Assembly: GCA_022823725.1 (NCBI GenBank)
Contig: JAJEHL010000024.1
Span: 53,767-117,766 of the forward strand
Source of the DNA: Candidatus Latescibacterota bacterium
GTDB taxonomy: Bacteria > Latescibacterota > UBA2968
Direction: 5' to 3'
Length of the DNA stretch: 64,000 bases
In this document: piece by piece, positions 1 through 64,000 of the stretch
How positions within the stretch are numbered: the stretch's first letter is position 1
Layout of the letters: every line of letters begins with the position of its first letter
The notes under the pieces: generated by a model
Database searches by the model: none
Told to the model about the DNA's origin: nothing
Seen by the model: only the letters and a program-made list of their open reading frames with translations
Program-made: the position numbers and the translations under genes

Positions 1-1025
1 AGTACAATCGCCACAAACGCCCCAAACCCCTGCCATCCCAACGCTGCTGGACTAACCGAATAAACCTCTGATGTACCAATGGTAAACCCCGTGCGATTAA
101 ACAATGCGACCTCAGCCATATTAAACAAGTTGAAGAACCACACACTGAAAATCACATCCACATTGACAAAATACGTAATCCCCACCAGAGGCAGCGAGAA
201 ATTTGACGAAATACCCGGCCAGACCTGCCCGCCCGGAATGCTCAATCGAATAGCGGGAATACTCGGCCATGCCTCAAAAAAATAACCCGGCACATTCCAC
301 GCAATTTTGCCAGCGGCAATGGCAAAGCCAATCCAGAACAATCGGCTACGCATAAATTTTGGCAAAATCCGGCCATCTTCGGCACCATCCATCATCGCCA
401 GCGGCACATCAACCAGAGGAAAATTCAACCGCTCTTTATCTACCCACTGCTTGCGAAACACCGCAATGAGACAAGTGCAAAGCGTCAGTGTTGCGACAAT
501 CACCGATCCCCACCAGAACAGCGGCATAATCCACACACCCCACGGGATTTCTGCGCCTGGCGGCAACCCCTCAAAAAACCAGGCCACGGCGCGTCCGCCT
601 CCAGGCACAGCCCACAGGGGTACATGGTCGTGTATAAATTCGCCCCAACCATTCTCAGTCGTCGCAAAATAAAAGGGCGAAGCCGACACGGAAATCACAT
701 AACCGGTCACGCCATAAGTCGGCACCGATACCGCCGCCAAAAGCATCGTATAGACCACGCCCAATTCATCGCCCGTCAATCCCCCCTCGCGCTTCACTGT
801 CTTCAAAATCGGGTTCAAAACCACAACCACAAAAATGAACAACGCCGCCAACCCCAGCGGAAAATAATTGGTCGTCAACAGCGTGGACCGCACAATCCAC
901 TCGGAAAACGGCGCCAACAGATTCACCGCAACAACGACCAGCATCCCAACCATCAATGCTTTTGGCGTCATGACCTGCCGCTGCTGGCCAACCTCTATTT
1001 CTCGGGAAAAGTCTCTCGTAGCCAC
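1..1025 (-). CDS. DUF6785-like polytopic membrane protein (3' end runs off the window)
   Basis: Not in the ORF track. Manual translation of the minus strand gives an open frame from GTG 1025 with many TM segments and the motifs SPFYFATTENGW, WFFEGLPPGAEIPWGVW and FRKQWVDKERLNFPL. Confidence 0.75.
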   Translation of the reverse strand, partial: MATRDFSREIEVGQQRQVMTPKALMVGMLVVVAVNLLAPFSEWIVRSTLLTTNYFPLGLAALFIFVVVVLNPILKTVKREGGLTGDELGVVYTMLLAAVSVPTYGVTGYVISVSASPFYFATTENGWGEFIHDHVPLWAVPGGGRAVAWFFEGLPPGAEIPWGVWIMPLFWWGSVIVATLTLCTCLIAVFRKQWVDKERLNFPLVDVPLAMMDGAEDGRILPKFMRSRLFWIGFAIAAGKIAWNVPGYFFEAWPSIPAIRLSIPGGQVWPGISSNFSLPLVGITYFVNVDVIFSVWFFNLFNMAEVALFNRTGFTIGTSEVYSVSPAALGWQGFGAFVAIV

Positions 1026-1084
1026 TGGTGCATTTCTCTGGGCGAATTTAATAAAATTGTTTCACTTCAATTTGAAAAAATCTC

Positions 1085-1112
1085 GAAACTCTTAAGATAA
1101 AAACGAGTCTAA
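1085..1112 (+). promoter_or_regulatory. Putative ECF-sigma promoter
   Basis: GAAACT-N16-GTCTAA upstream of the DUF4097 gene. Confidence 0.45.
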
Positions 1113-1156
1113 TTCTTTACCTTACTGTTTACCCACAGTTATATAAGGAGACAGCC

Positions 1157-1987
1157 ATGACCTCGCGCCTGATTTTCGTTCTTGCCGCGTTATTCGCACT
1201 CCCGGCCAGTGCCGCGGAAAAACGCGAAGAAATCGTCGAATACACCCTTGATTTTGTCCCTGGCAAAATGCTTTCAGTACACGCCCGAAATGGCGGAATC
1301 ACGCTTAAAACCTGGGCGCGCGATCAGGTCTTTGTTCGCGCCGAAAAAAAAGCAAAAGCGAGCGATGAAGAAGGGGCTGAAGAACTGCTCGAAACTACTA
1401 CCATCGAAATTAGTGAAACAGATAGCGGTATTGAGATTCGCACCCAACGCCCCGACAACAAGTGGAACCTGTTTAAGGACTGGAATATAAGCGTAAACTA
1501 TACGGTCACAGTCCCCCAAAGCGTACGCCTGGACCTCGATACCGTCAACGGAAGTATTTCTATCCCCCCGACCACGGGCAATGTGAAAAGCGAAACCGTG
1601 AATGGCAGTATCAAAATCAATGGCACGCGCGGCGCAATCGATGTCGAAACCGTGAACGGCAAAATCGCTCTTGCTGAGATTATCGGTGGTGTAAAAGCCG
1701 AAACCGTGAATGGCAGCATCGAAATCGCAATTACCGAGCAAATACAGAACGACATTCGTGCAGAAACTGTAAACGGAGGGGTGAAACTGTCCCTTCCCTC
1801 AGACTTTCAGGGACACATTCAGGCAAAAAGTACGATAGGCCATATTGATACAGAATTTCCAATTGTAGTTAAAGGGCGCGTTAGCGGACGCATTAGCAAG
1901 TCCATCCGTGGCGACCTCAATGGCGGAAATGGCCCGAATATAAAACTCCAAACCCTCAACGGAGGCATCGACATCAAACAGCTATAA
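1157..1987 (+). CDS. DUF4097 family beta-strand repeat secreted protein
   Basis: Signal peptide, repeated (A/S)ETVNG(S/K)I motifs, AAGGAG RBS. Confidence 0.85.
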   Translation: MTSRLIFVLAALFALPASAAEKREEIVEYTLDFVPGKMLSVHARNGGITLKTWARDQVFVRAEKKAKASDEEGAEELLETTTIEISETDSGIEIRTQRPDNKWNLFKDWNISVNYTVTVPQSVRLDLDTVNGSISIPPTTGNVKSETVNGSIKINGTRGAIDVETVNGKIALAEIIGGVKAETVNGSIEIAITEQIQNDIRAETVNGGVKLSLPSDFQGHIQAKSTIGHIDTEFPIVVKGRVSGRISKSIRGDLNGGNGPNIKLQTLNGGIDIKQL

Positions 1988-1989
1988 AC

Positions 1990-4179
1990 TTACACCAGGC
2001 GACCCTCCCGAATTTCCTGCCCATATACCCGCACTGTTTGTCCATTTGCGAGAGCTATTTTATTCACCCATCCATCGGCCAACTCCATCGCGCCTGCTTC
2101 GGCATCGGTCTCCCCATCAGCAGCGCGTATCCATCCTTCACCAGCTTCAGATTGCACAAAATAAAACGCTCTGCCATCGCGCAACGCAATCTGCCCGGCA
2201 ATCGCAACCCGCCCATTATCGGCCACCGCGGGAATGTATTCCACATGTGCTACTGGAGAGACTTCACCCGCCTTTACGGGATATAAAACATAAGACATAA
2301 GCGTGGGTCCATCGCCTTCTGCTTTAAAAATTGCCGTTGGAATCGGTTCGCACTGATAGGGTCCCCCCCGAGGAATCCATCCCTGCACGGTCGGCTCCTC
2401 CTGTCCACTTACAATACGCACATCCATCGGCTTTGTCGAAATGGCATAAATGCCCAGATTGCTCTCTCCCCCATTGTTCTTTGTCATAACACTGCGCCCA
2501 TTCGCCAGCACCTCGGCATCATCCGCATCCAGATGAAACATCGCTTCATACGTATGAGACGCCTCATCCGAGGGCATGAGAATATCCGTCACAATCCAGA
2601 ACTCCGGTTTCACAAACAAAATCGACCGCGTATGTGTAACCGTCTGATCCCGGTCTGGTCCATATCCCAAATCGTAACTCGCCGACGCATAATCGCATTT
2701 CTCATTTGAAATCCACGTATGCGGCAGCGGCTCGGACACCACGTAATCCTCCCGCGATTTCCCGCGCTGATTCTGCTCCATCCCATCCACCATCACCGTA
2801 TTGTGCGCGCGCGTTGACAGCACATAAGTGCGCCACTGCGACGAATCATAAGGATAATTCCCCGGATCCACCACATGCACGCGACCGTGTGCGTACAGCA
2901 TAATATTCAGCTTATCTTCGTGCTGATGCCCATAGCCAAACGGACCACCGTCAAAAAAGAGATAGAGATCATCCAGTTCCCAGCCCGAACGCATGACAAA
3001 ATGTCCCGCATAGGGAAAAGCGTACGACAGAGTTTGCGGCTTTGTTCCTTCAACACGTCCAGAACCCGCCCATTGAAAATCCGTCCGTTCAGGAAAAAAC
3101 CTGAATCCACCTTGCATGTAAGGCGCGATATCCGTTTGTCCGCCGTCATTGAGCGCGGGCAAACGCAAATTGGGCATCGCCAGATACAAATTGTAGTGAT
3201 ACATCCGCTCCAATTTTGCGACATAATCTGCCGGCAGGGGCAAATCATTCAACCGCGCAATCGCGAGCGCCATCACAAAATTTCGCAAACTCACCTGATG
3301 ATACCCACTCGACAACTCAATCTGCGCGCCATCCGGATAAACCTGCTCATCCAATTCTTCATACAGCGACTGCATTGCAATCTCACGCCAGCTTGCGGCT
3401 TCTTTGAACTCGGGGAACAACGCCCCAACGTGATATTGTCCATTGGCCTGCATCGTCTGCCAGTTGCCACCTCGCGGCCATAGCGTGAGATGCCGCGCGT
3501 GCTCGACCATGCTCTTCACCATCAAACACACGTCGTCATCTCCAAATGTTTCAGACGACAGAAAATAGTAAAACGCCGCAGGCCACGTCTGTCCCATCCG
3601 GATCCCACATTCAATCGTGCGCCAGCAATTCGTGCGATCCGTACCCATCTCTGCATCGTCTTTCCAGGTATTGCCATCCTCACCCACTGGCATCAGCACA
3701 TGTTCAACCCAGTGCCGCATCTGTCGTCTGAACGCATCGGCATATTTTTCATCGCCCGTTTTCCAATACGCCTGCCCCAGCGTGACCCAAAACGGATGGC
3801 GCGACAACTGCCACGTCCATTCCCTGTAATTAATCGGATCCAATTCCCAATTGATTACATCCCCAAACACCTCTTCTACATCGCAACTCACCAGCGTATT
3901 TGCCACAATGCGATCGGCCTTTTCGAGATCAACATCTCTGATCGCGCGATCTCCCACGCGCACCAACTCGACCTCTGCATCCCGGTCTTGTGGCTCTGAC
4001 CGATTTCGCCAATCAGAAAACCATCGCGGATATTCTCGCGTGCGAACGTGTTCTGCAAACGCACGCCGCGCACCCGTCCAATCTCGCGCCTCTACCGCCT
4101 TTTTTACAGTCTGCATGTCCGCACGCGACAAATCGAGCGCCTCAAAAAACGCTTCATCACTCAATCGCGGTCCAATCAT
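1990..4179 (-). CDS. Heparinase II/III family polysaccharide lyase
   Basis: Motifs WRTIECGIR, NWQTM, QVYPDGAQIELSSGYH, GHQHEDKL, AHNTVMVDG. Start placed at the ATG after GGAGGA. Confidence 0.85.
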   Translation of the reverse strand: MIGPRLSDEAFFEALDLSRADMQTVKKAVEARDWTGARRAFAEHVRTREYPRWFSDWRNRSEPQDRDAEVELVRVGDRAIRDVDLEKADRIVANTLVSCDVEEVFGDVINWELDPINYREWTWQLSRHPFWVTLGQAYWKTGDEKYADAFRRQMRHWVEHVLMPVGEDGNTWKDDAEMGTDRTNCWRTIECGIRMGQTWPAAFYYFLSSETFGDDDVCLMVKSMVEHARHLTLWPRGGNWQTMQANGQYHVGALFPEFKEAASWREIAMQSLYEELDEQVYPDGAQIELSSGYHQVSLRNFVMALAIARLNDLPLPADYVAKLERMYHYNLYLAMPNLRLPALNDGGQTDIAPYMQGGFRFFPERTDFQWAGSGRVEGTKPQTLSYAFPYAGHFVMRSGWELDDLYLFFDGGPFGYGHQHEDKLNIMLYAHGRVHVVDPGNYPYDSSQWRTYVLSTRAHNTVMVDGMEQNQRGKSREDYVVSEPLPHTWISNEKCDYASASYDLGYGPDRDQTVTHTRSILFVKPEFWIVTDILMPSDEASHTYEAMFHLDADDAEVLANGRSVMTKNNGGESNLGIYAISTKPMDVRIVSGQEEPTVQGWIPRGGPYQCEPIPTAIFKAEGDGPTLMSYVLYPVKAGEVSPVAHVEYIPAVADNGRVAIAGQIALRDGRAFYFVQSEAGEGWIRAADGETDAEAGAMELADGWVNKIALANGQTVRVYGQEIREGRLV

Positions 4180-4350
4180 GTCTTCCTCCATTTTTATCAC
4201 TTTTTCCCACAATACTTTATGTCTTCTCTTAAAATATCACAATGACACTGCCCTGCCACTATTTTCTGAGCAGGACAAAACCCCCGCGCTTTTTTTTTGT
4301 ATTTCATGTGCGACACACCTATATTGCGCCGCACATGAAAGGAGATCGTT

Positions 4351-5148
4351 ATGTTTTGCGACACACAGAAACGGCAGTACAGGAAGCAGGGGTTTTTTAT
4401 TGTCGATGACGCCGTTGATCCCGATATGCTAAAACCTTTGTTGGAAGCTGCGATTCGCACAAAAAAAAAGGTGCGTTCAGGCGAAGTAGATTTGTACACC
4501 CACCGCTCGGAGGACGGCGAACCCTGGGCGATTCGCGGGTTATTTTCCCCCGAGATGAACGAGCCGATTTTTGCCGAATATCTGATGTCAGAACCCATAA
4601 TGAAATACACGCACGCATTCTTAGGCACACAGCTACAATTGGGAGGCGCGCTCATCTTCACAAATCCATATCAAGCGGATTACGGTTTTGGCTGGCACCG
4701 GGATTTTGGGGGTAAGGAACGTGACGGGTCGTATCAGATAGAAATGGAAATTTTGAATCGTCCCCAAAGGGGTTTGAGGTGGCATCTCGCACTGGTAGAT
4801 GATTATTGTTTGCAAATTGTGCCCGGCAGCCACAAAAGGTACCGCACCCCCCACGAACGCAGGTGCTTGTTGGAAGAACGCCACGACAATATCCCGGGAC
4901 AGTATGCCGTGCCCCTCAAAGCTGGACAAACCGCATTTTGGACTGGCAATTTGATTCACCGCGGAGTAATGAAAAAGGATGTGGAGCGATTGACCCTGTC
5001 CGGAAGCTGGAGTATGTACTCAAAGGATGGCAAGCCCGGCGAGACAGACCCGCGCCTGAAGTGGATGCTGGCGGACAATGTGCGCGAATTTTTGCCAAAA
5101 GAAATGCGCCCATTATACGACCGATGGCGGGTATTGCAAAAGGGGTAA
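4351..5148 (+). CDS. Phytanoyl-CoA dioxygenase (PhyH) family Fe(II)/2OG oxygenase
   Basis: WHRD, LQIVPGSHK and distal HRG facial-triad motifs. Confidence 0.85.
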   Translation: MFCDTQKRQYRKQGFFIVDDAVDPDMLKPLLEAAIRTKKKVRSGEVDLYTHRSEDGEPWAIRGLFSPEMNEPIFAEYLMSEPIMKYTHAFLGTQLQLGGALIFTNPYQADYGFGWHRDFGGKERDGSYQIEMEILNRPQRGLRWHLALVDDYCLQIVPGSHKRYRTPHERRCLLEERHDNIPGQYAVPLKAGQTAFWTGNLIHRGVMKKDVERLTLSGSWSMYSKDGKPGETDPRLKWMLADNVREFLPKEMRPLYDRWRVLQKG

Positions 5149-5166
5149 GGCCGTAAAAGGTAAGAT

Positions 5167-6279
5167 ATGAAAATTACCCATATTGAAGCCATTCATTTGC
5201 GACTGCCAGAAGTTGTAGAGGCAGCCGATGGGACTCAGGACTGCCTGATCGTGCGGGTGCATACCGATGAGGGCATAACGGGATTGGGTGAAGTCGTATC
5301 GTGTTCCTATGTAGCCAAAGCCGTAATAGAAGCACCGCGCTCTGCGCCATTTCGCCACGGCCTATCGGCGATCGTAACCGGCATGGACGCGCTGGATTTT
5401 GACGCCATTCACAACGCCATGATCGAAGGCGTATCCTGGTATGGTCCAGGCGGCGTGGCGCGACAGGCCATGAGTGGCATTGACATGGCACTGTGGGATA
5501 TTCGAGGGAAAGCCGAAGGCAAGCCCGTGCGCAAGCTATTGCGAGAAAATGCTGCAGATGCAGTGCCCGCTTATGCCAGCGTCCTGTGGCCCGAGCGTCC
5601 GGAATTGGTAAAGGAAACCGCCAGCGCATTTTTGGCACAGGATTATCAATCTGTAAAATACGGTTGGGCGCCAATGGGACCAGACGCAGATTTAGACGAA
5701 GCACTGGTCGCTGCCGCACGAGAGGCTTTGGGACCAGATGTAAATTTGATGGTGGATGCTGGTCGCGCGTGGGATGCGGAAACAGCGCTGGAGCGCGTGG
5801 CGAGATTTAAAAAACACAATGTATTCTGGCTCGAGGAGCCATTGCACCCATTTGATGTGCAGGGATATGGCGAACTCTCAACACAGTCAGCCATACCAAT
5901 TGCAGGTGGCGAAGCAATGACTCTGGTAAGCGAATACGCCGACTTGTTGCACAATGGCAAACTCCACTTTGTACAACCCGATCTGGGGCGCGTAGGCGGA
6001 ATTACCGGCGGCCTGGCAATTGAAAAACTGGCAAAAGAGACGGGCGCGCGCGCCGTACCTCACGCATTTGGCACCGGGGTCTTATTGGCAGCATCTGCCC
6101 AATGGGCCGCAGCGAGCGAACAGCCTCTGACAGAATACACGCGAGCACCATCTCCCCTGGCGCAAAAACTCGCCCAACACGAGATGGCATTTCGAAATGG
6201 CGCGCTACATCTGACAGACCAACCCGGACTGGGCGTAGATCTGGACGAAGATGTGGTGGCGGAGTTCCGGGTAATGTAG
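5167..6279 (+). CDS. Mandelate racemase/muconate lactonizing enzyme family (sugar-acid dehydratase-like)
   Basis: SGIDMALWDIRGK, LMVDAG, WLEEP, IAGGE, PGLGV. Confidence 0.88.
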   Translation: MKITHIEAIHLRLPEVVEAADGTQDCLIVRVHTDEGITGLGEVVSCSYVAKAVIEAPRSAPFRHGLSAIVTGMDALDFDAIHNAMIEGVSWYGPGGVARQAMSGIDMALWDIRGKAEGKPVRKLLRENAADAVPAYASVLWPERPELVKETASAFLAQDYQSVKYGWAPMGPDADLDEALVAAAREALGPDVNLMVDAGRAWDAETALERVARFKKHNVFWLEEPLHPFDVQGYGELSTQSAIPIAGGEAMTLVSEYADLLHNGKLHFVQPDLGRVGGITGGLAIEKLAKETGARAVPHAFGTGVLLAASAQWAAASEQPLTEYTRAPSPLAQKLAQHEMAFRNGALHLTDQPGLGVDLDEDVVAEFRVM

Positions 6280-6302
6280 GGGCGGTGCTCCTGAGCCTGC
6301 CC
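6276..6302 (+). repeat. REP-like GTAG-initiated palindrome
   Basis: GTAG-GGGC..GCTC-CT-GAGC..GCCC hairpin overlapping the stop codon. Only one copy seen in the window. Confidence 0.35.
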
Positions 6303-6347
6303 ATAGTGATGGCGATGTCTCATGTGACCACTTAGAAAGGTAAAAAA

Positions 6348-7211
6348 ATGGCCTCTGTAAAAGATATCTACAAATTTGACGAACTGACCTGGCCCGAAGT
6401 GAATGAAGCGGTGGAAATGGGAAAAATTCCGATTATTCCAACCGGCGCAGTCGAACAGCACGGGCATCACTTGCCCCTGAAAGTTGATCATCTGTGTGCC
6501 AATGCTGTGGCGACCGAAGGCGCGCGCCTAAAACCGGAATACAGCCTGGTGCTACCGCCCGTGAGTTATGGCTACGTGCATCACGTCATGGATTTTCCTG
6601 GGTCACTGAATATACACTACGAACACTTCATTCAGTATCTGCTGGACATTTGCAAAAGTCTTGCCTATCACGGCTTTAAGAAAATGATCCTCGTCAACGG
6701 ACACGGTTCCAACCACAATCTGGTCGAAATGGTCGCCCGGCGCACAATCGTAGAAACAGACGCGAGTTGCGCTTTCTGTTCGTGGTGGCAATTGCTCAAA
6801 GTCGATCCGGACTTTGACAAAGAATGGCGCGAGAGCGTATTTCCCGGCGGGTGTTCGCATGCGGGCGAGTTGGAAACGTCCATGTTGCTCCACTTGTCTC
6901 CGGAAAGCGTGCGCAAGGATAAAATCAAGAGCGAAATTGCCAGGACCAATAAACGGGGATCCAAATTCGTCTGGACCGATCTGTTCAGCAGAGGACCTGT
7001 GGGCATAATTGAATGGACGAGTCAATATACGGATTCGGGCGTGATGGGCGAGGCGGAAAAGGCAACCGCAGAAAAGGGCAAAATTGTGTTTGAAGAAGCG
7101 AGCAAGAATCTGGCGCAATTCGTCGAAGAATATTATCATCAAAAGATCGAAACCCCCACGCAAAATCAGGCACAAGAACCGACATTTCCATTATCATTTA
7201 CCAGTCATTAG
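6348..7211 (+). CDS. Creatininase/MftE family amidohydrolase
   Basis: GAVEQHGHHLPLKVD, NGHGSN, HAGELETS. Confidence 0.9.
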   Translation: MASVKDIYKFDELTWPEVNEAVEMGKIPIIPTGAVEQHGHHLPLKVDHLCANAVATEGARLKPEYSLVLPPVSYGYVHHVMDFPGSLNIHYEHFIQYLLDICKSLAYHGFKKMILVNGHGSNHNLVEMVARRTIVETDASCAFCSWWQLLKVDPDFDKEWRESVFPGGCSHAGELETSMLLHLSPESVRKDKIKSEIARTNKRGSKFVWTDLFSRGPVGIIEWTSQYTDSGVMGEAEKATAEKGKIVFEEASKNLAQFVEEYYHQKIETPTQNQAQEPTFPLSFTSH

Positions 7212-7232
7212 GCATTCGCATAAGGAGAAAAC

Positions 7233-8195
7233 ATGAAACTCGCGACTTATTCAGTCGGCGGACAAGAATCCATTGGCGCAGTCGTCGCAGATGACACGAT
7301 TGTTGTCGATCTCGCCGCAGCAGGCAGAGCATTGGCTCAATCAGAAAACCCTCCCTTTTTTACGGATATGCTAACCCTTCTCGAAGCCGGAGCAGAGGGC
7401 CAATCTGCGGCACAACAGGCTGTGGCTGATGTCGAAAAGCGTTTGAATGGCACACCAGATGGCGAGACCAGCTTTGCCGTCAGCGAAGTCAAATTGAACG
7501 CACCAGTACCCAATCCGCGCAAATTATTCTGCCTGGCGGGTAATTATCAGGATCACATTGAAGAAGGCGGAACGGCCAAGATGCAAATTCAGGACAAGGA
7601 AACCCCGCGCGTGTTTATGAAGCCCCCAACATCAACTGTAATCGGGCCAGGCGATCAAATTTTGATCCCCCCCATCGCAAGAAGCGTAGATTGGGAAGGC
7701 GAACTGGCTGTCGTAATAGGCCGAGAGGCAAAGGGCGTACAAGCAGAAGATGCGCTGGACTACGTCGCGGGTTATACGGTCATGAATGATGTTTCCGAGC
7801 GCACGTTGGAAATTAAAAAACGCACAGATAGCCGCCCAAGAGATGAATGGTTTGACTGGTTAAACGGCAAATGGCTGGACACCTTTGCGCCCCAGGGACC
7901 GTGGATTGTAACTTCAGATGAAATCACAGATCCACACACCCTCGACATCAGCACGTATGTGAACGGCGACCGCAAACAGCACAACAACACGGGACAAATG
8001 TTGTATCCCGTGGATAAAATTATCGAATACATCTCGGCGATTATCACACTCGAACCGGGCGATCTGATCAGCACAGGTACAATTTCGGGCGTAGGTAATA
8101 CAACGGGAACCTATATGCAACCGGGCGATACGGTAGAAATTGAGATCTCGGGCATTGGACGATTGGTAAATACAGTAGCTGCAAGTGAGAAATAG
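7233..8195 (+). CDS. Fumarylacetoacetate hydrolase family protein
   Basis: NYQDH, VDWEGELAVVIG, NDVSER, LEPGDLISTGT. Confidence 0.9.
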   Translation: MKLATYSVGGQESIGAVVADDTIVVDLAAAGRALAQSENPPFFTDMLTLLEAGAEGQSAAQQAVADVEKRLNGTPDGETSFAVSEVKLNAPVPNPRKLFCLAGNYQDHIEEGGTAKMQIQDKETPRVFMKPPTSTVIGPGDQILIPPIARSVDWEGELAVVIGREAKGVQAEDALDYVAGYTVMNDVSERTLEIKKRTDSRPRDEWFDWLNGKWLDTFAPQGPWIVTSDEITDPHTLDISTYVNGDRKQHNNTGQMLYPVDKIIEYISAIITLEPGDLISTGTISGVGNTTGTYMQPGDTVEIEISGIGRLVNTVAASEK

Positions 8196-8279
8196 CTATC
8201 TCTCCCTTGATTGACAAAATAATGGCAGGCACGGGCAACCGCTGCCTGCCTTCTGTGTACCGGTGAAAAGGACTCAAAC

Positions 8280-9707
8280 ATGGACCGACCAAACTTGCTC
8301 TACATCCACTCAGATCAACACAGCCCAAAAGTGCTCGGCTGCTATGGCGACCCACTCGTTCAAACGCCCCATCTGGATGCCCTCGCTGCACGGGGCATAA
8401 TATTTAACAATGCCTATTGCCCATCGCCTGTATGCACGCCATCGCGGATGTCGATGCTAACCGGACGGTATCCGTATGAAAATGAAGTGTGGACAAACCA
8501 TCACATCCTGGATTCGGGACGACCAACAATCGCGCATGCAATGGGCGCGGCGGGCTACCGTCCCGTACTCACAGGGCGAATGCATGCCCTGGGCACAGAC
8601 CAGTTGCACGGGTATGTGGATCGTCCCATTGGAGATCATTCTTCGAATTACCCGGGCACAGGCGACGCTCCCAGCAACTTAATCCAATCGGTTCAAAAAT
8701 CAGGTGCGGGCCAGAGCAGTTACGAAGTACACGATGAAGATGTAACAGCGGCAGCAATTGATTTTATCAATCGAGAGGGCATAAAAAAACGCAGTGGACA
8801 AACGGATACCCCCTTTTGCTTGCATGTGGGATATATACTGCCACACTCGCCGTACATTGCGCGAAAAGCAGACTACGATCAGTACATCGATGTGATTACG
8901 CCGCCAAAACATCCCAAACCAACAGGCGATGAGTCGCATCCCTTTTTTCAATGGTGGCGCGAACGGAATCGTTTTGGGGAAATTGAAGATACTGATACCA
9001 CGCGCGCCCGCGCAGCTTACTGGGCACTGGTCACAGCGATGGATCGCCTGATCGGACAACTTTTGGAGGCATTAGAACGGAATGGATTTACAAAAAACAC
9101 AATGATCGTATATTCATCAGACCACGGCGAACAGGTGGGGGAAAAAGCACTGTGGATGAAGCGAACATTTTACGAAGAATCCGTTCGAGTACCGGCAATT
9201 ATTTCATGGCCCGATGTGCTGCCCAAAGGACAGGTCAACAACCGCGTCATCAGCGCATTGGACTTAAATGCAACCATGCTCGACGCATTGAACGCACCCG
9301 AATTGCCCTATTCCCGCGGGCGCAGCCTGTTGCCATTGCTGCGCGGTGAGGCAGATACCTGGGAAGATATTGCCTTTTCAGAATACTGTATCTACGAAGG
9401 CCATTACCAGCGCATGATTCGACAAGACGAATGGAAACTGATTTACTATCACGGCTATGATCCGCAATTATTCAATCTATCCGAAGATCCTGAAGAATTG
9501 CACAATCGGGCGGGCGACGAAGATTGTCGGGCGATTCAAGAAGAACTAACAGCAAAAGTACTGGATGGCTGGGATCCGGAGTGGGTCGCACAAAAGATGC
9601 TGGAAAAAAGAAGGGATCTGGAGATCATTCGGGAATGGGCAAGCGCGACAAATGCACCTGAGCAATGCCAGTGGCCTCAAACCCCAGGGATGACATATCT
9701 GGAATAA
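8280..9707 (+). CDS. Cys-type sulfatase (choline-sulfatase-like)
   Basis: PNLLYIHSDQH, CTPSR formylglycine motif, SDHGE. Confidence 0.9.
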   Translation: MDRPNLLYIHSDQHSPKVLGCYGDPLVQTPHLDALAARGIIFNNAYCPSPVCTPSRMSMLTGRYPYENEVWTNHHILDSGRPTIAHAMGAAGYRPVLTGRMHALGTDQLHGYVDRPIGDHSSNYPGTGDAPSNLIQSVQKSGAGQSSYEVHDEDVTAAAIDFINREGIKKRSGQTDTPFCLHVGYILPHSPYIARKADYDQYIDVITPPKHPKPTGDESHPFFQWWRERNRFGEIEDTDTTRARAAYWALVTAMDRLIGQLLEALERNGFTKNTMIVYSSDHGEQVGEKALWMKRTFYEESVRVPAIISWPDVLPKGQVNNRVISALDLNATMLDALNAPELPYSRGRSLLPLLRGEADTWEDIAFSEYCIYEGHYQRMIRQDEWKLIYYHGYDPQLFNLSEDPEELHNRAGDEDCRAIQEELTAKVLDGWDPEWVAQKMLEKRRDLEIIREWASATNAPEQCQWPQTPGMTYLE

Positions 9708-9797
9708 AAATGGAATTTAATCCTTGATCAACAATCGCATTTCCGATATTTTCAACCCATCAAAAAAATATCCACAGGAGTTTTTACGGAGGTATGA

Positions 9798-10631
9798 TTG
9801 ATGGTGCGGTTGAAATTTTGGGCCGACCGATTTTTTGTCGGCCTTTTTTGTGTACTCATGGCGAGTTTAAGCGGCTGTGATTATCTATTGCCAAAAGAAA
9901 CAGTCTATGTCACCGTTCCCATTCTGAATTTGCGCGAGAAGCCAACGACAAAATCGCAGGTGGTTGAGCGCTTGCAGCGCGGTCGTGAATTGGAGATTTT
10001 CGAAAGAGCCAATCCCTGGTTACGCGTACGTGCAGATGGCAAAACTGAGGGATGGGTACACGGCAATTATGTCGGAGACGCCGCAGCCGTGCGCGCAGCT
10101 TTGCAAAAAGACCTCGCGCGTCGCTCTTCAAGCACGCGGAAAAAGCGGCCTGTAACGCAACCCGTTCAGCCTGCAACTGAACCGCAAACGACGCAAGAGG
10201 CACCGGCAATACCACCGTCTCCCGGTGCGCTATCCATTGATGGCATGATCGCGGGCATGCCCGATGATCTGATACTGGAAGAAGTAGATCCCCTTGAGGG
10301 ACAACCACGCCATTTTGGCGCAACGGGTAGTGGACAGGTCGTACTGGAGTTCTGGGGACCAGAAGTTGATTTGTTGCGATCCGAAATTATGGTAACCGTA
10401 CTCGATATACCCGACGCCGACTTGAACCGCAATGCAGACCTCGTGCGCTTGTTTATTCGAAATGCCGTACCGCAATGGCAACGCGACACAGCCTGGGTCG
10501 CAAATTTTTTGCGGGAATTGTCGAGCCAGGATGTTGGCACAGGCGGGTTTGACACGCGCAGCAAAACCGTCAGATTCCGCTTTATCAAACCCCTGAGCGC
10601 GATTCGCGTAACAATTGAAAAAGCGTCGTGA
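9798..10631 (+). CDS. SH3_3 domain lipoprotein
   Basis: Lipobox-like LSGC, LNLREKP...EGWV SH3b motif, Pro/Gln-rich linker. Confidence 0.75.
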   Translation: MMVRLKFWADRFFVGLFCVLMASLSGCDYLLPKETVYVTVPILNLREKPTTKSQVVERLQRGRELEIFERANPWLRVRADGKTEGWVHGNYVGDAAAVRAALQKDLARRSSSTRKKRPVTQPVQPATEPQTTQEAPAIPPSPGALSIDGMIAGMPDDLILEEVDPLEGQPRHFGATGSGQVVLEFWGPEVDLLRSEIMVTVLDIPDADLNRNADLVRLFIRNAVPQWQRDTAWVANFLRELSSQDVGTGGFDTRSKTVRFRFIKPLSAIRVTIEKAS

Positions 10632-10655
10632 TCAATCAGCGGTTAGCCCCCTCCG

Positions 10656-10695
10656 AAAAACAAAAACGCCGAGAGCTATTCACCCTCGGCGTTTT
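10656..10695 (-). terminator. Intrinsic terminator of dnaK (probably bidirectional)
   Basis: AAAACGCCGAG...CTCGGCGTTTT hairpin between convergent genes. Confidence 0.75.
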
Positions 10696-10712
10696 GTTGT
10701 AATATCCAGCCT

Positions 10713-12638
10713 TTACTTTTTCTTATCATCCACAACTTCATATTCAGCGTCAACAGCCCCATCATCGCCTTGTTTGGGACCTTCTGCACCACCTGGTGGC
10801 GGTTCCCCTGGCGCACCTTGAGGCGGTGCCTCATCTGCTGAGGCTTGTTGATAGAGTTCACTCGCAACCTGATGCCAGACCTGGGTGAGATTTTCATTCG
10901 CCGATTTAATCGCATCGACATTATCCCCCTTGAGGGCGTCTTTGACCTTGTCAACAGCCTCTGTCACTTTGGCCTTTGTTTCATCGCTGACCTTATCGCC
11001 CATCTCCTCCATCTGTTTTTCGGTCTGATGCACCTGCTGCTCGGCCGCATTTTTAATTTCCACAGCCTCGCGTTTCTTTTTGTCTTCGGCGGCATTCGCC
11101 TGTGCGTCATTGACCATTTTGTCAATTTCTGCATCTGACAACCCCGACGAAGCCTCAATGCGAATATTCTGCTCTTTGCCCGTACCCTTGTCTTTCGCCG
11201 AGACATTGAGAATGCCATTTGCATCGATGTCAAATGTGACTTCAATTTGCGGCACACCGCGCGGCGCAGGTGGAATACCATCGAGATGGAACTTGCCAAT
11301 GGTGCGGTTATCTAACGCCATATCGCGCTCCCCCTGCAAGACGTGAATCTCCACCGAGGGCTGACTGTCAGCCGCGGTTGAAAACACTTCGGTCTTCTTT
11401 GACGGAATCGTAGTATTGCGATCAATAAGGCGCGTCATCACACCGCCGAGCGTTTCAATACCCAGCGAGAGCGGCGTCACGTCGAGCAGCAACACATCGG
11501 TCACATCGCCCGAGAGCACACCCGCCTGAATAGCCGCACCAATGGCGACGACTTCATCGGGATTTACTCCCCTATTAGGCTCTTTGCCAAAAACTTCCTG
11601 CACAATTTCCTGCACTTTGGGGATACGCGTTGAGCCGCCCACCAGAATCACTTCATCAATATCAGAAGCCGAAAGACCGGCATCTCGAATAGCCTGTAAA
11701 CAGGGCTGTTTGGTGCGCTCGACGAGATCATCGACGAGTTGCTCAAATTTCGCGCGTGAAAGGTTGACATTGAGATGCTTGGGCCCAGACGCATCAGCCG
11801 TGATAAATGGCAGATTGATATCGGTAGATGCGGAACTCGACAGTTCGCACTTGGCTTTTTCCGCCGCTTCTTTCAGGCGTTGCAAAGCCATGGGATCCTG
11901 GCGCAAATCCACGCTATTCTCTTTCAAAAATTCCTCAGCCAGAAAGTCAATAACGCGCTGGTCAAAGTCATCGCCGCCCAAATGGGTATCACCATTGGTC
12001 GATTTGACTTCAAAGACGCCATCGCCCAGTTCGAGAATAGAGATGTCAAACGTGCCGCCACCGAGGTCGTAAACCGCGATTTTTTCCTCGCTCTTTTTGT
12101 CCAGGCCATACGCCAGGGATGCAGCGGTTGGCTCGTTGACAATGCGCAACACGTCGAGACCCGCAATTTTTCCGGCATCTTTAGTGGCCTGCCGCTGTGC
12201 ATCGTTAAAATATGCGGGAACCGTGACCACAGCCTGCGTAATGGTTTCGCCGAGATAATCCTCAGCGGTTTGCTTCATCTTTTGAAGCACCATCGCCGAA
12301 ATCTCGGGCGGGGTATATGTCTTGTCATCGAGCTGTACAGATGCCAGCCCATTGGCGTCACTTACAATAGTGTAGGGCACTTCGGCAATTTCAGTGCTCA
12401 CCTCTTCTCGGCGACGCCCCATAAATCGCTTGATAGAATAAATAGTCTTGGCCGGATTGGTCACAGCCTGCCGTTTGGCAACCTCACCAACGAGGCGCTC
12501 CCCATCTTGTGCAAATGCAACGACAGAGGGCGTGGTGCGCCCCCCTTCTGAATTTGGAACAACAACCGGGTCGCCGCCTTCCATCACAGCGACACAAGAG
12601 TTGGTTGTCCCCAGATCAATGCCTATTACACTGCTCAT
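10713..12638 (-). CDS. dnaK: Chaperone DnaK
   Basis: [17 protein letters not shown], full-length Hsp70. Confidence 0.99.
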
Positions 12639-12701
12639 GTAGATTCTCCTTGTTTGGTTCCCATGTCAGAGCATGGGACATGATAGAATATAATTTCCAC
12701 T

Positions 12702-13007
12702 TTATGCTGCTTTGGTATCCGAACTCTTAGACTCAGAAGTCTTTTTGGTCTCTGATTTCTTCTTGTCAGATTTTTTTTCTTTAGCTGCTTCTTTATCCTT
12801 TTTAGCTGCTTCCTTGTATCCTTCACTTCTGTAATCGGTAATATAAAAACCCGACCCTTTAAATATCAAACCTGCACCGCCGCTGATAAGACGCTCGACC
12901 TTTTGCTCGCCGCATTCGGGACACAGGCGAATGGGTTCGGCAGTGATGGAGTGAAAGGCTTCAAATTCGTGCCCGCAGGCAGTACACGCATATTCATAAG
13001 TCGGCAT
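12702..13007 (-). CDS. FmdB family zinc-ribbon protein
   Basis: MPTYEYACTAC...CPEC, FKGSGFYITDY, Lys-rich tail. Confidence 0.9.
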   Translation of the reverse strand: MPTYEYACTACGHEFEAFHSITAEPIRLCPECGEQKVERLISGGAGLIFKGSGFYITDYRSEGYKEAAKKDKEAAKEKKSDKKKSETKKTSESKSSDTKAA

Positions 13008-13054
13008 AATAGACCCTCTGCTTTCGATTGGTGGGATGAACATCTATTTTATAA

Positions 13055-13070
13055 AGCAATATATATACCA
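13055..13070 (-). promoter_or_regulatory. Sigma-54 (-24/-12) promoter of the fmdB-dnaK unit
   Basis: TGGTATATATATTGCT, an exact GG-N10-GC spacing. Confidence 0.65.
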
Positions 13071-13147
13071 GAACATCTGGAAATTTGTAATTTAATATAA
13101 AATAAGTATTTATTCTCAATTTAAGATTTTTAAGAATTTAAAGATTT

Positions 13148-13180
13148 TGCCATATTGTCCGGATTGTTGCCATATTGTCA
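13148..13180. promoter_or_regulatory. Tandem upstream activator/regulator sites
   Basis: TGCCATATTGTC(C/A) twice at a 20-bp period, ~80-110 bp upstream of the sigma-54 site across an AT-rich spacer. Confidence 0.55.
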
Positions 13181-13194
13181 ATACAAGACACAAC

Positions 13195-13226
13195 AAAAAG
13201 GGGCGCGCTATCATCATGCCCCCTTT
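13195..13226 (-). terminator. Intrinsic terminator after the duplicated sucC end
   Basis: GGGGC-N13-GCCCC-TTTTT on the minus strand. Confidence 0.65.
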
Positions 13227-13229
13227 GTC

Positions 13230-13300
13230 TTTCAGTCTCTGGTATCGGGTTATACGGCATCTTGAACTGTGGCAACAACAGCCACGGCTGATTCCTGGAG
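13230..13300 (-). repeat. Diverged duplicate of the sucC 3' end (copy A)
   Basis: 60/71 identical by manual alignment to 14412-14482. Encodes LQESAVAVVATVQDAV* versus SucC LQEAAEGVVAAVQNAA*. Confidence 0.9.
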
Positions 13301-13347
13301 TTATGGACAACTGCTCTGGGTAATTCGAGTCTATTTGCGTAATGCGT

Positions 13348-13938
13348 TCAATTGGACGCGCCACTTTCGAGTCCGATATGATCGCAATTGAGATTCCGTG
13401 CTATTGCTTTCGCAAAGTCTGCAATGGCGTGATCAAGCTCGCATTTGTTGCCGTAAGTCGAATCGTGATTGTAATAGCCTTTTTTTTCTTGTACTACCCC
13501 TTCTTTGGCTCGTTGCTTGTCACCATATATCAAATCGCCATCATAAGAAATATCGGCATAATCGGGATTCAGTTCTATCGCCCTATTATGATCTGCAATG
13601 GCACGGTCAACCTCGCCTTTGTCACGATAAATAACTCCGCGATTGTAATAGGCATCGGCATAATCGGGATTCAGTTCTATCACTTTGGTATAGTTTTCAA
13701 TAGCGAGGTCATACTCCTTCTGTGAGTGATAAACCAGGCCGCGCAATAAATAGACATAGAGAGCGAGTTCGCTTTGCTCACCCTGCGCTTCGACGACGCT
13801 TTCGAGTGCCATCAGAAATACGAACATATCACTGTCCTTCTGGTATTCTTCCAGGGCGATTTGGAGATGGGCTATCGCCTCTTCGGGATCGGAAAGTTCT
13901 TCAATTAAGTAATCGCGGTATTTTCTCATTTTTCTCAT
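13348..13938 (-). CDS. Addiction-module antidote N-terminal domain fused to TPR repeats
   Basis: N-terminus YRDYLIEELSDPEEA...ALE...FLMALESVVEAQG, then two clean TPRs (AIENYTKVIELNPDYADAYYNRG) and degenerate ones. ATGA overlap with the toxin gene. Confidence 0.75.
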   Translation of the reverse strand: MRKMRKYRDYLIEELSDPEEAIAHLQIALEEYQKDSDMFVFLMALESVVEAQGEQSELALYVYLLRGLVYHSQKEYDLAIENYTKVIELNPDYADAYYNRGVIYRDKGEVDRAIADHNRAIELNPDYADISYDGDLIYGDKQRAKEGVVQEKKGYYNHDSTYGNKCELDHAIADFAKAIARNLNCDHIGLESGASN

Positions 13939-14273
13939 TTTTGAGACTCCTTGTATTCTCGCCAATAGGCTTTTGCCCGTTCAATATCTCTGACTTGCGA
14001 GGATTTGTCCCCGCCGCAGAGTAGCAAGATAATGGTATCATCTACTTCTCCAAAATAGACGCGATAGCCTGGACCAAATTGGAAACGGAGTTCAAATACA
14101 CCGTCACCAACAGATCTGTAATCGCCTAAATTGCCAGCTTCAAGGTGATAAAACCGAAATTGAATTCGTTTCCGTGTCCTTATATCTCGAAGTGATTTCA
14201 ACCATTCGGTGAAAGGCTCCCGACCATTTGGATCACAATAGGTTTGTAGCTCTCTTGGTTGTGCAGCAAGCAT
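13935..14273 (-). CDS. RelE/ParE/HigB-family addiction module toxin
   Basis: PFTEWLKSLRD, GNLGDYRSVGDGVFELRFQFGPGYRVYF, LLCGGDKSSQ. Confidence 0.92.
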   Translation of the reverse strand: MLAAQPRELQTYCDPNGREPFTEWLKSLRDIRTRKRIQFRFYHLEAGNLGDYRSVGDGVFELRFQFGPGYRVYFGEVDDTIILLLCGGDKSSQVRDIERAKAYWREYKESQK

Positions 14274-14372
14274 TGTTGATTTCTTAGCTGTATGTTCAAA
14301 CGGTGAAGAGCATCTGACAATCAATGGGAGAAGTCCGTTATATTTCTCCTGTCGTGTTTGGACTAATTTCCC

Positions 14373-14399
14373 CTTTGTGCCTTCTGTGCTTCTTGTGGC
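14373..14399 (-). repeat. Three imperfect 9-bp tandem repeats (GCCACAAGA AGCACAGAA GGCACAAAG)
   Basis: Read directly, located at the border of the TA insert. Confidence 0.5.
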
Positions 14400-14411
14400 G
14401 ATTCCTGTTAT

Positions 14412-14482
14412 TTTCAGGCTCTGGTATCGGGTTATGCGGCATTTTGAACCGCGGCAACAACGCCTTCGGCGGCTTCCTGGAG
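14412..14482 (-). repeat. sucC 3' end plus 20 bp downstream (copy B of the duplication)
   Basis: Direct repeat of 13230-13300. Confidence 0.9.
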
Positions 14483-15598
14483 CTTGCGGGCAACGGTAAA
14501 TTCAAGACCTGAATTTTCGAGAATTTGCGCGCCTTCTTCGGCGTTGGTCCCCTGCAATCGCACCACCAGAGGCACATTGATCTCGATATCTTCAAGCGCG
14601 GCAACAACGCCTTCGGCCACGCGATCGCAGCGCACAATACCGCCAAAAATATTGATCAGCACCGCTTTGACCGATTCGTCAGACGTGAGAATACGCATCG
14701 CATTTTTGACGCGCTCGACATTGGTTCCCCCACCAACATCGAGAAAGTTAGCCGGTGACGACCCCGCGTATTTGACAATATCCATCGTAGCCATCGCCAG
14801 ACCTGCGCCATTGACCATACAGCCGACTTCGCCGTCGAGTTTGATATAATTGAGATCGTATTTTGAGGCCTCGACTTCGAGCGGATCTTCCTCGTCAACA
14901 TCGCGCAATTCATAGATATCCGAATGGCGATACATCGCACTATCATCGAAATTCATCTTAGCATCCAGAGCCAGAACCTCCCCACTTTTGGACACCACGA
15001 GGGGATTGATTTCTGCGAGCGAACAATCGGTCTCCTCATAAGCTCTGTAAAGAGCAGAGATGAATGCGACCCCCTGTTTGATTTGATCGCCTTCAAGCCC
15101 CAGACCAAGTGCGAGACGCCGTGCCTGAAAGGGCTGAAGCCCCACGCCTGGATGAACGACCTCTTTGAGAATCTTTTCCGGAGTCGTTGCAGCCACCTCT
15201 TCAATGTCCATGCCGCCCGCACGGGAAGCCATAACAACCAGACGCGACCGCGCGCGGTCCAGCACAATGCCCAGGTACAATTCTCGGTCAATATCCGTCG
15301 CATTTTCCACCCAAACGGATTTGACTTTTTGACCTTCAGAACCCGTTTGCGGAGTAACGAGTTGCATACCAATAATTTCGGATGCCGCTTCTCTGGCTTC
15401 GGCAGGATCGGCAGCGAGTTTAATACCGCCCCCTTTTCCGCGACCACCTGCGTGGATCTGCGCTTTGACAACCACTGCACCGCCGAGGTCTTTGGCAATA
15501 GCTTCGGCCTCTTCGGGCGTACGAGCAACTGCGCCATTTGGCACGGGCACACCAAAAGACCTGAGAATTTCTTTAGCCTGATATTCGTGAATTTTCAT
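14432..15598 (-). CDS. sucC: Succinyl-CoA ligase (ADP-forming) beta subunit
   Basis: MKIHEYQAK, KAQIHAGGRGKGGG, NGAGLAMATMD, NIFGGIVRCD. Confidence 0.98.
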   Translation of the reverse strand: MKIHEYQAKEILRSFGVPVPNGAVARTPEEAEAIAKDLGGAVVVKAQIHAGGRGKGGGIKLAADPAEAREAASEIIGMQLVTPQTGSEGQKVKSVWVENATDIDRELYLGIVLDRARSRLVVMASRAGGMDIEEVAATTPEKILKEVVHPGVGLQPFQARRLALGLGLEGDQIKQGVAFISALYRAYEETDCSLAEINPLVVSKSGEVLALDAKMNFDDSAMYRHSDIYELRDVDEEDPLEVEASKYDLNYIKLDGEVGCMVNGAGLAMATMDIVKYAGSSPANFLDVGGGTNVERVKNAMRILTSDESVKAVLINIFGGIVRCDRVAEGVVAALEDIEINVPLVVRLQGTNAEEGAQILENSGLEFTVARKLQEAAEGVVAAVQNAA

Positions 15599-15634
15599 CT
15601 TAGTTCCTTGTGTTTATTGTTATCGAACACCAAC

Positions 15635-16726
15635 TCAAACAGCGTATTTTTCCAACACATCTCGATCAATCTCAATGCCCAATCCCGGTACATCGGGCAC
15701 GGGCAATTCGCCATCTACAGCCCGAATCGGATTTACGGCTAACTCCGTCCGCAATCCATTCTCCGTCATATCGTATTCAAACAGAGATGGAATTGGGTTC
15801 AACGCATCCGGTGCATCGGGAATAGTAGCCTGCCAGTGGACAGTCGCCGCCAACCGAATATGACTACCCCACATATGCGGCAGAACCCGCACATAATTTG
15901 CACTCGCCATCACCGCAATATTGCGACATTCGCTAAACCCACCTGCAATGCTGATATCGGGCTGCACAATATCCAGTGCTCGCTGCTGGATCAACTCGCG
16001 GAACGCCCAACGTCCGGCCAGCCCCTCCGCGCCTGCAATGCGCATGGGCAACGCGCCTTTCACCTGCAAATACCCGCGCACATCATCCAGTGGTATCGGC
16101 TCTTCATACCAGAACAAATCATTGTGCGCGATCTTGTGCCCCACATCAATAGCCGTGCCCACATCATACCCACAATTGGCATCCACGGCAAACAACACAT
16201 CGTCGCCTATTGCCTGCCGAATTGCTGTTACATTTTTGACATCGTAATCCGCACCAAATCCGATCTTCATTTTCATCGCAGAGAAGCCCATATCGACATA
16301 CCCTTTTGCCTCATCGACAAGTGCCTGTGTCACATCGGGACGGTCTATGCGAAATAACCCGGTGGCATACGCGGGAATTTTATCTCTCACCTTCCCACCC
16401 AACAATTGATACACCGGCATCTCAAGAGCCTTGCCCATCAAATCCCACAGCGCAATATCTATCCCACTGATCGCCTTTGGGCTTACCCCATCATCGGACA
16501 ACGCCTGATAGATCGCGCCACAATCAAACGGACTGCGCCCTATAATATGCGCGTCAATCGCAGATCGATGGACCTCGCCTGTCCCCTCACCCCACCCAAT
16601 CAAGCCATTATCTGTAACGATCTCCACAACTTGCGCCTGTCGGCTCGTGGACCATCCCCTCGAAATCGCAAACTTCTCTCGCAATGGATAGCGCAAATGA
16701 TATGTTTTTACCTCGGTGATCTTCAT
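15635..16726 (-). CDS. Mandelate racemase/MLE family (galactarolactone cycloisomerase-like)
   Basis: SGIDIALWDLMGK, KMKIG, VDAN, WYEEP, QPD, PHMWG. Confidence 0.85.
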   Translation of the reverse strand: MKITEVKTYHLRYPLREKFAISRGWSTSRQAQVVEIVTDNGLIGWGEGTGEVHRSAIDAHIIGRSPFDCGAIYQALSDDGVSPKAISGIDIALWDLMGKALEMPVYQLLGGKVRDKIPAYATGLFRIDRPDVTQALVDEAKGYVDMGFSAMKMKIGFGADYDVKNVTAIRQAIGDDVLFAVDANCGYDVGTAIDVGHKIAHNDLFWYEEPIPLDDVRGYLQVKGALPMRIAGAEGLAGRWAFRELIQQRALDIVQPDISIAGGFSECRNIAVMASANYVRVLPHMWGSHIRLAATVHWQATIPDAPDALNPIPSLFEYDMTENGLRTELAVNPIRAVDGELPVPDVPGLGIEIDRDVLEKYAV

Positions 16727-16742
16727 CTATAAATCCTTTGGG

Positions 16743-19640
16743 CTAATCCACAAACAAATCATCCAATGTCACGGGCGTAACTGCGCCGAGGGTCCTCAGA
16801 CTGTTGAGATCAAATTTGGTCGTATCGCCCATAATAGAAATGAGTTTGGGACGTTTGGCAATATGCTGCTTGTGAAAATCAAATACAATCGGCATCTCAG
16901 CCTGGAGAATGTGACCAAACCGCTCTTTTCGCGGATCGGGCGTCTGGTTGCGGCGTTCCCAAATACGCAACACACCGGGTAATTCACGGTATTTAATCTT
17001 GGCGACGCGATAGCGATTGACCACAGAATTTTTCGCCTCTACAAAACGCTCGGGCGATTCGGGCAAATCGTCAATCAACTCGACCAGTGCAGCAACAGCC
17101 TCCGAGGTTTTGTCCGCCTGGCAGCCAATATATCCCCACATGACATTCTGATCATTGCTGCGTCCGCCGAGGTCATACCGCGCAAATGTAGAATAAGCCA
17201 GTGCCCGGGCCTCGCGCAATTCCTGAAAAACAATACCCGACATACCCCCGGCAAAATAATCGTTGTAGAGATCAATAGCCGGACGGAGGGCTGCATCGAA
17301 TGCAACGCCTCCAGACTCGACAAAGACCTGCGACTGAGCTGTTTCTTTATGAAAAAATCGGATTTCGGTTTTGTCCGGCGCGTGAACCTTCAGATACTCA
17401 TAAGCGGGGGGCGTCTTCAATTCGCCACTGTCAGAGAAATGTTTTTGCAGTGTCGCAAGAACCTCGTCCAGCGGCCTGGAACCCCCGTAAATCAGAGCAT
17501 GTTGATAGGCCGGCAGGCTGGATATCAAACCGTGTAATTCCGCAACCGTGAGCTTTTGTAATGCTTCAGACGAGATACTGCGTTTATACGACGAATTGTC
17601 GCCATAACGACTGTAGAAACGCAGGGCATTGCGTAGAGACCGGGGATCTTTCTTTTGGTCTTCGCGTTGCGCGAGGGTAATTTTGACGAGTTCATCGAGC
17701 GTGGCCTGATCAGCAGTCGGATTCTGGATATATTTCATCATCAGCGCAAGAGATGCATCAAAATTTTCATCTAAACCGGAAATACTGATATTGGTTTCAT
17801 TATTTGACACGCCAATATTGAAATCCGTGCCCAGTTTGTACCATTCTTTTTTCAGCGCATCGGGAGACAGGTCGCCGGCACCGGATTTGTCCATGAGTGA
17901 TCTGGCTGTGCCGAGTCGGTTATCCTGATACGTGCCCATATCCACGCTCAGCGTAAACGCGAAAAGGTCGTTAACTGGATTTTTCACATAGTAGAGCTTT
18001 ACACCATCCCGCACCTGTGCGATGGTGTAGTCTTTATCGGTAACAAAAACGGGAGCAAGTTCATCGGCAGGCAGAGCCAATACATCTTTTGCAAATTCAG
18101 ATTGGCGGGTCGGATCAATATCGATCTTGTCGATTTTGGGCTTCTCGATTTTGGGCAATTCGTGTTGTTCGTCAATGCGATACCCCGCAACATAGTCCTC
18201 GCCAAAATAATGATTGGCTACGCGCATAATATCATCCCGCGTGATTTTTTCCATACGGGCAATTTCAGCAACCTCTTGATCCCATTCGGCAAATCCCAGA
18301 AACGCACTGGTCATTTGTCTGACCCGGCTGCGATTGGATTCCAAACCTCGTTTTTGATTCTTTTTAAAATCCGTAACAATCGCAGACAGCAGGCCTTCGT
18401 CAAATTCGCCGCGTTTAATCATGGCAATCTGATCCAACAAAAGTTGCTCAACATCTGCGAGTGTTTGATCTTTTTTTGGAATACCCCACAGATATTGCGT
18501 GCCGTAATCATTGAGTAAATAGGGATAGCTTCCCGCGCGTCGTACTTTCTGCTGCTGCACGAGATTGAGATTGATAAGCCCCGCAGTGCGATTGTCCAGG
18601 ATCATATCAATCAGCTTCAGAGCTTCGGCGTCTTTGTGGCTGCGGTGATTTGTGCGAAAAGCCAGGAGCACGTATTCTTCTCCCTGAAATTTGACCGTGA
18701 CGCGCTCGGCTCCTTTAAGAGGCGGTTCTTCCCATTTTTGGAGTGCGGGAATATCTTTGGCCTTCCATGCTGAGAAATGTTCGTCAATCAGTTGGATTGT
18801 CGCGTCGATGTCAATATCGCCAGAAATGCAAATCGCCATATTGTTGGGCACGTAATACGTGTCGTAAAATTGGTACATATTTTTGAGCGAGGGATTTTTG
18901 AGATGCTCAACCTCGCCAATCGTGGTTTGCTGGCCGTAGGGATGCTTTTTGTATAGATGTTTGTTCACAGCCTCGCTGATGAGCCAGCCTTTGTTGTCCA
19001 ATGTGCGGTTCTTTTCTTCATATACCACTTCGAGCTCGGGTTGGAACAGGCGAAATACGGGATTTTGAAACCGTTCGGACTCAATTTTTGCCCAGTGTTT
19101 GAGATAATTGCTGGGCAACCCCACTTTGTACACGGTTTCTTCGTGCCAGGTATGTGCATTCAAGCCACTCTCGCCCATAGCTTTGTAGAGTTTATCGAGT
19201 TCATTCGGTATAGCGTATTGCGCCGCCTGTTGAGACGCTTTGTTGATCTCTGCGTAAATAGCCTTGCGTTTTTCAGGATCGGTTTCGCTGAAGTGGTCTT
19301 CGTAGAGCGCGATAATGCGATCAATGTAGATTTTTTCTTTTTTGTAATTCAAAGTCCCAATATTTTGCGTACCCTTAAAAAGCATATGTTCCAAATAATG
19401 CGCCAGACCCGTAGATTCGGCGGGGTCGTGTTTGCTTCCCGCACGCACGGGAATTTCGGCATAAAAACGCGGTTCTTCGTGGTTTTCCGTGAGATAAACC
19501 GTAAGGCCATTGTCGAGTTTGTAAATATGTACATCCATCGGATCGTCGGGATTGGGCGCATTAACACGCGTAAACCCGGCGAAGACAGGTGAAGCGAACA
19601 GCGTAAGGGTGAAAAGTGTAAAGGCAAATAATCTACGCAT
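16743..19640 (-). CDS. M16 (insulinase) family zinc peptidase, exported
   Basis: Signal peptide, GLAHYLEHMLFKG (HxxEH), two-lobed length, FQELREARALAYS. Confidence 0.92.
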   Translation of the reverse strand: MRRLFAFTLFTLTLFASPVFAGFTRVNAPNPDDPMDVHIYKLDNGLTVYLTENHEEPRFYAEIPVRAGSKHDPAESTGLAHYLEHMLFKGTQNIGTLNYKKEKIYIDRIIALYEDHFSETDPEKRKAIYAEINKASQQAAQYAIPNELDKLYKAMGESGLNAHTWHEETVYKVGLPSNYLKHWAKIESERFQNPVFRLFQPELEVVYEEKNRTLDNKGWLISEAVNKHLYKKHPYGQQTTIGEVEHLKNPSLKNMYQFYDTYYVPNNMAICISGDIDIDATIQLIDEHFSAWKAKDIPALQKWEEPPLKGAERVTVKFQGEEYVLLAFRTNHRSHKDAEALKLIDMILDNRTAGLINLNLVQQQKVRRAGSYPYLLNDYGTQYLWGIPKKDQTLADVEQLLLDQIAMIKRGEFDEGLLSAIVTDFKKNQKRGLESNRSRVRQMTSAFLGFAEWDQEVAEIARMEKITRDDIMRVANHYFGEDYVAGYRIDEQHELPKIEKPKIDKIDIDPTRQSEFAKDVLALPADELAPVFVTDKDYTIAQVRDGVKLYYVKNPVNDLFAFTLSVDMGTYQDNRLGTARSLMDKSGAGDLSPDALKKEWYKLGTDFNIGVSNNETNISISGLDENFDASLALMMKYIQNPTADQATLDELVKITLAQREDQKKDPRSLRNALRFYSRYGDNSSYKRSISSEALQKLTVAELHGLISSLPAYQHALIYGGSRPLDEVLATLQKHFSDSGELKTPPAYEYLKVHAPDKTEIRFFHKETAQSQVFVESGGVAFDAALRPAIDLYNDYFAGGMSGIVFQELREARALAYSTFARYDLGGRSNDQNVMWGYIGCQADKTSEAVAALVELIDDLPESPERFVEAKNSVVNRYRVAKIKYRELPGVLRIWERRNQTPDPRKERFGHILQAEMPIVFDFHKQHIAKRPKLISIMGDTTKFDLNSLRTLGAVTPVTLDDLFVD

Positions 19641-19691
19641 AACGAACTCCTTCGAAAGTGAACCGCAATTTTACAGGTCTGTCTATTTTGG

Positions 19692-19718
19692 GATGCCGTA
19701 AAAAGAAAAGAAGTTTCA
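19692..19718 (-). promoter_or_regulatory. Putative ECF-sigma promoter of the M16 peptidase
   Basis: TGAAAC-N16-GCATC. Confidence 0.4.
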
Positions 19719-19743
19719 AATATAAGATTTCCCCGTGCAATAT

Positions 19744-20976
19744 TCAATCATTTACACAGTCTTCCATGCGAATTTGATCGAGGCGTTGAACAACATCCCG
19801 GGGCTGGATTCGGGTTTTAAAAAAGAAAACATGCCCGGGCACATCCTCGAAATCTTCTTCCTCCACATTGAGATCACGAGAAACAGCGACGACGAGATCT
19901 TTGCGATTGGCGCGGCGGAGTTTGTCGAGTTTGCGTCTCAGATAATCGGGATGCCAAAAACCGACGATCTCGAGCAGAGCCGTGCGACCATCGGGATGGC
20001 GGAATATAAAATCGGGAATGAAGACCGTATTTTTGAGATTCACAATTTCGGTTTCGCGTTCGAGCTCCCAATCGGTCCTGGCTTTTTCAAAGCGCATAGC
20101 AAAAGTCTCTTCGAGGAGAGAATCGTACACCGTCTGATCTTTGTAATGCGAAATCAAATTGTGGTTATCATCCAGAACAAAATCGCCTTCGCGACCGTCT
20201 TTGAGTTTGACCTTGGCTTCCATTTTCCAGCGGGTACACAAGAGCAATGCAGGCAAAAAAACAGCCATCTGGATGCCGTATTTTTGCGAGAGGCGAAACA
20301 GGCTTATCGGTCCGTCAAGAACGATTTCGTATCCCGCATCCCGGTCGCCGCGAATGTCGTGTATCAAGCGATAAAATTTGATAAACTTGAAAAGCTGTTT
20401 ATAGCGCACGGGCAAGTTGCGATGCACCGAGAGTCGCATGCGGGTGCAGCGATAGAACATAGCCTGGGCAAGTGCGACATTGTAGCGATTGAGCAACCAC
20501 GCGGGATCGGGTGCGTCAAAGCGATCGAGATAGTGATTGAGTGGAAGGTCTGCGTAGAGACTATGCGCGATATTTTCCGACGAGGTCTGGTATTTGAGCG
20601 CGACCTGGTCGAGAATATGTTCGCGCGTGACGGGATAGAGGAGATCGGATTCGCGGACAATCGGATGATTCTCCCGGCTGAGGCCAAAAACCTGTGTGCG
20701 AATTTCCTCGGGTTCAACAATACTGTCAATGCGAAACTCACAGCGGTCGTCTTCGAGCAATTTCGTCAGACCGCGTTGAACGCGATAATCCGTTGCCTCG
20801 GCCGCGCGCAGGTCCAGCGCACTGTGTAATTCACCGCGCGACTTGCCCTGGTGATCGGTAAAGATATCGATAATTTCCTCTGCCAACGCGATGATATTGG
20901 GCGCTGTCGTATCCACATAGCGAGGCTCGATATAAGGCCCGCGACGGCGCACGAGCAAAAGGTCGGAAGTGAGCAT
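19744..20976 (-). CDS. DUF790 family endonuclease (Bax1-like)
   Basis: MLTSDLL N-terminus, YNVALAQA, LDGPISLF..SQKYG, IPDF...LEIVGFW PD-(D/E)xK-like core. Confidence 0.9.
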   Translation of the reverse strand: MLTSDLLLVRRRGPYIEPRYVDTTAPNIIALAEEIIDIFTDHQGKSRGELHSALDLRAAEATDYRVQRGLTKLLEDDRCEFRIDSIVEPEEIRTQVFGLSRENHPIVRESDLLYPVTREHILDQVALKYQTSSENIAHSLYADLPLNHYLDRFDAPDPAWLLNRYNVALAQAMFYRCTRMRLSVHRNLPVRYKQLFKFIKFYRLIHDIRGDRDAGYEIVLDGPISLFRLSQKYGIQMAVFLPALLLCTRWKMEAKVKLKDGREGDFVLDDNHNLISHYKDQTVYDSLLEETFAMRFEKARTDWELERETEIVNLKNTVFIPDFIFRHPDGRTALLEIVGFWHPDYLRRKLDKLRRANRKDLVVAVSRDLNVEEEDFEDVPGHVFFFKTRIQPRDVVQRLDQIRMEDCVND

Positions 20977-21011
20977 ATTTTAGATATATTCGACGAGTTC
21001 TGAATCGAGCG

Positions 21012-21284
21012 TCACGATTGCTTCTTCAGATTGAGTACAACAGAGGTCGAACCCCAGTTGTGATCAGTGAGATGATATGCGATGACATCGGGTCGGCGTT
21101 TTAAGATGGTGTGAACGATTTCGCGCAGAACACCTGCGCCCTTGCCGTGAATAATACGCACATCGGAAATACCGCGCAGTTTGCATTCATCGAGATAATC
21201 GGGCACGAGAGCCTTGACATCATCTGGATGAAAGTGGTGCAGATCGAGTTCGCCATCAATTGGAAGTTCGACGGGTTCGGGCAT
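21012..21284 (-). CDS. Stand-alone Smr/MutS2 C-terminal domain nuclease
   Basis: LDLHHF, IIHGKGAGVLR, NWGST. Confidence 0.9.
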   Translation of the reverse strand: MPEPVELPIDGELDLHHFHPDDVKALVPDYLDECKLRGISDVRIIHGKGAGVLREIVHTILKRRPDVIAYHLTDHNWGSTSVVLNLKKQS

Positions 21285-21294
21285 ATACCCTCTC

Positions 21295-22149
21295 TTATCC
21301 CAGATTGTAGGCGTGTGCATCGTCCAGGTCGAGCAGGTCAAACCATGTGGTGATATCGGTGCGATCGGGGGCCACGCGCTTGAGCGTTATGTTGAAAATT
21401 GCGCGTTGCTCGTCATTCTCGGGACCCTTCTGAGAGAGCGCCTCATTTAGACCCGAGATTTCATCCTGAGTGCGATCCGTGTGTTCGAGCACCCAATCCC
21501 CGAGTTCGATATCGTTGACATTGTGATAAGCCGCATCCTGAAAATCGTCGGCGGATATATTGAGAAAATCGAGAATGACCTTGTCAATGGGGCAATCGTA
21601 GATATAATCGTTGAGTTTGTCCGCCTTTGCCGCGCGTGCTTTATCGCCCATGCGCGATCCGCCGTAAATACCAGCAACATCGCTGTTATACGGCGAGCGC
21701 GGTGGCCGCTGGTTCAGATCGGTATCCCGGTAACACCCCCAGTCGTCGAGTTCCATAGATTGGAGCATCGTTTTTACTTTATCTGGGTCGGCATTGAACT
21801 TTTCAAGGCGATCTTCTAAGCGCTGGCGACTCGCCTCATCAAAGGGCTCCCATGTGAGAAGCTCGTTATTGTACGCCTGAATCTCCTCTTCGGTCTTAGG
21901 ATACGTCTCACGCAGCCAATCGCACAATTCCGCGTCGTCCATACGCTGAGCCGCATCGGCAAAGTCATCATGCGAGACGCCGAGAAAATCGAGTACTATT
22001 TTATCCAACCCCGAGTTCTCGCCATAGAGGTGTTCGCCAATCGTATTTGCCCGGTGCGCCCGCGCTTTATCGGTCAAACGCGCAAGTGAAACAATACCGA
22101 GCATTGAAGTATTGGTCGGCCGGCGAGGGGGTTGTTTCGTCATATCCAT
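21295..22149 (-). CDS. Tandem DUF5069 domain protein
   Basis: Two homologous halves (PPRRP..LARLTDKARA / PPRSP..SRMGDKARA; LDKIVLDFLG / IDKVILDFLN), C-terminal TWFDLLDLDD. Confidence 0.75.
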   Translation of the reverse strand: MDMTKQPPRRPTNTSMLGIVSLARLTDKARAHRANTIGEHLYGENSGLDKIVLDFLGVSHDDFADAAQRMDDAELCDWLRETYPKTEEEIQAYNNELLTWEPFDEASRQRLEDRLEKFNADPDKVKTMLQSMELDDWGCYRDTDLNQRPPRSPYNSDVAGIYGGSRMGDKARAAKADKLNDYIYDCPIDKVILDFLNISADDFQDAAYHNVNDIELGDWVLEHTDRTQDEISGLNEALSQKGPENDEQRAIFNITLKRVAPDRTDITTWFDLLDLDDAHAYNLG

Positions 22150-22227
22150 GGTATGCCTTTCTATTTCTTGTTTTGGGTTATATCAGCTAAAAGTTGCTGA
22201 AGATGTGGTTTGGCTTTGGGCCTATCT

Positions 22228-22515
22228 TCATAACACTATCATTTCTTTCAGAACTGCGTCTCGAATTTCCTCCCGAAGTGACTCTTTGGGGACAACATCT
22301 ACCTTGCGATGAAGCTTAGTCTCCAAAAAATCTCCGACCCTGATCAGATCAAATAGACTTGCCTCATCGTCAAAATCTATCAAGACATCTATATCACTCG
22401 TATTTCGCTGTTCATCCCGCGCAAAAGATCCAAATAAGCCAATTTCTCGCACTTTGTGTTGCAAAAGATCGGGTTTCAATGCCTTTAGTGTGTTCACTAT
22501 TTCCGTTTTGTCCAT
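22228..22515 (-). CDS. Minimal nucleotidyltransferase (MNT/MntA-like antitoxin), HEPN partner absent
   Basis: GLFGSFARDE..SDIDVLIDF. No HEPN ORF follows. Confidence 0.88.
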   Translation of the reverse strand: MDKTEIVNTLKALKPDLLQHKVREIGLFGSFARDEQRNTSDIDVLIDFDDEASLFDLIRVGDFLETKLHRKVDVVPKESLREEIRDAVLKEMIVL

Positions 22516-22561
22516 TGTCAGACCCATTTTATAATGTTGCCATATACGGACTCAATAATCC

Positions 22562-22660
22562 TCAGAAACAAAAAGTGTAGCAACAACGCCATTTTGTCAA
22601 CCGCATTTCAGTTTGACCAGTGTATAACCACGCCGCAACATGGGTATCAAAGTAGATCAA
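22562..22660 (-). pseudogene. Truncated PIN-domain (VapC-like) toxin remnant
   Basis: Manual translation (L)IYFDTHVAAWLYTGQTE is a typical PIN N-terminus overlapping the antitoxin end. Similarity stops at the 22566-22610 repeat. Confidence 0.7.
22566..22610 (-). repeat. ~45-bp leader repeat, copy 1 (contains TTGACA)
   Basis: aaacaaaaagtgtagcaacaacgccattttgtcaaccgcatttca, similar to 23852-23898. Confidence 0.8.
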
Positions 22661-22883
22661 TATTCACCGCCTTGTCCCAGGTTATATAAACCAGATCCTC
22701 GGGATCGCCTTTAATCACATGCTCCCTTTTTCGCAAGTTCTGAAGTTTGTCTATGTTTTCGATCAGCGCGATAATGAGTTTGCGATCTCCTTTATTGATT
22801 TTGACAGGCACACCCGTATTCAAGATATCATCCAATATCTGGTAGATATTCCCCCGCAATTCGGTTGGCGTAATTGTTTTTAT
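22647..22883 (-). CDS. Phd/YefM family antitoxin (apparent ATA start)
   Basis: (I)KTITPTELRGNIYQILDDILNTGVPVKI. In-frame ATA sits 6 nt after AGGAG, with an in-frame stop two codons upstream. Confidence 0.7.
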   Translation of the reverse strand: MKTITPTELRGNIYQILDDILNTGVPVKINKGDRKLIIALIENIDKLQNLRKREHVIKGDPEDLVYITWDKAVNIDLL

Positions 22884-22942
22884 GTCTCACTCCTGGGCAA
22901 ATAGACCATTTCACGACAGACTGTGCAAGTCAAAGTAACCAA

Positions 22943-22977
22943 AAAAGCGTACGTCTCAATTTATTACGTACGCTTTT
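22943..22977. terminator. Perfect 12-bp inverted repeat (terminator-like)
   Basis: AAAAGCGTACGT-N11-ACGTACGCTTTT. Confidence 0.65.
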
Positions 22978-23054
22978 GCCCTATTGCTCGGTTGCCCCGC
23001 ATTTCAAAACATTTTTCGTCGCATGCCAGAGGTTGAGATGTAGCTCACAGCGAA

Positions 23055-23282
23055 TTATGCAAATGCGGCGACCGCTATGGTGCGTTTGGTCGCAATGCCT
23101 TCTCGCTCGCGCTTAATGCGATCAACTTCATGCAGGGTTTGTGCTGTCAAATAGCTCTCGCCACAATGGGGACAACTCATCACAGGCACACCTTCGATAA
23201 CAAGAAGAGATGCGCCTTTTCCATAACTACGTGAAACGTAACGCTGACGCACCCCCGATTTCCCACATATATCGCATACCAT
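23055..23282 (-). CDS. YgiT-type zinc finger (MqsA-like antitoxin)
   Basis: CDIC...VIEGVP..SCPHCGESY, AAGGAG RBS. Confidence 0.88.
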   Translation of the reverse strand: MVCDICGKSGVRQRYVSRSYGKGASLLVIEGVPVMSCPHCGESYLTAQTLHEVDRIKREREGIATKRTIAVAAFA

Positions 23283-23301
23283 GGCTTGACTCCTTGTTGT
23301 T

Positions 23302-23583
23302 TTACTCGACATAAATAGTAATGATAACCAATTTTCCAGTTAAACTCAGCTTGGTCACAATAATGACGACATCTGAACCAGATGTTCGGCCTTCTACGAG
23401 ATATTTCCACTCTCCTGTCCGATAGTCTTTCTGTCTCTCGACTATTTCCCCAGTGAGCATAACATGTTCTACGTCAAAAATGGTTAGTCCGTCATCATCC
23501 ATTTCCTCCTCGGCATGGATTGACATCACATACTCAAGCGTCCGAACTTTTTGTTGAATTCGTCTCAGAATCCGATCAAACAT
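23302..23583 (-). CDS. DUF4258 family putative toxin
   Basis: MSIHAEEEM..DGL..DVE..LTGEIVE, IITIY C-terminus, usual partner of a YgiT finger. Confidence 0.85.
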   Translation of the reverse strand: MFDRILRRIQQKVRTLEYVMSIHAEEEMDDDGLTIFDVEHVMLTGEIVERQKDYRTGEWKYLVEGRTSGSDVVIIVTKLSLTGKLVIITIYVE

Positions 23584-23607
23584 AGGCGATCATCTCGAAG
23601 GTATTTC

Positions 23608-23802
23608 TTAACTCCGCTCATAAGCCAGAGCTTGATCGATATCTTCTCGTTCCAGATAAGGATAGGCTTTCAGAATTTCCTCATGTGACCGACCGGCTGC
23701 CAAAAGTCCCACAACAGTACCAACCGTCACCCGCAGCCCTCGGATACAAGCCTTGCCGCCCATGACCGCGGGATCGAACGTAATTCGTGACAATTTTTCC
23801 AC
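23608..23802 (-). CDS. DUF433 family antitoxin (C-terminally clipped, DUF5615 toxin absent)
   Basis: RITFDPAVMGGKACIRGLRVTV, YPYLEREDI.QALAY, then an abrupt stop. Confidence 0.85.
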   Translation of the reverse strand: MEKLSRITFDPAVMGGKACIRGLRVTVGTVVGLLAAGRSHEEILKAYPYLEREDIDQALAYERS

Positions 23803-23851
23803 GCGCTATCTCCCATCATATCCGTATTATCGGGTATAAAAACGATTCATC

Positions 23852-23898
23852 AAACATAAAAAATGTGGCAACAACGCGATATTGTCAACAGCATTTCA
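23852..23898 (-). repeat. ~45-bp leader repeat, copy 2 (contains TTGACA)
   Basis: aaacataaaaaatgtggcaacaacgcgatattgtcaacagcatttca. Confidence 0.8.
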
Positions 23899-23921
23899 AA
23901 ATATATCACGGCAGGTTGGAC

Positions 23922-23950
23922 TTGATCCATACGTCATTTTGACGTATAAT
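23922..23950 (+). promoter_or_regulatory. Sigma-70 promoter with palindromic operator for the higBA-like operon
   Basis: TTGATC-N17-TATAAT. Operator ATACGTCA-TTT-TGACGTAT (23929-23947). ATG 6 nt after the -10 box. Confidence 0.8.
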
Positions 23951-23956
23951 TTAAAA

Positions 23957-24232
23957 ATGGAAAGAGTTCTATTTGATAAGGTCAGAAAAAATCTGAATCG
24001 GCTGCCCATTCATATTGTAAGAAACCTTCAACGATGGGCACTGCAAGTAGAATCTCTGGGTATTCAGGAAGTTAGAAAGATACCGGGATATCATGATGAA
24101 CCTCTTCGAGGTGGTCGAAGCGGACAACGATCCATCAGGTTATCGAAATCCTATCGCGCCTTCTATACTGAAATAAAAGGTGATAAGGTTAATTTGATTC
24201 AAGTTGAGGAGGTCAATAAACATGATTACTAA
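23957..24232 (+). CDS. HigB/RelE-like mRNA interferase toxin
   Basis: PGYHDEPLRG.RSGQRSIRLSKSYRAFY, EEVNKHDY. Confidence 0.85.
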   Translation: MERVLFDKVRKNLNRLPIHIVRNLQRWALQVESLGIQEVRKIPGYHDEPLRGGRSGQRSIRLSKSYRAFYTEIKGDKVNLIQVEEVNKHDY

Positions 24233-24524
24233 AAGACAATATGGAACTTCTGAGATGGAGAGAGACTTTGGACGGTTGACATTTGGAAATGCTCTGGCGA
24301 GCTATCGAATGGGTGAAGAAAAATGCCAGAGAGCGTTTGCTGATTTTTTGGGGATTTCGCCTCAAAGCCTTTGTGATATAGAAAAAGAAAGAAGGATCCC
24401 AAGTCCCAGCAGGGCTGCCAAAATTGCCAGACAGCTCGGCGAGCCAGAGAGCTTCTGGGTTCAGCTTGCACTACAAGACATGCTTCGAAAAGAAAATCTG
24501 AACCTTGTTGTTTCCATCGCTTGA
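24222..24524 (+). CDS. HigA-like XRE helix-turn-helix antitoxin
   Basis: QRAFADFLGISPQSLCDIEKERRIPS..AAKIARQLG..FWV, overlaps the toxin gene. Confidence 0.85.
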   Translation: MITKRQYGTSEMERDFGRLTFGNALASYRMGEEKCQRAFADFLGISPQSLCDIEKERRIPSPSRAAKIARQLGEPESFWVQLALQDMLRKENLNLVVSIA

Positions 24525-24591
24525 TCGGCTCAAATTGAACTGATTCCCCACAGCACGCGATAAGTTTTTTACAACTGCGATAGCAATTTAC

Positions 24592-24623
24592 AAAAAAGCC
24601 CGATTCCGAGAAGGAACCGGGCT
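24592..24623. terminator. Terminator hairpin between convergent genes
   Basis: AAAAAAGCCCGATTCC-GAGAA-GGAACCGGGCT. Confidence 0.65.
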
Positions 24624-24638
24624 ATCTTTGTTTTTTAC

Positions 24639-25256
24639 TCAAGATAACTTAATCGCGATGAGGTGCGACTTTTGCAGGGGCAGGATACAGGTCAGATAAT
24701 CGGGCGCCTCATCCAGGCGGCTCTTAAAGGCGGCCCAATCCGGATCCATGTACCATTGTTCGACCGCAGACCAGCCATCGACAAAGATGAAAGCTCCTGG
24801 TGCCAGACGGCTTTCCAGCATATCGAACATCTGCGCGAAAGCGTGCAGGCCAAAATCGACAAAAACGAAATCCACGCACTCGGGAAGAGCTTCAATAAAA
24901 ACATCACCGGTGCTGGTGTGACACGCCACCAGATGGTCCAGACCAGCGGCTCGCAAATTGCCTTGAGCCGCAGCGATTTTCTCAGGCATCTGATCCAGCG
25001 TAAAAACGCGGCCTCCTGTGTGCTGCGCCGCAGCAGCCAGATGCAAAGTGGAATAGCCGTGCGACGTGCCAAATTCGACCAGCGTCCTCGCCCGTTGGTG
25101 AACCGCGGTGAGACACAGATACTGTGCCACCTCTGGGCTGGCGGCCTTGAGGCGCAGCGGATCGGTAGAACCGGCTCGGCGCTCCTCCTGGTCTCGGCTG
25201 TGCAAATGGGCGACAAGTACTCGTTGAGCTGGCGTAAAGAGATCTTCGATATGCAC
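24639..25256 (-). CDS. Class I SAM-dependent O-methyltransferase
   Basis: VEFGTSHGYSTLHLA motif I, DFVFVD. Confidence 0.85.
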   Translation of the reverse strand: MHIEDLFTPAQRVLVAHLHSRDQEERRAGSTDPLRLKAASPEVAQYLCLTAVHQRARTLVEFGTSHGYSTLHLAAAAQHTGGRVFTLDQMPEKIAAAQGNLRAAGLDHLVACHTSTGDVFIEALPECVDFVFVDFGLHAFAQMFDMLESRLAPGAFIFVDGWSAVEQWYMDPDWAAFKSRLDEAPDYLTCILPLQKSHLIAIKLS

Positions 25257-25267
25257 AGAGTCCCCTT

Positions 25268-26668
25268 TCAAAACATTTCTCTCTGCTTCCCATCGTACGC
25301 ATCGTGTTGCCTGCGGCGGCGGGAAATGCGGTCTTCGACCGTATTGCGGGAGATCACTTCGTAGAGAATGGCGTGTTTGCCTTCGCGACGGCGCAAAATG
25401 CGCCCCAGTCGCTGGACGTGTTCGCGAATAGTACTCGTCCCCGAAAGCACAACTGCGACATTGGCCTCGGGTACATTGACCCCTTCGTTGAGCACGCGAG
25501 AAGTGACAAGTGCGAGAATGTCCCCCTCATTAAAAGCTTTGAGGATTTCCCGGCGCTCCTTTGTGCGGGTCTGGTGCGTAATGGCAGGAATGAGAAATTG
25601 CTCTGAAATATTATAAACAGTTTCGTTATCATTGGTAAAAATAAGCATGCGGTCGCGCGGATGTTTTTTTAGCAAATCTTCCAGCACGCGCAACTTAGCG
25701 GTTGTACCCAGAGCGACTTTGCGATAGCGGCGATAGGCGAGCATCGCCCTTCGGCCATCGCTGGAGCGAGCCGAAAGACGCACAAAATTTTGCCATCCAG
25801 AAGCACTGCCCAAACGCAGATTCTTGGACTCCAGAAAAGCACTGAATTGCGAACGCGCGGTTTCGTATTCAGCGCGCTCTTCAGCCACCATATCGACTTC
25901 GATGCGCTCTGTATTGTACTCGGAGAGATAATCGCCAGACAGGTCGCGGATACCCTTTTCATAAACGGTTGGTCCCACGAGATCGCGCAACATAAGATGG
26001 CGACCATCGGGACGTTCGAGCGTGGCTGTAAGCCCCAGGCGATAAGGCGCAATAGAAAGTTCCGCACCGTGAGAATAGGACTCGCCGGGCAAGTGATGAA
26101 CCTCGTCAAAAACGAGAAAACCAAAACGATTGCCATAGCGGTCCATGTGCATATACGCACTGTCGTAAGTCGTTACAGTGAGATCTTCAAGCTCGTGATA
26201 CCCCCCACCCAGGATGCCGATATCACAGGAAAAAGCGTCTTTGAGCAAATCATACCACTGATTCATAAGATCAATCGTAGGCGCGACAACAAGCGTACTG
26301 CGACCAACTTCCGCAATCCCCATCAGCGCCAGAAGCGACTTACCCGATCCCGTGGGCAGAACAACCACACCGCGATATTGATTTGATTGCCAGGCGTCAA
26401 AGGCTTCAGCCTGATGCGGGTGTGGGGTGTGCTCGCGGTTGAAATCGAGTTTGAGGCGGTTGTAGCGCGGGACCACATTTTTTATTCCAACATCCCCAGC
26501 CTGTAATGCCTCGACAACATCGCGATACCGGTGCGCCTGAGCACGCCAGCGTCCCACGCGGCTATCCCATATAAATGGAGATGGCGGCTCATAGTCCGCT
26601 GGCGGATCCAGAAGAACGAGCGTGCCATCGTCGAACGCAAGGCGCATGTCGGGAGATGGGGATGGCAA
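25268..26668 (-). CDS. XPB/Rad25-like SF2 DNA helicase
   Basis: LPTGSGKS, FDEVHHL, LGLTATLER.DG, LNEGVNVP, QRLGRILR. Confidence 0.92.
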   Translation of the reverse strand: MPSPSPDMRLAFDDGTLVLLDPPADYEPPSPFIWDSRVGRWRAQAHRYRDVVEALQAGDVGIKNVVPRYNRLKLDFNREHTPHPHQAEAFDAWQSNQYRGVVVLPTGSGKSLLALMGIAEVGRSTLVVAPTIDLMNQWYDLLKDAFSCDIGILGGGYHELEDLTVTTYDSAYMHMDRYGNRFGFLVFDEVHHLPGESYSHGAELSIAPYRLGLTATLERPDGRHLMLRDLVGPTVYEKGIRDLSGDYLSEYNTERIEVDMVAEERAEYETARSQFSAFLESKNLRLGSASGWQNFVRLSARSSDGRRAMLAYRRYRKVALGTTAKLRVLEDLLKKHPRDRMLIFTNDNETVYNISEQFLIPAITHQTRTKERREILKAFNEGDILALVTSRVLNEGVNVPEANVAVVLSGTSTIREHVQRLGRILRRREGKHAILYEVISRNTVEDRISRRRRQHDAYDGKQREMF

Positions 26669-26760
26669 TATGAATACCTCGAAGAATGGAGTATAGATTT
26701 CTCACACAAAGACACAAAGGGGCTGGAGGTGGGAACCTGTCTCCTGCCCCTCATCTTTAA

Positions 26761-27390
26761 CTAAGGTCTCGCCAACCGAATGGCGTGATCGGCGGCGGTG
26801 AGATAGGGAAACGATTGATCGAGAAAGGCTTTGAGCAAGGTGTCTGCGTTCAGGTCTGATGTATCGATCTGAAATTTTTGTTTAAAAAAGGATTTGCGAA
26901 ATTCTTCTTGAAATGCCTCCTGGACTTCTTCGATATCCGATTCGGGTACAAGGGGAAAATCGTGTGGATCGTCTTTCATGCGCTGTTTGATAACCTCGGG
27001 ACTGGCTGTGAGATGCACCAGAATGATATCTTTGGGCATGTCTTTTTCCCATGCCTGGGGATTTTCGACCGGGCGCGCCAGATCGGGATAGTAATAGCGT
27101 TGGCCGTACACCATTTCCTCAATGTGGAAACCCGTGAGCAAGACGTGCTGGTAGTTGTGAACCAGGCGTACGTGATAGGCGATCTGAAACCGCTGAAAAC
27201 GCTCTTTGATGGGCGATGGCAACTCGGCCATGGCATTTTGATCTGCGGGATTCGTAAGGGTTTGCTGGTCGGGAACGGAAAAGTGATCGTCCATGTGATG
27301 GCGAATACCGCGCTCCATGCCCCATTTTTGAATAGCTTGAACCAGCGTGGTTTTACCCGTGTATTCTGTACCAATTGCAATGACGCGCAT
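26761..27390 (-). CDS. P-loop nucleoside/nucleotide-kinase-like protein
   Basis: N-terminal GTEYTGKTT Walker A, NMP-kinase-type LVHLTASPEVIKQR. Confidence 0.6.
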   Translation of the reverse strand: MRVIAIGTEYTGKTTLVQAIQKWGMERGIRHHMDDHFSVPDQQTLTNPADQNAMAELPSPIKERFQRFQIAYHVRLVHNYQHVLLTGFHIEEMVYGQRYYYPDLARPVENPQAWEKDMPKDIILVHLTASPEVIKQRMKDDPHDFPLVPESDIEEVQEAFQEEFRKSFFKQKFQIDTSDLNADTLLKAFLDQSFPYLTAADHAIRLARP

Positions 27391-27525
27391 GTGAAGCTCC
27401 TTATTGAAAAGTCGGTTTAGATAGACTATATTTAGTTTCGGGACGGTTCATGTTATTAATTTGTAAAACTTAAAGCAAAGCAAAAAAAGACGCAGACTTA
27501 TCGAATCTATCGTAAAAGGCACACC

Positions 27526-28137
27526 ATGGGACGCACGAGCGATGCAAAAGAACGGCTGATTCAGGCTGCGATGGATTTGTTTTTTACGCGCAGTTATACC
27601 GACGTAGGCGTGCAGGAATTGTGCAAAGCTGCCAGGGTAAAAAAGGGAAGTTTTTACCACTTCTTTGAAACCAAGCAAGACCTCGTGCTGGCTTCATTAG
27701 ATCGATGGTGGGAGATTACACGGGAGACCGCCTGGGAGCCGGCTTTTTCATCAGAAAGACCACCCCTGGAGCGGATCTCGCGGTTTTTTGAACTGGTCTA
27801 TGAGCAAAATTGCCAATTTTACGAGCAGCACAAACAGCTTTGCGGGTGTCCGTTTGGCAACCTCGCCGTGGAAATGAGCGCGCACGAGCCGCTCATCCGC
27901 CATAAAATTGACCGTATTTTTGAGGATGTAATCGGCCGGTTGCAAAAAACACTCGATGAAGCAGTAGAAGCCAGTGATCTGTCTCCTATGGACACACGGG
28001 AAACTGCTCTGGCATTGTGGGCGTATTACGAAGGCATTTTGATGCTGGCCAAAGCGCGGCAAGATCTGGATCTGTTAAAACGGCTGGGACAGCGCGCCGT
28101 GCGGTTTTTACAAGTATCGCGGCGACATGTGGCGTGA
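27526..28137 (+). CDS. TetR/AcrR family regulator (NemR/LmrA-like)
   Basis: HTH VKKGSFYHFFETKQDL, GCPFGNLAVE. Confidence 0.92.
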   Translation: MGRTSDAKERLIQAAMDLFFTRSYTDVGVQELCKAARVKKGSFYHFFETKQDLVLASLDRWWEITRETAWEPAFSSERPPLERISRFFELVYEQNCQFYEQHKQLCGCPFGNLAVEMSAHEPLIRHKIDRIFEDVIGRLQKTLDEAVEASDLSPMDTRETALALWAYYEGILMLAKARQDLDLLKRLGQRAVRFLQVSRRHVA

Positions 28138-28144
28138 GGATATT

Positions 28145-28927
28145 ATGCCCCTTTCAGAACAATATGAAAAAGATGGTTTTTGCGCTATTTATGACCCGAT
28201 TTTTCCATCGGATGCCGTCGGTGCAGCAATTGAAGGCATGGATGCTGTACGCGCGGGGAATTACGATACCGGACACCCACCGGAAAACTCTCGATGGAAC
28301 CCCGGCGACGATCCCAAAGCACTTTGCAAAATTGAAATGCCGCAATTTGCCAGTCACGGCATCAGGGACCTGATATCGAATCCCGCCCTCGGCAAACTCG
28401 CCGCTGAAGTCACAGGCGCAAAAATGGTGCAGGTCTGGTGGGTGCAGCTACTCTACAAACCCGTGGGCGAACCCACCGATCAACGCGTCACCAACATCGG
28501 CTGGCATCAAGACCGCTACTACTGGCGAATATGGGAAGACGGCAGCGAACTCTTCACAGCCTGGGTCGCCCTCAGCAACATCACACCCGATGCCGGACCA
28601 ATGCGTTTTATCCCAGGTTCACACCGCTGGGGACTTTTGGACATCGACTTCGGCTTTCAACAACAAGACCTCGACACATTGCGCCGCGGCATATCAATAC
28701 CCGAACAGGCCACCTGGCGCGAAGTTCCCATGCTCCTGCCCCCCGGTGCATTGAGCCTGCACGACTGCTTCACGCTCCATGGCAGCGGCCCCAACCGATC
28801 CAATGGACCTCGTCGTAGCTTTGCCATTCACATGCGCACCGAAAACGCGCGCCCCATCAACGACGCACGACAGGGTCTTACCCGACACATTGACGACCTA
28901 GCCAAATGCCCGGTTATTTATGGGTAA
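28145..28927 (+). CDS. PhyH family Fe(II)/2OG dioxygenase
   Basis: WHQD, TAWVAL, PGSHRW, LHGSGPN. Confidence 0.88.
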   Translation: MPLSEQYEKDGFCAIYDPIFPSDAVGAAIEGMDAVRAGNYDTGHPPENSRWNPGDDPKALCKIEMPQFASHGIRDLISNPALGKLAAEVTGAKMVQVWWVQLLYKPVGEPTDQRVTNIGWHQDRYYWRIWEDGSELFTAWVALSNITPDAGPMRFIPGSHRWGLLDIDFGFQQQDLDTLRRGISIPEQATWREVPMLLPPGALSLHDCFTLHGSGPNRSNGPRRSFAIHMRTENARPINDARQGLTRHIDDLAKCPVIYG

Positions 28928-28957
28928 GACCAATGCATCTTTGATAAGGAGTCCCTT

Positions 28958-30631
28958 GTGCTACCCGATATAGAAATCGCCCGCCAAACGCAGTTGCTCC
29001 CCATCGCCGAAGTTGCCGCCAGACTGGGAATTGGCCCCGAACATCTCGAATACTACGGCCTCGCCAAAGCCAAAATCGCGCAAGAATTTTGCCAAAGCCT
29101 CGAAAACGCACCGGCTTCTGGCAAGTTGATTCTCGTATCGGGGATCAACCCGACCCCGGCTGGCGAAGGCAAAACCACCACCACCATTGGCCTGGGGGAC
29201 GCGCTCAATCGCATCGGCAAACGCGCCACAATATGTCTTCGAGAACCCTCGCTGGGGCCTTGCTTTGGCATGAAGGGCGGCGCAACTGGCGGGGGCTATG
29301 CCCAGGTGGCGCCGATGGAAGATATCAACCTCCACTTTACGGGGGATATCCACGCGGTTACCACGGCTCACAACCTGCTCGCCGCTGCACTGGACAACCA
29401 CCTCCACCACGGCAACACACGCTGCATTGATCCCCACCGCCTGGTCTGGAACCGCGTCCTGGACATGAATGATCGGGCACTGCGTAAGGTCAGCATCGGC
29501 GTGGGGGATACCGCCAGATCCTTCCCTCGACAGTCGGGCTTCGACATTACCGTTGCCTCAGAAGTCATGGCGATTCTCTGCCTCTCTGAGTCGCCGGACG
29601 ATCTCAAAGCGCGCCTCAGCCGCATCGTTGTCGGTCAGACCCACAGCGGTCAGAGCGTTTGCGCCTCAGACCTCGCAGTACACGGCGCCATGGCGGTGCT
29701 CCTCAAAGATGCGTACAAGCCCAACCTGGCACAAACCCTCGAAGGCAATCCTGCCTTGATCCACGGCGGTCCTTTTGCCAATATCGCGCACGGCTGCAAT
29801 TCCATTACCGCCACCTCTCTGGCCTTGCGTCTCTCGGAATACACCGTTACCGAAGCAGGCTTTGGTGCCGATTTGGGGGCGGAAAAATTTCTCAATATCA
29901 AATGCCGTCAAAGCGGTCTGGCACCCGATCTCGTGGTGCTCGTGGCAACCGTACGCGCGCTCAAGTACCACGGCGGTGTTTCGCTTAAAAGGATCGCGCA
30001 ACCCAATGTCAGAGCGGTCGAAAAGGGCATTGCAAACCTCGAAAAGCACATTGAAAATATCCGTGGCTTTGGCTTGCCCGTCATGGTGGCGATCAATGTA
30101 TTCGCTGCGGATACAGACGCGGAAATCCAGTGCATTCGCGACAAGTGTGCCGCCCTGGGCGTTGAAGCCGTACCCGCCGACCACCACGCACGCGGCAGTG
30201 CCGGTGCCGAGGACCTGGCCCGAACTGCGGCGCAAGTAATTGAAAACAATGCCAGCGATTTCAAGTTGCTCTATCCAAACGACATGCGGCTGTGGGACAA
30301 GGTGCGTACTATCGCGCAAAAAATTTACGGCGCCGACGACATCAGAGGCGACGAGATGCTGAGGGATAAGTGCAGACAATTAGAAGACGAGGGCTATGGA
30401 CACTTGCCGATATGCATCGCCAAGACGCAGTATTCGTTTTCGACCAATCCCAACCTCAAGGGACGGCCACGCGGCTTTGATGTACCGGTCCGAGATATCA
30501 AGGTCTCCGCCGGGGCCGGTTTTGTGGTCGTGCTGACCGGGGATATTCTGACAATGCCCGGCCTGCCCAAAAAGCCCTCGGCAGAAGCGATAGATTTTGA
30601 CGATGCGGGCAATATCAAAGGACTCTTTTAA
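28958..30631 (+). CDS. fhs: Formate--tetrahydrofolate ligase
   Basis: [39 protein letters not shown]. Confidence 0.98.
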
Positions 30632-30664
30632 TTCGTTTCAAATTGTACCCGGCAAGGAGCACCT

Positions 30665-32212
30665 ATGAGCAACCTCTATCTCGGACTCGACGCCAGCACA
30701 CAGAGTTTGAGCACCATTATCATAGACATCGACACCCGCAAAGTCGTGTACGACGTTTCTTTGAACTACGACGAAACGCTCCCGCACTATGGCACTCAAA
30801 ATGGCGTCCTCGACCATCCCGACCCCAAAATTGTTCACTCGCCACCTCTCATGTGGGCCGAAGCCCTCGACGTGCTTTTTGAAAAAATGAAAACCGAGGG
30901 CATACCCCTCGGCAATATCCGCGCCATCTCTGGCTCGGGACAACAACACGGTTCTGTCTATCTCAAAACCGCGGATATCCTATCCAATCTCGATCCATCA
31001 AAAACCCTCGTAGAAAACCTCAGCGGCATATTCTCCCGCGACACATCTCCCATCTGGATGGATTCCTCTACCCGCGCCGAATGCGATGAAATTTGCGACG
31101 CCCTCGGTGGCCTTCAAGCCACAGCCAGTGCCACGGGATCCACCACCTTTGAGCGTTTTACAGGACCACAGATACGCAAATTCTACAAAACACAGCCCGA
31201 TGCTTATAACAACACCGCACACATTATGCTCGTCTCTTCCTTCATGGCCTCTCTGATCGCGGGCAAAGTTGCCCCCATCGATCACGGCGATGGCGCGGGC
31301 ATGAATCTGATGGACATTCAGACCCGAACCTATCATGCGGCCGCGCTCGGCGCCACAGCTCCCGATCTATCCCATCGTCTGCCTCCCCTCGCAGAATCCC
31401 GCGCGATTATCGGCACTGTAAATCGCTACTTTATCGATAAATACGGCGTCGATCCCAATGCACAGGCGCTCGTCTGGTCGGGTGACAATCCCAACAGCGT
31501 CATCGGCCTCGGTCTTATCCGCGAGGGCCTCGTCGCCATCTCACTCGGCACCAGCGACACCTACTTTGGCACAATGAAAAATTGCCAGACCGACCCGCGC
31601 GGCGAAGGTCACGTCTTCGTCTCCCCCACTGGCGACTATATGACCCTCATCTGTTTCAAAAACGGCTCCCTCGCCCGCGAAGCCGTTCGCAAATCTCATG
31701 GTCTGGGCTGGAACGGTTTTTCCCACGCACTCCAATCCACCCCCCCGGGCAATGATGGCAAAATCATGCTTCCCTATTTTGAACCCGAAATCGTACCCAA
31801 TGTCCTCAATCCCGGCATACACCGCTTTGACCTCGACGAACAGGACGTCGCCGGCAATTGCCGCGCGGTTGTCGAGGCGCAAATGATGTCTATGCGCATT
31901 CACTCAGAATGGATGGGCGTGCGTCCATCAGCCATCTACGTCACGGGCGGCGCATCGGTCAACCCCGAAATCCTTCAAATCATGGCCGACGTGCAAAACT
32001 GTCCTGTTTACCAATTTGAAGTCACCAACAGCGCGGCCCTCGGCGCGGCCCTCCGCGCCGCACAGGCGCACCTCAATGCCACATGGGAAGACATCTGCGA
32101 GGGCATCGCTGACCCCATATCCGGCTCTGCCGTCAACCCAACCAACACCGCAGTGTACGACGAACTGGTCAAAAAATATGCCGAATGCGAACAAATCGCG
32201 CTCGGCATATAA
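30665..32212 (+). CDS. FGGY carbohydrate kinase, eukaryote-type xylulokinase-like
   Basis: LGLDASTQ, SGSGQQHGSVY, PIWMDSST, ERFTGPQIRK, LVSSFMASL. Confidence 0.85.
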   Translation: MSNLYLGLDASTQSLSTIIIDIDTRKVVYDVSLNYDETLPHYGTQNGVLDHPDPKIVHSPPLMWAEALDVLFEKMKTEGIPLGNIRAISGSGQQHGSVYLKTADILSNLDPSKTLVENLSGIFSRDTSPIWMDSSTRAECDEICDALGGLQATASATGSTTFERFTGPQIRKFYKTQPDAYNNTAHIMLVSSFMASLIAGKVAPIDHGDGAGMNLMDIQTRTYHAAALGATAPDLSHRLPPLAESRAIIGTVNRYFIDKYGVDPNAQALVWSGDNPNSVIGLGLIREGLVAISLGTSDTYFGTMKNCQTDPRGEGHVFVSPTGDYMTLICFKNGSLAREAVRKSHGLGWNGFSHALQSTPPGNDGKIMLPYFEPEIVPNVLNPGIHRFDLDEQDVAGNCRAVVEAQMMSMRIHSEWMGVRPSAIYVTGGASVNPEILQIMADVQNCPVYQFEVTNSAALGAALRAAQAHLNATWEDICEGIADPISGSAVNPTNTAVYDELVKKYAECEQIALGI

Positions 32213-32215
32213 TTC

Positions 32216-33538
32216 TCAATACGCCTCAGCCTTCAAGGTTCCCGCGTTCTCTTCATCGACAAAAGCGCGATAGGTATGTGGTCGTCGCTGCATCCAGTTA
32301 ATCCCGCGAAAGCACCCGCGACTCTTTGGCATGAATCCATCCACGAGATTCACCTCTGCGGTCACAAACCGTTCGCTGCCATCATTCCATGCCAGCACAT
32401 GCCCGGTGCGATCAATAATACAACTGCCCTCCGCGCGATTTACCGCCACCACCATACACAACTGATTATCCAGTGCCCGCGTCTGCATAATCCCGCGAAA
32501 GCGCTCGGGATCCCATGTGTGATCTTCCGGATGCCACGCGCGGTGATCGCCCATAATTGGCAACAACAAAAAGTCCGCGCCATTTAATCCGATCATCCGC
32601 GACGACTCAGCTGCCGAAGAATCCATACAAATATTGCACCCAATTCGTCCAATCTCCGTATCGAATACGGGAAAATCATCACCCGGCAAAATACCCGAAT
32701 CCATCTCGCCACCCACCGCCAGGTGTACCTTGCGATATTTGCCATCCACGTTGCCATCGGGCGCGAACAACACGGCTGTATTGTGAACGGCATCGCCATC
32801 CCTTTCAATCACACCCAACAGCACATATACGCCATAATCGCGCGCAATATCCGCAAATGGCTCCGCCTCGGCCCCCGGCACGGGCACTGCCAATTCCAAT
32901 GGACTCCCTTTAACCCCGTATTGCAATGCGATCTCGGGCAGCACAATCAAATCGGGTTTTTCTTTTTCACATATCTCTCGGCACAAAGGCAAATAAAGAT
33001 CGACATTGTCCTGAATCGACTCAAACCGCCGGTCGCGATCTTCTCTTCGTCCCGTCGCGACACAAATTTTCACGGGTTTGTATGATTCTGCCACCTCTGT
33101 CGCGATCACTTTGGGCAATTGCCATTCGGATGATCCCACAACCGACCAGCGAAACGTATAGCGCACGGTCAGGCGTTCGGCATCTTCTGGTGCAGTGAGA
33201 CGCCGTGAAAATTGCACGGTATCGCCGTTCCATTCGGGAAGGAGATAATCCCAGGACAGAACTTCGCTGCGCCGCCCACTGTCCCGATCCAGGTGCCCCC
33301 AATACGCCTCACAGCGCAACACATCGCGCACCTGTTCCACATCACAAAACTGCGTCTGAGCAACAATCTCATACATTTTGCCAGCCTCAACACCCGAATA
33401 CGCGACCTGCCATCCGCCAATACAGGTGCGCGTCCCATTTGCGGCAATTGCCAGTGTATCTCCACTGCGTTCTGTCAACGGTGCGGCGGCCGGATGCGGT
33501 GCCCAGGTTTCAATAGACTCAAGCTGTAAATCTGACAT
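32216..33538 (-). CDS. Carbon-nitrogen hydrolase (nitrilase superfamily) with N-terminal extension
   Basis: E-K-C triad: LPEI, YRKVHL, NICMD. Confidence 0.85.
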   Translation of the reverse strand: MSDLQLESIETWAPHPAAAPLTERSGDTLAIAANGTRTCIGGWQVAYSGVEAGKMYEIVAQTQFCDVEQVRDVLRCEAYWGHLDRDSGRRSEVLSWDYLLPEWNGDTVQFSRRLTAPEDAERLTVRYTFRWSVVGSSEWQLPKVIATEVAESYKPVKICVATGRREDRDRRFESIQDNVDLYLPLCREICEKEKPDLIVLPEIALQYGVKGSPLELAVPVPGAEAEPFADIARDYGVYVLLGVIERDGDAVHNTAVLFAPDGNVDGKYRKVHLAVGGEMDSGILPGDDFPVFDTEIGRIGCNICMDSSAAESSRMIGLNGADFLLLPIMGDHRAWHPEDHTWDPERFRGIMQTRALDNQLCMVVAVNRAEGSCIIDRTGHVLAWNDGSERFVTAEVNLVDGFMPKSRGCFRGINWMQRRPHTYRAFVDEENAGTLKAEAY

Positions 33539-33574
33539 GGTATGCCTCCTTTTTAATTTATCGCAAATCTCAGA

Positions 33575-34420
33575 TTATTGTTCGACCCAGTGGCGGTACA
33601 AAGGCTTCACATCTTCCGGCAACCCGTCGTAAACCTCCTTTTGCAATGGCATAGATTCGTAATTCTTGCCACCTGTCTCCACCACCATCATCTCGTGCTC
33701 GGGTTTGCCAATATGAGACGGATTCAAATTCAACCACCACGGGGCATAGCGCACAATCAATGCCACGCGCGGTTGATCGCTCTGATTTGATGCCACCGCA
33801 TGCCACAAACGACTATCGTAAATCAGCACACTACCCGCTGTGCCCTTCACCTGCATCTCGGTGGGATACGGCGCATCCTGATCCACATCTTCCATCCCAC
33901 CTGCGGCCGGGTTATCGAGCCATCGATGGCTGCCCGGCACGAGAAATGTTCCGCCGTTTTTCTCATTAAACGGCGTTAACATCCAGATTGACGACAAATG
34001 TAATAACGCATCGGGATACGGCGAGGAAATATGCGACGCATTGGTTGCATTATACGGCCAATCCGCGTGCCAGTACCCCCTTTCATTGCCCGGATAATTG
34101 ATCACACAATCGCTGCAAGAAATGCGCGCATAAGGCCCAAACAGCGCATCTACCACATCCATCATCTTGCGACTTGCCAGATAAGGTGCGAAAATCTGCG
34201 TTTCATTAATCACCTGCCGCAAACTCGCTACGCCTTCTGCACCAACGCGATGTCCCTTCGCCCGGGTTGCAGCCAGTGCCGCCTCTGATTCCGCGTGTTT
34301 TCGCGCCTGTGCTGCCACTATGGCTTGCCGCACCGCATCCACCTCATCTTCGGGAATCACGTTTTCAACCACGTAAAACCCATCGCGTTTGAGTTTTTCG
34401 AGGATATGAGACACAGACAT
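33575..34420 (-). CDS. PhyH family Fe(II)/2OG dioxygenase
   Basis: WHADWP, NGGTFLVPGSH, DSRLWH. Confidence 0.88.
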   Translation of the reverse strand: MSVSHILEKLKRDGFYVVENVIPEDEVDAVRQAIVAAQARKHAESEAALAATRAKGHRVGAEGVASLRQVINETQIFAPYLASRKMMDVVDALFGPYARISCSDCVINYPGNERGYWHADWPYNATNASHISSPYPDALLHLSSIWMLTPFNEKNGGTFLVPGSHRWLDNPAAGGMEDVDQDAPYPTEMQVKGTAGSVLIYDSRLWHAVASNQSDQPRVALIVRYAPWWLNLNPSHIGKPEHEMMVVETGGKNYESMPLQKEVYDGLPEDVKPLYRHWVEQ

Positions 34421-34582
34421 CGTTAGCCCCCTCCAGTGATGGTATTATGCAATCCTGTTGCAAAAAAGATACACATGTCGTATTGTTTCACAGAAAGCGT
34501 ACTTAATTTTAAGTATTAGATATACGGACAACTTCTTATTTTTCCAAATTTTATTTCTATCTGAGAAAGACCCAAAAGACAC

Positions 34583-34598
34583 GGGCACAGTTTTTGCA
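34583..34598 (+). promoter_or_regulatory. Sigma-54 promoter of the Omp85-DUF4390-HK-RR operon
   Basis: GGGCACAGTTTTTGCA (GG-N10-GC). TGT-N12-ACA and TGT-N11-ACA sites at ~34456-34492. Confidence 0.7.
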
Positions 34599-34633
34599 TA
34601 CTTGTATCTAAAAATCACACGAGTGCTACCATC

Positions 34634-35902
34634 ATGTACAAATACCTCATTCTGCTCTGTCTGTTTGCCACCCCTGCCCTGGGGCAAATTGGTCATGAAA
34701 TAGAAAAAATTGAAGTGCGCGGCAATGAAAAAACCCGTGCTGAAATCATTCGCCAGGTCTTGCCCGTAAAAGTGGGAGATAACCTGCGCGAGGGGGATAT
34801 CGACCGCTGTCGCGTGATCCTCGAGCGCCTGCTGCTTTTCCGAACTGCATTTGTCAATGTTAAACCCGCTGCAAAAAAAGGCAAAGCCATTCTCGTGGTC
34901 TATGTACAGGAAAAGCGCTTTGGCGACCTCGGCGTGAGTCTTGAATATTCCGAACTCGATGGTTTTGGTACGTCCGCAAATGCCCATTATGCCAATCTCC
35001 GTGGCGAAGGAAAATTAGTCGGCGTGGAATACGGTTTGGGAGAACGCTTCAAATACTGGGGCTTTCACTACAGCGACCCGCTCTTTCTCAGAACCAACCA
35101 GGCATTTCACATGCAGGTAACGGGATCTTCTGCAGACCGCGACATCTTTCGCGATCCAGACCCCAATATCAGGGGGCGCTACGATCTCGAACGCATCGGA
35201 TTTGCCATGGGTTTTGGTCAACCCTCTCCCCTGCGCGCCTACCATTTCGTCTTAAAATACGCTTTTGAAGCCATACAAATCGGCGATTTTCAACACCCCT
35301 CCATCCCCACGGGCGGTGGGGTATTCGCCAACGAAATTAAAGCTGCCGTAGGGCGGGAAACCCTCTCCACACTTTCTTTTAACCTGTTCAAACAACCCGT
35401 GAGCGCGATCTGGGGACAAGGGACGGATTTTAACGCCCGACTCATACTGTCATCTAAACTTCTGGGATCGGTATCAAATTACATCAAACTACGCACGGAA
35501 CTCTATCGGCACCAGCAAGTTATCTCAGGACACATCCTCTCACTCGGCGTCAAAACAGGGGGCATCTGGGGGAGTCCTCCCTTTTACGAACGCTTTTATC
35601 TGGATGGAAATAATCAACTCAGAGGCATAGAACGCCGCGTTATTGGGCCAGAAGGCGGCACCTTGTTTTTCGCGGCTGAAGCCCTCTATGCCATCGATCT
35701 CAAAACCCTGGGGCGGATATATGCCTTTGCCGAAAGTGGCGGTGTACATCGCTCTGTAAATAGCAAAGACCGGCGAGATGCCGACTTTGCCTTTGGCGTA
35801 GGTCTGCTGTTCTTTAACCGCGTAGATATTAGCTTTGGAATCAGCACGGGAACACTCATCGTAAAATCACATCGTTTTGCCGGCGTCAAGATTGGTCTGT
35901 GA
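34634..35902 (+). CDS. Omp85/BamA-TamA family outer-membrane protein with a single POTRA domain
   Basis: Signal peptide, POTRA IEVRGNEKTR, FYLDG..QLRG lid motif. Confidence 0.75.
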   Translation: MYKYLILLCLFATPALGQIGHEIEKIEVRGNEKTRAEIIRQVLPVKVGDNLREGDIDRCRVILERLLLFRTAFVNVKPAAKKGKAILVVYVQEKRFGDLGVSLEYSELDGFGTSANAHYANLRGEGKLVGVEYGLGERFKYWGFHYSDPLFLRTNQAFHMQVTGSSADRDIFRDPDPNIRGRYDLERIGFAMGFGQPSPLRAYHFVLKYAFEAIQIGDFQHPSIPTGGGVFANEIKAAVGRETLSTLSFNLFKQPVSAIWGQGTDFNARLILSSKLLGSVSNYIKLRTELYRHQQVISGHILSLGVKTGGIWGSPPFYERFYLDGNNQLRGIERRVIGPEGGTLFFAAEALYAIDLKTLGRIYAFAESGGVHRSVNSKDRRDADFAFGVGLLFFNRVDISFGISTGTLIVKSHRFAGVKIGL

Positions 35903-35909
35903 GGACGAG

Positions 35910-36521
35910 ATGACCCGGTTCTTCATCATCCAGGCACTCACAGTTTGCACGCTTGCCAACGTGCAACCCATACTTGCACAACACATACCGCAAGACAGTC
36001 TTTATATTTATGTGCAATCCGATACCCTGCGCCTCGATGCAACCATCGATTCTCTCTTTTCCAAACGGGCTATTGATGCCATTGAAACAGGTATGACGAC
36101 ATCTATCGCCGTGCAATTTCGCCTGAGGACAGGCCGTGGAAATAATCTGGGACTGCACAGCCTGCTCAGGCGTTTGGAGCACGACATCTGGGAAGGGCAA
36201 TATCGCCTCATCCGACGATCCGCACGACCTGACACACAGATCACGTCTCATTTTGAAGATATTCGACGCGCGTGTTCCGAGCTTCAGGGAGTCACACTGG
36301 CTCGGCTTCCCCTACCCGATGAGCCTATCACCTTGCAGGTGCGGATAGACGTAAACCCGATATCATCAGAGCAACGAGAACGCACGCGACAATGGCTCAA
36401 GATAATCGAAAAAGGCAGCTTTCTCGAATTTTTCTTTTCTCTAGACAGATCTACATCTCCCGAATGGATTGACCTGTTCAGATTTCGCCCCAGCGCACTT
36501 CCACACCTTCTTGATGAATAA
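35910..36521 (+). CDS. DUF4390-like periplasmic protein
   Basis: Signal peptide, AIETG and HDIWEGQY motifs, position upstream of an NtrY-like kinase. Confidence 0.6.
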   Translation: MTRFFIIQALTVCTLANVQPILAQHIPQDSLYIYVQSDTLRLDATIDSLFSKRAIDAIETGMTTSIAVQFRLRTGRGNNLGLHSLLRRLEHDIWEGQYRLIRRSARPDTQITSHFEDIRRACSELQGVTLARLPLPDEPITLQVRIDVNPISSEQRERTRQWLKIIEKGSFLEFFFSLDRSTSPEWIDLFRFRPSALPHLLDE

Positions 36522-36542
36522 ACACTGCCTGGAGACACAACT

Positions 36543-37991
36543 ATGAGAGCTATTCCCCTGCGCTGGCGCATCATCGCTGCCCTGATTGGTCTGGCATTGG
36601 GTACGACGCTCATACTCGCGCTGCTCGCACGACACTTTTTGGCGCTGAGCCTCCAGACCAATACCAATGTCAATGTCGAGATGGGTAGTGCATTGACCAG
36701 TGCGCTTTCTTTGGCAAAAGAGAACTACGACGCAAAAAAACGGCAGCTTCAGGACATTGGGCAACTTTTGTCTGCGCCACCTCACCGCGACCTCAATGCC
36801 TTACATGCCGCGTTTGCAAATGCTGGGCTCGACGACATGACCCTGCGTATTTCACCTATCGAACAGATCGACACAGATCTTTCGCAAGGTCCCGTGGTCT
36901 CCAAAGTAGAGAACGATCAGCTTCAACTGGTCATCGCTCTTCCCGATTCGCAACAAGCACTAACTGCCTTGCTTTCACTCGGTGCACTCATCGATGTTAA
37001 AAATGCCGTACATACGTACAAACATATAGAAATGGCGGAAGACGATCTGCACACGGCATTTCTGCTCGCATTTCTCGTCGCAGCAGCAGGCGTTGTCCTT
37101 CTGGCATCTGTAACTGGCATTCGCATCGGCTTTGGGATCACGCGCCCGCTTCACGCACTGCTTAAAGGCACGCGAGAAATGGCACGCGATAACCTGCAAT
37201 ACCGCATTCCCAAAAGTAGAGATGACGAGATTGGCCTACTTATCGAATCCTTTAACCAGATGGCGCAAGACCTTGTAGAAAACAGACGCAAACGACTCGA
37301 AGCCGAGCAAATTGCAGCCTGGCGAGAAATAGCACGGCGCCTGGCTCACGAAATAAAAAACCCGTTGACGCCCATTCAACTTGCCGTACAGCAAGTGCGC
37401 GACAAATATCCTGGCGATGATCCCGAATATCAAAAATTTGTAACTAACTGTACGGAAATCGTCACCGAAGAAGTCGAAAATCTCAGATCTCTGGTTCAAG
37501 AATTTGCCAACTTTGCCCGCATGCCCTCTCTCTCACTATCTCTCAGCGACCTCAATGAGTGTGTACAAAATGTCGTTCGCCTCTACCCGGATGCTCGCAT
37601 TCACCTCAACCTGGAAAAAAATTTGCCCGCGCTTGAACTCGATATCGAGCAGATGCGTCGGGTGCTAATTAATTTAATAGAAAATGGTCTTGACGCCTCT
37701 GGCAAAAACGGCGAGATCGAAATACGCACATATACGTCTGATGACACGGCTATAATTTCCGTAATTGACAGCGGGCCGGGTGTGCCCCTGAAAGATCGCG
37801 CACGCATCTTTCAACCCTATGTTTCCACAAAAGAAAGCGGCATGGGCCTGGGCCTTGCCGTAGTACACAACATCATTGAAGATCACGGGGGGCACATCTC
37901 GGTCACAGATGCTCCTGCAGGAGGCGCGCAATTCGATCTTCAACTTCCCATTCCCAACCGAGCGAAAGCGCAACCGGAGGAACAGCTATGA
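36543..37991 (+). CDS. NtrY-like HAMP sensor histidine kinase
   Basis: AWREIARRLAHEIKNPLTPIQL, DSGPG, GMGLGL. Confidence 0.92.
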   Translation: MRAIPLRWRIIAALIGLALGTTLILALLARHFLALSLQTNTNVNVEMGSALTSALSLAKENYDAKKRQLQDIGQLLSAPPHRDLNALHAAFANAGLDDMTLRISPIEQIDTDLSQGPVVSKVENDQLQLVIALPDSQQALTALLSLGALIDVKNAVHTYKHIEMAEDDLHTAFLLAFLVAAAGVVLLASVTGIRIGFGITRPLHALLKGTREMARDNLQYRIPKSRDDEIGLLIESFNQMAQDLVENRRKRLEAEQIAAWREIARRLAHEIKNPLTPIQLAVQQVRDKYPGDDPEYQKFVTNCTEIVTEEVENLRSLVQEFANFARMPSLSLSLSDLNECVQNVVRLYPDARIHLNLEKNLPALELDIEQMRRVLINLIENGLDASGKNGEIEIRTYTSDDTAIISVIDSGPGVPLKDRARIFQPYVSTKESGMGLGLAVVHNIIEDHGGHISVTDAPAGGAQFDLQLPIPNRAKAQPEEQL

Positions 37992-39349
37992 GCCAAAACA
38001 TTCTCATTATTGACGACGAAAGAAATATCCGCCGAACCTTGGACATGATCTTATCAGGCGAAGGCTATCAGGTCTTTACTTGTGCCTCGGCACAAGCGGG
38101 GCTTGGCGTATTGCAAAAAGAACTCATTCACCTGGTCTTGCTCGATATTGTTATGCCAGAAGTCAACGGCCTCGACGTATTGCCCGAACTCCTCAAAGTG
38201 CGTTCCGATCTGGCAGTCATCATGATTTCGGGACACGGCAATGTACAAAACGCCGTTCTCGCCATCAAACGAGGAGCTTATGATTTCCTGGAAAAACCTC
38301 TCGATCGCGACAAAGTGCTCCTGGCGATTTCTCGTGCCCTTCAAACGCGAAAACTCGCCGCAGAAAACCGCCATCTCAAACAACAAATTGAGGGACGCTA
38401 TGAAATGGTGGGGCAAAGTCCTGCCCTGGCAGAAATTCGCAACCAGATCGCGCGCGTTGCCCCCACCAATGGGCGTGTCCTCATCCTTGGGGAAAGCGGC
38501 ACAGGTAAAGAACTCGTTGCCCGTGCTGTTCACAAAATGAGCCACAGAGCGAACAATCCCTTTATCAAAGTAAACTGTGCTGCCATTCCCGAAGAACTCA
38601 TTGAAAGCGAATTGTTTGGGAGTGATCGAGGCGCATTTACTGGCGCGGTCAAAACGCGCGACGGTAAGTTCCTTCAGGCCGATGGGGGAACATTATTTCT
38701 CGATGAAATTGGCGACATGAGCCTATCGGTACAGGCCAAGGTTTTGCGCGCGCTCGAGCAGGGGGAATTTGAACGGGTAGGCGGCGCAAAGACCTTTCGC
38801 GTAGATGTGCGCGTCATCGCTGCCACAAACAAAAATTTGCATGCCGAAGTCGAGCGTGGTGAATTTCGCGAAGACCTTTACTTTCGCCTGAATGTGGTGC
38901 CATTGACAGCACCGCCCTTGAGGGACCGTCGCGAAGACATTCCCGCACTGGCCGAACACTTCCTCAACGCCTATGCGAAAGAAAATGGTTTTTTACCCAA
39001 AACACTATCGGCAGAAGCGCGGGACCTGCTCTTGCAATACAACTGGCCCGGCAATATCCGCGAACTAAAAAACCTGGTTGAACGCCTTTCAATTATGGTT
39101 TCGGGAGACACCATATACCCTGAAGATTTACCCGCCTTAGATGGTATGACCATTCCGAAACAACCCGGTTCTTTTCCAGATCTCGGCGCAGGAAAAACAC
39201 TTCGCCAAGTACGCGAAGCTGTTGAGCGGCACTACATTGCCCAGGCACTGGAGCAACACAAAGGCAATGTCACCCGCGCATCCAATGCCCTGGGCATCGA
39301 ACGCACCAACTTGCACAAAAAAATAAAACAATACGATCTCGAAAGGTGA
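37988..39349 (+). CDS. NtrX-like sigma-54-dependent response regulator
   Basis: Receiver domain, [14 protein letters not shown], Fis-type HTH. Confidence 0.93.
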
Positions 39350-39368
39350 GAACGCTATTTACGCGAAC

Positions 39369-39397
39369 AAAAAAAGCGCGGAAATAAATTCCGCGCT
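39369..39397 (-). terminator. Terminator of metK
   Basis: AGCGCGGAA-N5-TTCCGCGCT followed by a T run on the minus strand. Confidence 0.7.
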
Positions 39398-39426
39398 AAA
39401 AAATAGGCAAAATGATATTGAAAATA

Positions 39427-40563
39427 TTACAGCCCAGCGGCTTTTTTAATGACATCGGCTTTACTCGTCTGCTCCCACGTAAATTCTCCGCGTCCAAAAT
39501 GGCCATAAGCGGCTGTGGAACGATACACTGGTCGGGTCAACTTCAGTGCTAAAATAATGCCAGAAGGCGTCAGATCAAAGTGATCGTCAATCAGATCAAC
39601 GATTTTTGATTCTTCAATTTTGCCCGTGCCAAATGTATCTACGGCGATTGAAACGGGTTTTGCCACCCCAATAGCGTAGGCCAGTTGTACTTCACATCGA
39701 GATGCCAGGCCCGCTGCAACGACATTTTTGGCGACCCAACGCGCCGCATAATGTCCGCTGCGATCCACTTTGGTTGGATCCTTGCCGGAAAACGCCCCAC
39801 CGCCGTGCCGCCCCATCCCACCGTACGTATCCACAATAATCTTCCGCCCGGTCAACCCGCAATCGCCGTGTGGTCCACCCACCACAAATTTTTTGGTTGG
39901 GTTGACGTGATAAATCGTATCGCCATCCAAAAGATGCGTAGGCACCACCTCGCGGATCACTTTCTCCTTCACATCCCGCACAATCTGATCGTGCGATACA
40001 TCTTCATCGTGTTGTGTCGAAACCACCACAGTGTGAACGCGAACCGGCTCGTCCCCATCGTATTCCACTGTCACCTGCGCTTTGCTATCGGGACGCAAAT
40101 ACGAAAGCCCTTTGTCTTTGCGAATCTGCGCGAGTTCCGCCACCAATTTGTGAGACAGGGTAATGGGCAACGGCATTAATTCAGGTGTTGTTTCTCGACA
40201 TGCATATCCAAACATCATTCCTTGATCGCCCGCTCCACCCGTATCCACCCCCTGTGCAATATCGGACGATTGTTGATCCAATTTCACCATGATCTCACAA
40301 CTTTTGTAATCAAATCCATAGCTCGAATCCGTATAGCCAATGTCTTTAATCACGCCGCGTACCCGCGACTTAAGATCCACGGTAGCCTTACTGGTCACTT
40401 CTCCCGCGACCACCACAAGCCCGGTTGTCACCAGCGTTTCGCACGCCACTCTCGATTTGGGATCTTGCTCCAACATAGCATCGAGCACGGCATCCGAAAT
40501 CTGATCTGCCAACTTATCTGGATGCCCTTCAGAAACTGATTCCGACGTAAACAAACGGCCCAT
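39427..40563 (-). CDS. metK: S-adenosylmethionine synthase
   Basis: [28 protein letters not shown]. Confidence 0.99.
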
Positions 40564-40584
40564 AAAGCCTGCTCCTATAAAAAA

Positions 40585-42369
40585 TTAAAACAATGACAAT
40601 CTCATTTGTCGTGTAGTCTCACCACTATCCCCGCCAACGAACGTCGCGTCATCTTCATCGGATAAAGTGGCGTTTACACGCGCCCGAATATCTGCGATCT
40701 CCTGCATATTGAGCACATCTTCACCAAGTGCCTGAAGCTGGTTAAAGGATGTATTGCGAATTGCGCGTTTGACCTCGGGCAATGCCGAAGGCGTCATCGA
40801 CAGCTTATCAACCCCCATGCCCATCAGCAACAATCCAGAATGCGGATCTCCCGCCATCTCACCGCAAACCGTTACTGGTATATTTTGTGCATGCGCTGCA
40901 TCGACCACGCCCTTGATCAATCGCAAGACCGCAGGGTGAAACGGATCGAATAAATACGAGACGAGATCATTGCCGCGATCAACTGCAAGCGTGTATTGGA
41001 TCAGATCATTAGTGCCAATACTAAAAAAATCGACTTCCCGCGCCAACTGATCGGCTATCAGGGCAGCAGAAGGGACTTCGATCATGACCCCAACGGGACA
41101 CTGGGAATTAAAAGGCACGCCTTCTCGCGTCAATTCTTCGCGTACATCATCGAGCACGGCAAGAGCCTCGCGCAATTCGTCAATCCCCGAAATCAGAGGC
41201 AACATCAACTTCACATTACCAACAGCACTCGCTTTTAAGATCGCCCGAAGCTGTACTTTGAAAAGATCGCGGTGTCTCAGCGTCAGCCGGATGGAACGCA
41301 ACCCCAAAAAGGGATTCATTTCTGTCTGTGTATTGAGCACATGCGACATTTTATCGCCCCCCAGATCCAGGGTGCGAATCACGAGGGGGTGTGGCGCAAT
41401 ACGTTTGGCCATTTGCGAATAGGCGGCAACCTGTGAAGCCTCATCGGGCAAAATATCGCTGGCGAGATAGAGATATTCTGTGCGGTACAACCCGACGCCT
41501 TCGGCACCGTAATCCATCGCAGAATGCACCTCACTGGGCAATTCTATATTGGCCTGTAACGCGAGCCGAACGCCATCCTCAGTCTGGGCGGGCAAATCTC
41601 GGGAATCGACCAACCCGGCCTTTCGCTTTCTCAATCTTTCGGCCAGGTTCCGATACTGCGCGAGTGTTTCACTATCCGGGTTGAGAATAAAATCCCCGCG
41701 GCGTCCATCTACTATCGCCATATCACCAATACGCGCATCAGATAGTGCGTTGGCAACGCTGACAACGGCGGGTATCTCTAACCCGCGCGCCAGAATAATC
41801 GCGTGGGACGTGGGGCCACCAACTTCTGTGACAAGCCCCAAAACCCGATCGGGTTGCAAGTGCGCCATATCGTCGGGCATTAAATCGCGTGCAACGACAA
41901 TCGCTTTGTCGGGCAATCGATCTAACCCGGCCTTTTCCCAATTCCCCAATTTGGCTAATACCCGCTTTGCAATGCCCAATAAATCGGCACCGCGTTCTCT
42001 CAAATAATCATCTTGAAACGCTTCAAATTGACGACGCAAATTCTGGAAAGTCGTCCAGAAAGCGTATTCAGCATTATATTTTTCTATATGTGGATATGTA
42101 AGCTCGAGAAGCACGGGGTCTTGCAACATGAGCAGATGGGCGTCGAATATCTGGGCATGCTCTTTGCCCAGTATATCCTCGACATGCGCCCGCGTGGCCG
42201 CGAAATCCTCAGATACGGCTCTGATTGCCTCTTGCAATCTCGCCTTCTCTACGGGAATATCGCTGGGATCTATCCGGCGTTGATCCACGGGAAACTCTTC
42301 CGAGTCGTACAAATACACCGGTGCAATTGCAATGCCCGGAGACGCCTGTATGCCTTTGAGATATTTCAT
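40585..42369 (-). CDS. ptsI: PEP--protein phosphotransferase (PTS enzyme I)
   Basis: GGPTSHAIILAR phospho-His, GLYRTE, SIGTNDL. Confidence 0.95.
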   Translation of the reverse strand: MKYLKGIQASPGIAIAPVYLYDSEEFPVDQRRIDPSDIPVEKARLQEAIRAVSEDFAATRAHVEDILGKEHAQIFDAHLLMLQDPVLLELTYPHIEKYNAEYAFWTTFQNLRRQFEAFQDDYLRERGADLLGIAKRVLAKLGNWEKAGLDRLPDKAIVVARDLMPDDMAHLQPDRVLGLVTEVGGPTSHAIILARGLEIPAVVSVANALSDARIGDMAIVDGRRGDFILNPDSETLAQYRNLAERLRKRKAGLVDSRDLPAQTEDGVRLALQANIELPSEVHSAMDYGAEGVGLYRTEYLYLASDILPDEASQVAAYSQMAKRIAPHPLVIRTLDLGGDKMSHVLNTQTEMNPFLGLRSIRLTLRHRDLFKVQLRAILKASAVGNVKLMLPLISGIDELREALAVLDDVREELTREGVPFNSQCPVGVMIEVPSAALIADQLAREVDFFSIGTNDLIQYTLAVDRGNDLVSYLFDPFHPAVLRLIKGVVDAAHAQNIPVTVCGEMAGDPHSGLLLMGMGVDKLSMTPSALPEVKRAIRNTSFNQLQALGEDVLNMQEIADIRARVNATLSDEDDATFVGGDSGETTRQMRLSLF

Positions 42370-42372
42370 AGC

Positions 42373-42645
42373 TCAGTCAAATTTTGATTCAATCATTTCG
42401 ACAATACGATCCAGTGCATCGCGGGCATCTTCACCCTCGACCCGCACCGTGATCACAGAACCCACTTCCGCGGCCAACATCATCACACCCATAATGCTCT
42501 TGCCATTGATTGCCAGACCATCTTTTTCCAGTGTAATTTCAGAAGTAAACACAGCCGCCGCCTGTACCAGCAAAGCTGCGGGTCTCGCGTGAATGCCCAG
42601 TTTATTTTTTACCGTAGCCCGTTGTTCCAGCATCGTGTGTATCAT
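42373..42645 (-). CDS. ptsH: HPr phosphocarrier
   Basis: GIHARPAA (His15), GKSIMGV (Ser46). Confidence 0.95.
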   Translation of the reverse strand: MIHTMLEQRATVKNKLGIHARPAALLVQAAAVFTSEITLEKDGLAINGKSIMGVMMLAAEVGSVITVRVEGEDARDALDRIVEMIESKFD

Positions 42646-42668
42646 CCATAATCAGAAACATTTGAAAT

Positions 42669-43559
42669 TCAATCTTCAGCAATCAGTTGCAAGACCTGTT
42701 CTTCTCCATGGATATGCCCTGCTCCACCGGCTTTAGCACATGTTAGTGCGGCACTTCCGCTGGCAAATTTCACACTGCGCGTCAGCGTCCATCCCTGTAA
42801 ATACCCGTAAATAAGGCCAGCTCGAAACGCATCTCCCGCCCCGGTTGTATCGCGCATAGTGACCTGGTATGCGGGCTGTTCAAAACTATTGCCATTTTCC
42901 TGGAAAACCTGACAACCCTGTTTTCCTCTGGTAATCACCACAGTTTCTATACCGGCCTTCAAAAGCCCAACCGCCACATCCGATGGCATGCCCATTCTGT
43001 GTCGACGCATAAAACCGTCAGAATTGATCACTACATCACAAAATTTTGCAAGTGGGTGATCTGGCGTCAGTTCAATTGCAAATACCGTCACATCACAAGC
43101 CCGCGCAATTTTAGCTGCTCGTATTGCATTTTCTCCTAAAAAGGGATCGACAGACAACAGGGCAACACCATCGAGATCCGCCTCGGTCAGTGGCCTACTA
43201 CGCAAATCGGGAAAATGTCCACAAATCGTTCGACCACCGTTGACATCAGATAGAATAACGGCGTGCCCGGTGCGAACGCTGGGATCTATATCGAGCCTGC
43301 GGATATCCACGTCAAATTGACGCATTGTGCGCAAGAAAAGTGCCCCCCTGCGATCATCCCCTATTGCACACCCCATCAACCGCACATCAACCTCCAACCC
43401 GCTCAGAGTCACCGCCGTATTGGTCGCTTCTCCACCGACAAATTCTTCGTCGCGAAACGCGCGCGTATGACCATTGCGCTCGGGAAACCAGGCCACTTGC
43501 ACGATTTGGTCGATACCCAGTACCCCATAACACAACACTGTACCAGATGAAATAGCCAT
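42669..43559 (-). CDS. PfkB family carbohydrate kinase
   Basis: GGEATNTA, DTTGAGDAF. Confidence 0.9.
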   Translation of the reverse strand: MAISSGTVLCYGVLGIDQIVQVAWFPERNGHTRAFRDEEFVGGEATNTAVTLSGLEVDVRLMGCAIGDDRRGALFLRTMRQFDVDIRRLDIDPSVRTGHAVILSDVNGGRTICGHFPDLRSRPLTEADLDGVALLSVDPFLGENAIRAAKIARACDVTVFAIELTPDHPLAKFCDVVINSDGFMRRHRMGMPSDVAVGLLKAGIETVVITRGKQGCQVFQENGNSFEQPAYQVTMRDTTGAGDAFRAGLIYGYLQGWTLTRSVKFASGSAALTCAKAGGAGHIHGEEQVLQLIAED

Positions 43560-43629
43560 AACAATACGCTCACATAAAAAAACCGTCCGCAAAGACGGTA
43601 ACGACATCCCCAATTGTCAAAAAATGGAC

Positions 43630-44379
43630 TCAGTCGAGACAGTGAATGGCAGAAGCAAACGCGCCAATCAGCGCGGCGTCCCAGCTCGTTTCTTCAAAAA
43701 TACTACCAACCACCACAAAAGCTGCGCCCAATGCGACCCGTTTTGCCGCAGCTTTGGGATCGCGAATGCCGCCGCCAACAATTATTGGGATCGACACATA
43801 ACTACAGACTGCCTGTACTATTTCTTCGGGTACCATCAACTCTGGCCCGCTACCAGCATCCAGATACACGCATTGCATACCCAAATACTCGGCGGCAAGA
43901 GCGTGCGCCATTGCAATCTCGGGTTTGTCACGCGGCAAGGGACGCGTGTTGCTCACGTATTCGGCCGTAGTTAGCTGCCCTGTATCCACGAGCGCGTAGC
44001 CGGTTGCAATAGCCTCTAAGCCGTGAGCTTTCAAAATTGGCGCAGCCTTAACTTGTTGCCCAATCAGCAATTCGGGATTGCGTCCACTGATAAGCGACAA
44101 AAACATAATCGCATCGGCAGCCGCTGATATTTGATTGGTATCGCCGGGAAATATAATCACCGGAATATCTACAGCGCGTACGACCTCGCGTACCATGCGG
44201 TCAAAATTGGTGGATAACAAAAAACTACCGCCAATCAAAATGGCGTCTGCCCCCTGCGCTTCACAAACAGAGGCAGTGCGTCCCAGATCCTTTTTGTCGA
44301 GCCTGTCGGGATCCAGGTAGGGCAAAAACCCGGCCCCGCGGCGATTGCGAATAGCCACCAACTGTTCGAATATCGACAT
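43630..44379 (-). CDS. Geranylgeranylglyceryl/heptaprenylglyceryl phosphate synthase (group II GGGPS-like)
   Basis: LDPD, ILIGGS, FLSLISGRNP.LLIGQQV, YLDAGSG, VGGGIR. Confidence 0.9.
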   Translation of the reverse strand: MSIFEQLVAIRNRRGAGFLPYLDPDRLDKKDLGRTASVCEAQGADAILIGGSFLLSTNFDRMVREVVRAVDIPVIIFPGDTNQISAAADAIMFLSLISGRNPELLIGQQVKAAPILKAHGLEAIATGYALVDTGQLTTAEYVSNTRPLPRDKPEIAMAHALAAEYLGMQCVYLDAGSGPELMVPEEIVQAVCSYVSIPIIVGGGIRDPKAAAKRVALGAAFVVVGSIFEETSWDAALIGAFASAIHCLD

Positions 44380-44387
44380 TGAGGCAC

Positions 44388-47000
44388 TTACCCTCCCACC
44401 TGCGCCCGAATGATGTCAGGCACTCGCGCCAGAGCCTCTCCGATCTTTTCGGGAAACTTACCACCGGCCTGTGCCAGATGGGGACGACCGCCGCCGCCAC
44501 CCCCCACAATCTGTGCAATGGCTTTGACAACATTGCCAGCCTGCACACCCTGACCAATCAGATCGTCCGTCACCACCGCCAGAAGCGATGCCTTGCCATT
44601 TAAATTCGCACCAATCACACCAACCCCCCCTGTGCCCAGAGCATCTCGCAAACCGTCGCCCATTGTGCGAAATCCGTCCATATCAGGTGGCGAAACCTCG
44701 GCAGCCACAACGCGTAACCCATTTACATTCAGAGCACTGTTCACCAGCATATCCATCTCTGAACCGGCCCGTTCCCGTCGCAAACTCTGCAACTCGCGCT
44801 CGAGTTCGCGATTGTGCGCGATCAGGTGCGCGACCTTATTCGACAATTCCGATGTTGACGCATTCAGTTGCGATGAAAGATTCACCAAAATTTTCTTTTG
44901 CTCGCGCACGAGGGCTTCTGCACCAGGTCCCGTAACTGCCTCAATGCGCCGCACGCCAGCTGCGGTGCCCGTCTCTTGTGTGAGTTGAAACAGCCCTATT
45001 TGCCCGGTGCTCTGCACATGCGTGCCACCGCACAACTCCAGGCTAAAATCCCCCACCTGTACCATGCGCACCACATCGCCATATTTTTCGCTAAACAACA
45101 TCATCGCACCCATTTCCACAGCGCGATCGAATGAGTCAAAAGAGATATCGACAGCGCAATCTCTCCTGACCTCGTCATTTACAATCCCCACAATATCGTC
45201 CAATTGCGCGGGTGTCACACCTTCAAAATGCGTAAAATCAAACCGCAATCGATCTGGGGCAACCAACGAGCCAGCCTGGTGTACATGATCGCCCAATACC
45301 TGCCGCAAAGCGCGATGCATCAGATGCGTGGCCGTGTGATTCCGCGCTGTATTCAAACGAGTTTCAGCATCGACACGCGCCTTCACATCCATCCCTTTCA
45401 ACCCTTCGGCCTGCCCATCGCACAGGCGACCGCGATGCACAATTGCCTCTCCTGCTTTAAAAGTAGTCGCTACTTCAAAGCGCACACCTTCTCCTACAAT
45501 TTCGCCCGTATCTCCGACCTGCCCGCCAGACTCGGCATAAAATGGCGTTATATCCAGATAGAGATCCAACATCTCGTCCTGTGCGGGTTGGCAGGCGACA
45601 ATGCGCGAATCGGATACAAGTGTTTCGTAGCCCACAAATTTCGATTCAGGAATATGTGTAACTTCTGAGACACTTACTTGAAAATCAAAAGAAGCTGCAG
45701 AACGAGACCTCTCCTGCTGTGCCGCCATCTGCGCGTCAAAGCCCTCCTCATCCACCTCAATACCCTTTTCGGCTGCCATTAGCCGAGTCAAATCAATGGG
45801 AAAACCATAGGTATCGTACAACTGAAAAGCATCTGTCCCGGAAATATGTCCTTTCGCCTGCATCGCGTCAAAAATTTCCAACCCGCGATCCAGTGTTTTG
45901 CCAAATCCCTCTTCCTCAGACCGAATCACCCGTTCAATATAATCGCGTTTTTCTTTTACCTCGGGAAATGCAACACTCATTTCGCGGACTACTGTCTCTA
46001 TTAATCGAAAAATAAACGGCTCATGCATCCCCAGCGAGCGCCCAAACCGCGCAGCACGGCGCAAAATCCGCCGCAAAACATAGCCTCGCCCTTCATTGGA
46101 CGGCAGCACCCCATCTGCGATAGCAAAAGCGAGTGTACGCACATGATCGGCAATCACGCGTATGGGTACCTGATAGTCTTTGTTATAGGGTTTTCGAGTA
46201 ATCTCACTGATTGCCCCAATAACTGGCAAAAACACATCCGTATCATAAGTGGTTTTTACACCCTGTAAAATCGAACAAATCCGCTCAAATCCCATCCCCG
46301 TATCCACATGCTGAGCTGGCAAAGGCTGCAATATGCCATCGGCACCGCGGTTGTACTGAATAAAAACCAGATTCCAGATTTCGACATAATCCTCAGAATC
46401 TAAGTCCGGCACGGCATCCTGTTGCGCCGGGTCATCTCCGAGATAAAAGTGTATTTCGGAACACGGGCCACAGGGGCCTGTACTTCCCATCTCCCAAAAA
46501 TTATCTTCCTTGCCTAAACGCAGCACGCGATTGGCGGGCAAATCCGTCACGTGCTTCCAGAGTTTTTCAGCCTCTACATCGGCCTCCAGGCCATCCTTCT
46601 CGTCGCCGCCAAACACCGTTGCCCACATGCGATCTTTTGGCAACCGCCACACTTCTGTGAGCAACTCCCAAGCCCATGCTATGGCTTCTTCTTTAAAGTA
46701 GTCGCCAAAAGACCAGTTGCCCAACATCTCAAAAAATGTGTGATGGTTGGGGCTGAACCCCACTTCTTCCAGGTCGTTGTGTTTGCCCGAAACCCGCAAA
46801 CACTTCTGCGTATCAACCGCCCGTAAATAAGACCGACGCCCGGTGCCCAAAAACACATCCTTAAACTGATTCATACCCGCATTGGTAAACAACAGTGTAG
46901 GATCGTCTTGCGGCAACAGGGGGGCACTTTGAACCCGCGTATGGCCTTTGGATTCAAAAAATGCCTGAAACTCTTCGCGAATTTGTACAGCAGTCTTCAT
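44388..47000 (-). CDS. alaS: Alanine--tRNA ligase
   Basis: LLFTNAGMNQFK, HHTFFEMLGNWSFGDY, ELCGGTH, GGGGG. Confidence 0.99.
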   Translation of the reverse strand: MKTAVQIREEFQAFFESKGHTRVQSAPLLPQDDPTLLFTNAGMNQFKDVFLGTGRRSYLRAVDTQKCLRVSGKHNDLEEVGFSPNHHTFFEMLGNWSFGDYFKEEAIAWAWELLTEVWRLPKDRMWATVFGGDEKDGLEADVEAEKLWKHVTDLPANRVLRLGKEDNFWEMGSTGPCGPCSEIHFYLGDDPAQQDAVPDLDSEDYVEIWNLVFIQYNRGADGILQPLPAQHVDTGMGFERICSILQGVKTTYDTDVFLPVIGAISEITRKPYNKDYQVPIRVIADHVRTLAFAIADGVLPSNEGRGYVLRRILRRAARFGRSLGMHEPFIFRLIETVVREMSVAFPEVKEKRDYIERVIRSEEEGFGKTLDRGLEIFDAMQAKGHISGTDAFQLYDTYGFPIDLTRLMAAEKGIEVDEEGFDAQMAAQQERSRSAASFDFQVSVSEVTHIPESKFVGYETLVSDSRIVACQPAQDEMLDLYLDITPFYAESGGQVGDTGEIVGEGVRFEVATTFKAGEAIVHRGRLCDGQAEGLKGMDVKARVDAETRLNTARNHTATHLMHRALRQVLGDHVHQAGSLVAPDRLRFDFTHFEGVTPAQLDDIVGIVNDEVRRDCAVDISFDSFDRAVEMGAMMLFSEKYGDVVRMVQVGDFSLELCGGTHVQSTGQIGLFQLTQETGTAAGVRRIEAVTGPGAEALVREQKKILVNLSSQLNASTSELSNKVAHLIAHNRELERELQSLRRERAGSEMDMLVNSALNVNGLRVVAAEVSPPDMDGFRTMGDGLRDALGTGGVGVIGANLNGKASLLAVVTDDLIGQGVQAGNVVKAIAQIVGGGGGGRPHLAQAGGKFPEKIGEALARVPDIIRAQVGG

Positions 47001-47007
47001 CTTTTAT

Positions 47008-47505
47008 TTAACCTTCTTCATTATCTATTTTACACCACACTTTTTGAGCGACATCTCGCGCAACCGAAATCTCAAAACCCCGGCGCCCTAAAAAACCGAA
47101 CATTCGCCCGAGAGCTTTCTCACGGGATAATCCCCGGTAGCGATTTGCCCTGCCCATAAGCAAATCGAGTGCGACATCTTCAATGTCAATATCAGCCAAA
47201 ACATCGTCCAAAACGCGATTGATTATCTCAGTCGGAACACCCCGACGCACAAGATCGCGCACAAGTGCTACCCGTCCAGAAGGCCGCAATCGCAACCGTT
47301 GCTCGACAAATTGACGCGCAAACAACACATCATCAATTAAATTGAGACGCTTGAGCATCGAGAGAGTCTGTTCAATCGCGTCTTGCTCATAACCTCGTCC
47401 AGCGAGTTTGTCGCAAATCTCTTTTTTTGTATAAGCGCGTCTGCTCAGCAAGCGCAAGACATACGCCCTGGCCTTCTCAACGGCTTCATCGGTCTCTAAT
47501 TTCAC
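47008..47505 (-). CDS. recX: Regulatory protein RecX
   Basis: LLSRRAYT..EI..KL, LIDDVLFA, FLGRRGF, sits between recA and alaS. Confidence 0.9.
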   Translation of the reverse strand: MKLETDEAVEKARAYVLRLLSRRAYTKKEICDKLAGRGYEQDAIEQTLSMLKRLNLIDDVLFARQFVEQRLRLRPSGRVALVRDLVRRGVPTEIINRVLDDVLADIDIEDVALDLLMGRANRYRGLSREKALGRMFGFLGRRGFEISVARDVAQKVWCKIDNEEG

Positions 47506-47519
47506 GATAATTTCTCGTT

Positions 47520-47569
47520 AAAAAAGACAACAGAGCAGGTATTAAAATAGGCAAACCCACTCTGTTGTC
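47520..47569 (-). terminator. Terminator/attenuator hairpin just upstream of recX
   Basis: GACAACAGAG...CTCTGTTGTC followed by T6 on the minus strand. Confidence 0.6.
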
Positions 47570-47609
47570 AAAGCCTAAAATGCGATTTCTGCCTTATGTT
47601 CCCCGCGCG

Positions 47610-50426
47610 TTATTGTCCGGCACTTGTGTACGCATAGACCTGATCATCCCCATTATCAACCACATAGAATAGGTCATTGACATAAGTAGCGCCAAACGGA
47701 TCACTGTTAGGCAGATTGAAATCCGCATCCGCATCACGTTGGCCAGAACTCGTGTACACATAGACCTGATCACCCCCGTCATCCCCGTTATCAACCACAT
47801 AGAATCGATCGTTGACATAGCTAATACCAAACGGATTGATATTATCGCTATCCAGATCGAAGTCTGCGGCCGCATCGCGCTGACCAGAACTCGTGTAACC
47901 ATAGACCTTACTCAAAAAATCAACCACATAGAATCGGTCATTGGCGTAGGCGATACTCGACGGAGCACTGTTGTCGCTATCCAGATCGAAGTCTGCGGCC
48001 GCATCGCGTTGACCTGAACTCGTGTACGCATAGACCTTTTCATCCCCCCGATCAGACACACTTCCCCGATCAAGCACATAGAATCGGTTATTGGCATAGA
48101 TGATATCTTCTGGACTATTACTCTCCAGGGCGAAGTCTGCGGCCGCATCGCGCTGACCTGAACTCGTGTACGCATAGACCTTTGTATCCCTGGAATCAAC
48201 CACATAGAATCGGTTGTTGGCATAAGCGATACCTTCTGGATCCGTATTGTCGCCATCCAGATCGAAGTCTGCAGTCGAGACACGCGCCTCATTCGAACAG
48301 TTGTTATCCGTATTGCTCTCCCCACTGACGCTTTGGATACACGCGCCGTAGTAGTATATCCCCACACTTGATGGCGCATTCAAGTCAATCGACTGGTCAC
48401 TCGTATCTCCCGCATTGAGACTGCCTATGGCACTCGTGCCAACCGCTGTATCACTCGTTGTGATTGTCGTGTCGGGCGAGAGATAGTAGCGCAAGGATGT
48501 TGCAGCCGAAGAACCAGCACCCTGGTTGCGAACCACAACGTTCAAACTGAAGGACTCATCGGCATTCGGGCTGCTATTGCTCACCAAAGGCGCTATAACA
48601 ATTAGATCGGGAATTGGATCGGCACTCGTGTACCAATGAACCTTTGCACCTTCCACTCCAAGCACATAGAACAGGTTGTTGACATAGACGAGCCCTACCG
48701 GAGAACTGATAGTCAGATCGAAGTCTGCACCCGCAACACGCTGACCAGAACTCGTGTACACATACACCTTCTCATCAGCGGAATCAAGCACATAGAACAT
48801 GTTGTTGACATAGGTGAGACCCGACGGAGAACTGTTAGCCAGATTGAAGTCTGATGCCGCATCACGCTGACCAGAACTCGTGTACACATACACTTTTAGA
48901 TCTGAGGAATCAAGCACATAGAAGCGGTCGTTGGCATAGGTAATACCAAACGGATCAGCGTTAATCAGATTGATGTCTGCAGTCGCATCGCGCTGACCAT
49001 CACTCCCATATCCATAGACCTTTCCATCATCCACATCAAGCACATAGAAGCGGTCGTTGACATAGGTAATACCTTGCGGAGTGTTGTTGCTATGCAGATC
49101 GAAGTCTCCAGCCGAATCACGCCGCCCGTCACTCGCGTGCCCATAGACCTTATCATTCCAGAAATCAACCACATAGAATCGGTTGTTGGCAAAGGTGATA
49201 CCCCTCGGATCACCGGTAAACAAACGGAAGCCTGCATCCTCAACACGCTGACCAGAACTCGTGTAACCATAGACCCTATTATCCCCGTCATTAACCACAT
49301 AGAAGCGGTCGTTCGCAAAGGTGATACCCCTCGGATCACTGATACCTAAATCGAAGTCCACAGCCGCATCGCGCTGACCAGAACTCGTGTAACCATAGAC
49401 CTTATCATCCCCGTCATTAGCCACATAGAAGCGGTCGTTCGCAAAGGTGATACTCCTCGGATCACTAATACCTAAATCGAAGTCTGCTGCTGCATCGCGC
49501 TGACCATCACTCCCATACCCATAGACCTTATCATCCGCATCATCAACTACATAGAATCGGTCATTGGCAAAGGTGATACTCTGCGGAACACCGCTATCCA
49601 GACGGAAGTCGGCAGTTGCATCGCGCTGCCCGTCACTCCCATACCCATAGACCCTTGCACCCTCCTGATCAAGCACGTAGAATCGATTGTTGACATAGAT
49701 GATATCCTGCGGATTATTGTTCCTATCCAGATCAAAGGATGTCTCACCACTACCTTGACTATCTTCTCCGCCATCGCTGACTGTGACACTCACCCCATCC
49801 GAGCAGTTGTTATCCGTATTGCTCTCCCCACTGACGCTCGCCACGCAGGCACCGTAATAATACGTGCCAGCATTCGATGGCGCATTCAAGTCAATCGACT
49901 GACCACTCGTGCTACCGGTATTGAGACTATCTATGGCATCTGTACCAACCTCTGTATCACTTGTTGTGATCGTCGCGTCGGGCGAGAGGTAATACGTCAG
50001 CATCGTCTCAGCGGCTTGTCCACTCCCCTGATTGCGTACCGTCGCATTCAGTGTAAACATTTGCTCTGGCGTCAGCGTGGTATCGCTCACCGAAGGTGCT
50101 ATAACAATGAGATCAGAGCTACCACCGCCAGAGCCGGATGTGCCAAAGGCACCGGCAAAAACCAAAAAATCGCCAAAACCTATCGCACCATCACCGTCCA
50201 GATCAGCCCGGGCATCATACCTATCATCGCCTTGACTCGTTCCAAACAGGCTCGCAAATAACAAAAAATCCGCAAAGCCAACCGTCCCATCGCCGTCGAG
50301 ATCCCCAGGCTGAGCAGTATCATCTGTCTGATTGCCCACGGAACCAGCAGAGGCTGGCCCTGCGCATAACAGCAATACAAGGGCAGTAATAAACAACATT
50401 TCTTTGTTCAAAAACATTTGCGACAT
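47610..50426 (-). CDS. Secreted modular protein: EF-hand/dockerin-like pair, 2 CARDB-like Ig domains, 14 NHL-like beta-propeller repeats
   Basis: Signal peptide, DLDGDG..GF.DF twice, VRNQG...YYYGAC...ESNTDNNCS twice, 9+5 repeats of ~42 aa (DFDL..P.GI.YANDRFYVVD..KVYGYTSSGQRD). Confidence 0.85.
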   Translation of the reverse strand: MSQMFLNKEMLFITALVLLLCAGPASAGSVGNQTDDTAQPGDLDGDGTVGFADFLLFASLFGTSQGDDRYDARADLDGDGAIGFGDFLVFAGAFGTSGSGGGSSDLIVIAPSVSDTTLTPEQMFTLNATVRNQGSGQAAETMLTYYLSPDATITTSDTEVGTDAIDSLNTGSTSGQSIDLNAPSNAGTYYYGACVASVSGESNTDNNCSDGVSVTVSDGGEDSQGSGETSFDLDRNNNPQDIIYVNNRFYVLDQEGARVYGYGSDGQRDATADFRLDSGVPQSITFANDRFYVVDDADDKVYGYGSDGQRDAAADFDLGISDPRSITFANDRFYVANDGDDKVYGYTSSGQRDAAVDFDLGISDPRGITFANDRFYVVNDGDNRVYGYTSSGQRVEDAGFRLFTGDPRGITFANNRFYVVDFWNDKVYGHASDGRRDSAGDFDLHSNNTPQGITYVNDRFYVLDVDDGKVYGYGSDGQRDATADINLINADPFGITYANDRFYVLDSSDLKVYVYTSSGQRDAASDFNLANSSPSGLTYVNNMFYVLDSADEKVYVYTSSGQRVAGADFDLTISSPVGLVYVNNLFYVLGVEGAKVHWYTSADPIPDLIVIAPLVSNSSPNADESFSLNVVVRNQGAGSSAATSLRYYLSPDTTITTSDTAVGTSAIGSLNAGDTSDQSIDLNAPSSVGIYYYGACIQSVSGESNTDNNCSNEARVSTADFDLDGDNTDPEGIAYANNRFYVVDSRDTKVYAYTSSGQRDAAADFALESNSPEDIIYANNRFYVLDRGSVSDRGDEKVYAYTSSGQRDAAADFDLDSDNSAPSSIAYANDRFYVVDFLSKVYGYTSSGQRDAAADFDLDSDNINPFGISYVNDRFYVVDNGDDGGDQVYVYTSSGQRDADADFNLPNSDPFGATYVNDLFYVVDNGDDQVYAYTSAGQ

Positions 50427-50562
50427 CCTTTCTCAATTTCTCTGAAGGCCTGGGAAAATAAAAAAGATAGAATTATCACCAATAAAGATTCCCAAGTTTT
50501 TTACCCAAGTGTAACACCAGTTATAAATTAAATTAGAGAAAATTGAGATGTCAACAACATAC

Positions 50563-51627
50563 TTATGCGGATTCTTCTTCGGGTTCAAACACCTTATCCA
50601 CGGGAAGCCCCACGGCTTCACGCACCTCGCGTTCGATTTTTGCAGACAAACTCGCGTTCTCTTTCAGATGGCGCTTGACATTTTCCCGCCCCTGCCCAAG
50701 CCGATCATCGCCATAAGAGAACCAGGTACCACTTTTCTTGATAATACCGTGTAATTCAGCCATATCGATCAAACTGCCCTCTCTGGAAATGCCTTCCCCA
50801 AACATCAGATCGACTTCACATTCCTTAAAAGGCGGCGCCATCTTGTTTTTTACCACGCGAATCCGAACGCGATTGCCAACGATCTCTTGCCCATCTTTAA
50901 TAGAGCCAATGCGCCGAATATCTATACGCACCGATGCATAGAACGGAAGCGCACGGCCACCCGTGGTCGTCTCGGGATTGCCAAACATCACGCCGATCTT
51001 CATGCGAATCTGATTGGCAAAGATCACACAGGTTTTAGACTGGCTGATTGATCCGACGAGTTTGCGCAGGGCTTGAGACATCAGACGGGCGTGCAAGCCC
51101 ATGTGAGAGTCACCCATATCACCTTCGAGTTCGGCACGCGGCACCAGGGCAGCCACAGAGTCTAAAGCCACGACCTCAAAAGCACCACTGCGCACAAGGG
51201 TATCCGTAATTTCGAGTGCTTCTTCACCCGTATCGGGCTGGGCGATCAATAAGTTTTTGATATCTACGCCCAGACGCTCGGCCAATTCTACATTCAATGC
51301 GTGTTCTGCATCGACAAAAGCCGCTGCCCCACCGCGCTTTTGCGCCTCGGCAATAATGTGCAAAATCAAAGTCGTTTTGCCCGACCCTTCAGGGCCGTAT
51401 ATTTCAACCACTCTTCCCTGGGGAACGCCACCAGCACCCAATGCGACATCCAGGCTTAGAGACCCCGTCGGAATAACCTCTGTTACAAGAGGTTGCCCAT
51501 CTTCGCCTCCCAGGCGCATAATTGCCCCTTGTCCAAATTGCTTTTCGATTTGGGCAATGGCGTTGTCAATTGCTTGCTGCTTGCCATCCATTTGTTGCGC
51601 ACCCTTAATGTTGTTGCGTTTGGCCAT
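50563..51627 (-). CDS. recA: Recombinase RecA
   Basis: [38 protein letters not shown]. Confidence 0.99.
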
Positions 51628-51702
51628 CTGCATCTCTCCTTACAAAAGGTTTGGGATCACGGCGCAGCCCCTCTCGTTTCCTGCACCGCACAATGTGCAA
51701 CA

Positions 51703-51731
51703 AGTATAGTGAACATTTGTATATACGTCAA
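51703..51731 (-). promoter_or_regulatory. recA sigma-70 promoter with putative LexA box in the spacer
   Basis: TTGACG-N17-TATACT. GAAC-ATTT-GTAT (51711-51722) resembles GAAC-N4-GTTC. Confidence 0.7.
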
Positions 51732-51763
51732 GAAACTATTTAGCGATCTAAAACGGGACATCT

Positions 51764-52243
51764 CTAAAGCGACAAAGGTGCGAATGCCAGCCATAATATC
51801 AGAATCAGATGTCCATAAATTCCCACAATTACATCGTCACCTACAATACCCCACCCACCGGGCAATGCCTCGACCTGTCGAGCGGGCGGTGGCTTAGTAA
51901 TATCCAGTATGCGAAACACGACAAAGCCAACAATGCCCATCAACACCGACTGCGGAAACAGACTTACCGTCACAAAAAAACCCACAAACTCGTCAATTAC
52001 CACATATCTGGGATCTTTACCCCAGGCTTTTTCACATGCCCCAGAGGTATAAACCCCTGCGAAAAATAGCCCGACCAGTAGCCCACCCCACGCCCACGAG
52101 TTCAGTGGCGGCAACAGACAATAAATCACCAATGCCACGCCTGACCCGGCTGTGCCCGGGGCAAAAACCGAATAGCCAGAAAAAAAGCCGGTTGCAATCA
52201 ACCGGACAAAAAATGATGGCTCAGAAGGCCGAAAATCTGTCAT
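51764..52243 (-). CDS. pgpA: Phosphatidylglycerophosphatase A
   Basis: APGTAGS, DP..VVIDE, FRILDI.KP, DD. Confidence 0.93.
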   Translation of the reverse strand: MTDFRPSEPSFFVRLIATGFFSGYSVFAPGTAGSGVALVIYCLLPPLNSWAWGGLLVGLFFAGVYTSGACEKAWGKDPRYVVIDEFVGFFVTVSLFPQSVLMGIVGFVVFRILDITKPPPARQVEALPGGWGIVGDDVIVGIYGHLILILWLAFAPLSL

Positions 52244-52265
52244 AGCAGTTAGCTATTCGCTCGCC

Positions 52266-52907
52266 TCAAAACGTCTTGCGATTTTCAATTAAATACCGGA
52301 CGCCTGAAATCACGGCAACGAGGGTCACAACAGCCACCAGGACATTCAAGACCCAATAAGAAATATCGCCCACGAGCACAATTGGTTGGGCTGCCAATTC
52401 GGCTTCAACTACCCGCACATTAATAAAGATCAAAATTCCAAAAACAAGCACCAATTGCAGCATTGTTTTCCACTTCGCAAGTTGTGAAGTTACCACGGGC
52501 TTGCCGCGTCGAATCGCAAAAATTCGCAATCCCGTAATTACGACATCGCGGACAAGCATCGCTCCGATAAGCCATGCTTCAACCATGCCTAAATGCACAA
52601 ATGCAATCAATGCCGCAGATACCAGTAACTTATCGGCCAGCGGATCCATAAAGCGACCAAAATTGGTCACTGTGCCGTCGCGCCTCGCGATGCGCCCATC
52701 GTAGAAATCGGTCAATGAGGCTACGGTAAATACGAGTAGTGCGAGGATTTTGAAATACCAGTTGGCAGCAAAAATCAACAGCAAAAATACGGGTGTAAGC
52801 AACAGACGCGACACTGTTAAGATATTGGGCACTGTCCACAACCGATTTGGGGTATGCGGCTCAGGCATTGTCATGCGATTCGACTCTATGGTATTTACCT
52901 GGGGCAT
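52266..52907 (-). CDS. pgsA: CDP-diacylglycerol--glycerol-3-phosphate 3-phosphatidyltransferase
   Basis: PNILTVSR, TDFYDGRIAR, GRFMDPLADK. Confidence 0.93.
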   Translation of the reverse strand: MPQVNTIESNRMTMPEPHTPNRLWTVPNILTVSRLLLTPVFLLLIFAANWYFKILALLVFTVASLTDFYDGRIARRDGTVTNFGRFMDPLADKLLVSAALIAFVHLGMVEAWLIGAMLVRDVVITGLRIFAIRRGKPVVTSQLAKWKTMLQLVLVFGILIFINVRVVEAELAAQPIVLVGDISYWVLNVLVAVVTLVAVISGVRYLIENRKTF

Positions 52908-53501
52908 TTAATACTCCCGACGGCCTTCCAGCGCACGTGACAACGTCACTTGATCGGCCAGGGCGAGATCACTGCCCACTGGCAACCCGCGCGCAATTTG
53001 TGTGACAGATACTTCAAACGGAGTCAAACATTGAGACAAATATTGTGCTGTGGCATCGCCCTCTACGGTCGGGCCGTTGGCGAGAATCACTTCTCGAATT
53101 TCCCCATGGCGCAAGCGGTGGAGCAACTGAGAAATATTTAAGTCTTCTGGACCAATACCATCCAGAGGCGAAATTCGCCCGTCCAATACGTGATAAAGCC
53201 CCCGGTAAAGTCCGGTGCGCTCAAATGCCAAAAGATCGCCGATAAAATCAATGACCATCACACTGGAACGATCTCGACGCATATCGCTGCACACAGAACA
53301 CGGCTCAACCTCAGTCAAATTAAAACAAATTGAACACCGCCGCACCCGGGTCTTGACATCCACCATCAAATCGGCGAGTTCGCGCACCTCATCCGTATCC
53401 CAAGTCAACATCTCCAGCGCGAGACGCCGGGCTGTTTTAGCACCTATTCCGGGCAACCGATTCAAAGCAGCAATCAATTTTTCAATGGCCTCTGATGCCA
53501 T
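52908..53501 (-). CDS. recR: Recombination protein RecR
   Basis: LPGIGAKTARRLA, C4 zinc finger, TOPRIM EGDATA. Confidence 0.97.
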   Translation of the reverse strand: MASEAIEKLIAALNRLPGIGAKTARRLALEMLTWDTDEVRELADLMVDVKTRVRRCSICFNLTEVEPCSVCSDMRRDRSSVMVIDFIGDLLAFERTGLYRGLYHVLDGRISPLDGIGPEDLNISQLLHRLRHGEIREVILANGPTVEGDATAQYLSQCLTPFEVSVTQIARGLPVGSDLALADQVTLSRALEGRREY

Positions 53502-53545
53502 GGAAAACTCCAAAAACTATCGCGCGATGACTTCGCGCTTCTCCC

Positions 53546-53872
53546 TTAGAAACCCGGCATATTCATGCCGGGCGGAATAAGACCCGCTGTGGCTTTCTGC
53601 ATTTCGGCCTCAGCCATATCCGCAGCTTTTTGACGCGCCTGCTGAACCGCCGCCAGCACCAGGTCTTCCAACATTTCCACATCTTCGGGATCGACAACTT
53701 CGGGATTAATTTTAACCGACAAAATATCTTGATGCCCACTGGCTCTTACTGTCACCATACCCCCACCCGAAGTCGCCTCTACCTCTTTTGCCCCCAGTTC
53801 TTCTTGCACCCTGGACAGCTTGGCCTGCAACTTTTGAGCCTGCTTCATCATCGCGCCCATACCTTTTGCCAT
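53546..53872 (-). CDS. ybaB: YbaB/EbfC nucleoid-associated protein
   Basis: MMKQAQ, SGGGMV, EMLEDLVLAA. Confidence 0.95.
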   Translation of the reverse strand: MAKGMGAMMKQAQKLQAKLSRVQEELGAKEVEATSGGGMVTVRASGHQDILSVKINPEVVDPEDVEMLEDLVLAAVQQARQKAADMAEAEMQKATAGLIPPGMNMPGF

Positions 53873-53914
53873 ACTTTAGCTCCTTAAAAAGCAATGTTCT
53901 CAACGCAGCAATTC

Positions 53915-55645
53915 CTACCTGATCACTTCGCCACTAAATACCTGCATCACCATCTGCACGCGCTCATCTTCTTCTGTACTCTTCTCCTCAACTATTTGCT
54001 CTTTATTGTCATCGTAAACAACCTCACATGAGATGGTGACTGTACCTCCAAAAACACCGCGCGCAACTTCTTCTACCAGAGCGCGGCTGCGCCGCACTTG
54101 ATTGGCGTGAAATTCGTGGCTCTGCTTGTGAAAGGACACCATTAAAAGTCGCCCATCCATTGATTGCGGACGGCCTTCGGCCAAAAATGTGCCCACCGAT
54201 ATGCTCCTGCTCTTCACTGCCTGTACCAGTTCTGCCCACTTATCTTTTACAATAGAAAAGTCTGGCGGTTCTTCTGAAGATACATCTGGCACTGAAGGTG
54301 TTTCTGCTTGTGGCTGTTCTGCCACGGGCCGACCGTTGCCCCTCTGTTGCGGTGGTGAAGATTTGGAAGCCGTTGTTGGCGGTGGTAACTTCCCACTCTC
54401 TCCCCTGACGCGCGTGTCTGGTTTGGATGATGTCGCTTTCCGCTTTGGTGCAGGTTGGGGCCTGGGCAATGGCCGCCGCGTTTCAGTAGCCATCCCCCGG
54501 CTTTTTAACCCCCGTTCGAGTTGTTCTAATCGGCTAATCAAAACCTGCAAATCTACACTTGACGTCATCTGTACCAGCTTCATAACTGTCAATTCAAGCC
54601 AGAATCGAGGCTCGGTCACTCGACTAATCTGAGTTTCCAATTCCCCTACGGCATTGAGCATGCGCACGAGATCTGCCTCTTCAAATTGCGCGGCAACCTC
54701 TGCATACTGCACGCGGTCAGCTTCTGGCAAATTTTCATCAGTCAAATCTCCCGCGGCACAGGCAACGAGTAAATGCCGAAAATGCGCCATTAACCCCGTC
54801 ACAAATTCACCCAAGTCACTGCCTTCGCGTGCCAATTCATCAATAATCTCCAACGCGCGAGCACCATCCCGATCCACAATGGCCTGCGTCAGGTCAAAAT
54901 ACACATCTCGGGGAATCAAACCCAGTAAATTTTGTACCGAATCTTCCGTAATACCAGCATCTGAAAATGCAATAACTTGATCCAATAAACTCAGTGCATC
55001 ACGCATGCCCCCATCGGCTTTACGCGCGATCAAAAACAGCGCAGTTTCTTCCGCTGTTACGCCTTCTTCATCCACAGCCTTTTTGAGCTCTTCCACTATT
55101 GCCGAGGGTGGAATGCGCCGAAAATTGTAGCGCTGACACCGGGATAAAATGGTTTCAGGCACCTTGTGAGCTTCCGTCGTCGCAAATACAAAAACAACAT
55201 GCGCTGGCGGTTCTTCGAGCGTTTTGAGCAAGGCATTAAAAGCCTCAGTCGTGAGCATGTGTACTTCATCGATAATATAAACCTTGCGCTTGCCCTGCGA
55301 AGCCGCATACCCCACCTCTTCGCGCAATTGCCTTATTTCGTCAATCCCGCGATTCGAAGCCCCGTCAATCTCCAGCACATCCATGCTGTTGCCCTGACGA
55401 ATGGCAACACACGAAGCACACTCTCCACACGGTTCAGCCGTTGGTCCCTGCTCGCAGTTGAGTGCCATGGCAAGCAATCGCGCCGTCGTGGTCTTACCCG
55501 TTCCTCGAGGTCCGGAAAACAGATACGACTGCGCCACGCGCTCCATCCGGATGGCGTTTTGCAATGTAGTGGTCACATGGCTTTGTGCAACCACTGTTTC
55601 AAATGCCTGTGGCCTTCGCTTGCGAGCCATTACCGTGTAAGACAT
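53915..55645 (-). CDS. dnaX: DNA polymerase III subunit gamma/tau
   Basis: GPRGTGKTT, IDEVHML, FNALLKTLEEPP, SRC. Confidence 0.97.
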   Translation of the reverse strand: MSYTVMARKRRPQAFETVVAQSHVTTTLQNAIRMERVAQSYLFSGPRGTGKTTTARLLAMALNCEQGPTAEPCGECASCVAIRQGNSMDVLEIDGASNRGIDEIRQLREEVGYAASQGKRKVYIIDEVHMLTTEAFNALLKTLEEPPAHVVFVFATTEAHKVPETILSRCQRYNFRRIPPSAIVEELKKAVDEEGVTAEETALFLIARKADGGMRDALSLLDQVIAFSDAGITEDSVQNLLGLIPRDVYFDLTQAIVDRDGARALEIIDELAREGSDLGEFVTGLMAHFRHLLVACAAGDLTDENLPEADRVQYAEVAAQFEEADLVRMLNAVGELETQISRVTEPRFWLELTVMKLVQMTSSVDLQVLISRLEQLERGLKSRGMATETRRPLPRPQPAPKRKATSSKPDTRVRGESGKLPPPTTASKSSPPQQRGNGRPVAEQPQAETPSVPDVSSEEPPDFSIVKDKWAELVQAVKSRSISVGTFLAEGRPQSMDGRLLMVSFHKQSHEFHANQVRRSRALVEEVARGVFGGTVTISCEVVYDDNKEQIVEEKSTEEDERVQMVMQVFSGEVIR

Positions 55646-55697
55646 AAGAACTCCAAAGGAGGCCATTCCAACCCCAGCCTCCCATCCCGAAAAAAAA

Positions 55698-55970
55698 GGT
55701 CGTGCACCGCGCTTCGAGCCGCTACCCCGGGGCGTTCAATGAGCGCTCGCTCCTGCCAGGTGCCCCTGCGGCACACGCACCAATTTGCTTACCGCTGCTA
55801 CCTTCCGGTCCTGACGGGGTTCGGCATAGGCACGTTGCGCAGGACCTGACGATCTACGCTGCCTACTCATTGACCGCGATCCAAAATACCGGTTCTCAGA
55901 CGTGGAATTCGACCCCGCTATAGCGGATTGCGGGCTACAGGGCACCGCTATCTCCCCGTCTAGCACGACC
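55698..55970 (-). ncRNA. ffs: Signal recognition particle RNA, large (Alu-domain) bacterial type
   Basis: Terminal GGTCGTGC/GCACGACC pairing, helix 8 TCAGGACCGGAAGGTAGCAG, upstream of dnaX. Confidence 0.93.
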
Positions 55971-56026
55971 TGAAAACAGTGAGATACAAGAGGAATCTCA
56001 CCTCTCGCCTCTTAACAATATATATT

Positions 56027-56103
<77 letters not shown>

Positions 56104-56104
56104 C

Positions 56105-56476
56105 CTAAACCGCTTCAACCACGATATTGCGTACTCCCGAAACAGATTTGAGCACCGTGGCATCGCCCAGCACCCGCCCAATAATATTAACGGGACTTGC
56201 GGGACGAATTTCATCTCCATGACTGGCTGGGGTCTGACCGTAAAAAATGCAAAATGCATGACCCGGCGGCCAATATCCGAGATCGTTTAACGCCACAGTT
56301 TCACATGCATCTTCGGGACCTGCTTGAACGGGAATTGCAAAGTAAATCTCATCGCCCCATGTATTAAACGAACTATCCAGCGGCAAAACCTCGCGAATTT
56401 TGCCTGCTGTTTGCGAATCGTTTAACTCGGCGTCGAGTTCAATATCGCCAACTGTAATGCGAATGGGATGCGGCAT
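56105..56476 (-). CDS. Cyclophilin-like fold (DUF369/TM1367) protein
   Basis: TWGDEIYF, LGYWPPG.AFCIFYG.TP, PASPVN. Confidence 0.85.
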   Translation of the reverse strand: MPHPIRITVGDIELDAELNDSQTAGKIREVLPLDSSFNTWGDEIYFAIPVQAGPEDACETVALNDLGYWPPGHAFCIFYGQTPASHGDEIRPASPVNIIGRVLGDATVLKSVSGVRNIVVEAV

Positions 56477-56495
56477 AACGGCCTCGTGATATTTT

Positions 56496-56585
<90 letters not shown>

Positions 56586-56647
56586 AATATAGCTATAAGC
56601 GATCAGCTTCCATACACTCATGCGCCAAAGACTGAGCGCCTGTTTTT

Positions 56648-56737
<90 letters not shown>

Positions 56738-56742
56738 AATAT

Positions 56743-57201
56743 TTATTTTTTCCGCAAAGTTTGAAAAAACGCCCGCAACACCTGACCACACGCATCTTCT
56801 AAAACACCTCGGCGCACATATAGGCGATGATTCAAACGTGTATCTTCCACAATATTTCTCAGAGATCCACAAGCCCCGGTTTTGGGATCGCAAGCGCCAA
56901 AAACCAACCGGGACAATCGGGCAAGCACCATAGCCCCCGCACACATCGCACAGGGTTCCAGTGTTGCGTAAAGTGTGCAGTTACTCAACCACCGTGTGCC
57001 CAACTTTTCTGTCGCCTGCCCAATAACGAGCATTTCGGCATGCGCCGTGGGATCATTGAGCTGGACAATGCGATTGTGATCTCGTGCGATTACCTCGCCA
57101 TTGTGCATCACAACAGCGCCAATAGGCACTTCCTGCTCGCTTGCCGCCACGCGGGCTTCTTCAAGCGCAAATTTCATGCCTGTCAGGTCATCATCCAGCA
57201 C
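56743..57201 (-). CDS. tadA: tRNA adenosine(34) deaminase
   Basis: EVPIGAV, AHAE, TLEPCAMC. GTG start after GGAG. Confidence 0.95.
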   Translation of the reverse strand: MLDDDLTGMKFALEEARVAASEQEVPIGAVVMHNGEVIARDHNRIVQLNDPTAHAEMLVIGQATEKLGTRWLSNCTLYATLEPCAMCAGAMVLARLSRLVFGACDPKTGACGSLRNIVEDTRLNHRLYVRRGVLEDACGQVLRAFFQTLRKK

Positions 57202-57276
57202 GAATACTCCGCGAAAACAACACTGGTCATAGAGAAAAAATATACGGGTTTCCCCACACCGAGTCAACCATCAACA

Positions 57277-58047
57277 TCAGGGCATCCAGATATTCCACTT
57301 GCCGTGCTTTTCCCAGATGCGACAGGCATCACAGGTACACATCCAGCGGAGGGCAAAACGCGGTTTATTACTCGTATTGAGAGACCCGGAATGTATTAAC
57401 AGATAATGAAAAAACAGTACATCTCCTCGGGACGGCCTCAACTCAATCGGCTCTCCCATATCAAACTTTTGTAGCGATTTCGCAAAATCTGACAGCATTT
57501 GATAGCGGTCGGGATCCCGCACCGCCGCCTCGCTGAGCTTTCGGTGTGACCCTGGCCAGACCGCAGTCCCACCACCCTGCGCAACACCAGAATCGAGATA
57601 AGTCAGAGAGGAGACCCGAAATGACCCGGGAAAAACATTAAAAGGTCGATGTCCGCCATCAACGTGCCCACCGAGATAATCCCAGCCTTTCGAAACCGGA
57701 AATACACTGCGTGCCCACACTGCCTCAGGCTGTGGTTTCTGACAGTGAAATGCACCTGCATTCTCCCGAACCAGTTGGCTCTGCACCTCGTAAAACGCAG
57801 GCGTACAACAAGCCAGCAACGCGGGATCACGAACCCCAAAATGTTCAATCACCCCCTGGCGGGCGATTGTTGTCACCCCATCTGTTTCGTCTGGCAAAGG
57901 AGACCACGAAGCCGGATCATCCCGATCCATCCCGAGCGCAGACCACATCGCAGCTTCCGCATTGGCAATTGTCTCTTCTGGAATCAAGCCCGACACCAGC
58001 ACATATCCATCTCGATCATATTGCGCCAGTTGCTCTTGTGAAAGCAT
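57277..58047 (-). CDS. PhyH family Fe(II)/2OG dioxygenase
   Basis: GHVDG, GGTAVWPGSH, LIHSGS. Confidence 0.85.
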   Translation of the reverse strand: MLSQEQLAQYDRDGYVLVSGLIPEETIANAEAAMWSALGMDRDDPASWSPLPDETDGVTTIARQGVIEHFGVRDPALLACCTPAFYEVQSQLVRENAGAFHCQKPQPEAVWARSVFPVSKGWDYLGGHVDGGHRPFNVFPGSFRVSSLTYLDSGVAQGGGTAVWPGSHRKLSEAAVRDPDRYQMLSDFAKSLQKFDMGEPIELRPSRGDVLFFHYLLIHSGSLNTSNKPRFALRWMCTCDACRIWEKHGKWNIWMP

Positions 58048-58077
58048 AGGCTACTCCTGGTTAAAAGAACATTCAGC

Positions 58078-58800
58078 TCAATCCCGAGTCTCACCTTCCA
58101 CCCCATCAATTTCTCGAACACGCGCGGCATATTGACCGCCCTCAAACGGGGTGCTCAGCCACGTCGCAACAATCTCTTTCGCCACGGTATCCCCCACCAC
58201 GCCGACACCGAGACACAAAATATTGGCATCCACATGAGCGCGGGCAAATTTCGCCGATGTCACATCGTGACACGAAACAGCGCGAATCCCTTTTATTTTA
58301 TTGGCAACGAGAGCAGCCCCCGTACCTCCCCCATCAACCACAATACCCGTCAACAAATTCTTCTCCAGAACAACATCAGCCACCGTTTTTGCCACACCGA
58401 CATAAGATGCCTCTTGCGGACTGTGTACCCCACAATCCATCACCTCTCGCCCGGCATCTTGCAACATAAGCACAATCTGTTTCTTCAGTTCAAATCCCTT
58501 GTGGTCCGCACCAATAGCCACAACACTCGATTTCTGAGACTCTTGAACCACCGCCTCATCATCAGCCACGACCAGACGCACCTTCTGCTGCCGTATCAGA
58601 TCCCGCGCCAACGGCGTCACAATCGCGTTGGGCGTCACATAAACCGCATCGCCACCGCGATTGATTGCAGATTTGACCAGATCTTCCGTCACCAAACTCA
58701 CTGGCGGGTCAATCGGCGCAGATACCGCGCGCCCCTCCAACGCCTTCAACCGCCGCACAACTTCGGCAACAATCCGCTGTATTAATTTTTCATCTGGCAT
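58078..58800 (-). CDS. RpiB/LacAB family isomerase with N-terminal BMC encapsulation peptide and EutQ/PduM-like segment
   Basis: LIQRIVAEVVRRL, VTPLARD, GADHKG, DGGGTG..ANK, FEGG. Confidence 0.8.
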   Translation of the reverse strand: MPDEKLIQRIVAEVVRRLKALEGRAVSAPIDPPVSLVTEDLVKSAINRGGDAVYVTPNAIVTPLARDLIRQQKVRLVVADDEAVVQESQKSSVVAIGADHKGFELKKQIVLMLQDAGREVMDCGVHSPQEASYVGVAKTVADVVLEKNLLTGIVVDGGGTGAALVANKIKGIRAVSCHDVTSAKFARAHVDANILCLGVGVVGDTVAKEIVATWLSTPFEGGQYAARVREIDGVEGETRD

Positions 58801-58805
58801 AACAA

Positions 58806-58840
58806 GAGGCTGGAGACTGGGGGCTAGGGACTGGTAGGTT
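58806..58840 (+). repeat. Imperfect heptamer tandem repeat (GRGRCTR)
   Basis: GAGGCTG GAGACTG GGGGCTA GGGACTG GTAGGTT. Confidence 0.6.
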
Positions 58841-58944
58841 GAGTGGTTGGACTGACCGCTGAAACATAGATGTTCAATGGCGGGATGTCAAGAGGAATGC
58901 CCTGATATTCAGATACTTATAAATCAAAGAATTAAAAATTGCGC

Positions 58945-58973
58945 TTGACACTGATATTCACTTCCAGTAGATT
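58945..58973 (+). promoter_or_regulatory. Sigma-70 promoter of tRNA-Asn
   Basis: TTGACA-N17-TAGATT with AT-rich UP element. Confidence 0.7.
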
Positions 58974-58997
58974 TCATCGCTATTGGAAATATGACGT

Positions 58998-59073
58998 TCC
59001 GGCGTAGCTCAGCTGGCAGAGCAAGTGGCTGTTAACCACTGGGTCGTAGGTTCGAGTCCTACCGCCGGAGCCA
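58998..59073 (+). tRNA. tRNA-Asn(GTT)
   Basis: TCCGGCG/CGCCGGA acceptor, GTGG-CTGTTAA-CCAC arm, GCCA end. Confidence 0.97.
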
Positions 59074-59103
59074 TGAACATTAACATGTTGTTTTAAAAAA
59101 TTT

Positions 59104-59136
59104 AAAAGGCTGCGAAAATATTCGCAGCCTTTTTTT
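59104..59136 (+). terminator. Terminator after tRNA-Asn
   Basis: AAAAGGCTGCGAA-N4-TTCGCAGCCTTTTTTT. Confidence 0.85.
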
Positions 59137-59196
59137 GTTTGTGACCTGAATCTTGCCCACTCTCTCATCCCCAATTGCCTAAAAACGGTACTCCCC

Positions 59197-59370
<174 letters not shown>

Positions 59371-59428
59371 TTATCCTCTTGTAGGAGAATGTTTGATTAG
59401 TCAGAGATTTCCCCAACCCGCTAAAAAG

Positions 59429-61483
59429 CTACTGATCCAGCCTGTCTAACATATATTCGTCTGGGTTTGGAATGTCTTCCCACTTTCGTGCATCGCTTCG
59501 TTCGCTGACGACGGGAAGGACACTCATTCGCAGGTGCGCGCATCCCATTGGGATCATATCGATGCTCTCCTGGGGTTCGGAAGACTTTACTGGGCTTTCA
59601 CGAAGAGAGTCGACCGTATGTTTAATCTGAGTCTGCCATTCAGGGATCCTCTTAGCAGGCACTTTTAGCACAATTGGGGCCGCACTTTCCTGCCAGGGCT
59701 GATCCGGTATTCTATCTGAGACGGATACTGTTACCGAATCAGATAGATCATTCGGATCGACTTCCAATCCGTAGTTCCATTGAGAGGCAGGTTTGATTGA
59801 TTGACGAGGCCAGTCATCAGGTCCCCCTGATTCCCTCGTCCAGTCTTCCTTGATCCGAACTGAGTAACTGAGCGGGCCTCGATCAATCGTGATCGCGCCA
59901 CTTCTTGGCCACGTCGTTGCTGAGACTTCGGCGGCAAATTGGATTTGGACAACATCGCCGCTCTGCCACTCTCTTTCAATCCGGATCATCTTACCTTCAC
60001 TAGCTTCGAATTTGGCCTTTTCATCTCCAATGCGAATCTCAGTTCCATGACTCCAGCCCGGTATTCGGCAGTAGAGTGGGAACCGAACAGGATTGTCCAC
60101 GTCGATCACTAATGAAACAGATTCGCCAAATGGGTAACTCGTATTGGATTGGATACGTACAGTATGTCCTGATTCCCCTACCTTTGCAGTAACTGTATTG
60201 GGACTATAGAGCCAGGCGATCAGTCCGTTGTCAGGCGTGGCAAACCAGAGATGTCGAACAAATGAGGGCCACGCCTGTGCGGTATTGTGCTGACAACATC
60301 TGTGGGAATCGGCTGTGAATACAGGATGCTGCCCGCTGTTCTTGAAGTCCATTTCAGCGACCGAAAGCGGCATATTCGATGCAGTCAAATACCTCAAAGA
60401 CCTGTGATCTGGCGCGTGCGAAGCTGGCAAATGGTTGAACGTGATATCTTCGATACGGTCCGCATACCCGGAATCTCCGGTGATCTCAGATAGGATATAG
60501 TGGCTCTTGTTCAACTCGCTCAAAGAGCACGTCTCGATGCCCTGTCGTGGATCGATTTTGCCCATTCTTATGCGCTCATCCGCCGCATGTGCTCCCCTCG
60601 GCATTTGCCCCCATGTTTTCATGAACCCATCGTAGAATAGCTCAGACATTCGCAAGTATCGTTCGTCACCAACAACAGGAAACATCTGAGCGGGATAGCG
60701 AAATCGCTGAGAGAAGTGAACGGTATGGTTGTCCAGCCACTGGTTCATGGCTGGCTGTGTTCGGTGATATACCTTGATGGCCAAATCCAGCAGCCATCGG
60801 TCACCGGTCTGGTTATACAACCAGAAGATATGCGGCATCAGATCTCCCGCACGCTTGATTTGAATCCGAGGCTTCCAATCGCCAAAGTGTTCGCGGTAGT
60901 TCTCGTAGTAATCCCAGGACATCTGGGGTAAAAACTGATGGTCGGGCAACTCGGAGCAAAAGGTGAAGAAGCGAGTCAACAGCGAGAGAATCCTGTCGTC
61001 TCCAGTCGCTTCGTAGTGGCTGATCAATGCATCGTTCATAACAGCATGAGGCCAGATATCCACAATCTCCTGCCCTCCCACGCCCTTGAGTAGACGGTTG
61101 TGGTCGCTACCATAGTACCCATCCTCCCGCTGGGAAACGATCACACTCTCAATCCAGCGATTTGCAGTCTCTTGAAGTCGCGGTTGGCCCGTAAGAACAG
61201 ACAAGTCATAGTATCCTCGCAGCCAGTATGGTGCTTCTTCCCAACCAGCTTCCGGCCCGCCGAGCCACCCGCTATCCGCATTGAGAAATTTACTTAGCTC
61301 ATCGAGGCGGCCCACTTGTCCGTCTGCCATGAGATCCAACTGAGTAGCCAACCACCCCACAGCCTTTACGGCACCCAAAGGCAATCGAATGATGGGGCTG
61401 GGCTTCAAAGGGGTTTGATTACCGGCATAATGTCGATTCTTACCAGAACAATCGGGTTGTTCAACGAGGTTGATCTTGGTCAT
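59429..61483 (-). CDS. GH127/GH146-like beta-L-arabinofuranosidase family protein
   Basis: GWEEAPYWLRG, IETC, CCQHN motif, YPF...RIPGW. Confidence 0.85.
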   Translation of the reverse strand: MTKINLVEQPDCSGKNRHYAGNQTPLKPSPIIRLPLGAVKAVGWLATQLDLMADGQVGRLDELSKFLNADSGWLGGPEAGWEEAPYWLRGYYDLSVLTGQPRLQETANRWIESVIVSQREDGYYGSDHNRLLKGVGGQEIVDIWPHAVMNDALISHYEATGDDRILSLLTRFFTFCSELPDHQFLPQMSWDYYENYREHFGDWKPRIQIKRAGDLMPHIFWLYNQTGDRWLLDLAIKVYHRTQPAMNQWLDNHTVHFSQRFRYPAQMFPVVGDERYLRMSELFYDGFMKTWGQMPRGAHAADERIRMGKIDPRQGIETCSLSELNKSHYILSEITGDSGYADRIEDITFNHLPASHAPDHRSLRYLTASNMPLSVAEMDFKNSGQHPVFTADSHRCCQHNTAQAWPSFVRHLWFATPDNGLIAWLYSPNTVTAKVGESGHTVRIQSNTSYPFGESVSLVIDVDNPVRFPLYCRIPGWSHGTEIRIGDEKAKFEASEGKMIRIEREWQSGDVVQIQFAAEVSATTWPRSGAITIDRGPLSYSVRIKEDWTRESGGPDDWPRQSIKPASQWNYGLEVDPNDLSDSVTVSVSDRIPDQPWQESAAPIVLKVPAKRIPEWQTQIKHTVDSLRESPVKSSEPQESIDMIPMGCAHLRMSVLPVVSERSDARKWEDIPNPDEYMLDRLDQ

Positions 61484-61761
61484 TCCAGCACCTTCCTTTC
61501 ACTTCACTTGTTTTCTTGTCCAATTCCGTCAAGACGTAAATGTTGCTTGACTATTCACAATTGGACATTACAAAACTGAGATACATACACATGATACGAA
61601 AAGGAGTACTGAGACAGAATGCGCCAAAAAGCCCTAAACCTTTGCGAAAAAGTCATGACGATTCTAAAACCTTCAAATAACAATTGGATTTTGAGACCAT
61701 TTTTTAATACCATGTCGTGTATAACCCCCTTTTACGCCACCAAAACCAGCACAGGAATAGA

Positions 61762-62616
61762 ATGCCTAGAAATATCCTAAACCTTCGTAAAAAAACCCTT
61801 ATTGGCCTGAACACACGAGAAGAGCTGGTTTCTTCGCAACAATGTAGCAGTCTGGACCATTATGGGATGCGTGTTGTTGGCAAATTAGAGGCAGATGAAA
61901 CGTATGAAATTGTGCGAGAAGACGCAGACCGCAGCCGGGTGCTGGTCTGTTGGGCAGGTAAAGGTGAGGTTTTGATCGACAATGAGTGGCAGAGCTGTGG
62001 CCCAGGTTGGGCTTATTTAACTCCGCACAGGACTGTGCAAGCCTATCATTCGAGTTCAAAAGATCCGTGGGAGTTTTGCTGGGTGTATTACGGAGGGGAA
62101 GAAGAAAACAACCCACTCAAAAGTATGGAGCGTCCTCAATTGACACGTGTGGACCCACAGGCAATTAAACAAGCAGTAGAAGGACTTTTGCACGAGGCGC
62201 ATCATCTCAGCGATGATGGGATACAGAAACAATGGGTAGATTTAATTCATACACAGGTGATACGCATCGTTACAGGTCACGCACAAGATAACAGACTGGT
62301 TGAAACCTGGGGGTTAGTGCAAAAAGATCTGACACAAAACTGGACATTAGAAACCCTCTCTGCACACGCAAATCTGGGCAAAAAACAATTTTACCGATTG
62401 TGTGTGCAAACCTATGGCATGACGCCAACAAAACGGCTTGCTGCATTGCGCATGAGACGTGCTGAAGCGTTGTTGGGCTATACACAGGACACGATCAAAT
62501 CGATTTGCTATCGTGTAGGATATGAAGATCCGTTTGCTTTTAGCACCGCCTTTAAAAGGGTTATCGGTGTCTCTCCATCGGAATATAGGAAAGAGCTTGC
62601 ACACGGAGACGATTGA
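61762..62616 (+). CDS. AraC family transcriptional regulator
   Basis: C-terminal VGYEDPFAFSTAFKRVIGVSPSEYR. Confidence 0.92.
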   Translation: MPRNILNLRKKTLIGLNTREELVSSQQCSSLDHYGMRVVGKLEADETYEIVREDADRSRVLVCWAGKGEVLIDNEWQSCGPGWAYLTPHRTVQAYHSSSKDPWEFCWVYYGGEEENNPLKSMERPQLTRVDPQAIKQAVEGLLHEAHHLSDDGIQKQWVDLIHTQVIRIVTGHAQDNRLVETWGLVQKDLTQNWTLETLSAHANLGKKQFYRLCVQTYGMTPTKRLAALRMRRAEALLGYTQDTIKSICYRVGYEDPFAFSTAFKRVIGVSPSEYRKELAHGDD

Positions 62617-62673
62617 TTGGTATTCTTCCTGGTGAATTTCCTTAAACCGCTCTAACACGTCGGAAATGCCATC

Positions 62674-63999
62674 TCAGAGCCCCTTCTCCAAATCTGCTTG
62701 ACATGCCGCTTCAGCCTCTTCGGGATCACGTTTCAATTCTTGCGCCAACAATGCGTGCAATTGCTCAATGCGATCAGCCTGCCCAGGATCATCTGCCAGA
62801 TTGTGAAACTCACCAGGATCATCATCCAGATTATACAATTCGCGTTCAGGTCCATGTTCCTCATCAAAGCGACAATGATACACATACTTCCAAGGTCCCT
62901 GGCGAATCATTTGAAAACCTGATACGACGCCGTGCGCATAATACTCGCTCACCGCGATATCACGCCATTCTGCATTATCATCATCCAGATAATTCATAAA
63001 AGACGCACCATCCCAGTCCTCTGAAGACTCAAGACCACACAGCTCACCAATTGTCTGAGCAAGATCAACCAGAGAACAGGCCTTTGATCGCCGTTGTCCA
63101 CCAGCCCATCGTTTGGGATAATGCACGATCAAGGGCATACGCGCAGCGTGCTCATACATATTGTTCTTCCACCACAGCCCGTGATCACCTTTATTCTTAC
63201 CATGATCCGAGCAATAAATCACAATAGTATTGTCCGCCACTTCAGAATCGCCCAACGCGCCAATCAGCTTACCCACTTCATCATCTAACCATTGCACAAA
63301 TCCCCAATAAAGTTCACGTCCAAGTTTGGTCTCTTCTGGTGTCGCTTTGTCCGCACCAAAGCCTGCACGCAGATGCTTGTAATTCGTCGGTAACGTATCC
63401 AGAAAACCTTCAGGAATCTCAGGCATCGGCACTTTGTCTTTATACGGTGTGTAATATTCTTCAGGAATGGTCAGCGGAAAGTGCGGTGCAAGATAACCTG
63501 CCAATAAGAAGAAAGGCTTGTCATCTGCCTTTCGATTCTGCAAAAAAGTACTACACTCAGCCGTCACTTTGCGATCATGTCGCAAAATACCGGTCTCATT
63601 CCCCGTCTTAAACTTGGCCACTCGCCCTGCCCAAGTGCGTTGTCCAGACTCACTGATATCATCATACCCTCGCCGTATCTCTTTACCACCATTGTTGCCG
63701 CCTCCATTTTTGGTGCCTCCTTTTTTCTTATTGGAAGGATACACCTCCTTAAATCCATACAGACGATCAGGACCAAAATGCATTTTCCCACCCAACCAGC
63801 TTTCATACCCTGCGGCATTCAAAGAATGGCTAAGCGAGGAATAATCATCTGACTCCAATTTCCAGCCATTTGCCCAAACTCCGCATCGGCTCACGTATTG
63901 CACAGCGGTAAAACTCGCTCGCGAAGGCGCACACAAGGGCGAGCTTGTATAAGCAGCATCAAATGTAATGCCTTCATTGGCCAAGCGATCAAAATTAGG
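62674..63999 (-). CDS. Cys-type sulfatase (choline-sulfatase-like), 5' end outside the window
   Basis: PNFDRLA, CAPSR, GKMH, SDHG. Confidence 0.88.
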   Translation of the reverse strand, partial: PNFDRLANEGITFDAAYTSSPLCAPSRASFTAVQYVSRCGVWANGWKLESDDYSSLSHSLNAAGYESWLGGKMHFGPDRLYGFKEVYPSNKKKGGTKNGGGNNGGKEIRRGYDDISESGQRTWAGRVAKFKTGNETGILRHDRKVTAECSTFLQNRKADDKPFFLLAGYLAPHFPLTIPEEYYTPYKDKVPMPEIPEGFLDTLPTNYKHLRAGFGADKATPEETKLGRELYWGFVQWLDDEVGKLIGALGDSEVADNTIVIYCSDHGKNKGDHGLWWKNNMYEHAARMPLIVHYPKRWAGGQRRSKACSLVDLAQTIGELCGLESSEDWDGASFMNYLDDDNAEWRDIAVSEYYAHGVVSGFQMIRQGPWKYVYHCRFDEEHGPERELYNLDDDPGEFHNLADDPGQADRIEQLHALLAQELKRDPEEAEAACQADLEKGL

Positions 64000-64000
64000 C

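Follow-up and report, generated by a model that had tools for sequence, protein, structure and literature searches.

TPR repeats in place of the helix-turn-helix in an antitoxin-like protein encoded with a RelE/HigB-type toxin in Latescibacterota

A two-gene cassette behind sucC

The window is a stretch of 64,000 nucleotides from a Candidatus Latescibacterota genome. On its minus strand, a toxin gene is followed by the gene of an antitoxin-like protein, and both lie between sucC and fmdB (Table 1). The start codon of the second gene (ATG, 13938-13936) overlaps the stop codon of the first (TGA, 13937-13935) in an ATGA. The two are adjacent, co-oriented, overlapping small genes, and one belongs to a known toxin family, as in a type II toxin-antitoxin module. 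An earlier note on this DNA, made from the letters alone, had described translational coupling to a HigB/RelE toxin, which is borne out by the overlap and by a TIGR02683 match of 120.4 bits (cut-off 62.85) that covers model positions 5-95 of 95.

Table 1. Features of the cassette and its surroundings, in window positions
Feature	Positions	Strand	Details
sucC (context)	14432-15598	minus	insertion at its 3' end; NF001913, 576 bits
Direct repeat, sucC-proximal copy	14412-14482		final 48 nt of sucC, its stop codon and the next 20 nt
Spacer, sucC stop to toxin start	14274-14431	minus	presumed promoter region
Toxin gene	13935-14273	minus	RelE/HigB-type (TIGR02683, HI1419-like family), 112 aa
Antitoxin-like gene	13348-13938	minus	196 aa; start overlaps toxin stop
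N-domain	13765-13938	minus	residues 1-58; N half of HI1420/PF21716 antidote; predicted toxin-binding part
TPR1 and TPR2	13561-13764	minus	residues 59-92 and 93-126, both intact
Degenerate tail	13351-13560	minus	residues 127-196: capping helix, broken TPR3, half TPR4, disordered end
Direct repeat, distal copy	13230-13300		downstream of antitoxin gene; non-coding duplicate of the sucC 3' end
dnaK (context, outside the system)	10713-12638	minus	

An alignment of 30 toxins has 12 invariant columns, all of which the window's toxin shares; it is 59% identical to the toxin of a canonical pair encoded on contig C33 of this genome. Besides the window's own, the genome encodes four toxin paralogs. Against Pfam PF05973 (Gp49), the toxin scores 21.2 bits, which is below the gathering threshold of 23.9. 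The profile built from the 30 toxins has a marginal match in the PDB to chain 6af3, deposited as 'HigB toxin' (E 0.02). Searches of the PDB sequences by phmmer with the toxin and with the canonical antidote gave no match at E <= 1, and PADLOC found nothing meaningful for the window's own toxin or antitoxin-like protein. Going by its family, the toxin presumably cleaves mRNA in a ribosome-dependent manner.

The cassette, 1.18 kb long, was inserted at the 3' end of sucC. The sucC-fmdB-dnaK neighbourhood occurs without it in at least seven genomes of the same genus, and the insertion lies between two 71-nt direct repeat copies that are 85% identical. The sucC-proximal copy is 94-97% identical to the empty sites L047, L039 and L041 over 111-114 nt. 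The distal copy, which reads LQESAVAVVATVQDAV*, is 84-86% identical to the same sites and runs on into the ancestral downstream flank. At five other loci of the family, no flanking direct repeats were found except internal TPR repeats, which makes the 71-nt duplication a peculiarity of the sucC site. The interval from the antitoxin stop (13348) to fmdB (13007) contains the 71-nt sucC remnant and no third gene.

Three genomes share the insertion, and they hold it in three states: the full cassette, a cassette with the toxin deleted, and a cassette with TPR1-2 deleted. The second state is that of L008, from which 13942-14431 (the toxin and its upstream spacer) is cleanly removed, leaving the antitoxin gene directly behind sucC. 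The third is that of L075 (genome G002), where the same cassette at the same site has lost TPR1-2 through a clean deletion of 82 codons and keeps an intact toxin of 112 aa.

The earlier note had placed dnaK just downstream and offered DnaK as a possible ligand. The gene does lie downstream on the same strand, but a gene for an FmdB zinc-ribbon protein stands between, and the proposed link finds no support. The cassette was inserted into a neighbourhood that lacks it in other genomes of the genus, dnaK is found within 3 kb of a family gene at 2 of 80 loci, both at this syntenic site, and its closeness is an accident of insertion. TPR domains that bind Hsp70 or Hsp90 form a three-repeat carboxylate clamp for a chaperone ending in EEVD. 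The window's protein has two intact repeats, and its DnaK ends in EVVDDKKK, which is not of the EEVD type.

Given independent runs from several studies, the junction between the N-domain and the TPRs is unlikely to be an assembly artefact. A 1316-nt contig from a sponge metatranscriptome library of another study spans 13255-14569 with 3 differences. Contigs covering both genes are present in two RNA libraries, a presence that is no proof of transcription. RNA run X15 leaves parts of this region uncovered, which is uninformative either way.

The antitoxin-like protein and its predicted complex with the toxin

The N-terminus of the antitoxin-like protein aligns by BLASTP with the canonical antidote paralog on contig C33 (34/75 identities, 45%; E 1e-18), which itself matches PF21716 and TIGR02684. 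Two canonical HI1419/HI1420-type pairs are present in the window's genome. The start, MRKMRKYRDY, is common to homologs, and phmmer with the N-domain recovers 363 relatives at E <= 0.001. Neither the full protein nor its N part alone (residues 1-63) matches PF21716 or TIGR02684, and scans of this N part and of the tail against Pfam and NCBIfam gave nothing relevant. The family assignment therefore rests on the pairwise and phmmer similarity. Sub-threshold PF21716 matches are found in the relatives L019 and L020, at model positions 9-45 and 9-54. An antidote head ending at VEAQG had been recognised in the earlier note; the similarity to the canonical antidote ends slightly past that motif, at about ...SELA.

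After this head, the protein consists of TPRs. Pfam TPR_1 matches with 89.4 bits (E 6.8e-26; two stretches; residues 97-130 of the 199-aa read), and a purpose-built repeat HMM places units at residues 60-92 and 93-126 and a partial unit at 155-180. AlphaFold2 predicts helices at residues 57-72, 76-89, 94-106 and 110-123, with a pLDDT of 78-93 across the block. In Foldseek, the model matches consensus TPR proteins at TM-scores of 0.78-0.84 (normalised to the target). The alignments to three-repeat consensus TPR proteins cover 105-122 columns, a region that by sequence holds only two repeats and the capping helix. Both the family threshold and the superhelix fold place the protein among TPR proteins, yet only two repeats are intact. 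At the DNA level, 13517-13614 and 13619-13716 repeat with a period of 102 nt and an identity of 72%, and a core of 28 nt is the same in both. Searches of the protein with Pfam and NCBIfam revealed neither an HTH nor any other DNA-binding family. The earlier description of TPRs in place of the HTH, with a 102-bp periodicity and a degenerate end, holds in all three respects.

In the tail, TPR3 has lost 3 and 7 residues in frame compared with an intact relative (P0003), which breaks the repeat. A frameshift was considered as the cause and rejected, as the other two frames are stop-rich and not TPR-like. AlphaFold2 pLDDT falls below 50 at residues 133-166 and 184-196. The degenerate tail is also kept in the short variants P0004 and L075. 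A recent donor of the TPRs within the genome was likewise rejected, the best tblastn match there being just 44% over 72 aa. Many TPR arrays of relatives are 70-78% identical to TPR1-2 in nucleotides, so that recombination with them is plausible, though unproven.

Structure prediction of the complex, which the earlier note had proposed, gives a score of 0.87 for antitoxin and toxin compared with 0.11 for the best of three controls, the score being the model's own confidence computed from self-made alignments. Among solved complexes, 58 of 80 attain this mark; among mismatched pairs, 2 of 110 do. With self-made alignments these counts apply only roughly. At least 82% of contacts agree between runs, and partner pLDDT is at least 69. 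The antitoxin touches the toxin only with residues 1-44, and the TPRs are free. The predicted complex is support for, not proof of, binding of the toxin by the antitoxin.

Relatives and selection

The search for this architecture and its linkage to a toxin, also proposed earlier, found the N-domain with at least one TPR in 77 of 84 database matches (90% clustering). A TPR is carried by 13 of the best 150 representative matches. All relatives come from metagenome-assembled genomes (MAGs), and the architecture is a recurrent one among uncultured bacteria of sponges. Of 80 genome loci, 27 have the junction of N-domain and TPR, all in MAGs (22 carry the title Poribacteria and 5 a name beginning in Latescibacter), and the junction pattern EAQ..(E)L...VYLL.G is conserved in a 35-sequence alignment. 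In the N-domain tree, 28 of 28 TPR rows fall within one 36-row subtree (SH-aLRT 90), and the fusion may have arisen once.

Conservation across the family is confined to a core of N-domain and TPR1. After TPR1 come more TPRs, an unrelated 75-residue helical domain (L009-L011) or nothing, and repeat number ranges from under 1 to about 14. Other C-termini in the same N-domain clade include HTH, HsdS and an unassigned tail. The 196-aa form is found in six 90%-identity clusters (P0153-P0157, P0160), and the form without TPR1-2 that keeps its toxin in four (P0004, P0223-P0225). Long relatives with 9-14 repeats are L051-L054, L057, L059 and L072. In their C-terminal 400 residues, L058 (862 aa) and L062 (927 aa) carry an added AAA_15/AAA_21 ATPase, for which PADLOC gives NsnB (177 and 164 bits, positions 2-333 of 345) and AriA as the best matches. 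The L058 operon comprises a toxin gene, the gene of the N-domain-TPR-ATPase protein and, downstream, an ORF of 184 aa. L058 adjoins a type IIG restriction-modification gene; defence context was examined for L058 and its neighbours only. A search of the literature turned up no fusion of an antitoxin head and TPR array with such an ATPase.

An intact toxin ORF lies directly upstream at 15 of the 27 loci, 9 with an ATGA overlap and 6 with a 14-nt overlap. At the other 12, the antitoxin ORF is whole and the toxin is lost or decayed (8 without an adjacent toxin, 4 with remnants only), which shows that the module, judged by gene content, is often not a working pair. By their sequences, these proteins are a previously unannotated, clade-restricted antitoxin family, and the window's fusion is not a one-off chimera. 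Existing HMMs overlook them, and the sources name them only 'TPR repeat protein' or 'Flp pilus assembly protein TadD', which makes counts of toxin-antitoxin systems in sponge symbionts too low.

Compared with its syntenic ortholog L008, the window's antitoxin is 82% identical, with no indels or stops over a dS of 0.28. The dN/dS of the whole gene is 0.31, significantly below 1 (Fisher p 1.2e-5), in a comparison where the loss of the L008 toxin may itself relax selection. The N-domain has 0.12, TPR1-2 0.36 (p 0.023 vs 1) and the tail 0.40 (p 0.013 vs 1), the last two values resting on few substitutions. Values for comparison are 0.045 for sucC, 0.037 for dnaK and about 0.04-0.08 for neighbouring housekeeping genes; the window's toxin has 0.26 against the syntenic L075 toxin. 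In the window's sub-lineage, the TPR part is weakly constrained by these ratios, and it is partly decayed. In Poribacteria, dN/dS is 0.05-0.09 for the TPR region in five ortholog pairs, 0.06-0.15 for the N-domain in four (the fifth, L067/L073, is undefined, with dS saturated) and 0.04-0.13 for the toxin in four. A toxin value of 0.83 for L068/L069 was discarded because the L069 toxin has two in-frame stops. The L069 antitoxin has 0.11 against L068, although its toxin is broken. The earlier note would have taken a fusion unique to this genome, with dN/dS near 1, for a decaying chimera; the fusion recurs, and the ratio is 0.31.

Function and alternative readings

The cassette is best read as a toxin-first type II pair in which the HI1420-type N-domain neutralises the toxin and the TPRs, in place of the HTH, most likely dock another protein, a reading that we hold at roughly three in four. 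The TIGR02683 toxin and the HI1420 head are known; the antitoxin with TPRs replacing the HTH is new. From homology and the predicted complex, the N-domain (a short strand at about residues 4-8 and helices 7-15, 18-35 and 38-52) would clamp and neutralise the toxin. The TPR part would sit off the toxin and be dispensable for neutralisation, as the predicted interface and the natural TPR-less variant with a toxin suggest. Its most likely role would be to dock the antitoxin to some other protein. In the window copy, only two repeats of this module are still intact, followed by a tail that is under weak constraint and predicted to be partly disordered.

Type II antitoxins usually combine a toxin-binding segment with a DNA-binding domain that also represses the operon. 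The window's protein lacks the domain through which such autoregulation acts. No inverted repeat of at least 8 nt was found upstream of the toxin (158-nt spacer; 14250-14450), and two canonical paralog loci have palindromes at this position. Nor was a sigma-70-like site found upstream of the toxin on the minus strand, in a scan that may not fit this phylum, and either absence carries little weight here. As it has neither a DNA-binding domain nor an operator-like palindrome, the pair probably lacks classical autorepression, and the earlier claim that autorepression is lost is plausible.

Pairs of the HI1419/HI1420 type are listed as COG3657 RelE with COG3636 HTH (PMC2701414). They resemble the cassette in toxin family, in toxin-first overlapping genes and in the N-terminal ~55 residues of the antitoxin; their antidote has an HTH half and an HMM match, whereas the window's has TPRs and no upstream palindrome. 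We take the two COG names to be equivalent to TIGR02683 and TIGR02684/PF21716. In HigA2, the neutralising region is N-terminal and the C-terminal domain is a DNA-binding HTH. HigB2 of V. cholerae is neutralised by an intrinsically disordered antitoxin region that folds upon binding (PMC11006873). HigB2-HigA2 and the cassette are alike in a neutralising N-terminal segment separate from the C-terminal domain; they differ in that this domain is an HTH in HigA2 and in that HigB2 is placed under PF06296, and not PF05973, in Table 1 of PMC11980606, whereas the window's toxin falls in TIGR02683.

The gp49/HigB toxin-antitoxin-chaperone (TAC) modules have an antitoxin extension for protein contact, and they are the nearest precedent for the chaperone idea. 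In TAC systems, a C-terminal extension ties the antitoxin to a chaperone, and a third, SecB-like chaperone gene is in the operon. The cassette differs from them, as it has no third gene, its toxin is below the PF05973 cut-off and a TPR array is not a chaperone-addiction tail. PF05973 toxins are ribosome-dependent mRNases, and one TAC module acts in abortive infection (PMC11980606).

Rap/RNPP receptors share with the window's protein the order of an N-terminal helical domain and then TPRs, but they have more repeats and their targets are not toxins. These TPR receptors of Firmicutes consist of a small N-terminal helical effector-binding domain followed by 5-9 repeats and control response regulators. 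In Rap proteins, the N-terminal helices rearrange when a peptide binds in the groove of the TPRs, and the target is released. We know of no sequence relation between these receptors and the window's antitoxin, and none of them is among the Foldseek matches listed. Likeness to the defence ATPases with AAA_15/AAA_21 domains (NsnB; AriA of PARIS) is confined to L058 and L062; the window's protein has no ATPase.

In the N-domain-TPR family, the toxin-binding segment is kept and the DNA-binding half gives way to a protein-interaction array that varies in length and in some members is followed by a defence-type ATPase. Natural variants with and without TPRs, toxin and ATPase are on hand.

The TPRs could also be a stable or self-associating stand-in for the dimerising HTH, serving solubility, stoichiometry or protease resistance with no external ligand. 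A family core of N-domain and TPR1 with everything beyond it freely variable, the packing of N-domain helices on TPR1 in the model, and the quite different C-termini (HTH, HsdS, other) borne by the same N-domain clade are all consistent with such a role. Arrays of 9-14 repeats and ATPase fusions exceed the needs of a stabilising cap, however, and the toxin-bearing variant without TPR1-2 persists in its four clusters, so that this reading is tentative and the odds are against it. Even if the repeats are merely structural, the N half of HI1420-type antidotes would be an independent, portable neutralising module.

A sensor-gated system, in which a trigger such as a chaperone or a protein of a phage or of the sponge host binds to the TPRs and the toxin is freed or activated as an abortive-infection or stress switch, is rather unlikely. 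The predicted complex leaves the TPRs clear of the toxin, and in the model the last two N-domain helices appear stacked on TPR1 like a further repeat, so that ligand binding could plausibly be transmitted to the N-domain. The relatives with 9-14 repeats, the Poribacteria TPR region that is constrained like the toxin (dN/dS 0.05-0.09), the NsnB/AriA-like ATPase of L058 and L062 and the restriction-modification gene beside L058 also point this way. Against it stand a repeat number that varies from under 1 to about 14, the intact toxin of the variant without TPR1-2, and the broken TPR3 and tail of predicted disorder in the window copy; for DnaK as the trigger, dnaK is near 2 of 80 loci and the protein ends in EVVDDKKK. 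If the repeats do bind a trigger, the family would be a clean modular test case for an antitoxin that senses a protein signal. The more specific proposal, that TPRs with or without the NsnB/AriA-like ATPase recognise a phage or sponge-host protein and that the N-domain helices relay this to release the toxin, is unlikely. If true, it would mean Rap-like repeat-domain allostery in a toxin-antitoxin pair, and sponge symbionts would have a new class of module for defence or for sensing the host, with the window copy as a reduced member of it.

It is doubtful that the window copy is a decaying remnant, a chimera heading for loss in which only the N-domain matters, if anything, and the TPRs and tail drift. 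Decay would fit the broken TPR3, the half-size TPR4, the tail pLDDT below 50, the dN/dS of 0.36-0.40 in TPR1-2 and the tail compared with 0.04-0.08 in neighbouring housekeeping genes, the three states of the three insertion-sharing genomes and the toxins lost or broken at 12 of 27 loci. Every part is nevertheless significantly below a dN/dS of 1 (TPR1-2 p 0.023, tail p 0.013), there are no indels or stops over a dS of 0.28 against L008, the 196-aa form recurs in six clusters, the odd tail is itself conserved, short variants included, and gene-covering contigs are found in two RNA libraries.

Least likely of all, and improbable, is an orphan or anti-addiction antitoxin kept mainly against related toxins from mobile elements or paralogs rather than its own: whole antitoxin ORFs at the 8 loci without an adjacent toxin and the 4 with remnants, the L069 antitoxin constrained at 0.11 beside a toxin with two in-frame stops, the L008 antitoxin gene directly behind sucC with toxin and spacer cleanly gone, and four more toxin paralogs in the window's genome speak for it, but the paralog N-domains in this genome are only 48% identical, and the window's cognate toxin is intact and translationally coupled.

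A toxin-antitoxin pair with a TPR-bearing antitoxin

The toxin-antitoxin cassette in the window is genuine, and its antitoxin has a new architecture. The antitoxin is coupled to a RelE/HigB toxin as the earlier note described: its ATG overlaps the toxin TGA as ATGA, and the toxin scores 120.4 bits on the NCBIfam model TIGR02683, "type II toxin-antitoxin system RelE/ParE family toxin" (cut-off 62.85). Its Pfam Gp49 score is only 21.2 bits, under the 23.9 cut-off. In the antitoxin, Pfam TPR_1 matches two stretches (E 6.8e-26), and Pfam and NCBIfam profile scans of the whole protein or its N part alone returned no antitoxin or DNA-binding family match.

Features of the cassette and its flanking repeat (window coordinates)
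Feature	Position	Strand	Remarks
Toxin ORF	13935-14273	minus	112 aa
Antitoxin-like ORF	13348-13938	minus	196 aa; downstream of toxin ORF
71-nt direct repeat, proximal copy	14412-14482		85% identical to distal copy
71-nt direct repeat, distal copy	13230-13300		85% identical to proximal copy

The profile libraries are blind to the N-terminus, yet the observation of an antidote-type head running through VEAQG is right, because it is borne out by a paralog alignment and by phmmer relatives. In this genome the toxin model finds five matches, and TIGR02684, the model of the canonical antidote, finds two. The nearest pair lies on contig C33, with a toxin 59% identical to that of the window and a 110-aa antidote that matches PF21716. 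Antitoxin residues 1-75 align with this antidote at 45% identity (E 1e-18); the likeness spans VEAQG and a few residues more, and ends at the start of the paralog's helix-turn-helix (HTH). Residues 1-60, used as the query of an exhaustive phmmer search, have 363 relatives at E <= 0.001; those read include ordinary antidotes of ~100 aa with an HTH and many longer proteins. The genome's four further toxin paralogs are on contigs C25, C33, C36, and C12 (L001, L003, L004, L005); two are paired with canonical PF21716 antidotes, and the one on C36 with an HTH antitoxin of another kind. Near a contig end, at C41:1313-1480, lies a third N-domain-like match, weaker than the others (36% over 56 aa).

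The head (N-domain, residues 1-58) is followed by TPRs with the 102-bp periodicity first noticed in the DNA, and these then degenerate into a broken third and half a fourth unit. By a repeat HMM of our own, residues 60-92 and 93-126 are intact units and 155-180 a partial one, and the 102-nt period is seen between 13517-13614 and 13619-13716 (72% identical). Aligned to P0003, a relative with four clean repeats, the third unit is short by 3 and 7 residues, in frame, and only the second helix of the fourth is well kept. The other reading frames were checked for lost repeats, and none restores the third or fourth unit. Repeats may have been gained or lost by recombination with long TPR arrays that match the TPR1-2 region at 70-78% nucleotide identity; such arrays lie in relatives' genomes (for example G011:C1:1397149-1397986, G006:C1:4083836-4086634, G005:C23:13247-14539) and in the same genome at C49:218053-221628.

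An AlphaFold2 model of the antitoxin (35-row alignment, mean pLDDT 70.7) has N-terminal helices at 7-15, 18-35, and 38-52, then two TPR hairpins capped by a helix that reaches residue 137. Residues 133-166 are of low confidence (pLDDT under 50) and are followed by a helix at 165-180 and a disordered end. Foldseek matches the model to consensus TPR proteins, MamA, and O-GlcNAc transferase TPRs. These alignments cover 105-122 columns, exceeding two repeats plus cap, which suggests that the last two N-domain helices stack on TPR1 like a further repeat.

Structure prediction of the complex supports, but does not prove, binding of the toxin by the antitoxin, and puts the predicted contacts outside the TPRs. 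Built from our own alignments (30 toxins, 35 antitoxins), the complex reached a score of 0.87, where the best of three controls had 0.11; among solved complexes 58 of 80 reach that mark, and among mismatched pairs 2 of 110, counts that are rough since our own alignments were used. Contact agreement across runs was at least 82%, and partner pLDDT at least 69. The confident antitoxin contacts all fall within residues 1-44, with no TPR residue among them; the tightest predicted are antitoxin 5-8 with toxin 9-11, and helix residues 23-28 and 40-44 with toxin 35-42. The N-domain is likely the neutraliser. On this model, the TPRs are a protein-interaction module free of the toxin, reduced and loosely constrained in the window copy.

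Distribution, toxin linkage, and selection

At least 77 clusters share the architecture, which marks them as a family of sponge-associated Poribacteria and Latescibacterota. TPRs occur in 13 of the 150 best representative matches to the N-domain. When the search was scored on residues 1-95, 77 of 84 proteins had both the N-domain and TPRs (a single repeat in 17 proteins, two repeats in 46, three in 9, and four to six in 5); the other seven were two with the N-domain only and five plain TPR proteins. Among species-representative genomes, 27 of 80 fetched loci combine N-domain and TPRs, all in Poribacteria (22) or Latescibacter* (5) by record title; the rest come from many phyla and have other C-termini. 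All aligned relatives share one N-domain-TPR junction. The longest proteins at the fetched loci have 617, 862, and 927 aa. The N-domain tree is short and weakly resolved; in it, a single 36-row subtree (SH-aLRT 90) takes in all 28 TPR rows, with a minimum of five label changes; the TPR form may have arisen once. Window DNA was found mainly in sponge metagenome runs, and all ten runs that contain at least half of its words were sponge metagenomes; they come from three studies, of which one may be where the window sequence originated.

Source records name the TPR antitoxins only "TPR repeat protein" or "Flp pilus assembly protein TadD". Full-text literature searches (antitoxin with tetratricopeptide or TPR, HigB, Poribacteria) found no description of a TPR-bearing antitoxin in the text they covered. 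A survey of RelE/ParE toxins published in 2025 (PMC11980606), which deals with mono- and multidomain forms, has neither "TPR" nor "tetratricopeptide" in the main text consulted, and a 2009 comparative analysis (PMC2701414) lists the COG3657 RelE and COG3636 HTH pair, without "TPR" in the part consulted.

In a sub-family of 168-aa forms (L009/L060, L010/L061, L011/L064), the N-domain and TPR1 are followed by a helical C-terminal domain of 75 residues (...LPEESRDxLAEQL...EEYRAGRT...), for which NCBIfam has no matching model. In L021/L080 (102 aa), this domain is joined straight to the N-domain, without TPR1.

The family is toxin-linked, yet the toxin has often gone from loci where the antitoxin ORF is still whole, since an intact toxin lies directly upstream in 15 of the 27 loci (9 by ATGA, 6 with a 14-nt overlap), remnants or pseudogenes in 4, and none in 8. 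The antitoxin evidently outlives its toxin: intact TPR-antitoxin ORFs stand beside toxin remnants in L049, L053, L062, and L069, the last with two in-frame stops in the toxin (L069:2691-3002).

The fusion is neither unique to one genome, as the 77 clusters show, nor evolving near dN/dS 1. Against its syntenic ortholog in a related Latescibacteria MAG (L008; 82% identical, no indels), the window antitoxin has a dN/dS of 0.31 overall (p 1.2e-5 for a value below 1), 0.12 in the N-domain (p 5e-4), 0.36 in TPR1-2 (p 0.023), and 0.40 in the tail, residues 127-196 (p 0.013). The neighbours sucC, fmdB, dnaK, and an enolase-superfamily gene have 0.04-0.08 at similar dS. Five ortholog pairs from Poribacteria, all toxin-linked, have 0.05-0.09 in the TPR region, 0.06-0.15 in the N-domain (four pairs; the fifth is undefined, with saturated dS), and 0.04-0.13 in the toxin (four pairs, excluding that with the broken L069 toxin). 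Tails have 0.14-0.52 and long arrays 0.25-0.41. TPRs and tail are only loosely constrained in the window's sub-lineage.

Sensor reading, DnaK, and expression

The earlier note proposed that the TPRs sense a trigger that releases or holds the toxin; for the TPRs as such a sensor, the chances are rather low. Some substance for a sensor or defence role in the family comes from defence-type contexts, which are single examples. Two relatives, L058 (862 aa, L058:2630-6140) and L062 (927 aa, L062:3001-5781), join the N-domain, about 11-12 TPRs, and an AAA_15/AAA_21 ATPase in a single ORF. The best PADLOC models of the ATPase are NsnB (177 and 164 bits, nearly full length), PDC-M55A, HEC-03B, and AriA. 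L058 has an intact ATGA-coupled toxin, a type IIG restriction-modification gene upstream (PADLOC 481 bits), and an overlapping 184-aa ORF downstream with no Pfam or PADLOC match; in L062 the toxin is reduced to a 30-aa remnant. In L093 and protein P0039, the N-domain is joined to a type I restriction-modification specificity subunit (L093:3001-4500, 500 aa, Methylase_S E 3.7e-41, no toxin adjacent).

DnaK, suggested as a possible trigger, is not supported in that role. The gene lies 700 nt downstream of the cassette, past fmdB; the sucC-fmdB-dnaK neighbourhood also exists without the cassette in relatives' genomes. Of the 80 family loci, just 2 have dnaK within 3 kb, and both are at the syntenic site.

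Palindromes lie just upstream of the toxins at both canonical paralog loci. At the window cassette, no inverted repeat of 8 nt or more was found in 14250-14450, and a promoter scan gave nothing on the right strand upstream of the toxin; both results are weak. The stretch 13255-14569, from the sucC end through toxin and antitoxin, is matched with 3 differences by a 1316-nt contig; this contig belongs to a sponge metatranscriptome library of a study different from the likely source and confirms the assembly there. A second RNA library of that study holds two short exact contigs. Expression of the cassette and read-through from sucC are compatible with these contigs, which fall short of proof of transcription.

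Insertion at the sucC 3' end

The cassette is an insertion at the 3' end of sucC, as established by a DNA search of 30 relatives and pairwise alignment. At least seven same-genus genomes (G003, G007, G009, G010, G012, G015, G017) have empty sites, in which the sucC 3' end leads through a spacer to fmdB. The inserted segment is 1182 bp and is flanked by the direct repeat. The proximal copy is the working sucC 3' end, 94-97% identical to the empty sites L047, L039, and L041; the distal copy, a non-coding duplicate that runs on into the ancestral flank, has 84-86% identity to them.

Three genomes share the insertion, in three states. The window has toxin and full antitoxin. In G014, the genome of L008, exactly 13942-14431 is missing, that is, the toxin and upstream spacer, and the antitoxin starts 2 nt past the sucC stop. 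In G002 (locus L075), the 112-aa toxin is whole with its ATGA overlap, and the antitoxin lacks TPR1-2 through a clean deletion of 82 codons. This short form is present in four 90%-identity clusters; retention of the toxin in the genome therefore does not require TPR1-2.

The duplication is unusually long for a target duplication, and no integrase lies within the 1.18 kb. In four more same-genus genomes (G004, G005, G006, G008), the sucC end and spacer are contiguous and fmdB is 4-6 kb off, so the sucC-fmdB gap looks like an insertion hot spot. Inside sucC, a 30-nt near-repeat (14441-14470 and 14588-14617, 90% identical) codes for AEGVVAA at both places and partly coincides with the duplicated segment.
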